64,000 nt of DNA, from NCBI GenBank assembly GCA_951406725.2, contig OX597819.1, forward strand, positions 37,944,001-38,008,000. The letters are read 5' to 3'. The notes under the pieces are model-generated. The model saw only the letters and a list, made by a program, of their open reading frames with translations. It made no database searches and was not told where the DNA came from. This stretch comes from Octopus vulgaris (taxonomy: Eukaryota). A program made the position numbers and the translations under genes. How positions within the stretch are numbered: the stretch's first letter is position 1; every line of letters starts with the position of its first letter. This document shows positions 1-64,000 of the stretch, one piece after another.

Positions 1-320
1 TGCTTTCTCTTCTCTAGTTATAGTTAACCATATAACTATGTGTCTTTCGTAATGAATTCATAAAAAAATTATTACTCTCAATAATGATATATCTATCACA
101 AATTCCTTCAATATAAATGTTGTCAATCTATTTATCAAACTAAAAAATATAATTACGGAGATGTACTTGCATACATAGCGAGTGACTTGATCTGAGATCA
201 TGTGCTGGAACGAAAACAATTGCAGCGTAGAAGGTGTTTATAAGCCATTTAAGAAACATACAACGCTGCAATTGTTTTAAAAAATATAAATTTGAATTAA
301 AACATCTGATAATCATCATA

Positions 321-334
321 TCATCATCATCATC

Positions 335-375
<41 letters not shown>

Positions 376-507
376 TATTTAATGTGTGTTTTCCATGCTG
401 GCATGGGTTGGACAGTTTGACTGGGGTTGGTAAGGCAGAAGACTGCACCACACTTCACCGTCTGTTTTGGCATGGTTTTCATGGCTGAATGCCCTTCCTA
501 ACACCAA
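321..507 (-). mobile_element. RTE LINE 3' end fragment with (GAT)n tail
   Basis: aaccatgccaaaacagac...caaactgtccaacccatgccagcatggaaaacac followed by (GAT)n on the minus strand. Confidence 0.75.
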
Positions 508-512
508 ACAAG

Positions 513-552
<40 letters not shown>

Positions 553-585
553 TACACGCACACACACACATGCATATGTATATTG

Positions 586-923
586 TCATCGTCATCGTTG
601 TCAATTAATGTCTGTCTTCCATGTTGGCATGGGTTGAATAGTTTGACAAGATCTGGGGAGCTTTGGGACTGCACCAAGCTTCACTGTCTACTTTAGAATG
701 GTTTTTACAACTGAATACCATTAATACCAACCACTTTACAGAGTGGACTGTGTGCTTTTTATGTAGCATCAGCACCAGCAAGGCCCCCACATAACTTGCA
801 TGACAAAGATCCCTCAACCGAGAGGAGTAGTGGTGTTAAAGGCGGTGGTTTTGTGTCTGGTGATGAGAGGTTAAACTATGACAGAAGAACAGAAACAGGT
901 GCCTTGCTATAGAGGAGATGCAT
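586..923 (-). mobile_element. RTE LINE 3' UTR fragment interrupted by a SINE
   Basis: Same 3' UTR motifs as the other copies; the SINE at 937 is inserted in it. Confidence 0.65.
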
Positions 924-936
924 ATTTATCCCAGTG

Positions 937-1329
937 TGGAGGCGCAATGGCCCAGTGGTTAGGGCAGTTGACTCATGGTCATAGGATCGCGGTTTCAATT
1001 CCCAGACCGGGCGTTGTGAGTGTTTATTGAGCAAAAACATCTAAAGCTCCACAAGGCTCCTGCAGGGGATGGTGGTGATCCCTGCTGTACTCTTTCACCA
1101 CAACTTTCTCCCACTCTTACTTCCTGTTTCTGTTGTACCTGTATTTCAAAGGGCCGGCCTTGTCACTCTCTGTGTCACGCTGAATATCCCTGAGAACTAC
1201 GTTAAGGGTACACATGTCTGTGGAGTGCTCAGCCACTTACACGTTAATTTCACGAGCAGGCTGTTCCGTTGATTCAGATCAACCAGAACCCTCGTCGTCG
1301 TAACCGACGGAGTCAAGGAGGGAGAAGGG
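937..1329 (+). mobile_element. tRNA-derived SINE (octopus OR-like) with TSD
   Basis: Head GGAGGCGCAATGGCCCAGTGGTTAGGGCAG with B-box-like GGTTTCAATTCCC; 13 bp TSD ATTTATCCCAGTG at 924-936 and 1330-1342; second copy at 55103-55465 (-). Confidence 0.85.
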
Positions 1330-1340
1330 ATTTATCCCAG

Positions 1341-1372
<32 letters not shown>

Positions 1373-1769
1373 CAAGAGAGATGGTGGCACTGTGCCAGGG
1401 CATACTCTCAAGATATAAGGATGTGAATATAAATGAAGTGATAGGGGCTTGCTCAGAGTGTATGAGTAGGGAGTTGATGAAGGTGGAAAAAAGGTGGAGG
1501 GAATGAAGTGGGTGATGAAACATGAGTATATAATGGAGTGATAGGAAAGCAATAATACAGCTGATAGAGTAAGAACAGGAGAGAGAGAGAGAGAAAGGGA
1601 GAGATGACAGAGCAGTGTTGGGCTGCAGGAGTTGAGTGGGAAACAGAAAAGCATAGTGCATGAAGAAGAGATGTAGTTTGGTTTATTGGGGTAGAGTGTG
1701 TGAAATAATGTTACATATGAGTAACTCAGTTTCAGTGAGGTAGGCAGGTTTTCTCAAGACTCCCAAATC

Positions 1770-2078
1770 ACCAGAAGCCTCAGTTCATTGTGCTCTCCTC
1801 CGTAACGCCTAACATCTTGGGATCAGCTCTCATTACTTTATCCCATGTCTTCCTGGGTCTCCTTCTTTCTGACTCATAAAAGGCATCCATGCCAGTGATA
1901 CATACAAAGCACCCACTACACTCTTGGAGTGGCTGGCATAAGGAAGGGCATCCAACCATAGAAATCAAGCCAAATCAGACGGGAACCTGGTAACAACTCT
2001 CTGGCTTATCAGTTTCAGTCAAACTTCCTAACACATGCCAGCATGGAAAAGCAGATGCTAAATGATGATGAGATGATG
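1770..2078. mobile_element. RTE fragment: inverted C-terminal coding piece joined to a + strand 3' UTR
   Basis: Minus strand RRRPRKTWDKVMRADPKMLGVTEE (RTE C-terminus), followed by + strand 3' UTR and GAT tail. Confidence 0.6.
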
Positions 2079-2085
2079 ATATGTG

Positions 2086-2160
<75 letters not shown>

Positions 2161-2163
<3 letters not shown>

Positions 2164-2354
2164 ATGATAGATTGTTAGCTCCTACACGCATTTTTTTCTC
2201 TCCTTGTTTTTTTTCTGTGTATCTTTCTGTCGAAGAGTGTAGGCTCGAAACGTAAAAGACTTTTTCTATTTCTATTCCTGAGCGCTATACTAATACGTTT
2301 GTTTGTTTGTACTCCACCTGCCTTCGTCTTTTGTTTATTTTCGTAAACTTTCCC

Positions 2355-2358
<4 letters not shown>
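2161..2358 (+). repeat. About 200 bp (TA)n-embedded repeat with a hammerhead-like core (Penelope-like/retrozyme-like)
   Basis: Second copy at about 16275-16446; contains tcttt-CTGTCGA-A-GAG tgtagg CTC-GAAA-CGT-A-aaaga. Confidence 0.6.
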
Positions 2359-2397
<39 letters not shown>

Positions 2398-2406
2398 ATG
2401 ATGATG

Positions 2407-2450
<44 letters not shown>

Positions 2451-4035
2451 TAGACCTGTTCAGGTGAAATTATAAATTCAATTATAATTAAGGACATAGA
2501 AAAAATTCTTGCCTATATGCTGAAAGGAGACGCTAAATCATTGAACTTTATTAAATTTCATCACTATTATTATTACATAGTATTAACAGTGATAATATTT
2601 AATGTGGTTTAATGATTTAGCATCAAATTTCAGCATATAGGCAAGAATTTTTTCTATGTCCTTAATTATAATTATAATTATATATATATATATATATATA
2701 TCTGCTAGCTGACGTACCTGGTAATTACCGGCAAAGTGGGGCTTATCCCTTGGTTCCATTCTCATAATTGTTTCGCTAATCCAATAACAACAATACAAAG
2801 TATGTAGCCCTTAAAACGGTTTTTGTGCATTTACAGAGAATACTGAACTGTCTCGCTCAGGATCTTGTTTTTAGGAATTCCCAATAAGTTATGACTACCC
2901 AAATTGCGAAGGCAGTTATGTAATAACATGAAAGTAGTTACCCAATAGTAAGAATTCAAATAAAGTAGTCCCTAAAAAGGCTTTAATGCATTCCCAGAGT
3001 ATATAGAACATAAGAGGAAATAACTAATAAGCTATATATACTAAAATCGTGAAGTATGTTAATTAATAACAGGCTAATCAAATATGAGATAATAACAATT
3101 CAAAGTAAATAACTCTGAAAAGGCTTTTGTGCATTCCCAGAGAATATTATCCTCAGGGGCACTAGTGTTGGTATATTTGTGAATAAGTCACTAACCAAAA
3201 TAAGTCAATCTATTGTTTAGGAAAATACAGAATTTTCCACATATATAGTAAATGTTTTGTGTTCTTGTCCCAGTTTGTATTTTTATATATATATATATAT
3301 TTAGGTGTTAGGTATGTGTTGGATATGTTCCTAGTAGTAAGCTGATGAGATACATACACTGCCTATGGCTACCTGATGTCATCTACAATATTTATACAAT
3401 TGTCGCTGGATCTACCTTGGAGATTCCTCAGTTTACATGGAGTACATAACAAATTATAGAGATGAAAAATAGAATATATGAGAAACTTTATTGCTCACAA
3501 CAATCATTTCAACACATCTTGCCTCAATCCCTTGTGGATGGGGTACATTCCTATCTCTTCAGGTGGTGTTATAAGGGGTATCTCATTAAATAGACTCCGT
3601 TTTGCTAGGTTTTAATACATGTTGTTGTTGACAGTATGTTGGAACCTGTTGAAATACTCAAAATATATTCTGAGTATTCCAACGGATCATAATGTAATCC
3701 TTGTATTGTCCTTTGTGCACCCTGGTGATTTTCCATCCAAGGTATTTTAAAATGCAACATTATATATTTATATATTTATATTTTGTAGTTTTAACTTTGT
3801 TTGTGAAATGAAACAGCTATTGGTGAATATGTTAATAAATAAATCAATTTGGATCTATTAGATCTCTCTGTTTTCAAGCTTAATAATAATATTTGATATT
3901 TTATGATATTTTATGTAATATATTCATTGAAGCAATATCTTTTCAAAAAGTAATTTATTAAACTAGTATATCTTGGATAAAAATATCCCTATAAGAAGTC
4001 TAAATATCATTGTTATGACTATTAACATATATATA

Positions 4036-4200
4036 GGCATAGGAGTGGCTTTGTGGTAAGTAGCTTGCTTAACAACCACATGGGTCCAGGTTCAGTCCCA
4101 CTGCATGACACCTTGGGCAAGTGTCTTCTACTATAGCCTTGGGCCGACCAAAGCCTTGTGAGTGGATTTGGTAGATGGAAACTGAAAGAAACCTGTCGTA

Positions 4201-4241
<41 letters not shown>

Positions 4242-4435
4242 ATATGTTTGTCCCCCCCCCAACATCGCTTGACACTGATACTGGTGTGTTTACATCCCCC
4301 TAACGTAGCAGTTTGGCAAAACAGACTGATAGAATAAGTACTAAGCTTACAAAGAATAAGTCCTAGGGTCGATTTGCTTGACTAAAGGCAGTGCTCCTGC
4401 ATGGCCACAGTCACATGACTGAAACCAGTAAAAGA
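4036..4435 (+). mobile_element. tRNA-derived SINE with internal (TA/TG)n (abundant octopus-type family)
   Basis: Head GGCATAGGAGTGGCTTTGTGGTAAG...GGTTCAGTCCC; tail cagcatggccacagtc..tgactgaaac..gtaaaaga. Copies at 22704-23100(-), 39131-40428(+, interrupted), 43689-44109(-), 53182-53569(-), 62258-62660(-), plus fragments. Confidence 0.85.
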
Positions 4436-4680
4436 GTAACAGAGTATATATATATAGATATATATATATATATATAGATATATAGATAGATAGGAGATAG
4501 ATAGATAGATAGGTAGGTAGGTAGGTAGGTAGATAGATAGACAGATATAGATATATATGTGTGCATAAAATTTAACTTAGGATAAAAATGCAATATTTGT
4601 AGATAACAAGAGTTTAAAATAGTAAGTACATTAATGAATGAGGATGTTTTCCTGTTTTTATTGTTTTCTGTTTATTTTAG

Positions 4681-4744
4681 TTAAAAGGACATATCTATCT
4701 CACACAAGTATGTCTTTTGAGGAACTTAAACATAAAGAAAGCGA
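4681..4744 (+). CDS. Coiled-coil protein gene, exon A (KRTYLSHTSMSFEELKHKES)
   Basis: Polypyrimidine tract and TTTTAG acceptor at 4680; donor GA|GTGAGT; ends in phase 2, matching the 10379 exon (ga+a = Glu). Upstream exon not found; in-frame ATG at 4710. Confidence 0.7.
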
Positions 4745-4987
4745 GTGAGTATTAGTTACAGATCATTTCTGATTGAGCACTTGTTTTGGTTTCTTTGACT
4801 TCTCTTCTCCTTTTACTAACTCCATGCATACAACACATTCAGTTTTTGCACTCATTCACTCACTCATACATGTATGCTGCTGTACATTCATACACCTATC
4901 AACACTTGCCTTCTTTCATTTGACACATAACTGTTTGTTCAATATCTATTTCCACTCTCTGTTCTCCTCTAGTAAAAACTACATGCT

Positions 4988-5250
4988 CATCATCATCATC
5001 TAATAGCCATGCTCCATGCTGACATGGTTTGGATGGTTTGATGGATCCTGTGAGTCCAAGGTCTGCATCAAGCACCTGTGTTTTCTTTGGCATAGTTTCT
5101 ACATCTGGATGCCCTTCATACACCACTTTATCCAGCATCTCCCTGGGTCTCCTGCCTCCACATGTTTCATCCACTTTAAGTGATCAGCACTTCTTTATAT
5201 AGCTTTCCTCATCCATGCACGTCACATGACCCAGCCGTCATAGTCTTCTA
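4988..5250 (-). mobile_element. RTE LINE 3' fragment
   Basis: ETCGGRRPREMLDKVV C-terminal motif joined to 3' UTR and GAT tail. Confidence 0.65.
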
Positions 5251-5946
5251 TTTAAAATTACATACATGCAACTCTTTTCTTAACTTTTTAATCTCTCTTT
5301 TTTTTTATCTGTTGGGTCTATGTCTGAAATATTGATGCTTTGTCTAGGAATACGATACAATGGCTTGCAAAAAGGTTTAAAGTTGTTATCATGAGTTGTT
5401 AATTCAACATTTTAACTTTGTGATAATCCTACATCTATCATGAATCTTGAGGTGTGATATCTATCAAAGTCTTTATTCATAATAACTTATCTAATGCTAA
5501 ATTTAAGTGTCTCTTATGGAAATCATACGGTTACAGAGAGATGCTACAAATCCCTAGAAGAAGCTGTTTAGAATGTCTTTGTTAAATGTTCCAAAATTAC
5601 CTACTAAATTCTAGTTCTGAAATTTTTTATTAAATATAAGAATCTGGACAAGTTTCTTTTATTGAATTGGAAAACACCTCTCTCTGGATTAAACATAAAG
5701 TCTCACAAACTTAGACTTCCTCCCCCATTGAATTAATTTACATCAACCATATTAATTCTGCTTCACACAGTCCAAAGGGATGCATCTCTTAATTTTTTTT
5801 TCCATTTCACTTTTTTCTTTTACCTTTCACTTTTTTTAATGTTTTATCAATGGCTAGAGTTCTTTCTCATTTCTTTTTTGCAAGAAAGACCGACCATATT
5901 TGAGAAAGATTGCTTGGAAATGCATAGCCTGCTATACAAGCTTATC

Positions 5947-6360
5947 CGGATTTTTTTTTTCTAGCAGTGTCATATGAAATTGTCACCCATAATTATGACC
6001 CTAGTATCGATCTATTGCATTTCAATCTGTTTTAGGGTTTAGGGTTAGTTAGGGTTAGGGGTGGGGGGAAGGGTGTCTTTTTTTCTTCACAAATGTAAAT
6101 AAACCCAATCTGTTTCTTAAACGAGGGACATATTCATACGGCACAGAATGTTTTTTTACCTCAATGGACGTCATCGATTGGTCGAAATTGCAGAAATTGA
6201 AGAAAAAAAACAGCAAATATCTTACAAACTATAGAATTTTCTCAATAAAGCCAAGAGAAAAGGGTGTTTTATAAACACATTCTACCAGTATACGAAGTTT
6301 AAAATTTTTTAGTTACCTAGAAATTATGTCAAAAACTGCCGTTCAAACCAAAAAGATCCG
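5947..6360. mobile_element. Non-autonomous DNA transposon (MITE-like) with 6 bp TSD and internal TTAGGG-like repeats
   Basis: TSD CTTATC at 5941-5946 and 6361-6366; termini CGGATTTTTT and AAAAAGATCCG; ttagggtttagggttagttagggttaggg at 6032-6060. Confidence 0.75.
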
Positions 6361-6639
6361 CTTATCCAACTATTGTGCTTTTCAGCATGAAACTAATAGT
6401 AGCCTGAATTTAAACCCTGTGTATATTAAATGATGTGTGTGTGTGTGTTTCTTCTTTGAGTTTTATATACGTTCTTAAGAGAGTTCAAGCTGGTCACTAA
6501 CAAAGCTTTTTAAGTTAAGAGAGCCCTCGGTGTTTGTAAATATGTGGTTGAGTTGGTGTAATGGTTGAGCAGTCAGTACACACACCCAAGTGTCTGCATC
6601 TCTTCATCTATAGAATCTTAGATGGAGAATCTTTGGAAT

Positions 6640-7316
6640 GTTTTACAAATCTTCAGCATGCCACAGATAGATTGAATTTGGAGAATGTGCATCAGTTTCT
6701 TTTATTCTTTCTTAAAAACACCTAGTATTTCTAAGTTTTTGTGTAAATTTGGAGGTACATTGCCTAATGGATCTATCATGATAAGTACAAACGAGAATTC
6801 ATTGTCAGGGTATAAGAGCAGTAAGCTCTGCATTAATTTACCATAAATATTCTCTTTTTCCTTGATCCTTGATGGTACATTCACTTCCACTGAGTAGCTG
6901 ACCTCTACAACAGTGCATGACTTTTGTTCCCTGGCCCACAGAATAATATCAGGCTTGTTAAGCTTGCACTGAATTGATGTTTTTATTGGGGTGGTTCACA
7001 ATATTCCTTGTTTTTAAAGGTGTGGTTCTGACATGTCTTTGATGTATATGTCAGAGTAATCCTTCCTGTGGATAGTGTTCTAAACAGACTTTGTGATTGT
7101 ATCATGCCTCAGGGGCAGATAGTATTTTATAGACATTTTGGGGCAACTGCTAATGATGTGGCTTATATCTTCCACACTGATATGACAGAACTGATATTTT
7201 TTACCACAATGTAGAGGTTTGGTGGCATTCCTATCTCTCTTGTTTATCAAGTATTTAATAGCTATCTCCTGTTCCTTGATAAAGAACGCATATCCTTCTA
7301 GATGGGATATAATGCA
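6640..7316 (-). mobile_element. Decayed 3' part of a restriction-like-endonuclease non-LTR retrotransposon (R4/NeSL-type)
   Basis: Minus-strand zinc-knuckle-like FCHISVEDISHIISSCPK, then RHDTITK and KPDIIL; ORF 6702-6890 resembles the RLE C-terminus. Confidence 0.7.
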
Positions 7317-8520
7317 TTGGGTTGCGTCAAAAATAATTTCTGATTTTGTTAAATACCTTTAAATAAATGTTCCTTCTCGAGCCATGCCAGGTTCATAAGG
7401 GCTGGTTTCCCGGTTTCAGTAGTGTAGAAATTCCCCACCTGGATGGGACACCGGTCCGTCGCAGGATTACTAATTTTTGCCAGCTGAGTGGACTGGAGCA
7501 ATGTGAAAATGAAGTGTTTTGCTCAAGAACACAATGCATCTCCCGGTCCAGGAATCGAAACCACAACCTTACGATCATGAGTTCAACACCCTAACCACTA
7601 AGCCACGTACCTCTACTAAATACCTTTAGTCATGAAAAAAATTTTACAAAGAATTATTTTCAATTATCAGTATAATTGCCATTATTTTGATTAACCTCTT
7701 GCCATTTATTAGGTAGCTTTTTGACAGGAAAAAACTTTCCACATACTTCATCTTCTTGAGAACATTTTTTTCCCCCCATCAGACCATTTTGTAGAGAGCA
7801 AAAAAGATGGGAATTAGTTGGTGAAAGGTCCGGTGAATATGGTGGATGGGGTAGAACAGACCAGCACAAATTTAATATTTTATCCTGCGTGATTGTTGCT
7901 GAATGTGGTCTTGCATTATCATGGAGAAGCACAACATTTTTCCTATTGACAAGTGCAGGGCATTTTCTTAAAAGATTTTCATGCACACATTTGAGCTGTT
8001 GAGAGTATAAGTTGTCATTTTGTGTTTGATTGTGGTTTGAAAAATCAAACTGAATAATGCTGTGGTGATCCTGTCATACACACAACATAACCTTTCTTCC
8101 ACAGAGCTCAGCCTTTGAAATAGGTTTTGGAGATTTATCCTTGTCAATCCACTGCCTTTTGCATTGAACATTGTCATAAAAAAAACATTTTTCATTACCT
8201 CTAATGTTATTATCGAGAAACAGGTAATTTCTTTGCCTTGAAAGAAGACTTGTCACTATGGACATGTGATCATCCCTAGTCTTCTCATTAAGAGTATGGG
8301 GAACACAAACACCTAGCTTGCTGACTTTTCCTAGCTTTTCCAAGTGGCAGCAGATAGTGGATTGGGATGTGTTGAGGTCAACTGCTAATTTCTGAGTACT
8401 TTTACAAGGATTGAATCCCACTAATTCTGTTAAAGCATCTTGGTCAAAGTCTGATGAGAGTCCTGGTCTGAGTTGATCTCTTAGTGACAACTCTCCAGAA
8501 TGAAACTTTGAAAACCAATT
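7317..8520 (-). mobile_element. Mariner-like transposon relic (frameshifted transposase)
   Basis: ORFs with [31 protein letters not shown] and GNEKCFFYDN; one TIR-like end at 7317; the other end is cut by an RTE insertion. Confidence 0.88.
7362..7616 (-). mobile_element. tRNA-derived SINE inserted in the mariner relic
   Basis: 12 bp TSD TAAATACCTTTA at 7350-7361 and 7617-7628; tRNA-like head; related copies at 41656-41913, 61897-62140 and 62945-63186. Confidence 0.85.
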
Positions 8521-9065
8521 TCACACTTGTTGAAAGACCTGTTGAGGCAAGTGAAGTCGATATCGAACCTCATCCGACGACCTTCGAAGACCTGTTGGGG
8601 CAAGTGAAATCGGAATCGAAATTGAACCAATCCTATGACTGGTACCCGGCAGATTCCAGGACACCTGGACTGGAGATACGTAAAAAGCACTATCCGAATC
8701 GTGGCCAATGCCAGCGCTGCCTCGACTGGCTTCTGTGTCGGTGGTACGTAAAAGGCACCATCCGAATCGTGGCCGAAGCCAGTGCCGCCTCGACTGGCTT
8801 CCATGCAGGTGGCACATAAAACGCACCAATCTGACCGTGGCCGATGCCAGCCTCGCCTGGCACCAGTGCAGGTGGCACATAAAAAGCACCCACTACACTC
8901 ACGGAGTGGTTGGCGTTAGGAAGGGCATCCAGCTGTAGAAACATTGCCAGATAAGACCGGAGCCTGGTGCAGCCTTCTGGCTTCCCAGATCCCCGGTCGA
9001 ACCGTCCAACCCATGCTAGCATGGAGAACGGACGTTAAACGATGATGATGATGATGATGATGATG
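8521..9065 (+). mobile_element. Young, CpG-rich RTE 3' end with about 70 bp tandem units and (GAT)n tail
   Basis: About three units (cgtaaaaagcaccatccgaatcgtggcc..gccag..ctcgactggcttc) at 8678-8890; ends ggacgttaaac(GAT)n. Confidence 0.8.
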
Positions 9066-10378
9066 GTCAGTAATAACAGCAAAGGCAAATGCTGATACAG
9101 CTTGGCATCAGTCATGTCATAACTCATTTCTACAGCTGAGCAAGCTCGAAGAATGTGAAATAAAATGTTTTGTTCAAGAATGCAACACGCAGCCCAGTCC
9201 GAGTATCAAACTCACTACCTCATGGTGGTGTTAAAGTTTACCACCCATGTAGGTTGAGACAGGATTTGAACTCAAAATGCAAGGAACTGGAACAATACTG
9301 TAAAGTATCTAATTTTCTTATAGTTCCAGTAGTCCATCATCCCAAATTAGTATTTTTTTCACTGATCTCAAAAGGAATAGAAGCAAATTTGACGTTAACA
9401 GCATTTGCACTCTGCTCAGATAAACTCACAACAAACATAAAGAGGCATTCTATCCAATGCACAAGCAACTCTGTTAATTCCAAGCCTTGATTATATTGAA
9501 CATTATTGATAATTCAAACATATTTTGAAATTTGTTTTTATCCTAACCTCATTTTAGATTAAAAAAATAAAAGAAAACTTATTTAGCTATCATTGTGCTG
9601 ATCTCCAATCTTATCATCATTTAATCATCTGATCAGACAACTTGCGTAAATCAATGCAACACTTCCACACCAGATGTTCCAATTGAGTGATGAGGCATGA
9701 ATGTCTAGCTTGGGTTTTAATCACATTGTTCTTTTCCTAGCTGAAATATATCATCTGCACACACCATAAGTATAGATGGTAGTTGTAGTTCACTAACTGA
9801 ACTGGTTAATCCTGGCCATTTGTTTGTTCTCCATTCATTTGTTCAGCATCTAGTGATATTTTCCCATTGATTCAATAAATTCGTTTGCGAAAACAGTCAC
9901 TTCCACCATGCAGCATCCCATGATTTTAGCATACCCTGCTTGGATAGATACATGCTATTTAACCATAGTTGGGATCCTGACTAGTGTTATTACTCCAGGT
10001 CAGAGTAAACCTAGGAACAATAGTGCCCAAGAGGTGGTTCCACATTCCTCAAAACTCTGAAACTCCTGAACCAGCACCCCACTACCAGATGTAGTTTAAA
10101 GTCTTATCCAAAATATTTCAACCTTATAATCCTTACCATACTATGTTCATTACCTCCTCACTATTATCATTATAACAATAATGATGGCCACTACTATTCT
10201 AATTGTCACTATTGCTATTACTAACACAGTAACCACTATAAACTTAACAGGAATTATAATTTTTATCACAACCAGTATAATCACATTTATTTTCAATTAA
10301 GAAATAAAAAGGAAAAAGCTCACTAATTGCTTAAGATTGTATCCTATTGTTTTAAATTAACACCCATTTCTGTGGCAG

Positions 10379-10489
10379 ACTGGCAGATATTAAAACTCAG
10401 TTGGAGAGTGCAAGAGAAAAGAAAATTGAGCTTCAGGCTTTACTTAATGAATTGGAAAAAAGATTGCGCATTTTAAAAGATGATTGTAA
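10379..10489 (+). CDS. Coiled-coil protein gene, exon B (LADIKTQLESAREKKIELQALLNELEKRLRILKDDC)
   Basis: CAG acceptor, AA|GTAAGT donor, open frame, heptad-like Leu/Glu/Lys pattern, phase 2 at both ends. Confidence 0.85.
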
Positions 10490-11601
10490 GTAAGTAGCAT
10501 TTGATATTTCTTAAATTTTATGTAAAAATTACGAGAAAATAAAGCAGAAATATATTCTTTAGGTTCCACATTTATTTATAGAAATTACATTGAAATAATG
10601 GGAACAGTGATCTTACTCAATAAATTTTCACTATTAATATATTTAACAATTTTATGGTGGCGAGCTGACTGAATCTTTAGCACACAATCTTTATGTCCTG
10701 AGTCCAGATTCTGCTGAGGTTGACTTTGCCTTTCATCCTTTCAGAGCCGATAAAATAAGTACCAGTTAAGTCCTAGGGTCAATGTAATTGACTTAAACCC
10801 TCCCCTGGACTTGCTGGTAATTGACTTAACCCTTCCTCCAAACTTGCTGCCAAAATTTCAAACCAATATATTTAACCATTTTGATAAAATTCCTCTGAAA
10901 TAAATTTTAGGTAATTCTTGTACAGAAATGATTTTGTGGTTAAGATATTTGTTTTGCAAGGTTCAGGTTTGATAATATGATCTCAAGTCTGATAATATGA
11001 TAAGAACCTCTCTTTCCTCTCACTTGTCTCAACAACCTGCAATAAGGTCATGACTATTGTCTTTCTCCTGATTAAACCATGGAAAACAAAAACAAAAACA
11101 AATCTTTGTTCAACTTTAAGAAAAGATATTGGTTTCAAATTTTGGTACAAGGCCAGTTATTTCAGAGAGGAGTAAGTCAATTACATCGACCCTAGTGCAA
11201 AACTGATACTTATTTTATCGACCCCGAAAGGATGAAAGGCAAAGTTGACCCTGACAGCATTTAAACTCAGAATGTAAAGTTGGAAGAAATACCACAAAGC
11301 ATTTTGTCTGGGGTGGTAACAATTCTGTCAGCTCACTGTCTTACTTTACGAAAAGATATTACAGGTGATATTTTGTTTCCATTGCTATAGTAATGACTGT
11401 ATCTCAAACTTCATAACTATCTTACTATATTTTATGACACATGTATTAAAATGGACACACTGCATCCATGTGTATCTTACGACACAATTAAAAGGATTGG
11501 TAGCAAGAAGGACATCTTGATAGAATACTGTTTTTGAAGAACTGTCAACCCATACTAGCATGGAAAAGTGTGAAATGCAGCTACTAATGAAAAGAAAGAT
11601 A

Positions 11602-12290
11602 GCAATTCAATTTCAATTCAATTCAATTCAATTTTTATTGGCTCAAAAAGCAAAAGCAAAGCCATGTAGGGGGACAGGGAGTTATGTACAGGGAGGGTGG
11701 TCATACAAAGAGTTCAGGCCATTTCTGGTCAAGAGAGACTTTGAACTGAGTGGTCGTTGGCACCTTCACTATCTCGTTCGGCAGCTTATTCCATTGATCC
11801 GCAACTCGGACGGAGAAAACCCCTCTCCTTCGATTGAGATGAAATCGTCATAGATAGAGCTTTTCGGAGTGACCCCACAGCCCACATTCTGGAGCAGGAG
11901 TGAAGAATAGCTCTTTCAAGAGGTTACACTTTCCGCTTATGATGTTGTGAGTGAGAATGAGATCACCACGGCGGCGGCATTTTTCGAGAGAATAAAGGTC
12001 GAGCGTCTTCAGCCTTTCTTCATAAGACAAATGCTTGAGACCAAGAACCATGCAGGTAGCCAGCTTCTGGACTTTTTTGAGATGATGTATGTCTTTGAGG
12101 AGATAAGGAGAAGAGGCTTAAATCCCATACTCCAATATGGGTCTCACCAGCGTGACATAGAGCGGTAGGAATATGGCTGCTGTGAGCATTCCGAATGACA
12201 ATCAAAAACAGAACTCCTCGTGCTTTGTTGGCAGGATGGACGCATTGGGCCGAAGGCAAAAAGGAAGAATCTACCAAGATACCCGGCAAT
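11602..12290 (-). mobile_element. CR1-clade LINE 3' fragment
   Basis: GLKHLSYEERLKTLDLYSLEKCRRRGDLILTHNII (CR1 ORF2 C-terminus); (TGAAT)n tail on the minus strand. Confidence 0.85.
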
Positions 12291-12778
12291 GATGATACCA
12301 CTGCTTGCTGATGCTGGTATCTATGCTTATTTTATGACATGAATTATCATAAGACTAAATCTCAATTACAGTTAATTATAAATCCAAATGAAAATAACTG
12401 AAATAGGTTATATGTACTTTTGAAATTATCTTTCTGATAAAGGTGTAGAGAATAGATAAAAAGTTGTGGAGAATAGATATCATGAGAGATAATATTATTG
12501 ATCTGTAGTGATAGAAATTAAACTTTAAAGAAGGCAGTAAAGAAAATGGCTTTATATTCTGGAAGGACATGTTGTGGTGACCTTATTTCTGGCATTGAAT
12601 TAAAAGAGAATGTATTCTGTGGTGTTTGTTCTGTTATGTCATAGAATCAAAAATTATATTTTGAACTTGTTCTGGACACAAGATCTACTTACATTTTTTT
12701 GTTAAAGTTGATATTACCTCATATACAATTAAATTCCAAGTTAATTACAGTTTACTTTTTGTTTGTTTTAATCTTCAG

Positions 12779-12850
12779 AGAGAGAGTACAAGAATTGGAG
12801 GCTTTTATTACAGAATACGGTGAAAGACTAACAATACTACAAGAGAATAT
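12779..12850 (+). CDS. Coiled-coil protein gene, exon C (ERVQELEAFITEYGERLTILQEN)
   Basis: T-rich tract with TTCAG acceptor, AT|GTAAGT donor, 72 bp, phase 2 at both ends. Confidence 0.85.
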
Positions 12851-13129
12851 GTAAGTCATTTAGTTGTAAGAAAATATAGTTCCAGATGTGGACATTAAGT
12901 AACAAATTTTGAGGGGAGGATGGGATGCACAGTTACAGCTGTATCAATACATGCTTGTGATTGGTATTTATTTAAAAATGAAAAGTAGTTAACCCCTAAG
13001 AAATTTGAACTCAGAACATAAATGGAGGAAACACAAAACTGGATAATATTCTGTCTGGTGCTGCACTAATTCTGCTACTACCTTGCTTTTAATACTTTAA
13101 TATAGAAAATCAGGATGTCGTAGAAGAGA

Positions 13130-15265
13130 AGTGTATCAGTATGGATGATGGTCCACATGCTGTTAGTAGTGATTCTGCAAAGAAAGAGGCTTGGAAATGC
13201 TATTATGGAAGGCTGCTAAATGTAGAGAATGCATGGTAGGAGAGTCTGTCTAATGCAAACCCAATTGAGGGACCAGTGATCTGAATCTACAGTAGTTTGG
13301 TAGATAAAGTAATTAAGGATATAAAGACAGTGGAAGCCCTTGGACCATCAGGAATCATTACTGAGATGCTTAAAATATCTGGTGGAGTGGGATATGGCTT
13401 AGTCAGGTTGTCCACGAAGGAGTCATATCCAATGACTGGTGTAACAGTATCATAGTCAACTGCTACAAAATTCAAGATGAATCCTTAGACAGAAATATTT
13501 AAAGAGGTATCAAATTGCAGGACCAGATAATGGAAGTTACTGAAAGGATTATAACTCAACTAATTAGGAAGAGAATTAATGTAGATGAGATGCAGTTTGG
13601 TTTTGTGTTTGGGAGAAGCATGACTGGTGCTATATTCCTGGTGAGGCAACTGCAAAAGAAGTACTTGGCCCAAAATAAACCTCTGTATTTGGCTTTTGTT
13701 GACACAGAGAAAGCCTTTGACAAGGTTTCCCCACTCCCTTATCTGGTGGTCAATGCAGAAGCTAGGGATAGATGAGTAATTAGTGAGAGCTGTACAAGCC
13801 GTGTACAGGGATACTGCCCGTAAGGTGAGGTTTAGCAATGAGAATAGCAATGAATTCAGTGTACAGGTAGGAGTTCACTAAGGGTCAGTTCTCAGCCTGC
13901 TCTTGTTTATCATAGTTTTTTAAAGCTTTAACAGACAAATTCAAGACCGGCTACCCCTGGGAGCTCCTCTATGCTGATGACTTTGTTCTTATAGCTGAAT
14001 CATTACCTGACCTAGAGAAGAAATTTCAGGTGTGGAAGACTTAGAGTTAATTTAGCAAAGATCAAAGTCCTAGTAAGGAGGAAAACAGATAAATCACAAG
14101 TCCCTTCAAGGAGATGGCTCTGCTCAATATGCAGAAAAAGTGTTGGTTCAAACTTCAATATGCAGAAAAAGTGTTGGTTGAGACTTCATACAGTGCAAGC
14201 TGTAGTGATATCACAGGAAGGTTAACAAAGAAAATAGTCTTTGTGTGGCAAATGTGCAGGTACAGTTAACATTAAGAATGCACAGGGAATAAACTTCCTC
14301 AGATGCTTGGAGAAATCTTAGAAGTTGTAGATAGCTTCTATTATCCTAACTTCCACAGCTAACTTGGTTAGCTGTGAAAGAAGAAGTTCTGAAAGCATAG
14401 TTGCTAGAATAAGAACAAGCTGGGCAAAGTTCAGAGAGCTACTACCTTTGCTGGTAACTAAGGGCCTCTCCCTCAGAGTGAAAGGCAGATTGTATGATGC
14501 CTGTGTATGAACAGCTATGCTACATAGTAGTGAAACAAAAGCTGTGACTACATTGGATTTGCAAAGGCTTGAAAGAAATGAAGCCAGCATGGTTTGCTGG
14601 ATGGGTAATGTCAGTGTGTACATATGAAAGAATGTAAATGATTTAAGAGGAAAGCTGAGTACATGAGGCATCAGATAGTGTGTGCAAGTGAGAATACTGC
14701 ACTAGTATGGTCTTGTGATTCATATGGATGAGGACAGCTACTTAAAAAGTACCAATCTCTAATTATGAAGGGAACCTGTTGAAGCGGTAGCCTCAGGAAC
14801 ACATGGGATAAAGAGGCAAGGAAGAATCTTGAGATGCTGGGCCTCACTGAAGAAATGACAAGGGACTGGGAGTTCTGGTGATTTGCTGTATTTGAGAAGA
14901 CATGTCAAGCTTTGTAAAATCGTAGCCATACATACATACAGGCATGTCCTTTATGGACATGCCCCAACTCCCTCTCCCAGCTAAGAGGTCTTTGTCTTGC
15001 AGATGCTGGTTCCACGTAAATTGCACTTGCATCAGTGGCATGTAGAATGCACCCATGCTAGTAGCACAAAGAAAGCATCCATCACACTCTTTAAAGTGGT
15101 CGGAATTAAGAAGGGCATCCAGGCATAGAGACCATGCCAAAACAGACTATTGGAGCCTGGACAGTGCTCTGGCTGGCCAGCTTCTGTCAAACCATCCAAT
15201 TCAAGCAGATATTGAATGGAAAATAGATATTAAATGATGATGTTGATGATGATGATGATGATAAT
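13130..15265 (+). mobile_element. 5'-truncated, decayed RTE-clade LINE (RT, 3' UTR, GAT tail)
   Basis: MQFGFVFGRSMTGAIFLVRQLQKKYLAQNKPLYLAFVDTEKAFDKV, LLYADD and KGLSLRVKGRLYDACV; many stops and frameshifts. Confidence 0.92.
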
Positions 15266-16502
15266 GAAGGAGTTTTAATGCAACCACTTGATTTTCTAAA
15301 AATAGCAACTAAATCCCTACCTATTGTCTTCACACTTTAGCATTTAAATTGTCCATATCTAGCCAAAATATTCTATCTACTTTATGTCCAAAGAGGTCAC
15401 AGTCAGCCTCTCACACCTGCTCTACAATGTCATTTTGAAATTATCAATCACATTGGAGAAATTTCAAAGCTATGAGACAATGTGAATAACTAAGCATTGT
15501 ATTTGGCAGAATAACCTGAATGTTAAAGGGTTAAAGTAGGAAAAAAATACATTGGGTAATGTAGATTAGCTCAGTTAGGGATGACCTGTGGTTAAGAAGC
15601 TTGGCTTGCAACTATGTGCTTTCGGGTTCAACCCCACTACAAGGTATACATATATATATATAAATATATATACACACACATATAAATATATATATAAATA
15701 TATATACATAAATATATATATATACATGTAAATATATACATATACATATATATATATATATACATATAAATACTCACACACACACACATGTATGTATATA
15801 TATATATGTGTGTGTGTGTAACATATGGTATAATTACAAACAGGGCAAATTTTAGCCATTTATCTGCAGACTGAAAAACAAAATGATGAACAACCTTAAT
15901 CGGTTTTCAAACCCTATTGGGTTCTCACCAGAGGCATCTACATCATTCTGACGGTCTCCAGAGAAGCAAGCAGCCAAACTATCTATATACTCAACAAATG
16001 CAGCAGTTACCCTATGAAGGAGTCCCCAATTTGCATACTGAAAGTGTTTAACACTCTATAAATACCAGTGGCCAGTCAACAGGGATCTTAGTCCACTCAG
16101 TATCAAGGTATAATACTGGTTCCAGTTTCAGTCCCACTGTGTGGCACCTTGGGCATGTGTCTTCTACTATATCCTTGGGCTGACCAAAGCCTTGTGAGTG
16201 GATATAGTAGATGGAAACTGAAAGAAGCCTGTCATATATATATATATAGATATATATATATATATATATATATGAGTCACCATGATTGACCGCTAAATCC
16301 ACAAGTTTTTTTTTATTCTTTCTCTGTTTATTTCCTTGTGTTCCTTTCTGTTGAAGAGCATAGGCTTGAAACGTAAAAGACTTTCTCACCTGCTTGTTGT
16401 TATACACCTGTCTTCATCATTTGTTTTTCTGTAAATTTCAACTTTATATGTGTATGTGTGTGTGTCTTTGTTTGTTCCCAAACCACTGCTTGACAACACA
16501 CA

Positions 16503-16545
<43 letters not shown>

Positions 16546-18333
16546 ATACATACATATATACATATATGGGTACAGGACGTCACAAAATGTAAACAACATG
16601 AAAAATGAAAACAAATGAGTTGACATGCAAACAACAAGAGTAACAAATGAAAAAAACAGGACAAGTAACATAAAGAAAGACCCTTCATCTGTTGTCGGCT
16701 GTCCATCTACTCCTCATTTTGAGCATTGAACAACAATATGAATCTTCAAAGGCAATTGCTTCCACAAATACCAAAATAAATTTGTGATTTGAAGAGGGTC
16801 AAAGTTGGTAACAAAAATAGGACAGTGGACACATACAAGGAAACTGAATGAAAACAAATATAGAGGGTTGTTAGACCAGACAAAGTTAAAAGAGCGAATG
16901 CTAGAGAAATATTTTCTTTGACAAGAGTAAAGATAGATGAGAGAGGCAATTAGGATATGTGCAGTCTCTACAACAGCCCTGAAGGAAAAGAAAGATGATC
17001 ACATGAGGAAAAGAAAGATGGATGATGGTCACATGTGGGCAACAAGAGAGAGAGAGAGAGTAAAGGAGAAAGAGGGAGAGGGAGAGAGACAGACAGAAAA
17101 TGGTGAAGGGGAGAAAAAAAGGAATTTGAGAAAGGATGAGAGAGAAAATGATAGGGTAGAGTCGCATCAAAAATATTAAGATAAACTTACTTGGAAATGG
17201 ATGGGTGGCATTCAATCAAATAATAATATAAATAATATATATACATGCATATATATATATATATTGATATGCAAACAACGAGAGAAACAAATGAAAAACA
17301 GGGCGAGTAACATAAAGAATGACCTTTCATCCTTTGTCAGCTGTCTATCTACTCCTCATTTTGAGCATTGAATGACGATATGAGTTTTTGAAGGCAGTTG
17401 CTCCTGCAAAATTTCAACCCATGTTGTTTAATTTACATCCCTTTAACTTTGTGGTTCAGCAAAAGAACCTATAGAATAAGAACCAGACCTTAAAAATAAG
17501 TACTGGTGTTGATTTGTTTGACTAAATTCTTCAAGGTGATGTCCAAGCATGGCTGCAGTCCAGTGACTGAAACAAGGGAAAAATAAAAGATAAGCTAGCA
17601 ATTGTTTATAATCTCTATTAAGTCTCTTTTTTAATATCAATTCCTCCCACCACCTGCATACTCAATCTTTCTTCTCCTGAATGTTGATCCTCAAGAATTC
17701 CCTATCAGCCCATGTTTTATCTGCAGTCATCCGCTTGTAACTATTCAAGATAAACATTAACCTCATGGAACTCAATAGTCATTTAGGGCCTTCACATGTC
17801 CTTAAGGACTTGTGAGTTCAACCTCTTCTGCTAGATTAAATCAATTCTTTCTTTCCCTCTTTTCCATAAACTATTCCTGAGAGGATTGTGAGGCATCCCC
17901 TCCATAGAGTACTCTCAGAAGCAACCACCATTACACTTTTTGGATTAAATTCCCAAATATGACCAAATGATGTTATGAATATCATTCAACCATATAATTT
18001 TTGGTTTACCCCTAGGTCTCCTGTTGATTGGCTCAACTTAAAGAGTTTGTCTTGCAATTCTTTCCTATGACATTCTAACCATATGTCTGTAGTACTGTGG
18101 TTTCTCAATGTGTAGAAGTGGTGGCTCGATCTGGAGAGACTCTCTGATCTCTGACCTGTGCACATTGTCAAGTGAACCTGAAATCACATGGTTGTAATGC
18201 AAGCTTCTTAATCACATTAAGAAATGTCCTTACATGTAATTTAACCATAGGTCATCTCTAATTGAGCAGACCTACATTATTCTAAAAAATGAAAACAAAA
18301 TATTCTTATGACTTGTATGTTTACAATGTTTAG

Positions 18334-18487
18334 AACAAACTCTTATTTCAGACAATCACTTGAAAATAAGAAAAGGGATTTAATATTGGAAATAAGGCTG
18401 ATCCATGAACATCAAGATTATTTTCGAAAATCTTTACAAGCAGAAGCAGAAAAAAGATTGCAATATTATAAAGAAAACAAACTCAAA
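18334..18487 (+). CDS. Coiled-coil protein gene, exon D (TNSYFRQSLENKKRDLILEIRLIHEHQDYFRKSLQAEAEKRLQYYKENKLK)
   Basis: TTTAG acceptor, AAA|GTAAGA donor, same frame as track ORF 18308-18553, phase 2 in and 0 out. Confidence 0.85.
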
Positions 18488-18581
18488 GTAAGATTTTTTA
18501 AAAACATGCTCATAAAAATAACCAAGTCCCTAACTATAGTTATCTCAAGTTAATGTTTGTTGACACTTCCTTGGTTTAATT

Positions 18582-18974
18582 TAATTGACTAAGAAATTTT
18601 CATCATAATTGTAGGCAAACTGCATAATGGGAAGGGACATAATAGGTGGATATCGATTTTACAGGAAACCGCTAATATATATTGTTGAACTCACAATGAT
18701 TGTGGAGGAAATGGTTGAGGCAGCTTTTGTAAAGTTTTTACATAATGTTTAGACAAGCAATAGGCCTATAGTTTTCAGGCAACTCAGTGGTTTCGTTCTT
18801 GGCTACAAGATTTGTCCATGCTGTAACAAGCCAATTTGGTACGTCAATCTGACTTTCCATAGTACTTCTGAAAATATATATTAGTGGTTTCCTGTAAAAT
18901 CGATATCCACCTATTAGGTCCCTTCCCATTATGCAGTCTGCCTACAAGTATGATGAAAATTTCTTAGTCAATTA
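18582..18974. repeat. R4/NeSL-type RT fragment with a ~100 bp inverted duplication (fold-back)
   Basis: Arms 18582-18683 and 18873-18974 are near-perfect reverse complements; minus strand VPNWLVTAWTNLVAKNETTELPENYRPIACLNIM. Confidence 0.85.
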
Positions 18975-19751
18975 CATGTTTTGCTGTTAATGCTGGTACA
19001 GTATTCTCTCTTTGTTATATTTAGTCATGATGCTTTAAGGTTAAGATCCCTCTTTCTGTTACAGATTTTCAAGCAGAATGTTTGAAGACCTTGTTTTATA
19101 TGCATAGAATAATATACTATATGTATGTATGTTATTATGGTTGTTGTTTTGATAGATAAATAAGTTAACATTTTAATGTCCTAAAGTTGATGAACCAACT
19201 ATTGTGATTCTCCATTTTCTTATTTGCAATATAAATTAATGGTAAAATATCTCTTTACCTTCACCCATTTAATACAATAGGTAAGTTAATTGCAATGCAA
19301 TTAAAAACACTTGTGTATTAATAATTGGGTATTATACCAACAGTATATTGGATAGATATTATCCCTTAGTGAGTTGGACCCACAACCCCTAACTTTCTTG
19401 GAGTTATATATACATATATATATATACACATACTATGATGCATTTTTAATACAGTTAGTATTTGTTACTAAACACAATATCATTGTAAATACTGTTATTC
19501 TATTTACATTTATTTGTAGTGAAAATTTGATCCTGTCTCTTTCACATTATTGTCACCCTTTTGATGTAGACCGAAAGAAAGAAGTATATTCTTTGTTTAT
19601 ATATAACATGCAGTTATATAATGAAATACTGTTACATGCAAAATGAAAGTGAAACGAAGCAAGCTGATATACAGATATATATATAATAGCAATGTAATCT
19701 TAGCATTACTTTAGTACTACCTATGTTAAAGTAATGTGTATACATACACAG

Positions 19752-20489
19752 ATGTGCCCCACTGAATTTGTTTCCTCATAACTTTCAGAAAAATGGATAT
19801 TTTTTAATGAAATTTTCTATAAATATTCTTCAGATAGTGTAAGTTCTGATTATATCTGAATTTCTTGTGAAAAATGTTTTGGGGAGAATGCGGAGAAAAG
19901 ATTCAGAAAATTCACACAGGTCTGCTTTGTTTCCTCATAACTTTCATAAAAATGGGTACTATGAAATGAAAGTTTTAGCAAATGCCTTTCAGAGTGTGCA
20001 GATTACAATTATATTGGAATTTATTCTGGAAATAAGAACTGGTGGGATGGCATATACATATTGACACACATCACATATTTTGGAAAATTACTATTTGTGA
20101 ATTTCTCAAGGAGAGATATTCAGCAACAGTACTCTAGTGTGAAGATTATTTGTCAACATAACATGGCAGTCCTGGTTTAGGATGAATGTTGCTGTAATTT
20201 ATCCCCAGGAGCCCCTTTTTTGAAAATATAAAGACACAGATCATGTCAAATAGCTAGCTGGAGACGATGTTTCCTGGGGCTAAATTACAACCACATTCGT
20301 CCTAAACTTGGACTGCCATGTTATGTTGGCAAATAATCTTCAATCACATATTTTTTTGAAAAAATTTATTTCACAACAAAATATGTCATATTGGAATCTA
20401 CATCATCTGAAGTGTAGGTGTAGAAAATTTCATTTGAAAAATATCCACTTTTCTTAAAGTTATGAAAAAAGAAAGTCATTGGGACACAT
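19752..20489. mobile_element. MITE/fold-back element with nested inverted repeats
   Basis: Outer diverged arms at about 19752-19840 and 20402-20489; inner arms at 20141-20210 and 20272-20341. Confidence 0.65.
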
Positions 20490-20638
20490 ATATGTAGGTA
20501 TGCTAAAGCTAACTTTGACCAGGACACTTGGTTACATCGTTACTTGGGAATGTGGGGGTAGTAAAACTTTGAAGAACACATTGTAGATAATCCTTTACAT
20601 CTGCATTTCTGTTTTTTGACGGAAACATGCACATTTTT

Positions 20639-20685
<47 letters not shown>

Positions 20686-23526
20686 TACATACATGTGTAC
20701 GATGATCAGCTTGCAGTTTCTGTCTGCTAAATCTACTCACAAGCTTTTGGTTAGCCTGAAGTTATAGTAGAAGATACATGTCCAGGGAGGCCTCACAGTG
20801 AGACTGAACCCAAGACCACATGGTTGTGAAGCAAACATTTTAACCACACAGCTATGCCTGGCACCTATGACATATTTTTCAAATGGGTGGCATCACCCAA
20901 TAAAACTAGTATCTCTTCTAAAGACGCTGCAAAACGTTGATGCAGTGTAAAATGTTAACCCTTTACTCAAATGGACTAGGTGATGGTTATATGTAAGGAA
21001 CAGATAAAAGATAGAATTAATAATTTTCAACAAATGATAGTATTTATAGGTTTAAGAATGAGCTGTCTATTAGAGAAAGCATAATTAGGTTCAAGTAATT
21101 TGTCTGGAACATGACCATAAGCAATAGGAAGTGAATTGACCTAGAAATTTGTGTTGCATAATTTATCAAAGCCTTTGCTAATATTGATTTGACAGTCTTG
21201 CTTTTACTATGACTTTTATGCAGTTGAAGACTTTTGCTGTGATACAGGAAAATAAGTGTTCAAAACTTATTTTTAAGAAGCCATATTGAAATCAACTATG
21301 AGAGGAATATAATTCAAATTGCAGTAGGCAATATTTTGTAATTGAATTGATTATGTTGAACATTTTGGTGATAAAAATCTAATGAAAATAATATATTTTT
21401 ATAGTTTTGGGACCATTACAGGCTCTCCCAGACTGATGTGATTGATGGGAATGTTGTTGATGTGGCTGATGTATTTTGTGTTGATGTTGTTGATAAGGCT
21501 GACATCATTGCTTTTGTTGATATGATTGATGTGGTTAATGTGATTGATGTGGCATATATAAAGAAATGCAATATGACACAAGAGGTGGTTCTTATGTCTG
21601 GTTCCATCACTCTTTGGAAGTGAAATTAGCAAGTTACTCTTTTATAAGATTTAAGATACTGTTTCCATTTAATTGTAGTTGGCACAAGTTGAGAGAGAAG
21701 TAGTTAGAAGTCAAAATGAGGATAGCATCCATCTTGCAAGCAAGCTGTTTAAGGTTGATAGAAGAGGAAAAAAGATCAGGGCTAGTTATTTTATTGAGTT
21801 AAAAGAAGATTTTGCTTTGATGATATAGTGAATGAAAGAGAATGAATCTGAGATATATTTTTAAATGTGAATGAGCAGAGTGGTGGCAAAACAGATAGCA
21901 AATGTTATAGCATGACTCTATCTGTAGAGCCATCTTAGTTAAGAGAAGTTGATTTGAAGATTTTTTGATAAGTGACCAAAATGTGTGATGGTAATTTGGG
22001 AGAAACAATGAGCCTGCAAGGTATTTTGTGAATAAAGACAACTTATATTTTGCTAATGCTTTTTTTTAAATATTCTAGTGGGTGAACTTCTCACAGCTGT
22101 AAAAGGACTGTTAGTGAGATTTGATACAGTGGTTTTTGGTTGTGTAGTTCTGTTAGGTATGTGGAAGGATATACCAAGGAGAGCAGTTTTGGGTAGTTGC
22201 TTCTTTGGTTCTAATAAATTAGAGAAGAAGCTAATTTACTATCAAGTGTATATTCATAAAGGGCTTAGCTATATGGCATATCATAAGATCCCAAAACCTG
22301 TTGGCTAAGGGCCTCTCTAGTGAATGGCCTCTCTAGAATATGGAAGAGGAAAGTACCCCATTACTCAATGTCAACAAAGGGGATTGTATTTCTTTGGCTA
22401 TCGATCACTGGTGGCCCTGTTATCCCATGGGTTCTAATAGTTTAGCAGGAATTTCCTGAAATGTAAGCATGGCCCAAAGGCCTCTGTTCTGGAGTTCAGG
22501 ATGTTCCTTGGGCTGAGGGAGTCCTTTAGGATCCTCACCCATTTTGCAATGCATAATTTACAACGATTGGTCCCATTAATGTAGGGGCCTGGATTTTCTT
22601 GGATTCTCCATGATATAGTTTAGGGAATCCCAGTGGTAGTGATGTGGGGGTATTATCAGCCTGCTTTTGTGGGGGTCACTTGCAAGCTATTATCTTCTTT
22701 TCCTTCTTTTATTTGTTTTAGTCATTGGATTATGAGCATGCTGGGGTACCACCTTGAAGGGTTTTTAGTTGAATGGATTGACCCCCAGTACTTATTTTAA
22801 AACCTGGTACTTATTCTATTGGCCTATTTTGGTGAACCACTAAGGTACAGGACATAAACCAACTCCAGCTGTCAAGTGGTGGTATTGGACAAACATATAT
22901 ACAAAGACAAACACATGCATGCACACACATGCACATGAACACACACACACACACACACACACTTTTAGTTTCTATCTACCAAATGCACTCACAAGGCTTT
23001 GGTCAGCCTGAAGACACTTGCTCAAGGAGCCAAGCTGTAGGACTGAACCTGGAATTATGTGGTTGGGAAGCAAACTTCTTACCACACAGCCATGCCTATG
23101 CCTATTTAGATCTTTTGAATCATTCTTAGAAATACAAAAACGTGTGGAACTGGTATTAAGTGGTTAAATTTGAGATTTAAGGCAGCTGCCAGAAGATATG
23201 TGAAGACTGAAGCTGAGATGTATCAGTAGAGTTAGTTAGGGATACAAACAATCTTGTGACTGTTACATTCAGAGAGATTATTACATTTAAATAAAAAACG
23301 AAGTCAGAGAATTAATTCTTAATACGAATACTGAAGAACATACTAAGATTCAAATGGCGGTGCCCCAGCATGGCCACAGCTCATAAGCTGAAACTAGAAT
23401 CAATCAATCAATCAATCACATTTTAGGTTTGAGTTAGTATAAAGAATATAGAAAACATAGTTCACAAGGGGCAATTAGTGACAGGGTGATGTATCTAAAT
23501 TTCCAAATTTCTAATTACATCTTCAG

Positions 23527-23658
23527 GCTGAACGAATTCAAAAGGAAGCCCTTGGTATGAGTGAAATTATTGAGAAATTAGGAAATGATATAAAGATGTT
23601 TAAAGAAGACTTTAAAAGGAGACTTACAGAATCAGCAGCACATATTATAGAAGAACAG
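23527..23658 (+). CDS. Coiled-coil protein gene, exon E (AERIQKEALGMSEIIEKLGNDIKMFKEDFKRRLTESAAHIIEEQ)
   Basis: CTTCAG acceptor, CAG|GTAAGT donor, 132 bp, phase 0 at both ends. Confidence 0.88.
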
Positions 23659-23689
23659 GTAAGTAAATGAACCTAATTTAAACAACAGA

Positions 23690-25250
23690 ATATTGGCTTC
23701 CCATGTGGAGATATTGTAGGATGTTAAATCTAGATACAATTTATTATATTGGAATACTCTCATCATAATAGGTAAAGAACAAACTGGGGGTTTTCAAAAA
23801 ACAAATCAAATATAAAAACAGTTGGGTCATTAGCAATTCATTTTATTTTTTTGCAAGGGAGAAAGTCATCTTGTTCAATGAAGGCTTGAAGGTCAAAACT
23901 TCAAAATCAGTCATCACACGTCTTGTGTAAAATTATAATAAGTATGTGCTCTACGAAATGTATTGAGTAATCCTTCAGTTTAATGTACAAGAACTGTTTG
24001 ATTATAACGCAAAATAAAAACAACCATTTACACATAGCAACATTTGAGATACTTAATTGGTCTGTAGAGAAAATTCATTCCATAGATATTAAAACTTACA
24101 GGATCCTGTCATCAACTGGAAATTTCATCAGAAACAGTAATATCTACAGGCTCTGCGTAAGCGGTGACAACGGAAATAGAGGCTTGTTATCAGTGTGGAC
24201 AGCTTTTGGATGTTGTATAGTATCTATCAGTCAGTACTTGCTAAATAGCATCATCAAAATTAAAAGCTGAGAGAATAACATCTTATATATCAGTGAGCTC
24301 CTCAGAAAGTACTTCCTTCCTAATGAATTCCCATATAACCTCAATACAGCTGGAAAGTATACCTCAAAGAAAATGTTGAAGTGAAATGATCAGCATCAAG
24401 ACATGGTTTCCTAATACTGCCATGAAGTATAGCCTTTCTCGAACTCACAACTGCTATGCTGCATCACGTCACATGGTGAACAGCAAGAGATTGCTACAAA
24501 ATACCTAATAAACAAAAGAGATAGTGAATCACTTGGAACTCAAAGAGGCAAGTAAAATTAATGATTGTGCCACAAGTGTGAAGTATCAAATGTGTGAAAT
24601 CTTTCTCATTTCTGTGGAAGATTCCATATGTTTGTTCAGTAGCTGCTCAAATTTATCATCAAGGTACTACCTCCACATGTGATATGATGTCATTAAAATA
24701 ATTTACTATGTCTTAAAAAAAGACTGTCCTGGAATAGAATTCTCCAGCTACTCAATACATACATAGGGATCAACACAAGGAGTATTGGTGGAACATTCCC
24801 ATAAAAACATCTGGATATAATTGTTTGGGGCAGACAAGAAAAAGTATTTATAATCAGAAAGGTCAGTTGCTCTACTGATGTGAATATCTCTTCAAAATTC
24901 CAAGAGAAAAAGGATAACTATGTGCAACTACTTCAAAACCATCAGCTTCTATATCCAGATTAGGAATTCATATTCATACCGATGATAATTGGTACACTTA
25001 GTTTTGTTAGTAAATACCTAAGGGGCAGTCTGGAACATCTTGGCTTTTCAGAAAAAGAAATCAACTAGCTAACATGCAGATTACAAATACAATCTGTAAG
25101 CAGAATAGTAAATAACATGCAAGCCTTTTTCTCAAGTTCAGCATGTGACATTGTTCTTTTATCTACATTCCAATGACATAGCTAGCTTGTATCTTTGTTG
25201 GAAACCAGCTCCTTCTCTAGAGGAATATTTCAAATAATTAAAAATAGAAG
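23690..25250 (+). mobile_element. Decayed R4/NeSL-type non-LTR retrotransposon, 3' half
   Basis: NWSVEKIHSIDIKTYRILSSTGNFIRNSNIYRLCVSGDNGNRGLLSV; downstream parts resemble the 6640-7316 element. Confidence 0.75.
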
Positions 25251-25269
25251 AGAACATTCATCCATATGC

Positions 25270-25735
25270 GGTGATTGCTCTATCTTCAAAGGTGATTGCC
25301 GACTCTCTGATCTTCATCATTGTCAATGACATTTCTGACATTCTGTCCATGACCTATCAGATGACTATTCAGTCCCACTGCAGATCTGCTTGGTTTGAAG
25401 CATGAGTGATAGATGAAAGCCGTAACTTCCGCTGGATTGATCAGATCACTTTGCAAGACATGATCCCTGTGAACTGCTATATGTCTTTTCAGATCTGAAA
25501 TTGACTTGCCATTCTTTTCACCCATTTTACATGTTGAATCATCCAGTCTATAGGTAGGACATTGCATACAATTGATCTTTCATGAGACTTCAGAGGGTTG
25601 GCAACCTTGGAAAAGAGCACATGGTTACATGTTTCACACCTTCAGCATTTGATGTTCTTGTTGAGGTTCTGATGATAGAGTATCTGAGGCCAGCCCTTCA
25701 GGTTTCCATGCACAAGGTGACCTTCTTCAAAAGTT
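25270..25735 (-). mobile_element. LINE (RTE/BovB-like) C-terminal C2H2 zinc-finger remnant
   Basis: TCKMGEKNGKSISDLKRHIAVH...CFKPSRSAVGLNSHLIGH. Confidence 0.5.
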
Positions 25736-26763
25736 TATTCATACATACATACATGCATGCTACCATGTATGTACGTATGTATGTATGTATGTATGTATGT
25801 ATGTATGTATGTATGTATGTATGTATGTATGTATGTATGTATGTATGCATGCATGCATGCATGCATGTATGTATGTATGTATGTATGTATGTATGTATGC
25901 ATGCATGCATGCATGTATGTATGTATGTATCTACGTACGTATGTATGTAGATATGCGTGTGTGTGTGTGCATGTTCATTGTACATTGTACTGTTAAATAT
26001 CATACACATACATGTGTGCGTGGTGCTAAACTGAACAATGGATTAAGTGGGATAGCAAAAGCATAACTCTTGAAATGTGGCATGATAAAATAACTGCAAG
26101 TCTAATATAGCTACATTTCCTTTTGATATTAGTATCACTTGCAAGTTCCTTGGAAACATACTCATGTGTAATTACTTTAAGTGATCTAGAGCCGTTCTCC
26201 AACAGGTTATTTCTGAGATAAGTTTGTTCAGCAGATTGGGTAGATGTACAAGGCTTTTTCATTCTTCTCGAAAAAGTTTTGCCTTGATGTCAAGATTTCG
26301 ATGGTTTTAAATATTACCAGAGCAGATTTCCTCTACAGTCCAGTTCAATATCCCAAATGTTGGTACTATTACTTTACAGTAAAAGCGTTATGGGATATTG
26401 TTTTTTTTTGGGGTTTTTTTTGTAAGAGGAAAGCTCTAACAGATAAATAATATAAAAATCTGGTGTAAAACATTTCTGCAACTTTTAGTTCACAGCACCT
26501 TTGTGTGATATATTTTTGTCACTTAAGAGGCATTAGCAGCATTTATTGATAAACAAAGGGGATAAGGGATAAACCTAATCTGAGAGGATGGATTGGCGGG
26601 TTCTCTGTTGTATAAACAACATCAGGGTCACTTCACAGCAGAAAAATACAGGATTCAAATCCTGTCATTGAGTCATTTGTTCTTTTCTGATCCCTAAATT
26701 TATGCCGTTAATGTTACATTTGTGTGTGTGTCTGTACATGCACACATGTGCATGCACAAACAC

Positions 26764-26802
<39 letters not shown>

Positions 26803-26838
26803 ATATATATATCAGTTTTTGTTATATATTAAATGCAG

Positions 26839-26977
26839 GCTGGTATTGATGAAATTGAAGAGACCAAAGAAAATGTAATGAAGGTTGTATTGAAAAGGAT
26901 TCCCAGTTTCAAACGCCTCCAGGTCAAACACTATAAAGTAGAAAAATTATATAACACATCATCAAAAATGTTCACAT
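26839..26977 (+). CDS. Coiled-coil protein gene, exon F (AGIDEIEETKENVMKVVLKRIPSFKRLQVKHYKVEKLYNTSSKMFT)
   Basis: TGCAG acceptor, T|GTAAGT donor; phase 1 out matches next exon (t+ac = Tyr). Confidence 0.8.
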
Positions 26978-27100
26978 GTAAGTAGGAAATGAGAAAGAGT
27001 GTGGACAGGTGGTCTAGTTTGTATAACAAACATTTGTACAATTTTTTTTTAATGATGGAATGCAAACAGCTTGTAAAAAGTGTTGAGAATAGGGAATGTA

Positions 27101-28167
27101 CACAGACATGCAGGAAGTAAATAGACACCTTTAATTTTCAAAATCTTTTATTTAACACGCAAAGCAAACATTTGATATGTAATTGATAGGTAGGGCTACA
27201 TACTTTAGTATTTTGTTGACATTTCCTTTGCAGTTTTTAATTCAGAAACTCTTTTTGGCATTGAACTAATGAACTTTGTGAGTGTCTCTTGTGGAATTTC
27301 TGCCCACTTTTCACACAACAATTGAAACAATCGTGTGAATACAACGGAAGTAGTCCATGCTTAAGTACTTCGATATATTTTTCAGAGTTTATGGTTCCAA
27401 CACATTCGATCAGCTCAGAACGACCATTGCTGTTAACAGCTCCCCATACCATTACAGAGATACCACCATGTTTCACAGTTGGTTGGAGTCATTTCAAATC
27501 AGATTCTTGATTGGGAAGCCTCCAGACCCAAACACGTCCACTGTCTGAAAATAATACAAATCTGGATTCATCTGAGAAAATCACGCTATCCCAAAATGAA
27601 CTGGATTTTTCTGACATCTCCTTAGCCCATTTTTTTCTTTTCATGATATTAATTGGTTGAAAGAGAGGTTTTCTTCTCTCTGCTTGCCCATAATACCTAA
27701 GCTTATGCAGATATGTTACACATGTTCTTGGACTAACTTCTAGCTGTTTTGCAATGTCAAAAGCCTTTGAATGGGGATTATTTTCCACAATTCTCTTCAA
27801 ACAGTGAAGCTTCCTTTCCGGGGGCCCAGATCAGCTGGGACAAGAATCTGTTGATTCTTTTTCTTGGCTTTTGATTTGCACTATAATTCTATTAACAGTA
27901 GCAAGAGGAATTTGAAGAATTTCAGCAATTTTTCACTGGCTAAGACCAGCCTCAGATTGCCCAAAAATACAACCCCATTGAAAATCTGAGTTCTACTGAA
28001 TGTTTTGTGTGTGGCATGGTTACTCTTCGCAAATGTTTAATATAATGGCACCTGGAATGAAAAAGAATAATTACGTTGTAAATTCTACACCGCTGAAAAC
28101 ATATTAAGACGCTTAGATCAGAAATTTTGAAAATTAAAGGTGTCTATTTACTTCCTGCATGTCTGTG
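27101..28167 (-). mobile_element. Tc1-like transposon, internally deleted, with intact TIRs
   Basis: Perfect 44 bp TIRs CACAGACATGCAGGAAGTAAATAGACACCTTTAATTTTCAAAAT and TA flanks; [12 protein letters not shown] and [11 protein letters not shown]; second and third catalytic motifs missing. Confidence 0.93.
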
Positions 28168-28299
28168 TATGTATGTATGTATGTATGTATGTATGTATGT
28201 ATGTATGTATGTATGTATGTATGTATGTATGTATGTATGTATGTATGTATGTATGTATGTATGTATGTATGTATGTATGCATGCATGTATGTATGCATG

Positions 28300-28333
<34 letters not shown>

Positions 28334-28855
28334 CCTACCTATCTACATACTTACATACATACCTACACACATAGCCACCTTCCTCCTCATTGTCTTCTTT
28401 CTCATCATTGTCATCCTCGTCCTCTTCCTCTTCGTCATCATCATCATCATCATTGTCATTGTCTTCGTCGTCATCTTCATCATTATTATCATTTTAATGT
28501 CCACTTTTCCAAGCTGGCATGGGTTGGATGGAATTTGTTGAAATACAATTTCTATTTCAACAACAAATTCAATTCAATCCATGCCAGGATGGAAAAGTGG
28601 GTGTTAAGCAGTAGGTGTCAAACAGTGGAGGTTAAAATGATGATGATGATTATGATGATATATGAAGAGTTTCAATAAAGTTTCTGCCTATTAAAATTTC
28701 AATCATAAAGTACTGGTTAACCTAAGCCTATAGAAGAAAGCATTTTCCCAAGGTGCCATGCAGAGGAATCAAAACTAGAGACCATGTGAAAGCCTTCTTA
28801 GTTTAGATAATTCCACATCTGCCTGTCAAAGTTAAGTTTATTGTTTCTCTTGCAG

Positions 28856-28935
28856 ACATAAGTCAGAAAGAAGCAATTATAGAAGATGAAGTAAAATTTG
28901 CTGCAAGAAATCTTGAAAGTAAAAAAAAGAAATTG
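28856..28935 (+). CDS. Coiled-coil protein gene, exon G (ISQKEAIIEDEVKFAARNLESKKKKL)
   Basis: Strong acceptor ttgtttctcttgcag, TTG|GTATTT donor, phase 1 in and 0 out. Confidence 0.8.
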
Positions 28936-29462
28936 GTATTTACCTTATTTTAGATTTTCTTCTATTCATAGTTGTGTGAGTTAGTAAATCGTATACGTGT
29001 CTGTGTACTTTTATTTGATTTTATCAACGGGTTATTGTTGTTGTTCTTCACTCTCATATCTCATCAAAGACATTCCAGCTCTGACCATTTGCACTTATTT
29101 TTCACAGTAAGGAATCTTAGGCCTTTTTAATCAATGTATTCTTTTCTAAGATGGTCGGGTGTGACTTGAAGGAATTTGTGGCTGTTATTTCTAGCAGGTC
29201 AAGCAACCATGTAGAAGTTTTCTTATTGATTTGTTGTAACTCTACCAAATTCCACTTGCAAGGCATTAATCAACCTGAGACTACAGTAGAAGCCATGGCA
29301 TAACTAGAGTCTGTGCCCCCCTGCCCATCCCCCAGTGGGACCGAACCCGGAACCATGTGGTTGGTAAGCAAGCTACTTACCACACAGCCACTCATGCACC
29401 TATGACTGTATGAATTTGTGGTTTTGTTTGCTGTGTGTATTTTATGAATGAATCTACATTAA

Positions 29463-29682
29463 CCATTTAGCATTCAAGCTTACTCTGTCAAAGGTATTGC
29501 TTATTTATTCACATTGTTTTGAATTAATCCCACATTCTCTCATAGATCAGGATTTCAATGATGTGCTTGTTTCTTTTTAGAATGACATTGTAAGGTATGT
29601 GTGGACAACCAGATCTAGCTGGCTTGAACATAAAACAGGTAGAATATTTTGGCTGGACATGGACAGTTTAAATACTAAAAGG
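29463..29682. mobile_element. TTAA-flanked piggyBac-type MITE family, about 200-220 bp
   Basis: Termini (TTAA)CCCTTTAGCATT...AATGCTAAAGGG(TTAA), variably decayed; other copies at about 15333-15530, 49695-49899, 59805-60022 and 60791-61004. Confidence 0.7.
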
Positions 29683-30393
29683 TTAAAATTTACTTGGTTG
29701 TTGTTAGTTTAACCCCAGGTCAGCTCTAATCAAGTAGATCTATGATCAAATGATCAAACTGTTCCAGTCATAACTGTACCATTTTATTCTTAGTGTATAC
29801 AGTACTATGTTATTCAATGTGCCCTTCCTTTTCATATGATGACAGTGTCTCGCTTGAGATGAATTTGGTTGCTGTTGTTGTTGTAATTTATCCCAAACAG
29901 AGAGCCCTGATTGAGCAAGCCTATGGTCAAAAGCACTTCAGCCATGACTATCCCATTTATTTTTAATAATTGTATATATCTAGGACTACAGGATTAATGT
30001 GTCCTTCTGCTTTTATCATGATGGGGTGTGATTTGAGAAAAAATTGGCTGCCATTTTTAGCAAGTGTACAGGTTTACTCATTAACTATGATTTCTTTTAT
30101 GTAGAGTGTGCCCTAATGAGCTTTTGTATTTTAAGTGCAAGTAATCAAATACAAAAGGTTTATACCCAGTCTATGATTTCCATACTGACCTCTTGCAATA
30201 GTGAATTCATAAGAATTACTGCTTTAGTTCCAGAGTTAGAATTGATTGAAACAGTCAAAGCCTTTTAATTGCAAAGATGTCAACCTGTTCTTGCAGATAA
30301 TACAGTTATTTTTAATTTATTTGTCAAAATAATCATAACTGATGAAAGACTCAAATGGAATTATAAAGTCATTATTTATTCTGTGTGTTTTAG

Positions 30394-31982
30394 CCCTTTT
30401 AAAATGGTTGACATAAATTTATGTTCACAATGTACATGCTTTAAATTGGTTGACGTAATTATACGCCACCTGACTTAGAACCTGTTGCCTGAGTTAGTAC
30501 CTGTCACCAACCAACTGATAGGCCAGTTAAATGTTTCATGTAAATATCTACAACCCAATAGGCTGGTCCTGCCACTCTGGCTCTGCCAACATCATTGTCA
30601 CATTCTGTTTCATCAGATTTGTGATTGTTGTGCCAAGCTACACCAAGCTCCACCACTTCACCAGTTGTTTCATCTGGTTCAGACGATGACTCAGAGAGTG
30701 AGTATTTTTCTAGTTCAGAATCAGATGATTCCAATAACAATGATGATATTCTGGTGAATCAAAGGTACTGGCAAGTGGCAGTGAATGATCCTGGACAACA
30801 GAATGTCGTGTGGCGAGTTTGAGACAATTTTGTCTGACAGCATGGGTTTACTGGTACGTCTGGCATAAAGGCAAAACTTGAACATGGAAGTTAGCTATTG
30901 GAAATCTTCCACAAGTTTTTGATTGATGAAATGTTCCAATATATAGTGGATGAAATGAATGACTATGCTAAAAACCATCCCCAGCATGTCAGACCCAGAC
31001 ATGACAGCGATTGGTTTCCAACCACATGGGATGAAATCAAAGTCCTGCTTGCACTGTTGATACTGATGGACATCATGAAGAAACTGAACCTGACATCATA
31101 TTGGAATTGGGATTCAACTATGTTAACGTCTTTCTTTCCGAAAATGATGCCACGATGTTTCCATACAATGAAGGGATGGGCAGGGTTGATCACTCAGATC
31201 AGCTGGCAATGACACACAAATCGGTGAGAAAATTTGTGAAATGATACAAAAAAAAGTTTATTGCTTATAGTTGATATGTGTGTTGTGATTTTTGGCAGAT
31301 GCTTGGTGGTGTGGGGGATGGATTGACATTCAGGAATCTATTGTTCCATGAAATGATCAAAGCATCAGACCTGCCAAAGTACAGAATGTGTGGATGTCCC
31401 CAAACTGGACTCTCTCCTCACTGCATGGTGAAGGGATGTGGACATTTTCTATGACTGTTTCCCCCCACTTCCAAGAAGACAAGTGCTTCAAAGAGATGCA
31501 CAGTATGTAAAGCAAAAGAGAACCATAAGAAAACTTGATGCCATTGTTCACAATGTGATATGCTACTGTGTATGGTGCTCTGTTTTGAACTCTACCACAC
31601 TAAAGTCAATTTTTGAATTCACGTGATTGTAAATACATGAAGTTGATCTGACTTGTGCTATTGAGTGACCTTATTCAGGAATAATACTACAAGAGCATCC
31701 TGCATAAGGATATAGTTTAGGTAAATGAATAGTACTTCCACTAAAGCAGTTGACGTAAATATATGCCAAACATTATCTCAGAGCTTGAGTGCCGACCTCA
31801 ATCAGCACAATTACCATTACTGCACACAGGCAACTGAATGAATCACCACCATAAACTGGTTAAAGCAGTTGATATAAATATTCACCGAACCATTGTTATG
31901 CACCAATTGCTGATCTCAGCTGAGATGATTACCGTCAGTGCAACCTAGTTGCTTGATGAAAAAGAAAACCGTTATCACAAAG
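30394..31982 (+). mobile_element. piggyBac transposon relic (PGBD-like transposase, internally deleted)
   Basis: Acidic N-terminal region; FLIDEMFQYIVDEMNDYA...WFPTTWDEIKVLLALLILM...SYW; YNEGMGRVDHSDQ; C-terminal Cys-rich remnant; CCCTTT start and AAG-TTAA end. Confidence 0.8.
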
Positions 31983-33370
31983 TTAATAGCATAGTTAGGG
32001 GGAGAAAGTTAAATGGTTCATGAACCTTTTTAAGGGTCCCTTGCTCTAGTAGAAAAAAAAAGGAAGATAATTATCCTCAGACTGGAAATCCTGTCCTGAC
32101 TCTTCCAAAAGAGTGAACTCTTCTAAAAGCAAACAACAGCAAGGCAGTGGTGTTAAACTAGGTAGTGAATCAAGTTTACTCTTGAAGAACAATTCGTCCA
32201 ATGGACTTCACATAATTTCTGTTTAAACTTCATATAATTGGGCTACTATTTTTAGTGTTAGCATAAAGGCTCCCTCATTGGCTCAGATTCTCTTTTCATA
32301 AAATGTATCTTGATGAACTTTCATATTTTAAGCATAACTAACCAAATTTAGCTATTGAATTCTATTCACAAGGCTTTGATTGACCTGAATCTTTGGTAGA
32401 AGACATTTTCCCAGTGTTGTGCTGTGGGATTAAACAGGAATGTGACACAAGTGGGTCTTTAAACTAAACCTTTGGTAACATGACATTGCTAAAAAAATTA
32501 TTCTTAACTAGACACATTGCCAACTAATTTGTAGGGAATGAGTACAGTTGATTGAATTGCCCTGTGTTTTGTTGAGAAAGTGCAAAGTTGACTCTTTTAT
32601 AGGCATTGAATTAAGAAATGGAAAAAAAATATTGCAACTGAAGTCAGAATTGAAATTAAAATGTTTTTAATTTCATTCAAATGTCAAAGTATTCTTTAGA
32701 TTCTAACTCTCTCAATGGAAAAAATTCTGTATGAAACTTGTTATGTGTACTCTCTTTTTTATTACATAGTGGATGATAGGAAGGAGCAGAAGTACTTGTA
32801 TAAGTACTGTTGATTGAGTTACCCTGTGTGTTTTGTTGACTTTGAAGGCAATACAAAGTTGATTCTTTTTCAGGCATTGGACCATTCCTTCTTCCTCTTC
32901 ACAGTCCTTGCACTGTCCCTTTCTAACTTCAATGTTAAGGAACAGAACTGAATACTTAACAGTATTCAATCCTGTATGCTATGATCAATGGTATTTCATT
33001 ACCTTTCAATAATGTTGGCATATAGCCATATTTCTTTCGGGAATAGAGTTGATCCAAACCAACTCTGCCACTGGTACTTAAATGCTACATATTTCTAAGT
33101 TCATATCATGACAGAGTCAATATATCATCCTGGGGAATGAACTCAGAATGTAAAAGGAGGTAACCAAATACATTAATGCTTTTTGTTGGGCTCTTTGCCA
33201 ATTCTGCCATCTGTTGCCCCTTTTAACAAGAATAATATATTTCAGAATCATGAAATACTGAGTTTTGTTACATTTTCTATTTGTTTGAGAGTTAAAGTGT
33301 TGCCTTCATTGCATAGATTATGATTAAGAAGAGATGATGTTAATGCTCTGACATTTTCTTATTTGTTCAG

Positions 33371-33523
33371 GCTCAATGGAATGCAAGAATTGAAAATAAC
33401 CGTAAGGCTTATATTAAAGCTTTAATTGTTAATGCTAACAAGATAGAATGTATTGAAGAGAATATATATTCCGAGTTAAATAAAATTCGTGCCATAATGT
33501 TAATCAATTCTCAACTTAGAGAG
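33371..33523 (+). CDS. Coiled-coil protein gene, exon H (AQWNARIENNRKAYIKALIVNANKIECIEENIYSELNKIRAIMLINSQLRE)
   Basis: ttttcttatttgttcag acceptor, 51 open codons, ends at GAG|GCAAGT (GC donor) in phase 0. Confidence 0.8.
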
Positions 33524-36500
33524 GCAAGTATTTGGAAGGAAGATTCATTTATTTTAACTTTGAGGCACAAACTTATTCTACTAACTTAAAATTTACCCCT
33601 GACAGTCTATAGAAAATTAGTCTACAATTAATGATAGCATGAAACTGCAGATGGTTGTGGTAGCAGTGGTCATGCTGTTATTGTTGTTGGTGGTGATATT
33701 GCTAGCAGCAGCAATTATTAAATACTTAGGAACTCCTTTAAATGCAAGAACTTATTGCTAACTACATTTGTGCATTTGCTACATACAAAGTTTCTCTTCT
33801 CAGTCAGCCTGGTTGTAATCCCATTGCATCTCTTATGCACCCAAAATTTACATTTGGTAAACAGCAGAATTTCTACCTTTCTTCATATTGAGAATAACTA
33901 TCTCCCTCTAGAACTGCAATATTTGATCACCATCATCAACTAACCAGGTGAGGAATGAATCCCACTTAGCTAACTGATCCTTGATTTGCTATAGAAGAAC
34001 TGTGAAAGGTTTTTCTTCTTCAGACACTATGTACAACCAGATTATCTATATGTACATCCACACTGAATAATGAAAACATAAAATTATTGTAATTATTGTA
34101 TTCTTGTATGTCAATGATCTAGTTCCCATAGTTTAATTGATCACAGATTTTAGAAAAAAAATTCCAAACATACAATCAAGATGCCTCAAAGTAAACCTAG
34201 TAAAGGATAAAGTTTTAGTTAACTGGTAAGGAGACAGATCTCTTGTGCCACTGGAAAAGTGGCCATGCTCCATAAGCTGAAAAGGAGTAAGTAGAAATTC
34301 TAATAAATGGACCGATTGTAAACTATGGGTGTGCAAGATGGAAAAATGGGATCAGTGGCAAGCTGACAAAGAAAACAGATTTCATATGTAGAAAAAACAC
34401 AGTAGTTAACAGTAAGTGTACTCATGAAATAAATTCTTAAATGGAAAGCTTTCTTGGAGTTGTTGATTAAGTGACATAATTAGCAGTAAAGATGGAAGAG
34501 AGAGATGGGGATGGAGGTGATGGTGAGTGAAATGTGTAATTTTTAAAAAACTGTTTCCCTCTATTACTTAGCTCATCTGTAACACTTCTACATGATCAGT
34601 TGAAAGGTAAAGCAAAGAGTGAAAGAGAAAGGAAAGAGAAAAAGAGGGTAAGATGAAGAGTGAGAGAGAGAGAGAGAGAAGTGCTGTGTATTGAGTCTAT
34701 AAAATTGTGCATAAAGTAGATAAAGCATATATGTAAATTGTATTAAGTAATCATCGTATTTCAATTTCCTTCACTTTTCAATGGTCAGCAGATGAGTGAC
34801 TATCTTTCCATACAGACACAACACAGGCTACGCTTTCAGGTTTTATGGATAAAATTTTCAGAAATAACCCAGTAGGTTTACCATTAGTTCCGTGAAATAT
34901 TCATGGGTCCCACTAGTTACTTATTATTGAGACCATCGCTCCCAGTTGCTTACCATCTTCCATCTTCATTCCTATCCATCACTCTTTCCTTTATGTTACT
35001 CCCTCCTCTTTAACCCTGACAAGCCATGTTCCTGCTATAGTAAGAATAGCATAGATGTAATTTCTGCTGGATTTCCACTAAAGCGGTGATGAACAACATA
35101 TGCAGAAAAAGAAGGTAAAATGCTAAAACTAGACAACTGATCGCATTGCAGTTTTGTAGTCGAGTGTGTTTAGGACTCATTGTTAAAGGTGTCATCCATA
35201 GCTTTTGTTTGTAATTGAGAAAAGGACTGATTTTGTGATGAAATGAGCATGTGATGTACCCAGCATTTTGTCTTGTAAACAAGCAAAGCCGAGACTCTTT
35301 GCAGTTGAGGAAATTATTGATGATATTTATTCTTTGGACAAAGCGTTTACACTTGTGCCAGCAATAAGAGTGACTCAGACAATCAAACTGGTGAAAGTGA
35401 TGAGGAAAGTAGCAATTCAGGTGAACAAATAGTGTGATAGACCTATTATTGTTATTCTGAATCTTTTTGTGATTCTGTTCATTAGTTTGTCTGCAACTGT
35501 TACTCTTGAGCAACTATTTATTTTTTTGCTCAGGAGCCCAGATGGAGGAGACACAGGGGCCCAGGTCTGAGAGGATTAAAGAGGGCATTTACATCCATCT
35601 ATCTCTCTCACTTTCCATACTCCTTCCACTTTTATTACTCTGTTTCTCTCTCATCACTCTCCATATCCGTCATGTCACTTATGCTGTTTCTATTCAACCT
35701 TATTACCAACAATTGTTATGTAGCAGTCTGTCATTCCCCTTCACTAGTATCTATCATCCTGTTGCTCACATCACTCTGATTCTTCCTTTCTTTCACTCTT
35801 TTGCTTGGGCCCTTTTCCCACCCAGTTATGTGACAAAAAAAATAAATAAAAGTGTGGGCTCTCTTTAGTCTTGCCAAGTGTGAGACAATCCTTTGAAAGA
35901 GGTGAATGAATGAATGGAAAGAAGTGAGGGTTGAGAGAATTGTTTAGTATTGTCAGGGAGATAGCATAACCTTCCTGGTGATGGTGTCATGGTAGAATAT
36001 ATCCAGTACACACTGTAAAGTGGTTGGCAAATGAACAGAGACAATAGGATAGTGAGGGCTTTTTAGTTTTGTTGGTGACATGTTAACTTCCTTCAAGCTG
36101 GTGGGATGTGCAAATGTACCCAATATGCTTTATAAAGAGGGTGGCAACATAAAGGACAATCAGCTATAAAATCCACAACAAAAATTTAATAAGTACAAAT
36201 GCGAAATTGTCCTCAGGCTATTTGGCAGTTATACCAAATATAAATTGATCCATGCCAGTATAGAAAAGTGAATCATCATCACCATCACCATTACTACTGC
36301 TGCCGCTACCACTGCCATCACCACCAATGCCATCACTATCATTATCCCCAACAATTAATGCTGGCAGGGTTTGGATGGTTTGACAGGAGCTGGCAAGTGA
36401 GAAGACTGCACCAAGCTCTCCTGGCTGCCTTAGCATAATTTCTATGGCTGGATGTCCTTCCTAACACCAGCCACGTTACTGAATGTACTGGATGCTTTTT

Positions 36501-36961
36501 ATGTGGTACCAGTTCCAGACATATCCCAAGTAACTTGGAAGATGAGCCCTTTCAGCCAGGGGTAAGAGGGAGGGAGAGTAGTATTTAGTGGGGTGACTTT
36601 TACCAGGTAATGATAGGTTGATAGAGAATATGATAGAGAGGGACAGAGACAAGTGTCTTGCTGTAGAGGAGATACATTGCTAGGAAAAAGAGAGAGGAGA
36701 GAGAAAGGAGGGGAGAGAGAGAAAAGAGAGAGAAGAGAAAGAGGAGAGAATAGAGGGAGAGAGGAGAGAAGGAGAGAGAGAAGAGAAGGAAGAGGAGAAA
36801 AGGGTGATGAGGGAAAGAAGAGGAGAGGAAAGAGAGAGTTGAAAGATGGCTGAAAGAGAAGTCGGTGAAGAAAATGTGTCAGGGTTGTACCCCCAAGTTA
36901 CAAAGTGGTGCATGTAAACTGAGATTGATGATGATGATGATTGATTTGTATCTAATCACAG

Positions 36962-37064
36962 GCTTTGGAAGAGAAAGAAATTATGTGCAAATACTGGCAG
37001 CAGAAACTTGACAATGACGGGGAGCTGGCTAAAAAGCTACAAAGCCAGGTGAATGAACTTAGAG
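36962..37064 (+). CDS. Coiled-coil protein gene, exon I (ALEEKEIMCKYWQQKLDNDGELAKKLQSQVNELR)
   Basis: Branch-like CTAAT and CACAG acceptor, G|GTAAGC donor; only the phase-0 frame is open. Confidence 0.82.
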
Positions 37065-38060
37065 GTAAGCTTAAAATATCTTACCAATCATTGTTATTTT
37101 TCCCTTTTTTTTTTCAATGGGAGAAAAGGCAGTGCCTATGATCCTTATATTGGACAGCCTGAAACTGGTAAAAGATAAGAAAGGAAGACACCGTGTCACA
37201 TGGATTTTTCTTAGACAGAAAACTGAACGAAATACTTCTGATGGAGTAAACTTCATTAAAGGCTCCCAAGTGGCAGATGACAAGAATCCTTTCTACTACA
37301 GATTCAGGGCATGAAATTTGGGAGGAGTAAGTTAGTCGATTACATTGACCCCAGTACTCAAATGATATCTACTTCATCAATCTGAAAGGATGAAATGTGA
37401 AGTCAATATTAGCAGAATTTGAACTCAGATTGCGAAAGATGGGTGAGATACCGCAAAACATTTTGTTTGATGTGTTAACGATTAGGCCAGCTTGCTGCCT
37501 TGTCCAGATGTTGGGAACAGTTGTTCTAAATGTATCTAATAACATTTTACATAACGGAGCATGTAACACACGCATGCGCACACTCATGCATGCATGTACA
37601 TATGCACATACACACACACAAATATAAGCATAAACATATAGTTTATTTATAACGGGGAAGCTATATTTGTGACACAAGTAGCTGGAATTTCAATCAAAAG
37701 CATCTACCAATATTGCAGAATTCAGCTGATTTGATAAGGTTTTTTTTTTTTTTGACTAAAATTTTCAGTTTTTCAGATTTTCAGTTGCCACATTTGAATA
37801 TATAAAAATGATAAAAATATTCAAAACAGAAATTTCCCTAATCTCCTATCTTTCAACTCTTTTATCAAATACCTTCCTCTATCAAGATACAATAGAACAG
37901 TGTCAGCTGCTAGCTGGTTGATGTAAGACAAAATTTGTTGCATTGTAAAATTACCATCACAAGATAAAAGGAACAGTATATACACACACACACACACACA
38001 TGCACTCACACACACATATATATGCATTTATATTTCTCTCTCTCTCTCTCTTTCTTTCTC

Positions 38061-38126
<66 letters not shown>

Positions 38127-38298
38127 TTTCCTCCTCCTCCTCATTGTCATTCAACATCCACTTTTTCAAGCTTGCAGGATGGTGACACTCACCCACAATC
38201 ATCACATGACATCAAGACAAGGGTACATACACTCACATCCAGACATTCACACCCACATGCACACACATCACACACATATACAATTATATATTATATAC

Positions 38299-38332
<34 letters not shown>

Positions 38333-38529
38333 TAGTTGTGTCAGGGGAGAGTTGTTCTGTTTTAATACCTTATTAATTAACACACACACTGGTTCAGTTT
38401 CCACTCATGTATTATTATTTTTTCCCAACATTTTCATTGCTTCTTGCAACCTCTTCAATAGTTGTTAGTTCTGTCCGTTATCAGAGCTGCATTCTTTTTT
38501 TTTTTTTGCTTATGTGCATGTCTATACAC

Positions 38530-38531
<2 letters not shown>

Positions 38532-38560
<29 letters not shown>

Positions 38561-38781
38561 TGTATGTATGTATGTATGTATGTATGTATGTATGTATGTA
38601 TTTATGTATGTATGTATGTATGTATTTATGTATGTATGTATGTATGTATGTATGTATGTATGTATGTATGTATGTATGTATGTATGTATGTATGTATTTA
38701 TGTATGTATGTATTTAAGTATGTATGTATGTATTTAAGTATGTATGTATGTATGTATGTATGTATTTATGTATGTATGTAT
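38532..38781. repeat. (TATG)n microsatellite, representative of many (TA)n, (TATG)n, (CA)n, (GA)n, (GAT)n and (AAT)n tracts
   Basis: Directly visible; others at e.g. 2090-2160, 25765-25950, 28168-28330 and 54694-54783. Confidence 0.95.
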
Positions 38782-39290
38782 TAAGGGGGTTTTCATGTGC
38801 TCACACCGACACACACATAGTCACAAATTAACAGCCACAAAGTTAGTAATAATGAATAATCTCTGATGTCATCTGACAAATGTCAGCCAAGATGGCATTA
38901 ATCAGCTAAGCTTTACCTGCTAGAAATAGCAACCCAACTGCTTTTAAATTATATCCCAAAGCTGAATGTTCAAGAATCAAACGAAGAGTAGATTTTCAAT
39001 CCCAGGATCATTCTGATTCCAAACAGTTATAATATGTCTGTGTAGAACAAATGTAGACTGAAATACAGGGGTCCCAGATGGACAGACAGAACCTTGATTT
39101 TATTATTATAGATATACATATTTATATATAGGCACAGTCATGGCTGTGTGGTAAGAAGCTTGCTTCCCAACCACATGGTTCCAGGTACAGTCCCACTGCA
39201 TGACACCTTGGGCAAGTGTCTTTTACTATAGCCTTGGGCTGACCAAAGCCTTGTGAATGGATTTGGTAGACAGAAACTGAAAGAAGCCAA

Positions 39291-40222
39291 TTGTTTTTAT
39301 GTATCTATCTGTTGTTATTTATCTATCTAACTATTGTATCTAATTTCTCCTCTATTAATTCTGCCCGACCAAGTCTCGCTCTATCATCTATTTTCAACCC
39401 TCGCGTATTTGTCTATCGATCTCCGCCATCTTTGAAGCCTGTTCCCTTAATACACTTCCGCCTTGTCCAAAAATTCCTGTTCCGGTCAATTTCTTTACTT
39501 AAGGCAGCAACATGTGCTCTCTCATTCATTCACCTAGCAGCTATAATCTCGAGCACAGCTAAGTTTGAATGCTTATTTTATTTTCACTTCACTTCTCGAC
39601 CAATCATACATGTTTTTCTATCTGTTGTTATTTATCTATCTAACTATTGTATCTAATTTCTCCTCTATTAATTCTGCCCGACCAAGTCTCGCTCTATCAT
39701 CTATTTTCAACCTTCGCGTATTCGCGGTTGCACCCACCCTGCCCACCCCCACCACCAATACCGGATATCTCTATATTTTTGCTCCATCTATACCGGATGT
39801 TGTTTCTCCCACCACCATTATAGGTGTCTACTCTTCGAACCCCCCCTCCTCAATACGCTATTTCACCATGCATTACCCTCTTGATATCCTACGTTCTACT
39901 TGCCTAAGAACCTGTCATCATTTCTCTGAACCACCCCTCCCCGCTGGTGCTCCCCTATATTTCTGCCCCCCCCCACATAAAAAGCACCATCCGAACGTGG
40001 CCGATGCCAGACCCCTCTGGCACCTGTGCAGGTGGCACGTAAAAAACACCCACTACACTCGCGGAGTGGTTGGCGTTAGGAAGGGCATTCAGCTGTAGAA
40101 ACACTGCCAGACTAGACTGGAGCCTGGGGCAGTCCCTAGCTCCCCAGACCCCGGTCGAAACCGTCCAACCCGTGCTAGCGCGGAAAACGGACGTTAAACG
40201 ATGATGATGATGATGATGATGA
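39291..40222 (+). mobile_element. Insertion into a SINE: ~680 bp non-coding segment plus young RTE 3' end
   Basis: Host SINE head 39131-39290 resumes at 40223; RTE 3' UTR 39976-40222 with (GAT)n; internal ~120 bp direct duplication (39305-39420 and 39616-39722). Confidence 0.65.
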
Positions 40223-40878
40223 TATGTTTGTGTTTATGTGTGTCTGTGTTTCTCCACTCATCATTGCTGATGCTGGTGTGTTTATGTCCCTGTAACTTAG
40301 CGGTTCAACAAAACAGACCAATAGAATAAGTACTAGGCTTACAAAGAATAAGTCCTGAGGTTGATTTCTTTGACTAAAACCCTTTAAAGTGGTGCTCCAG
40401 CATGGTCGTAGTCAAATGACTGAAACTGTATACATACACTTGCACAACAGGCTTCCTTCAGTTTCTATTCTCCAAATCCACCTAAAAAGCTCTGGTTGTC
40501 CAGGGGTTACTGTAGTAGACACTTGCTGACAGTATCATACATAAAACCCAATCATGTGGTTTCTCAGCCTCACGGCTGTACCTGCACTTTATATATATAT
40601 ATATATGCCAACACACACAAGTGACCTCCTTCGGCTTCTCTCCACCAAGGGTCACTCATTGCATGCACGCACATGTGTGTGTGTGTGTGTGTGTTTTAAG
40701 TTACTTTCATAACTCTTCTTACAATATGGTATTTTTCATTTCAACAGACAGTCTCAGATGAAGTCACTTGCCAAACATCTACAACTCTGAACTGTCACCA
40801 TTAAATTAATACACTGGCTATATCTGTTGGCAATAACTTTAATATAGTATATAACATTATGGTTCCTTTTTATTCTAG

Positions 40879-40922
40879 AACTGTTGCAGATGATGCGGAA
40901 AATGACAGAATTCATGGTGGAG
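40879..40922 (+). CDS. Coiled-coil protein gene, exon J (LLQMMRKMTEFMVE)
   Basis: cctttttattctag acceptor, GAG|GTAGGT donor, phase 1 in (g+aa = Glu) and 0 out. Confidence 0.78.
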
Positions 40923-41214
40923 GTAGGTTTTTAGAAATTCTCCCATATTTGGAAATAAAACTGATATAAGAGAAGAATTATATTTTGGATATAAATAATA
41001 TTTTGAAAAGTATACTTTACAAAGCAAAAGCAAAAGCCAAAATAAGAACATATCTCTATTGAGTAAAAAGGTACAATGCCAACTTTCCAAATACTGATGG
41101 TCTCTGGAACCTCTTATAATCTACACTAATTTACAAGCAGGAACTCCAAATTCCTGTGACAGCCATGCTAGTTTACTTGGTATCTTGCAGTGTGCTATAT
41201 TAATATAAACGAGT

Positions 41215-41342
41215 ATCATCATCATCATCATCATCGTCGTCATGTAATGTCCTCCTTCCATGGGTTGGACAGTTTGACTGGAGCTGGCCTGGTAGGATCC
41301 TGTGCCATGCTTCTGAGTCTGTTTTGGCATGGTTTTTATGGC
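41215..41342 (-). mobile_element. 3' terminus of an RTE-type LINE fused to the U6 copy
   Basis: accatgccaaaacagact...gtcaaactgtccaacccatgg...(GAT)n tail; same 3' end as the RTE at 13130-15265. Confidence 0.85.
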
Positions 41343-41448
41343 AAGAAATATGGAACTCTTCACAAATTTGCATGTCATCCTTGTGCAGGGTCATGCTAAT
41401 CTTCTCTGTATTGTTCCAATCTTAGTATATGTGTAGCCAGAGCAATAC
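41343..41448 (-). pseudogene. U6: Full-length U6 snRNA retropseudogene
   Basis: Minus strand reads GTATTGCTCTGGCTACACATATACTAAGATTGGAACAATACAGAGAAGATTAGCATGACCCTGCACAAGGATGACATGCAAATTTGTGAAGAGTTCCATATTTCTT. It is collinear with metazoan U6 including the ACAGAGA box; many differences are at CpG sites. Confidence 0.95.
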
Positions 41449-41655
41449 GTTTATACTAATGTACAAGTAGGTACCTGTATTTCATTTAATCATTTAAGTA
41501 AATTTCATATTTAATTCAGAGTGTGACCAGCTCTGGTTCAGAAAAGTCAGTAATCTGGAATGGTTTCAGTACCAAAGATACCAGGAAATCCATGTTGTAT
41601 CTATACTGGAGAAGGAAATGCTGTTGAAAATTAACACCAATTATAGTAATTACAT

Positions 41656-41913
41656 GTGGAGGTGTGTGGCTTAGTGGTTAGGGTGTCAGAATCATGATTG
41701 TAAGATTGTGGTTTCAATTCCTGGACTGGGCAACACATTGTGTTCTTGAGCAAAGCACTTCATTTCACATTGCTCCAGTCCACTCAGCTGGCAAAAATGA
41801 GTAATGCTGCAATGGACTGGCATCCCATCCAGCTGGGGAACACATACGCCATAGAAACTGGGAAACCGGGCCCATGAGCCTGGCTAGGCTTTAAAAGGGC
41901 GCATTTATTTATT
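41656..41913 (+). mobile_element. tRNA-derived SINE with 16 bp TSD
   Basis: TSD ATTATAGTAATTACAT at 41640-41655 and 41914-41929; (ATTT)n tail. Confidence 0.85.
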
Positions 41914-42374
41914 ATTATAGTAATTACATAGGTTTTCAAAGGTAGTGAACTGACTGGCAGAATCTTTAGATCATTGAACTAAATATGTTGTGGTATTTTC
42001 TCCAACATTTTACTTCTAAGTTCAAATTCTGCCAAGGTCAATTTTGTCTTTCATTCCCTCAGGAGCCAATCAATAAAATACCAATAAAATATTAGAAGGC
42101 AGGTATTGATTTAAATGACTATCCCTTTCTCCAAATTTCTGGCTCTCTGTTGTGTTAGAAATTAAGGGCAGTGGATTAGCAGTGTTGTTAGAGCATTGGA
42201 CAAAAATATCTTGTAGTAGCTGTTCTTACTTTTGTCTTGTGGTATTTGTTCTGAGTTCAAACCTCAATGAAGCCACCTTCATTTTTCAGCCAGCTGTATT
42301 TGCTAAAACACTAAGAATAGGCAAATATTCTGTTAAGCTACCTAATTGTATTTGTTTTTTAACGTTAATTTTAG

Positions 42375-42539
42375 TCAACTCAGCATAGAGAACTGAACAC
42401 AGAAGAACATTTGGAAAACATATCAGAAACAATGGCTTCTTGTGGCAAAACCATGAGTTATATTTATGAAAAAATTTATGGTTGGTTGCAAAGATTTGAA
42501 GACAGTTTTGGAGAAATTGAAAAAATAAAGGAATCTTGA
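42375..42539 (+). CDS. Coiled-coil protein gene, probable last coding exon K (STQHRELNTEEHLENISETMASCGKTMSYIYEKIYGWLQRFEDSFGEIEKIKES*)
   Basis: TTTTAG acceptor, phase 0, open to TGA at 42537-42539; possible internal donor G|GTTGGT at 42480/42481. Confidence 0.72.
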   Translation, partial: STQHRELNTEEHLENISETMASCGKTMSYIYEKIYGWLQRFEDSFGEIEKIKES

Positions 42540-42801
42540 ATTCTTCATTGAGATTTTTTTCTTTTTTAACATTCTAAAAACAACTGTTTTATATATATTC
42601 TTTTATTTGTTTCAGTCATTTGATTGTGGCCATTCCGGAGCATTGCCTGTAGTTGAGCAAATCGGCCCCAGAACCTATTCTTTGTAAGCCTAGTTCTTAT
42701 TCTATCAGTCTCTTTTGCCGAACCACTTAGATATGGGGATGTAAACACACCAGCATCGGTTATCAGGCAATGCTGGTGGGGATAAACACACACAAACATA
42801 T

Positions 42802-42874
<73 letters not shown>

Positions 42875-43148
42875 TATGTATATATATATACATATATATA
42901 TTCATTCAACTAAAAAAACTCTTCAAGACAGAGCCCCAGCATGGCCACAGTCTAATGACTGAAACAAGTAAAAGATAGAAGTGTGTAAATATATATATAT
43001 CTATATTTATATATATATATATATATATGTAGCAGAGCTACATAATACATATCCAAAGCCTTGCAAGTGGATTTGGTAGATGGAAACTGAAAGAAAGCCT
43101 TCATATACACACACACACATACACACATATATATATATATATATATAC

Positions 43149-43197
<49 letters not shown>

Positions 43198-43257
43198 TGT
43201 GTAAATGAAAGCCTTCTTTCAGTTTCCATCTACCAAATTCACTTCCATATATATATG

Positions 43258-43315
<58 letters not shown>

Positions 43316-43638
43316 GTGTGTGTGTATATATGAAGGCCTTCTTTCAGTTTCCATCTACCAAATCCACTTGCAAGGCTTTGGATATGTATTATGTAGCTCT
43401 GCTACATATATATATATATATATATAGTCAAAAATTGTGAAGCATGACTGTCAACACTACTACATGAACCCGAAGATTGCAGAATTCAATGCATGAAAGT
43501 ACTAGTTCAATCAGAATGAACATTTAACATTCTACTATTTCATTTTATTTTATTCAATTATAATATATTATCTTATAATATATCATTATAAGATTGTAAA
43601 TAAAACGTGAAAATCAGACAAGGTTGGAATTCCTTTTA

Positions 43639-43676
<38 letters not shown>

Positions 43677-43886
43677 CACACTTCTATCTTTTACTTGTTT
43701 CAGTCATTTGACTGCGGCCATGCTGGAGCACCGCCTTTAGTCGAGCAAATCGACACTGGGACTTATTCTTTGTAAGCTCAGTACTTATTCTATCGGTCTC
43801 TTTTGCTGAACCGCTAAGTGACAGAGATATAAACACACCAGCATCGGTTGTCAAGCAATGCTAGGGGGACAAACACAGACACTCAA

Positions 43887-43945
<59 letters not shown>

Positions 43946-44384
43946 TACGCAGACTTCTTTCAGATTCCGTCTACCAAATCCACTCACAAGGCATTGGTCG
44001 GCCTGGGGCTATAGCAGAAGACACTTGCCCAAGATGCCACGCAGTGGGACTGAACCCGGAACCATGTGATTGGTTAACAAGCTACTTACCACACAGCCAC
44101 TCCTGCGCCATGGTTCATATTTTTCATGTAAATCCTGGTATTTATTCTATTGGTCTCTTTAGGTATGTAAACACACCAACAACAGTTGTCAAGCAGTGGT
44201 GGGGACAACCACAGACAAAAATTCACCCCACCCCACACACACATACACACACAACAGGCTTCTTTCAGTTTCTGTCAACCAAGTTCACTCTCAGTGTGAG
44301 GCCAAAACAATGGAAGTTATTAAAAATGAATAATACAGGTTGATAGTTAGTATTTATTTTTTTCCTGTTATTTCAATATTTCAG

Positions 44385-44746
44385 GATTAGAACACCTTCT
44401 TCTGGAAATCTTTGGAGACAAAGGATTTTTAGCTGACATCTCTGTTCTGTTGTGTGTGTATGAAGGCTTGCTTTGCAATGCTATAATAACCAAACAATTG
44501 CATGCAGTTCGAATCTTTTGTCAACATGTACTTGTTAATGAAAATATGTTCTTTTATCCTCAAGTTCCCAATGTTTATTTCTGTAGCTTCAGTGGCTATT
44601 TGGATATCTTGAGTGCGGTATTTCTGCTTTTGACAGATCAAGTATTATGTCTGCAGTCATACATGCTGTATAAAATCATGTTTATCAGATGTAATGAATT
44701 CTATATTGGAAGTATTGAAATACCAAGTAAAAGTACTAACCATTGA
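44385..44746 (+). CDS. Possible alternative terminal exon of the coiled-coil gene
   Basis: Strong acceptor tttcaatatttcag; frame fits a phase-1 donor at 42480 and track ORF 44450-44746; AATAAA at 44800. The hydrophobic peptide is unlike the rest of the protein. Confidence 0.35.
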
Positions 44747-44852
44747 CATGTATTTTTAATACACTGTATTATTTTGGTTTAAAAAAAAGTGAAAAAACAA
44801 ATAAAAGACTTATTTAACAGACAATGCTTCAAGAAAACTATACGACTTTTCA

Positions 44853-44891
<39 letters not shown>

Positions 44892-44946
44892 TTACCTATC
44901 TATCAGTCTATCTATATTTATTTATCAATCATTATCTATCTATCTA

Positions 44947-45333
44947 TCTCTCTGCCCTAAGGCATTTTTCTAACACGCCAGCTCAAAGTTTACTTGTCCT
45001 GTCAAAAGACGTCTGTCTGTGACGTCCTGTTTTTGTTATTATTATTATTATCATAATTGTTTTTATGTATTTTTGTATTCTTATTCGTGTAACATCGTCC
45101 GTTTTTCTGTCCTTGTTTTGTATACATTCGAGGTTTTCTTCCAAGGAATCTAATGTGCTTGACTTAGATTTTCTTTTGGGGCTGGCCAGATCAGAGCAAT
45201 CTCAAGATTAATCAGCCGAAATTGCGAGGATGATCCAGTTCTTGACTGAAGATTGAAGGCTTCGAATGTCCCGTCCGTGTTTTTTGTATTGCCTTCTAAA
45301 TGTTTTGCGTTCTTGTCCCAGTTTGTATTTTTT

Positions 45334-45367
<34 letters not shown>

Positions 45368-46034
45368 GCAGCGCCCATACCCCTTTGGTCTTATATGTAA
45401 GTACATATTTCTTTAAACTTGGTACGTCTCTATAACACTGTCTCTCTCCTACATTTCTCTGCCTTTCACACTTTGCACTCCACTTTGATCTGTCGCTTTC
45501 TCGCTCTCTCTCTCTTCTCCTCCTCCTTTGTTCCTTGATCCCCTTTTTCCTCTGTCCCTCTTTTCCTCTCACTTCTCCTCACACATGACTGACTGACCGA
45601 TTGCCAGCTTTTCGTGCTTAGCAGTCGTTGCGGCAAGACACATTTTTTTCTCTCTCTGCCCTAAGGCATTTTTCTAACACGCCAGCTCAAAGTTTACTTG
45701 TCCTGTCGAAAGATGCCTGTCTGTGATGTCCTGTTTTTGTTATTATTATTATCATTATCGTTTTTATGTATTTTTGTATTCTTAGTGTAACATCATCCGT
45801 TTTTCTGTCCTTGTTTTGTATACATTCGAGGTTTTCTTCCAAGGAATCTAATGCGCTTGGCTTAGATTTTCCTTTGGGGCTGGCCAGATCGGAGCAATCT
45901 CAAGATTAATCAGCCAAAATTGCGAGGATGATCCGGTTCTTGACTGAAGATTGAAGGCTTCGAATGTCCCGTCCATGTTTTTTGTATCGTCTTCTAAATG
46001 TTTTGCGTTCTTGTCTCAGTTTGTATTTTTTTAC

Positions 46035-46067
<33 letters not shown>

Positions 46068-46100
46068 TATAGCGGCGCCTGTACCCCTTTGGTCTTATAT
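44947..46100 (+). repeat. Partial tandem duplication of a ~450 bp repeat (Penelope pLTR-like arrangement)
   Basis: Near-identical copies at 44947-45397 and 45652-46100, bounded by (TA)n; a similar partial-tandem pair lies at 16620-16770 and 17266-17410. Confidence 0.7.
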
Positions 46101-46260
46101 ATATATATATACGTTATTATTATTCTTTTTTTTGCAATTTACTTAATCTTTGACATTTTATTGTTATTTTAATATTAATATTTCTATTATATGTAATTTT
46201 CTAGATGGTGTAATTTAATTGTTCATTTTGAATTGATAAAAGGTGGTTTTTTTTCTAATG

Positions 46261-46308
<48 letters not shown>

Positions 46309-46491
46309 CACACATCTCTCTGGTAAGAGAGATTCTTGTTGCAAGGAAAACTATAAAATGATGACACTGTTATTCAAATTTTATTGAACAGACTATGTAC
46401 TAGTTCTTTATTCTTTAGTATAGTCAATGGCATCAAAAACTTACAGCATGGACTACTGATATAATACTTTACGAATATATACAAACTACTT

Positions 46492-47120
46492 CACTTTGTT
46501 ACAGGAGATATGATGAAAAACCTTTATTACTGTTGACCGTATAAAAGAGATAAAATAATTAATACAATAGTGAGAATAAAAACAAAAACACTACACAGAC
46601 CCTTACACACATATGCACACTCATAAATACATACACACATATATATACACCTACACACAAACACACACACTCACATATTGCCCTTTAGTGGTCACTCATC
46701 CCGCTATAAATAAAAGCCAAGTCTTGCTCAAATTTCATCCTGTCTTAAGAAATAATCCAAATTTCATCCTGCCATCTTAAGAAATAATCCTTTCTGTTAT
46801 ATGCACAAGGCCTGAAATTTGCACTTTGTTACAGGAGATATGATGAAAAACCTTTATTACTGTTGACCATATAAAAGAGATAAAATAATTAATACAATAG
46901 TGAGAATAAAAACAAAAACACTACACAGACCCTTACACACACATGCACACTCATAAATACATACACACATATATATACACCTACACACAAACACACACAC
47001 TCACATATTGCCCCTTAGTGGTCACTCATCCCGCTATAAATAAAAGCCAAGTCTTGCTCAAATTTCATCCTGCCATCTTAAGAAATAATCCTTTCTGTTA
47101 TATGCACAAGGCCTGAAATT
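46492..47120 (+). repeat. Near-perfect ~300-330 bp tandem duplication
   Basis: cactttgttacaggagatatgatg...gcacaaggcctgaaattt at 46492-46820 and 46822-47120. Confidence 0.9.
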
Positions 47121-47750
47121 TGGGGGAGGGGGATAGTTGATTACATTGGCCCCAGTACTCAACTGGTACTTAATTTATCGACCTCAAAAGGATGAAAGGG
47201 ACTCAGAACATAGCGATGGATGAAATACTACTAAGCATTCCATCCAGTGTGCTAACAATTCTGCCAGTTCACCGCCTGGTTAGTACATCTTAAGAAATGA
47301 TGTTGTACAGAACATACTATGCTTGAAAGAGTTGGGGGTGATCACTGTTGAGTTGCTCTCGATAGTCAGACTGTTTGGTCAGGGCCAACTTGGAATTAAA
47401 CAACTATAATGACATAGATACTCACACATACACACATGCATGTGTGCAACCAGACACACACACATGCACACACCCACATACACACACAAATGCTTATGAA
47501 CAACTATAAAGAGAGCCCCTGTATGTAACTTCAAGAACTGCTAGAAATAGCTGACAAAATTGCTCAAATTACATTTTGCTGTCTTAAGAATAAAAGGACG
47601 TCAGATAATGTTGAGCAAGACAGACTATTCATGAGATAATTCTTGGGATAATTGTAGCTGGATTACCTTAGATCATAAATCTGCTCAGACAGGACTAACT
47701 TGAAACTGAACAACAATATCTATACACACACATATATGTATATAAACATA

Positions 47751-49003
47751 CAGGGGTTGGACAAAATAATGGAAATAGCTTAAAATTTCAAACAAATTAA
47801 TTTTAATATGGGGTAGAACCGCCTTTGGCTTGAATTCTATGAGGTATGGACTCATACAAAATTTGAATTGTTTCCAAAGGAATTTTTGTCCATTCTTCAG
47901 CTAAAACAGTCTCCAGTTCTTGTAGTGATGATGGTGGAGGATATCAACTCCTTACTTGTTTTTCTAAAATGCACCATAAATGATCGATAATATTGAGATC
48001 TGGGGACTGTGGTGGCCAGATAAAATGTTCAACTTCATTAAAATGTTCCTCATGCCATTCAGTAACAACTTTAGCTGTGTGAACTGGTGCATTATCATCC
48101 TGTAATATATTTCCCTCCAGAAGCAGTTTCTCAACCATAGGATGAATTTGATCAGATAAAAGGCTTAAATAGTCTATTAATTCTGCCATGAAGGAAAACC
48201 ATTGGGCGGGTGGATTTCCAAGATATAGCCCCCCCCCCCCCCCAATCATCATAGATCCTCCTCCATGTTTAACAGTTGGAAGAAGGCAGTCTGGGTCAAA
48301 TGTTTCTTTTGGCTGTCTCCATATGTATACTCAGCTGGCGGTTGGAAATAAGGTAAAGAATGACTAGTCTGAGAAAATAACAATCTTCCACTGCTCTAGG
48401 GACCAATTCTGTAAGTTTTTACTCCACTTTAAACACTTTGCAATATTTGTTTTTGAAAATAGTGGGTTTCTAATTGCAGCCCTCTTGTGAAATATGGCTT
48501 TGTGCAGCTCCCAGCAAACAGCTTTTGTGGAAACTGGGTTCTCAAGGTTGTCATTAAGCTCTGTAGAAATTTTGGGAGCTGTACTTTTGTGATCCTTTCT
48601 AACAATTCACGTAAGAGTCCAACGGTCCCTATCTGAAAGTTTTGGTTTTCTTCCAGAGTTTTGTTTCAATGAGGAGATTTTTCCCTCTTTCTCAAAGGCT
48701 GTCTTTACTTTCAAGTCAGTACTTCTTAATACACACAACATTTCAGCTGTTTCCGTTACGCTAGTGCCTGCCATATGAATACCAACAATTTGACCTCTCT
48801 GAAAGTCTGATAGATCAGTCATTTTAATTAATTTTAATTACCCTTTCTGATGATATCTGAAAAGAAACAGCAATTTTAGCAAAACATATTAAGCAACACT
48901 AATAATAAATAAAAAAAACATAGATATAAACAAGCTTTTTACGGTTTTATATATATTTCAAAATTATGATGCCAGGTGTTTCCATTATTTTCTCCAACCC
49001 CTG
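47751..49003 (-). mobile_element. Tc1-like transposon, near full length, decayed
   Basis: TIRs CAGGGGTTGG(A/G)..AAATAATGGAAA with TA flanks; MTDLSDFQRGQIVG, LQDDNAPVH and WPPQSPDLNIIDHLW. Confidence 0.93.
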
Positions 49004-49089
49004 TATGTATGAATGTATGTATGTATGTATGTGTGTGTGTGTGTGCATGTGTGTATGTATGTATGTATGTATGTATGTATGTATGTATC

Positions 49090-49299
49090 TCCCCATCGAA
49101 ACAAAACTCTGGAAGAAAACCCAAACTTTCAGATAGGGACCGTTGAACTCTTACGCGAATTGTTAGAAAGGATCACGAAAGTACAGCTCCCAAAATTCCT
49201 GCAGAGCTTTTCCACAAAAACTGTTTGCTGGGAGCTGCACAAACCCATATTTCACAAGAGGGCTGCAGTTAAAAAACCCACTATTTTCAAAAACAAATA

Positions 49300-49300
<1 letters not shown>
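49090..49300 (+). repeat. Inverted internal fragment of the adjacent Tc1 element
   Basis: Reverse complement of about 48443-48677 with a short deletion, flanked by microsatellites. Confidence 0.85.
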
Positions 49301-49370
<70 letters not shown>

Positions 49371-52350
49371 ATGTATGCATGCATGCATGCATATACACAG
49401 TGCAGTTTGAAGTGTAACCATTCTCTTAGTCTGGGCGCCTTATTTCAGTGCCTTTCAAATATGTTCCCAATGTTTCCAGTTGTTTGTGTACTTTTTTACT
49501 GACATTGTTTACAATTTGGATGTTTGTATCAATGATGTTTTTTGAAACGTCCATCTGGTCAACAGTCAGTTGGTCTCTTTTCTGTATTTTCTGCAAGTTA
49601 AAGATAAAAAATAATAATAATATTACAAAGAACTTTTAAATAATTTGAAGTTTCTTTATTAAAATTATGCTTTTTACAAAAAATTTTTGTTTAACCCTTT
49701 AGCATTAAAACCTAAAATATTCAAACTGTTTTATGTTCAAACCAGCCAGATCAAACCTCTCAGAAATATCTTACAATGTCCTAAAGATAAGCAGTCATAT
49801 CATGAAAGTCTCAAAAGCTACAAGATGATGCATGATTAGTTCAAAATTATGTAAATAAATATGCATCACATTTGAGAAAATAACTTAAACACTGAAGGAT
49901 TAAATTAATTTTTAATGAACTCTTATGGTTTTCCAGGCATGAAACCAAATTATTGTTAAAATGGACCAATAAGTGCAGCCATAGCTGTGTAGTAAAGAAG
50001 TTTGTTTTGCAATGATGTGGGTTTGGATTCGGCCTGTGTGGTAACAGAGTTAACAAATACTTTGTGAGTGAACTTGTTTGATGGAAACTACGTGGAAGCC
50101 TATGATATATGTGTCTATGTATGCATGTTGACATTTCTTGGCTTTGCTTAATACCATCTGAGTAAAACAGTGATATGATGTTCCTTCTTGATATTAACCA
50201 GTCACTCTGTAGTTTTAGAATGAAAGCAATATCCTCTACTTGAAGACAGATAAAGACTGGTGTCATAAAACCTTGATTTATGTTCCCATCCAATCCACAT
50301 GACTATAGAAAAAAGGGCATCAAATGTATACCTGAATGAATTCAATTAATTATCAACTTGGATATAGCTTTCTTCACTAATGAACTCTCTTCTCAATTCC
50401 CCTCAAAGTAGACTGTACTCTCATAGAAAATGGCACATTAGATAATGCCATCCAAGATACACTGCTTCCAATATATGACAGGGTAGTCATGACTGGAATG
50501 CCTTTGATCATAGGTCTCCCCAATATGAGTTAATCTGGTACTACACATCAACAACAAGAACAATAACAACAGCCATTCTACCCCTAGGAGCATGTGAATA
50601 TTAGTGTGAAACAGCAAAATACACAAAAAAAAACCATCTAAAACAAAATCGTCCGTTTTTAAGAAACAAATATAAAGCAATTTTAGATCATTAGTTTTTA
50701 GTTATGTGAATATTTGTTTAAATTCATAAGAAAAATTTTTAGTTATGAATGCTGAATTAAACTGACCCCTGTATCTAATTTATTTTATTGATTCAACTGA
50801 GTGGAAAGGCAACATTAACCCCTGGAGAATTTCATCTTAAAACATTTTTTTTATGGCATAGTCAGAGGCATTAGAGCAGTGGTCTTGACTCTTTTCTTTT
50901 AGGGCTGCTGAGACTGTTTGAGGAAGGGACTGTTTGACCAAACGCCTGACTTGATTGTACCAGCAAAATAGACACCATTAAAATTTACAAGAACCAGGGT
51001 TCCATAATGATATTAATGATTATTTAGGTAATGAGCTGACAGAATTGTTAGTGCATCGGACAAAATGCTTAGTGGCATTTTTTTCAGGCTTTAGGTTCTG
51101 AGTTCAAATACTGCAAAGTTGACTTTGCCTTCGATCCTTTCAGGGTCAATAAAATAAAGTACCAGTCAAGTTCTAGGGTTGATGCAATCAACTAACCCCT
51201 TCCTTCTGAAATTACTGGCCTAGTGCCAAAATTGGAAATAATTATCATTTAGAATTCTCTCATTTTGCAACCTTGTTCATGCTGGTATGGGTTGGATGGT
51301 CTGACCAGGGCTGCAACGGATTCAGGTCTGATCTGGCATGGTTTCTATGGTTGGATGTCCTATACATACATGCATGCATGCATGCATGCATACATACATA
51401 CATACATACATACATACATGCATATACAATATTACATATATATGGTTGTGTATTTATATGTGTATACATGCATATAAATGCAGACATATATTATTTGTAT
51501 AGTATTATAAGTTTAGCTCCTTTTACAACCAACTATTTAGAAACAGTACTTTTATTTCTAGTTGAAATCATTTCACTGACATCAGTGCAATATTTAGGAC
51601 AGACATAATTATCAAAATTACTATTTCCCTTCCCTTCAAAATAATCTGTCTTCATGGTTATTGAATAAACAATTATTATCTGATTGCTGTACTCACAACC
51701 ATTCTGAATTCAATTATCTTTCCCTTATTACTTTATTTAACTCTCCATTTGACCATTGATGACCTTACTTTCAGTATCGTCACACTGCTGCATTTCAGAA
51801 CAAGAAGCTTATATTATGTTTCTTTTTATCACTGTTTTCTATTCATAACAAGCTCATTTTATTATCTCTTAATTAAGCTATGAAATAATATTTTATCAAA
51901 TTATGAAATATATTTTACAAAAGAGTTACTTCTTCAATTCTGTACTGCACTTTTCGATAGCAACTACAATGGTAACTACAGTGGGCTCTTACAGACCCCA
52001 CTCAAATCCTACTGACTGACTGACTGATTTATCTCTATTCTCCTTGTTACCCATATTGTGTCCACACTTTCGAGGCCAGAAATGGGAGGAAAACAGAAAG
52101 TAAAAGTAATGAACGACAAATGAACACAAAATAAGGAAAATTCTTGGGTCTCTCTATGCTGGTGGCATAATAAAATGCTTTCAGTACATCCTATAAAGTG
52201 GATGATGTTAAGAAGGACATCCAATTGAAGAAACCATATTTAACATGAGATATGTTCCGCAAAACTTTCCAAGAAGGCAGAAACATCAAATAAGAACTGA
52301 CTCTTGTACTGTGACAAATTGTCGAACTTATGCCACGATGATGATATATA

Positions 52351-52409
<59 letters not shown>

Positions 52410-52639
52410 ATTTCTTTACTACCCACAAGGGGCTAAACACAGAGGGGACAAACATGGACAGACAAACGGATTAAGTCGATTACATCAACACCAGTGCATA
52501 ACTGGTACTTAATCTATCGACCCCGAAAGGATGAAAGGCAAAGTCGACCTCGGCGGAATTTGAACTCAGAACGTAATGGCAGATGAAATACGGCTATGCA
52601 TTTCGCCCGGTGTGCTAAGGTTTCTGCTAGCTCGCCACC
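52410..52639 (-). mobile_element. Nin-domain-type tRNA-derived SINE
   Basis: GGTGGCGAGCTAGCAGAAACC...GAGTTCAAATTCCGCCGAGGTCGACTTTGCCTTTCATCCTTTCGGGGTCGAT; older copies at about 10655-10866, 11128-11340, 37285-37498, 41940-42150, 47090-47276 and 51027-51240. Confidence 0.8.
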
Positions 52640-53566
52640 ATATATATATATATATATATAGACAAATACAAGTATATGAAATACCATACAACATATACTC
52701 TTGATTTATTAAAACTTATCACTGTCTCAAGGGAGGCAATTAAGACCAGCTCCACTTGAAAAGGAGAGACAATCTCAAGAATCAAGAATTGTTCTCCAAA
52801 GCTGACATGTCTTTAAGGACACTCTTATTGTCTGGAGATAACTAGACAGTTGTGGACATGTATTTTGGCCTCATTAGACATCATCAGTTTGATAATTGTC
52901 CTCTCTTATCTCCAACAGCCAAAGAACATAGACTTATAGAAAAAGAACAGAAGACATTTAAGGCCTAGGTAATTTGCATTATTTATACAAAAATGAGCAA
53001 AGTGAAAGAACTCAGAGTGGTCAGTAGCATGTAGCTAAGTAACACAAATACAGTTATCTCCTTATCTTATTTTCTTACCTTCCAGCCTATCTCCATTCTT
53101 TTCTTTCTTTTTCTTACAAGCTTACTCTCTTTATCATAAAAATTTAGTTACCTCATACCTAACATATGCACACATTCATACTTTTTTTTTGTTTCAGTCA
53201 TTTGACTGCGGCCATGCTGGAGCACCGGCTTTAGTCGAGCAAATCGACCCCAGGTCTTATTCTTTGTAAGCCTAGTACTTATTCTATCGGTCTCTCTTGC
53301 TGAACCGCTAAGTGACGGGGATGTAAACACACCAGCATCTGTTGTCAAGCGATGTTGGGGGAGGACAAACACAGACACACAAACATATACATACACACAT
53401 ATATATATATGCGATGGGCTTCTTTCAGTTTCCGTCTACCAAATCCACTGACAAGGCTTTGATCAGCCTGAGTCTATAGTAGAAGACACTTGCCCAAGGT
53501 GCCACACAGTGGGACTGAACCCGGAGCCATGTGGTTGGTAAGCAAGCTACTTACCACACATCCACT

Positions 53567-53607
<41 letters not shown>

Positions 53608-53684
53608 CTTCTTTACAAATTGGCTTTATACCCCACCGCAACTCTTCTTCTCTCCCCCTTTCACCCTACCCATTTATATACATA

Positions 53685-53969
53685 CTAGCAGTATCGCCCG
53701 GCGTTGCTCAGGTTTGTAAGGGAAATAACTATAAAGCATTTTTAAAGAGTTATAGCCAAAAAATAGCAAAAAAATAGAAAAAAATGATGGTAAATTTTTT
53801 TTTTTAGTTAAAAAAGGTGGAGTTGCGTCCCCTAGACAGTCTGTGGTTTGTGTTTCTGATTCTGTCAAGTTTTATCAGAATCGGTTGAAAGCCGTGGTCA
53901 GGGTGAGGGTACAAGCAAACAGACACACAGAAACACGCACAGACAAACTGCCGTTTATATAGAGAGAGA
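53685..53969 (-). mobile_element. Non-autonomous Helitron
   Basis: Minus strand starts TC, ends CTAG, sits between host A and T, has the subterminal hairpin CCTGAGCAACGCCGGG and no TSD. Confidence 0.8.
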
Positions 53970-54485
53970 TAAATACATGGAAAACAGTTTCCACTTTAAC
54001 CTCACTCACAAGGGTGTAAATTTGACTTAACAGGCAAATGTAAGGTATATAAGCCTTGTAGGTCTAGACCCAGCTTTTTCTGTTGCCCTGTTTCTTTTAT
54101 TCACTTTTTGTTGTTTTTTTTTATGATTTTTGTTTGTTCTAGTTTTTGCTGCAAGCAAAAGTCTGAATTATTGATCAGATATTTTCTTTTGAATCTCCAA
54201 CACAAAATACCCAAAGCTATACATTTCCAATCTTATATTGAGTGATCTCTTTCTTTCTAACTTATAAACCATCTTAGACAACTATATAATGTTGATATGC
54301 ATAAGATGATAATAATAATAATAATAATAATAATTTACAGAAAACAGGCATTGTATTCAATGTGTTATAGGACATACGTTTCAGCAAAATGCCATATTTA
54401 TTATAAAATAGTTGCAGGAACCATGCACTTCATCTCATCAGTGTTTAACACTGATGAGGTGAAGTGCAAAATTGCATAATGTTTC

Positions 54486-54689
54486 TATAATTGTTATGTA
54501 ATTCAGTTCTATATTTTAGAGATGAGGAATTATGTACATTATTTACATTTGACGGATATTTGTCCTCATCTTGTTTGTTGTTAACACAATGTTTCGGCTG
54601 ATATACCCTCCAGCCTTCATCAGATGTCTTGGGGAAATTTTGAACCTGGGTTTTCATTCCTAAAGTATTTTTCAATGTTGTTGTTGTCG

Positions 54690-54765
<76 letters not shown>

Positions 54766-54872
54766 CATTATTATTATTATTATTCAGGTCACTGCCTGGA
54801 ATCAAACTGGAATCTTGGGGTTAAGAGCGCAGGCTACTAACCCCAAGATTCTGAGTTCGATTCCAGGCAGTG
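54486..54872 (-). mobile_element. tRNA-headed short element with (AAT)n spacer and hammerhead core; head duplicated in inverted orientation
   Basis: tRNA-like ggttaagagcgcaggctactaaccccaagattctgagttcgattcc; minus strand CTGATGA-A-GGCTG..CAGCC-GAAAC at 54583-54628. Confidence 0.65.
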
Positions 54873-55102
54873 CTGCTGCAGTCCTCACCTTTTCCAGCAA
54901 AATTCTACTGTAGATATTCTGCTGTGTCAAGAAGGGAGAACTGGAGAAGCTCTGTATGTAGTTTATAGTAACTATGTAGAAACACATCTAAAGTAATACA
55001 ATTCACAAAAGCCTAGTACATGCTAGCTTAAGAGTGAATGGCTCTCTTTCTCTCTATAGACACACCCACACAAACACACACACATATATAATATATATAT
55101 AT

Positions 55103-55465
55103 CGTGGCACTCCTTCGGGTTCCAGTTGATCTGATCAACAGAACAGCCTGCTCATGAAATTAACATACAAGTGGCTGAGCACTCCTCAGACACATGTACC
55201 CTTAACATAGTTCTCAGGGAGATTCAGCATGACACAGTGGGTGACAAGGCTGGCCCTTTGAAATACAGGTACAGCAGAAACAGGAAGAAAGAGTGAGAGA
55301 AAGTTGTGGTGAAAGAGTACAGCAGGGTTTGCCACCCCCACCCACCCCTGTTAGAGCCTTGTGGAGATTTTAGGTGTTTTCACTCAGTAAACACTCACAA
55401 TGCCTGGGCTGGGAATTGAAACCGTGACTCTACGACCATGAGTCCACTGCCCTAACCATCGACCA
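55103..55465 (-). mobile_element. tRNA-derived SINE, same family as 937-1329
   Basis: Collinear reverse complement of the 937-1313 copy. Confidence 0.8.
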
Positions 55466-55477
55466 TGTTCAGATTGT

Positions 55478-57496
55478 GCTTTTTACATACCACCAGCACA
55501 GGGAGCCAATCAGGTGGCACTGGCAATGACCCACGCATGCATGGTGCTTATTGCATGCCACCACCACGGGAGCCAGTCAGGCAGCACTGGCATCGGCCAC
55601 AACTACAATTTCCATTTGATTGTGATTTGGTTTTAGATTTGATTTTGATTTAGATTTTACTTGACTCAATCGGTCTCCTCAAGCACAGAATGTCACCCAA
55701 CAATTCAAAGGTACTTTTTAAATCGGCTGGTTATGCGACACTGGTGTAGGCTATGGCTGTGATCTCACTTTACTTGCCAGGTCTTCTCAATCACAGCATG
55801 TCTCCAGAGGTCTCGGTCTTTCATCATTGCTTCTGTGAGGCGTAACATTTGAAGGTCATGCTTCACCACCTCATCCCATGACTTCCTGGGTCTCCCTCTA
55901 CCACAGCTTCCTTCTACTGTTAGGAAGTGACACTTCTTCACACAGCTCTCTTCATCCATATGCAGCACATAACCATAACATGCAGTCGTCTCTCTTGTAC
56001 ACCACATCTGATGCTTCTGATGTCCAACATTTCTCTCAGGGTGCTTACACTCTGTAGTGTGTGCACACTGGTCATTACAAATCCAGCGGATCATACTTGC
56101 TTCATTTTTTTCAAGCCTACACATGTCTTTAGCAGTCACAGCCCATGTTTCACTGCTGTGTAGCATGGCAGTTTGCATGCATGCATCATACAATCTACCT
56201 TTCACTCTGAGCGAGAGGCCCTTTGTCACCAGTAGAGGTAGGAGCTTTCTGAATTTTGCCCAGGCTATTCTTATTCTAGTGACAATGCTCTCTAAGCATT
56301 CACCCCCCCACTACAGACTTCTTCTTTTCTGCTTCTCCCTTGGGTATGTATACCTGTCTCCCTGCCTCCCTTCTGGCTATCTGGTACAGTTCCCTGCTAC
56401 CCCAACTCTTCCAGGCTTTCCAGGCCTGTTTCTTTGCTCTAATGGCCTGGTCTACTGTATTATTCCACCACCATGTTACTCTAGGTATGAAAGGGACTTT
56501 GCACTAGCTGCAGATTTGGACTGTGGCACTCAGTAAGCTGTCCCATAGGAATTTCCAGTTACCCTCTATGTCCAAAGTTTGTAGCTCCTCCTCTCTCTCA
56601 TCAAATTTCTCAATGAGGATGTCCCTAAATATCTGACCATGTGAAGGGTTCTTAAGCTTCCAAATTCTTCTTTTCTGGATTGGTCTGCTTCTTGGCATCT
56701 TTCTGGCCTTGATTCTAAAGCTATTAATAACTAGTCTATGCTGGTGGGTACATTCTTCACCTGGGAGGGTCTTTGTATTCAAGAGCAACCTTGCATCCCG
56801 CTGCCTGGTGAGGATGAAATCAATCTGGCTAGCAGAGTCCCCTGATTGATAGGTTATCAGGTGGCTGTCTGGCTTCCTGAAGTTAGCGTTGCAGATTAAT
56901 AGGTTGCATGCATCACAGAACTCCAGTAAGCTAATTCCCTCTTTGTTTCGGGAACCATTCCATGGCTCCCATGAACACCATGGAAGAAACCGGATTGCCA
57001 TCTGACATGCCCATTAAAATCTTTAGCCACAAAGATGAGGTCATTGCCACTCATCTTTGAGGTAGCCTGTAGAAGGGTATCATAAAAGTGGTCCTTCTGG
57101 TCATTTGGTAGGCCTGCTTGTGGAGCGTAGGCAGAAATAATTGTAGCTATACTATCCTGCAGGACTAGCCTGAGCTTAAGCACTCTATCGCATACCCTGA
57201 CTACCTCTATGACCTTATCCACCCATTTCTCCACAAAGAGTATGCCTACATCCCCTACTCCATTTATGTGCCTTGCCTGTGAGGACCCTGGCTGAAGCTC
57301 CTCTCCACCTTACCTTTTGTATGCAGCATACATCAACACATCTCTGTTCAAGCATCTCTACAATCTCACTAGACCTACATTTCAGTGTGCCAACATTGAC
57401 TCTAAAAGTTGGGAAAGGAATGTGGGAGGAGGCATGGGGAGGGGAGATGTTATTCAGTGCCTGGAAAGAAGGTTTCTGTGTTCGTTTGATAGACAT
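55478..57496 (-). mobile_element. RTE LINE relic: AP endonuclease and C-terminus present, RT domain deleted
   Basis: NVGTLK..VDVCCIQKVRWRG, IISAYAPQAG, DFNGHV, SQIDFIL and QHRL; jumps near 56312 to KGLSLRVKGRLYDAC...GRGRPRKSWDEVV. Confidence 0.9.
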
Positions 57497-58684
57497 GCTA
57501 CTCCTGTTCTCACTTTCGACCTGTCATCATTCAAACATTCAAGCGTGTTCAGATTGTTACTCCTACTGGGAGTAGGAGTAGGTGTTAGCGGCGTTGTGAG
57601 TATAAGCATTATGGACATTGTAAAAATGTAAATTTAAACATTACTGGTGTTGCAGATATAAGTAAGTAAATTAATAAAGATAAATAAAGGAGAATATGAA
57701 TATTAACATGTCAATGTTAGATTAAGAAGGTGGGCAGCTAAACTAGTTGCATTTGTTCCGGGGGGAAAGAGAGGGAGAGAAAATTGCAGGTATGATAGAA
57801 GATATCACCAGTGAGGGAGGGGGTTTCTGGTGAAAGAAGAGAGGAAAAAGCACGCCCATACACACACACCCACACAAGACAAGTGCACACGCAGACAAGT
57901 AACAAGCACACACATACACACAGAGGAACAGCACGCATGTACAGCCCATTAGCTTTCTTTTTCCACTTTGATATGTCCATGGAAATTACCAAGTAGTTTG
58001 AGTGAAAACAAAAGATAGCCAATTAAGTAGGTGGGCAGCTAAACTAGTTGCATTTGTCCTGGGAGGGGGAAGGGAGGAGATTGCAGGTATGATAGGGGAT
58101 ACCACCTGGTGAGAGAAGAGAGATATCTGGTGAATGAGCAGGTGCACCACAAATAAGCAAGGGTTAATTTAGAGAGTTGGTACAAAAAATGTGTAGCCAA
58201 CTTGAGAACACAGGAGGAGAGGAGAGATTTCATTTAGAAAATTACATGAAGAATTAAAGTGAAATGAAGGCTAAAATAGAGAAATTAGAAAGTTATATAT
58301 TGAAGGGTCAATTTAAATAATTAGGTATTAGTTAATAGTGAGTAGTAAATAATACATATTAAAGTATTAAAAGCGATGGCAGGTGAAAGCGTGAAAAGAT
58401 AGAAAAATGAGAGAATATCTTAGCAATGCATAACTGGGTGTCTAAGAAACATCTGTGTTGGAAAGAATTGTGTGAAAAGCAGGGAGGAAAACATGTGAGT
58501 AAAGAGTTTTATAGATATGCTACGACCGGAAGTGGACATTATGGAGAGCGCTGAAGACAATAGCAATGATTGTAACAGAGTAACATAGTGAGTGGGAAGG
58601 AATAAGAGAATAGTACAAAAAATATTAAGCCAAGCCATTTGAATAGTTTCTGTCCAACAAATTCCATTTCTAAAGTTTTAGTCT

Positions 58685-59275
58685 AATGACCAAGATTTTT
58701 GGCAATATGCTGTGTTGTCCTTGAGAATACTCATCAAGCCAAGTGAAATCATAGTTGTGACCATTGCCAGTGTCATGTAAATGGCACCCATAAAATCATA
58801 ATTGTGGTCATTGCTGGTAATGTGATCTTCAAATGTTGGGCTCATGAAGGTGAGGGATGAGGTGGTGCAGCATGATCTTCAACTGTGGGCCTCATGGAGG
58901 TGATGACAAGTGAGCAAGACCTTTGGTGATATGTTGTGCTTGAGAAGACTCGTCAAGCCAAGTGAAACCATAATTGCAGCTGTTGCCAGTGTCATATAAA
59001 TGGCACCTATGCTGGTGGTGCATAAAAAACACTCATTACACTCTTGGAGTGGTTGGCATCAGGAAGGGCATCCACCTGTAGAAACCATGCCAAATCAGAC
59101 TGGAACCTGGTGCAGCTATCTGGCTCACCAGTTCCAGTCAAACCATCTAACCCATACCAGCATGGAAAGTGGATGTTAAATGATGATGATGATGGTGATG
59201 GTGGTGGTGGTGGATGTGGTGGTGGTGGTGGTAGTGGTGGTGGTGATGGTGGTGATGATGATGATGATGATGATG
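58685..59275 (+). mobile_element. RTE 3' fragment with internal duplication and GAT/GGT tail
   Basis: Duplicated caagccaagtgaaa.catagttg segment, 3' UTR motifs, tail. Confidence 0.7.
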
Positions 59276-61091
59276 TAGTTATGCTATCAGATACTTCTCA
59301 ATGTATCTGAAGTTTGCTTTGTAAATATGCAGGTAGTGAGATTAAATCTGGACCTGCATATTTGCTAAGCAAGCTTCTTAACTACACAGATATTTTATCC
59401 TCCCATCATATTAATTTCTCATGGTGCTTTAATGATTATGTTAAAATACTCCAGGTTTGTCACACTACATAATTTCTTACCTCTTGCATGTCCGACATAG
59501 TTGTGAGATCTTTTGAGAATTCCTCTGAAATATAAAATAAACACAACTCTTTACAAACAATTAGATATATTTCTCATTTCTTTCAGTTGATTAGTTATCA
59601 CCATTTAACCCTAAGTTGGTTCTGATGAAACCAATCTATGATCAAGGATATTCCAGCCATGACCATCATGTCTTTTAATCTGTGTCAAGGACAACATTAT
59701 CTTGTGTGCAGGACCTATGAGAAGTGGTACACAGTTAGTACATCACCCTGGGGAAGGGGGTCTGGAAAGCCAAAGTGACTATCTGCTGGATTTCCATCCC
59801 TTAAACCATTAGCATTTGAACTGGACATATCTGGCCCAAATATTGTATGTTTTATGTTCAAACTTATCAGATCTGGCCTCTCACATCTATTTTACAATAT
59901 CATTCTAAAAATAAACAATCATTTCATTAAAATCCCATAGATACAAGATACTGCATAATTAATTCAAAACAATCTGAATAAATAAACATTAAATTTGACA
60001 GAGTGATCTGAATACTAAAGGGTTAAAAAAAACAAATTCTCAGCACCTTTGAATTTTGGAAGGAACTCACCCCACTTTACTTAAATTCCTCCTTGTTAAA
60101 TTTTTTTAGATGCTCTACTTAAGAGTCCTTTCCATTCTAAGATGGAAAGGTGTGATATGAGGGAGAGTTGGGTGTTATTTCTACCATGTCAATTGACCAT
60201 GCAGAGGCTCCATGTTGACTCATTTAGTTGATGTATTCAACAGCACTAAGTAATACTACTATAAAAATGTCAGCAGTCTGTTTCATAGATATCAGAGGAA
60301 TAAATAATATAATCATTTCTTCCTTATGTTCTCATCCATAGCCATCATAATTGCTTGTTTTCTCCCTCATCATCTTCTACTTCACTGTTGTTATAGCAAT
60401 ATGATGATGTAACAACATTTAACGAAGTCTGGTTGTAATCCTAAGTCAATTTCACATGCTGTCTCGTAAATTAACATATTCAGTAACAAGCCAACATGAG
60501 AGTCTCTACGTGGTTTATCAAAATACTAGAAATAACAAACTTTCCTCAAATCACACTCTACAATCTTAAGGAAGAGACACATTAGATAATGTAGTCCTAC
60601 ATAGCCTAAAAAAAAAGCAGATTGGTCACTAAAATGCTAATGATCATAGGGTTGCTTGACCAATGTTGACCTGGGTTAAACATCAACACTAACATGTTTA
60701 GACAGCATAGATGATTAAATGGCTGGTTAATAGAGATAACCAGAGATAATCGTTTCAGTGGTTTTGTTTGTGCCCATGTGTGGCTTATTAGCCTTTAGAT
60801 TACTCCGTCAAATTTAACACTTATTTGATTATGTGGTTTTGAATGAATAATGCATTATCTTGTAACTTTGAGATTCTGATGATGTGATTATCTATTTCTA
60901 CAATGACATTGTAGGGTAGGTGTAAGAGGCTAGATCTTGACAGCTTGGACATAAAACAGGTAGAATATTTGGGCTGGATATGGGTGGTTTAAATGCTAGA
61001 AGGGTTAAAGTACTTAAATCTGAAATAGCTCAGTTCACTGGGCAGTAAACAGATACCACTGACTAAAAACAAACGTGTATATATACATACA

Positions 61092-61127
<36 letters not shown>

Positions 61128-61233
61128 TATATAATTATTATTTGAGGGAATAAAATCCAAACTTACAAGGAAAAAAATTCAATTTAGAAATACTAAATCA
61201 AATTTCACACAATATAATATATATATATATAAA

Positions 61234-61554
61234 AATTTAGAAAAAACCACCTTTTATCAATTCAAAATGAACAATTAAATTACACTATCTAGAAAATTAC
61301 ATATAATAGAAAAGTTAAAATTAAAATAATAATAAAATGTAAAGAATAAGTAAATTGCAAAAATAATTAAAAAAAATAATAAAAACGTATATAATATTAT
61401 ATATATTATATATTATATACGTTTTTATTATTATTTTTGCAATTTACTTATTCTTTACATTTTATTATTATTTTAAGTTTAACTTTTCTATTATATGTAA
61501 TTTAATGGTGTAATTTAATTGTTCATTTTGAATTGATAAAAGGTGGTTTTTTTC

Positions 61555-61561
<7 letters not shown>
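61234..61561. repeat. About 330 bp AT-rich palindrome
   Basis: Arms at about 61234-61395 and 61412-61561 are reverse complements; a single-arm copy occurs at 46110-46258. Confidence 0.85.
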
Positions 61562-61602
<41 letters not shown>

Positions 61603-61603
<1 letters not shown>

Positions 61604-61719
61604 GGATGACCTGTAAGTGGACATCCATTATGCTAGAAGAAGATCCGCTTCTTTTCTTAGTGGTAAGACCATAACAGATCTTCTTCTAGCATAATGGATG
61701 TCCACTTACAGGTCATCCC
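61603..61719. repeat. Perfect 43 bp inverted repeat with 31 nt loop
   Basis: GGGATGACCTGTAAGTGGACATCCATTATGCTAGAAGAAGATC at 61603-61645 and its exact reverse complement at 61677-61719. Confidence 0.92.
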
Positions 61720-61836
61720 ACTTATATGTATATAATATACTTTTCTCTGAAACTTCAGATTTTTCAATATGCGAGACCACTGATTTTAAATTGATATTAA
61801 TCAAATTAATATTACATTTTTCACCCTTATTATTTT

Positions 61837-61876
<40 letters not shown>

Positions 61877-63438
61877 TTCTGCAGTTGTCAGCTTATGTAG
61901 AGGCATGTGGCATAGTTTCTTAGGGTGTTGAACTCATGATCATAAGATTATGGTTTTGATCCCTGGACTGGGCGATGAGTTGTGTTCTTCAGCAGAATGC
62001 TTCATTTCATGTTGCTACAGTTCACTCAGCTTGCGAATGAGTATTCCTATGATAGACTAGCATCCCATCCTGGGGTGTAATATATATGCCATGGAATCCT
62101 GGAAACTGGCCTTATGAGCTTCTGGCCCATGAAGGACCTTTGGTAATTTTGCTTTGAATTAAATAATAACTCTATAATCTACTTATATTAGTATTTTGTA
62201 AACATTTTAATATACATATATGTGTGTGTGTGTGTGTGTGTGTGAGTGTATGTATACTCTTTTACTTGTTTCAGTCATTTGACTGTGGCCATGCTGGAGC
62301 ACCGCCTTTTAGTCGAGCAAATCGACCCTAGGACTCATTTTTTGTAAGCCTAGTACTTATTTTATCAGTCTCTTTTTGCTGAACCACTAAGTTATGGGGA
62401 CATAAACACACCAGCATCGGTTGTCAAGTGATGTTGGGGGGACAAACACAGACACAAACATATGCACACACACATACACATATATACATATATATACAAC
62501 AGGCTTCTTTCAGTTTCCATCTACCAAATCCACTCACAAGGCTTTGATCGGCCTGAGTCTATAGTAGAAGACACTTGCCCAAGGTGCCACACAGTGGGAC
62601 TGAACCCAGAACCATGTGGTTTGTAAGCAGGTTACTTACTACACTGCCACTCCTACGCCTACATATATATATATATATATATATGATCGTAGTTTCAATC
62701 CTAGACTTAATGATGTACCAGAATCAGTATCAGTATTAGCAGTAGTAAGTATGCATATATGCATACATTTGCATGTGTGTGTGTGTAAGTCTTCATCATC
62801 AATTTGCAGCAGCTTTTCATACTGTGATCTTGCAGTTGCTGATGTTATATAAAAATTCTTCAAGTCAGTGCCCCAGCATGGCCACAGTCTAGTGACTGAA
62901 ACAAGTAAAAGATTAAAGATAAAGGTGTATCAAAAAGGATGAAAGGTCCTTCCCGAGCCACAGGTTCATAAGGCTGGTTTTCAGGATTCTGTGATTTATA
63001 CATTACCCACCTGGAAGGGAAGCCTGTCAATCGGCAGGATTATTCATTTTTTCCATTGAATGGATGGGAGCAATGTGAAATGAAGTGTTTTGCTCAAGAA
63101 TACAATGCATCATTAAGTCCAGGGATTGAAACCACAATCTTGTGATCATGAGTATGATACCCTAACTACTAAGCCTTGAACCTCCTCATATACATATTTA
63201 CACACACACACATGCATGTATGTATAAATATATTGTGTATATCCATATATTACGCCTTACCATCCTTATGTAATGTGATATGACATGGTCAAGCATCTCA
63301 TCTACAGCAAGCAATCTGTGGCCGTCTCTTCTCTCATACTTTAACCTCTCAACACCTAGCATAAAGCTACTTCCCACTCTACAGTACTCTCATCCAATCT
63401 GACTTACACACAAGGCCAGCAATGTAAAGTGATAGGAG

Positions 63439-63703
63439 CTGTTTGTTCCTTCTCGAGCCATCCCTGGCTCTTAAGGGCTGGTTTCCCTGGTCCATTACAG
63501 GTGAGCTGCAAGATGCAGGAGGAAAGAGTGAGAGAAAGTTGTGGCGAAAGAGTCAGCAGAAGTTTCGCCATTACCTTCTGCCAGAGCTGCGTGGAGCTTA
63601 GGTGTTTCGCTCATAAACACACACATCATCCGGTCTGAGATTCGAACCCGCGATTTGGCGACCACGAGTCCACTACTCTAACCACTAGGCCATGTGCCTC
63701 CAC
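63439..63703 (-). mobile_element. tRNA-derived SINE with 14 bp TSD
   Basis: TSD TAAAGTGATAGGAG at 63425-63438 and 63704-63717; head GTGGAGGCACATGGCCTAGTGGTTAGAGTAGTGGACTC. Confidence 0.85.
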
Positions 63704-64000
63704 TAAAGTGATAGGAGTTAATCAATACTATCAGTTCTTGGCTGCATTACCCAACTCTTCGTCTGATGTCACTTTTTGTCCAACATTACTTCGTCCACAC
63801 CTTTTGGTCTGACGTCTTTTTGTCTGATGATGTTTTGTCTAACAACGTTTTGTCCAATTTTAAATAAACTCTTTAGAAAACAAGTTTAGAAAATATCGAA
63901 ACCAAATAATCATTGAGAATCTTATTGATAGGATTCAAGTAAAATACTGTGGAAAAATGTATTTGAAAAAAAAGTCATTTTAAAAAAGTAATATGATATA

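Follow-up and report, generated by a model that had tools for sequence, protein, structure and literature searches.

Chimeric retropseudogenes joining U6 small nuclear RNA to the LINE L1 were reportedly described in mammals by Buzdin in 2002. In the sections of later papers drawn on here, these mammalian copies carry U6 5′ of a 5′-truncated LINE in the same orientation, with variable junctions and as the product of one event (PMC4476161; PMC6789731; PMC13174262), and ligation and template switching were both still listed as explanations for U6 chimeras in 2026 (Law and Burns, PMC13174262). Partners other than L1 have also been reported, with U6 joined to RTEX-2, L2 and AnolisSINE2 in Anolis and to L2 and Mon-1 in platypus (Doucet, 2015, PMC4476161), so that chimeras of U6 with RTE elements or SINEs are not new as a kind. 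The crocodilian SINEU elements likewise place an snRNA-derived head on a LINE-type tail and are ascribed in part to template switching, but they are U1- or U2-headed families that propagate from master copies (Kojima, 2015, PMC4494074), whereas the octopus copies described below have a U6 head and are independent events. For Octopus vulgaris itself, a repeat table in a supplement has a single “SINE/U-L1” family, totalling 52,753 bp, on which no comment is made (Bonar, 2026, PMC13282606). This table label, known by name rather than by sequence, is possibly an automatic consensus of the chimeras described here; no partner in our set is L1, and the terms “snRNA” and “chimer-” are absent from the main text of that paper (PMC13282606). 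Our searches of the open-access literature turned up no account of U6 chimeras from molluscs or any other invertebrates.

The locus considered here lies in a 64,000-nucleotide stretch of octopus DNA (the window), in which U6 (RF00026) is the only RNA family matched by Rfam. The match occupies 41344..41448 on the minus strand and covers positions 1-105 of 105 of the model at 90.2 bits (cut-off 44), in agreement with the complete minus-strand U6 copy reported in the initial annotation. The genome contains three gene-like U6 variants (A, B and C), and this copy is nearest to variant B, which it matches at 94 of 107 alignment columns (88%). It has lost one base and carries a mutated, broken 5′ stem-loop and several CpG-type changes, and the sequence upstream is a dispersed host repeat without the TATA-containing promoter context of U6 genes. 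Judged on these features of its sequence, the copy is a full-length retrocopy and a pseudogene; a functional U6 gene at this position is ruled out by the upstream host repeat, the 88% identity and the broken 5′ stem. The U-tract and junction (41343..41348, minus strand) read three T, CT and T, after which U6 runs without a spacer and in sense orientation into a LINE segment at 41342, with zero microhomology to the native upstream sequence of the LINE as taken from its relatives.

That segment (41215..41342, minus strand) comprises the final 128 nt of a 3′ UTR that belongs to an older LINE subfamily, as established by comparison with copies in the window and in the genome, and it ends in (GAT)n. 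It is 68-76% identical to the other copies of the repeat in the window, which bears out the direct join of U6 to the tail of an RTE-like family in the window that had been proposed, and its 29 nearest relatives fetched from the genome are 79-91% identical over the matched part. Nearly all of these 29 relatives extend 5′ beyond the window junction point, and none of them carries U6. In one genomic copy (L233) a tail of the older subfamily connects through ~900 nt of UTR to ORF2 remnants, and it is by way of L233 that the window tail is linked to the younger subfamily to which the full-ORF copies belong. Each of 20 genomic copies of this younger subfamily has one ORF of 1,026-1,043 aa, and in the 18 copies whose end was located the 3′ UTR is 630-890 nt and ends in (GAT)n. 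Pfam assigns to the ORF an Exo_endo_phos domain (35-245), an RVT_1 domain (564-764) and a sub-threshold PHD domain (780-823). The architecture, a single APE+RT ORF and a 3′ end made of the microsatellite (GAT)n with no poly(A), fits an RTE-like LINE, where the single ORF means the APE+RT ORF at which the explicit search was directed, rather than any upstream ORF1. A homolog search with the partner RT gave zero clade-named matches among the best 120 of 1,558, the Atlas names being generic.

The younger LINE (L199-L218) has many near-identical, intact ORFs of 1,040 aa with a PHD-like finger after the RT, and has probably been active recently. It is apparently distinct from RTE-2_OV, for which the cited part of the source gives an ORF of 1,109 aa with a C2H2 finger (PMC9115989), as compared with 1,026-1,043 aa and a PHD-like finger here. 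The window also contains decayed ORF remnants from this group of LINEs, at 13105-14908 (+) and 55768-57475 (-), and Tc1/mariner-like fragments were seen by eye at ~7660-8520, 27489-27830 and 47944-48330. Inspection by eye of the 42 window ORFs of at least 110 aa recognised no host gene.

The U6-LINE unit interrupts an older dispersed host repeat, the upstream half of which lies at 41449..41610 and the downstream half at 41069..41217 (both minus strand), each with 39 other matches among 40 candidates scored, of 396 and 181, respectively. In 17 of 28 uninterrupted paralogous copies the two flanks are collinear and adjoin end to end, with a projected overlap of -1 to +1 nt; the other 11 have indels or align poorly downstream. 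These paralogous copies from the same genome, rather than a cross-species orthologue, represent the empty site, and they lack both U6 and the tail. Because the sequence on both sides of the entire unit is one contiguous host repeat, U6 and the LINE tail very probably entered as one chimeric insertion, as had been supposed from the outset. The flanks had also been read as a decayed TSD, here an 18-20 nt candidate, and the resemblance exists, with agreement in 16 of 20 columns (P ~0.001-0.005 against random flanks for a transition-tolerant score picked after the resemblance had been seen, and P 0.033 under plain scoring). That reading is rejected, since the two stretches stand side by side in the empty host copies; they are inverted arms of the host repeat, at 41196..41211 and 41448-41463 (16 nt, 88% complementary), and the true target duplication is 0-3 nt, or near-blunt. 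The insertion point is a GAT that matches the (GAT)n tail, the final GAT of which is common to the target site.

Another copy of the host repeat (L271) carries a run of (GAT)n at the corresponding position, and a further copy (L259) has an RTE tail fragment ~20 nt away, which suggests a target preference for sites resembling the LINE's own 3′ end. An exact TSD of at least 8 nt is missing from nine of ten RTE-type chimeras, and short or absent TSDs seem to be normal for this RTE-like LINE.

Taken by itself, the locus is an ordinary example of the known U6/LINE chimera class, with no evident function. It differs from the mammalian U6/L1 copies as described in the cited sections in that the partner is not L1, there is no poly(A), and the locus has no TSD of 6-19 bp (PMC4476161; PMC6789731; PMC13174262). 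The Anolis and platypus chimeras are more similar, in that the partners are “stringent” LINEs other than L1 and the SINEs of these LINEs, U6 copies lack poly(A) tails, and TSDs are short there as here (1-9 bp in platypus), according to the portions of that study drawn on (PMC4476161), while the host here is an invertebrate. What is new in this genome is the scale, the joins at SINE starts and the linker signature of the chimera class.

A strict pattern for the U6 3′ end was searched across the genome (2.8 Gb, 227 contigs) and gave 343 matches, as compared to 0 for a reversed control; the window U6 itself fails the pattern, so 343 is a lower bound. The sample described here consists of the first 100 matches in genome order (contigs C1-C5), all with intact U6 3′ ends. 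Independent retrocopies account for 79 of them; the other 21 are gene-like (8), belong to inverted pairs (8) or are segmental duplicates (5). Of the 79, 73 are fused in sense orientation to a LINE or SINE (5 of these partners having been assigned by eye) and 2 are fused to another U6, while the partner of the remaining 4 was not recognised. The partners of the 73 comprise 36 SINE 5′ starts (25 of S1, 8 of S2 and one each of S3, S4 and, by eye, a 5S-like head), 28 short tails that belong to a second LINE or to SINE S1, which shares the tail, 2 internal SINE joins and 7 RTE-type sequences. The second LINE, which may be CR1-like, has an RT ORF that ends ~27 nt before its T1 tail.

An automatic count, which takes in the 5 duplicates and 7 self-matching library exemplars from U6-fused copies, also gave 73 sense partners per 100 copies and 0 antisense, compared with 2.1% and 2.0% at 148,194 flank positions. 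RTE-type partners alone are found at 7 of 100 copies against 0.7% expected (P ~1e-5; the automatic matches number 5, P 8e-4), so the excess of RTE tails beside U6 for which the initial annotation had suggested looking is present. Varied RTE junctions, suggested there as a sign of independent formation, were found as well: the 141 copies examined in all include 15 RTE-type chimeras, with joins ~113 to ~2,100 nt from the tail and heads from all three U6 variants. For the locus, the proposed partner is supported as an RTE-like LINE, but genome-wide RTE accounts for only 7 of 73, most partners being tRNA-type SINEs or the tail of the second LINE. Extrapolation gives ~250-270 chimeras in the genome, ~24 of them RTE-type, as compared with 3 RTE-type chimeras in Anolis and 40 chimeras in platypus under a stricter 97.5% filter, as reported in the cited part of that study (PMC4476161).

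Insertion as a single unit is seen elsewhere too: in six of 76 other chimeras, the RTE-type L034 included, the interrupted host repeat picks up again beyond the tail, and for an RTE-type chimera in this group the host is an older RTE ORF. Exact flanking repeats of at least 8 nt occur in 11 of the 76, against 2.5% when shuffled, one of them being an artefact of a neighbouring SINE, and are absent in the other 65; of the 7 S2 chimeras that could be tested, 4 have clean TSDs of 8-14 nt around U6 and SINE together. No U6 copy proved to have a poly(A) tail, the sole candidate being a tail chimera.

The U6 5′ ends are bimodal in the 73 chimeras: 51 heads start no later than nt 17, and of the 22 that are 5′-truncated, 17 start at nt 58-69. 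The region of nt 58-69 is presumably near the internal stem-loop and the 2′-O-methyl cluster. By comparison, the sections drawn on give full length as the consistent state of U6 heads in human (PMC6789731; PMC4476161; PMC13174262), while those of platypus are mostly truncated (PMC4476161). The octopus heads are mostly full-length, and half of the chimeras join an intact SINE 5′ start.

At these 36 of 73 junctions the SINE begins with its leader included. The tails of known native sequence allow 26 junctions to be tested for added bases, and of these, 20 contain extra bases other than T, 4 a run of more than six T, and only 2 have a clean join (two anchorless rows were dropped from the count, and the pair 95/96 is a local duplicate); extra bases at so many junctions also set the octopus copies apart from mammalian U6/L1, as far as the cited sections describe the latter (PMC4476161; PMC6789731; PMC13174262). 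In 26 of 107 chimeras, and likewise at the window junction, the T-run is followed by CT, and the T-runs of these copies are shorter than those of the others (P 0.003). Read-through of U6 genes is an unlikely source of the CT linker, which occurs with all three variants and is followed by bases that match no gene flank. More speculatively, added purines could have been clamped on the U6 tail by G-U pairing; heterogeneity of the tail is an alternative reading. A hot spot of junctions lies just 5′ of the stem-loop in the tail of the second LINE, within a single-stranded, A-rich linker of the predicted fold, and U6-free copies are also truncated at this point (~5 of 30, read by eye). Exact copies of the T1 tail number 7,745; among the first 30, U6 is present in only 2. 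In the two tandem U6-U6 fusions (L091 and L103) the join falls at nt 1 of the second U6.

With these features in view, we consider it reasonably likely that a LINE reverse transcriptase jumped from its own template onto U6, rather than that RtcB had ligated the two RNAs. At the locus, the target was the older repeat, opened near-bluntly at the GAT that matches the (GAT)n tail. Target-primed reverse transcription would begin at that GAT, and the enzyme would stop after ~128 nt of its own RNA, add a few untemplated bases, jump end to end to the U-tail of U6 and copy U6 to its first base. The same architecture recurs genome-wide with varied partners, junctions and U6 paralogs, so that each copy is an independent event. 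The promoter of U6 is external (PSE/TATA) and its terminator is a T-run. Given this established biology, a fused copy would be unable to propagate as a unit. Both the addition of untemplated bases and template jumping are described for the R2 polymerase in the cited part of one study (PMC2718515).

The principal alternative, which we regard as rather unlikely although not negligible, is that the RNAs were joined before retrotransposition, RtcB linking U6 with its 2′,3′-cyclic phosphate to the 5′-OH of a cleaved LINE or SINE RNA. Such ligation would account for the common orientation, the one-unit insertion and the variable junctions as observed, and the sense fusion is predicted equally by jumping; the hot spot in a predicted single-stranded A-rich linker and the 51 of 73 heads near full length also agree with it. 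Pol III transcripts begin with a 5′ triphosphate, and nt 1 of U6 is capped. In the work that demonstrated RtcB ligation for human U6/L1, and as far as the sections drawn on go, the enzyme needs a 5′-OH and does not ligate 5′-triphosphate RNA precisely, and the ligation products have precise joins after ~4-6 T (PMC6789731). Jumping is therefore favoured over ligation by the half of joins at intact SINE 5′ starts, by the extra bases at 20 of 26 testable junctions, and by the position of the hot spot, which is also a truncation point of U6-free copies. The U6-U6 joins at a capped nt 1, the lack of antisense partners (0 of 100) and the rarity of non-TE partners (at most 4 of 79) speak against ligation as well. 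Several points weigh against jumping: the window junction might represent six U's of which one later changed from T to C, and so does not discriminate alone; the extra bases could have been templated by the flanks of unseen source copies or reflect heterogeneity of the U6 tail; and SINE RNAs could be nicked or dephosphorylated to a 5′-OH in the leader.

Extending template jumping to the whole set, we hold the case to be evenly balanced for and against the broader view that at least two LINE enzymes routinely make end-to-end jumps onto U6, leaving a LINE or SINE RNA, often at an intact Pol III 5′ end, and that they have produced at least 250 independent chimeras marked by untemplated linkers, a recurring CT signature and stalling at U6 nt 58-69. 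If this is true, no comparable set would have been described before in an invertebrate, and the formation of U6 chimeras without RtcB ligation would have support on the scale of a genome.

It is much less probable that a U6 copy and a LINE tail inserted separately, one abutting the other. In favour are the density of these repeats in the genome, with a sense start near 2.1% of flank positions, and the lack of a long TSD at the locus; against this stand the contiguous host repeat, with paralogous copies that approximate an empty site lacking both parts, and the 73 sense partners to 0 antisense. Under the geometry of target-primed reverse transcription, an insertion primed at the T-run of U6 would place its partner in antisense and tail first, and a repeat ends just upstream in only 9 of 100 copies. 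Equally improbable is a U6-headed SINE family that propagates itself from one master junction, which the initial annotation had raised should the chimera prove multi-copy: the recurrent junction zone on the tail of the second LINE (28 of 73), the few copies that share a CT linker and the single “SINE/U-L1” consensus would suit it, but at the strictness of the pattern the window junction occurs once genome-wide, which refutes such a family for this junction, the nearest tail relatives are without U6, linkers, tail subfamilies and U6 paralogs differ between copies, and U6 has no internal promoter, according to the cited part of the source (PMC4494074).

The set provides hundreds of natural junctions from non-L1 enzymes, some poorly explained by ligation, and together with the young intact ORFs it makes the choice between ligation and jumping testable. 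Individual chimeras also illustrate the exchange of heads that has been proposed as a step in the origin of new SINEs. A point for annotation is that retrocopies, not genes, make up the majority of U6 matches in this genome, 8 of 100 being gene-like.

Several other U6 arrangements were observed in the census. Head-to-head inverted U6 pairs (L019:1370-1666, L124:457-747, L136:1107-1804, L040, L127, L145 and L093), to which 8 of the 100 sampled copies belong, are dispersed, fold back, share gene-like 3′ flanks between loci and have no LINE tail. A tandem array of seven genes of U6 variant C, spaced at ~1.1 kb, lies at C1:139.42-139.43 Mb, and a six-fold segmental array with a unit of ~20 kb at C1:132.42-132.53 Mb carries one chimera. 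At L142 (C4:80599067) U6 is joined to a SINE with a 5S-rRNA-like head, as seen by eye, the 3′ half of which resembles SINE S1, and at L088 (C1:179099331) a full-length U6 is followed by ~400 nt of GC-richer sequence, possibly the 5′ part of another element. The 45-nt tail of the second LINE is also found behind the 5′ half of other tRNA-type SINEs (L171, L176, L184 and L166), in three of them at the same point, a probable case of head and tail swapping into a new SINE subfamily.
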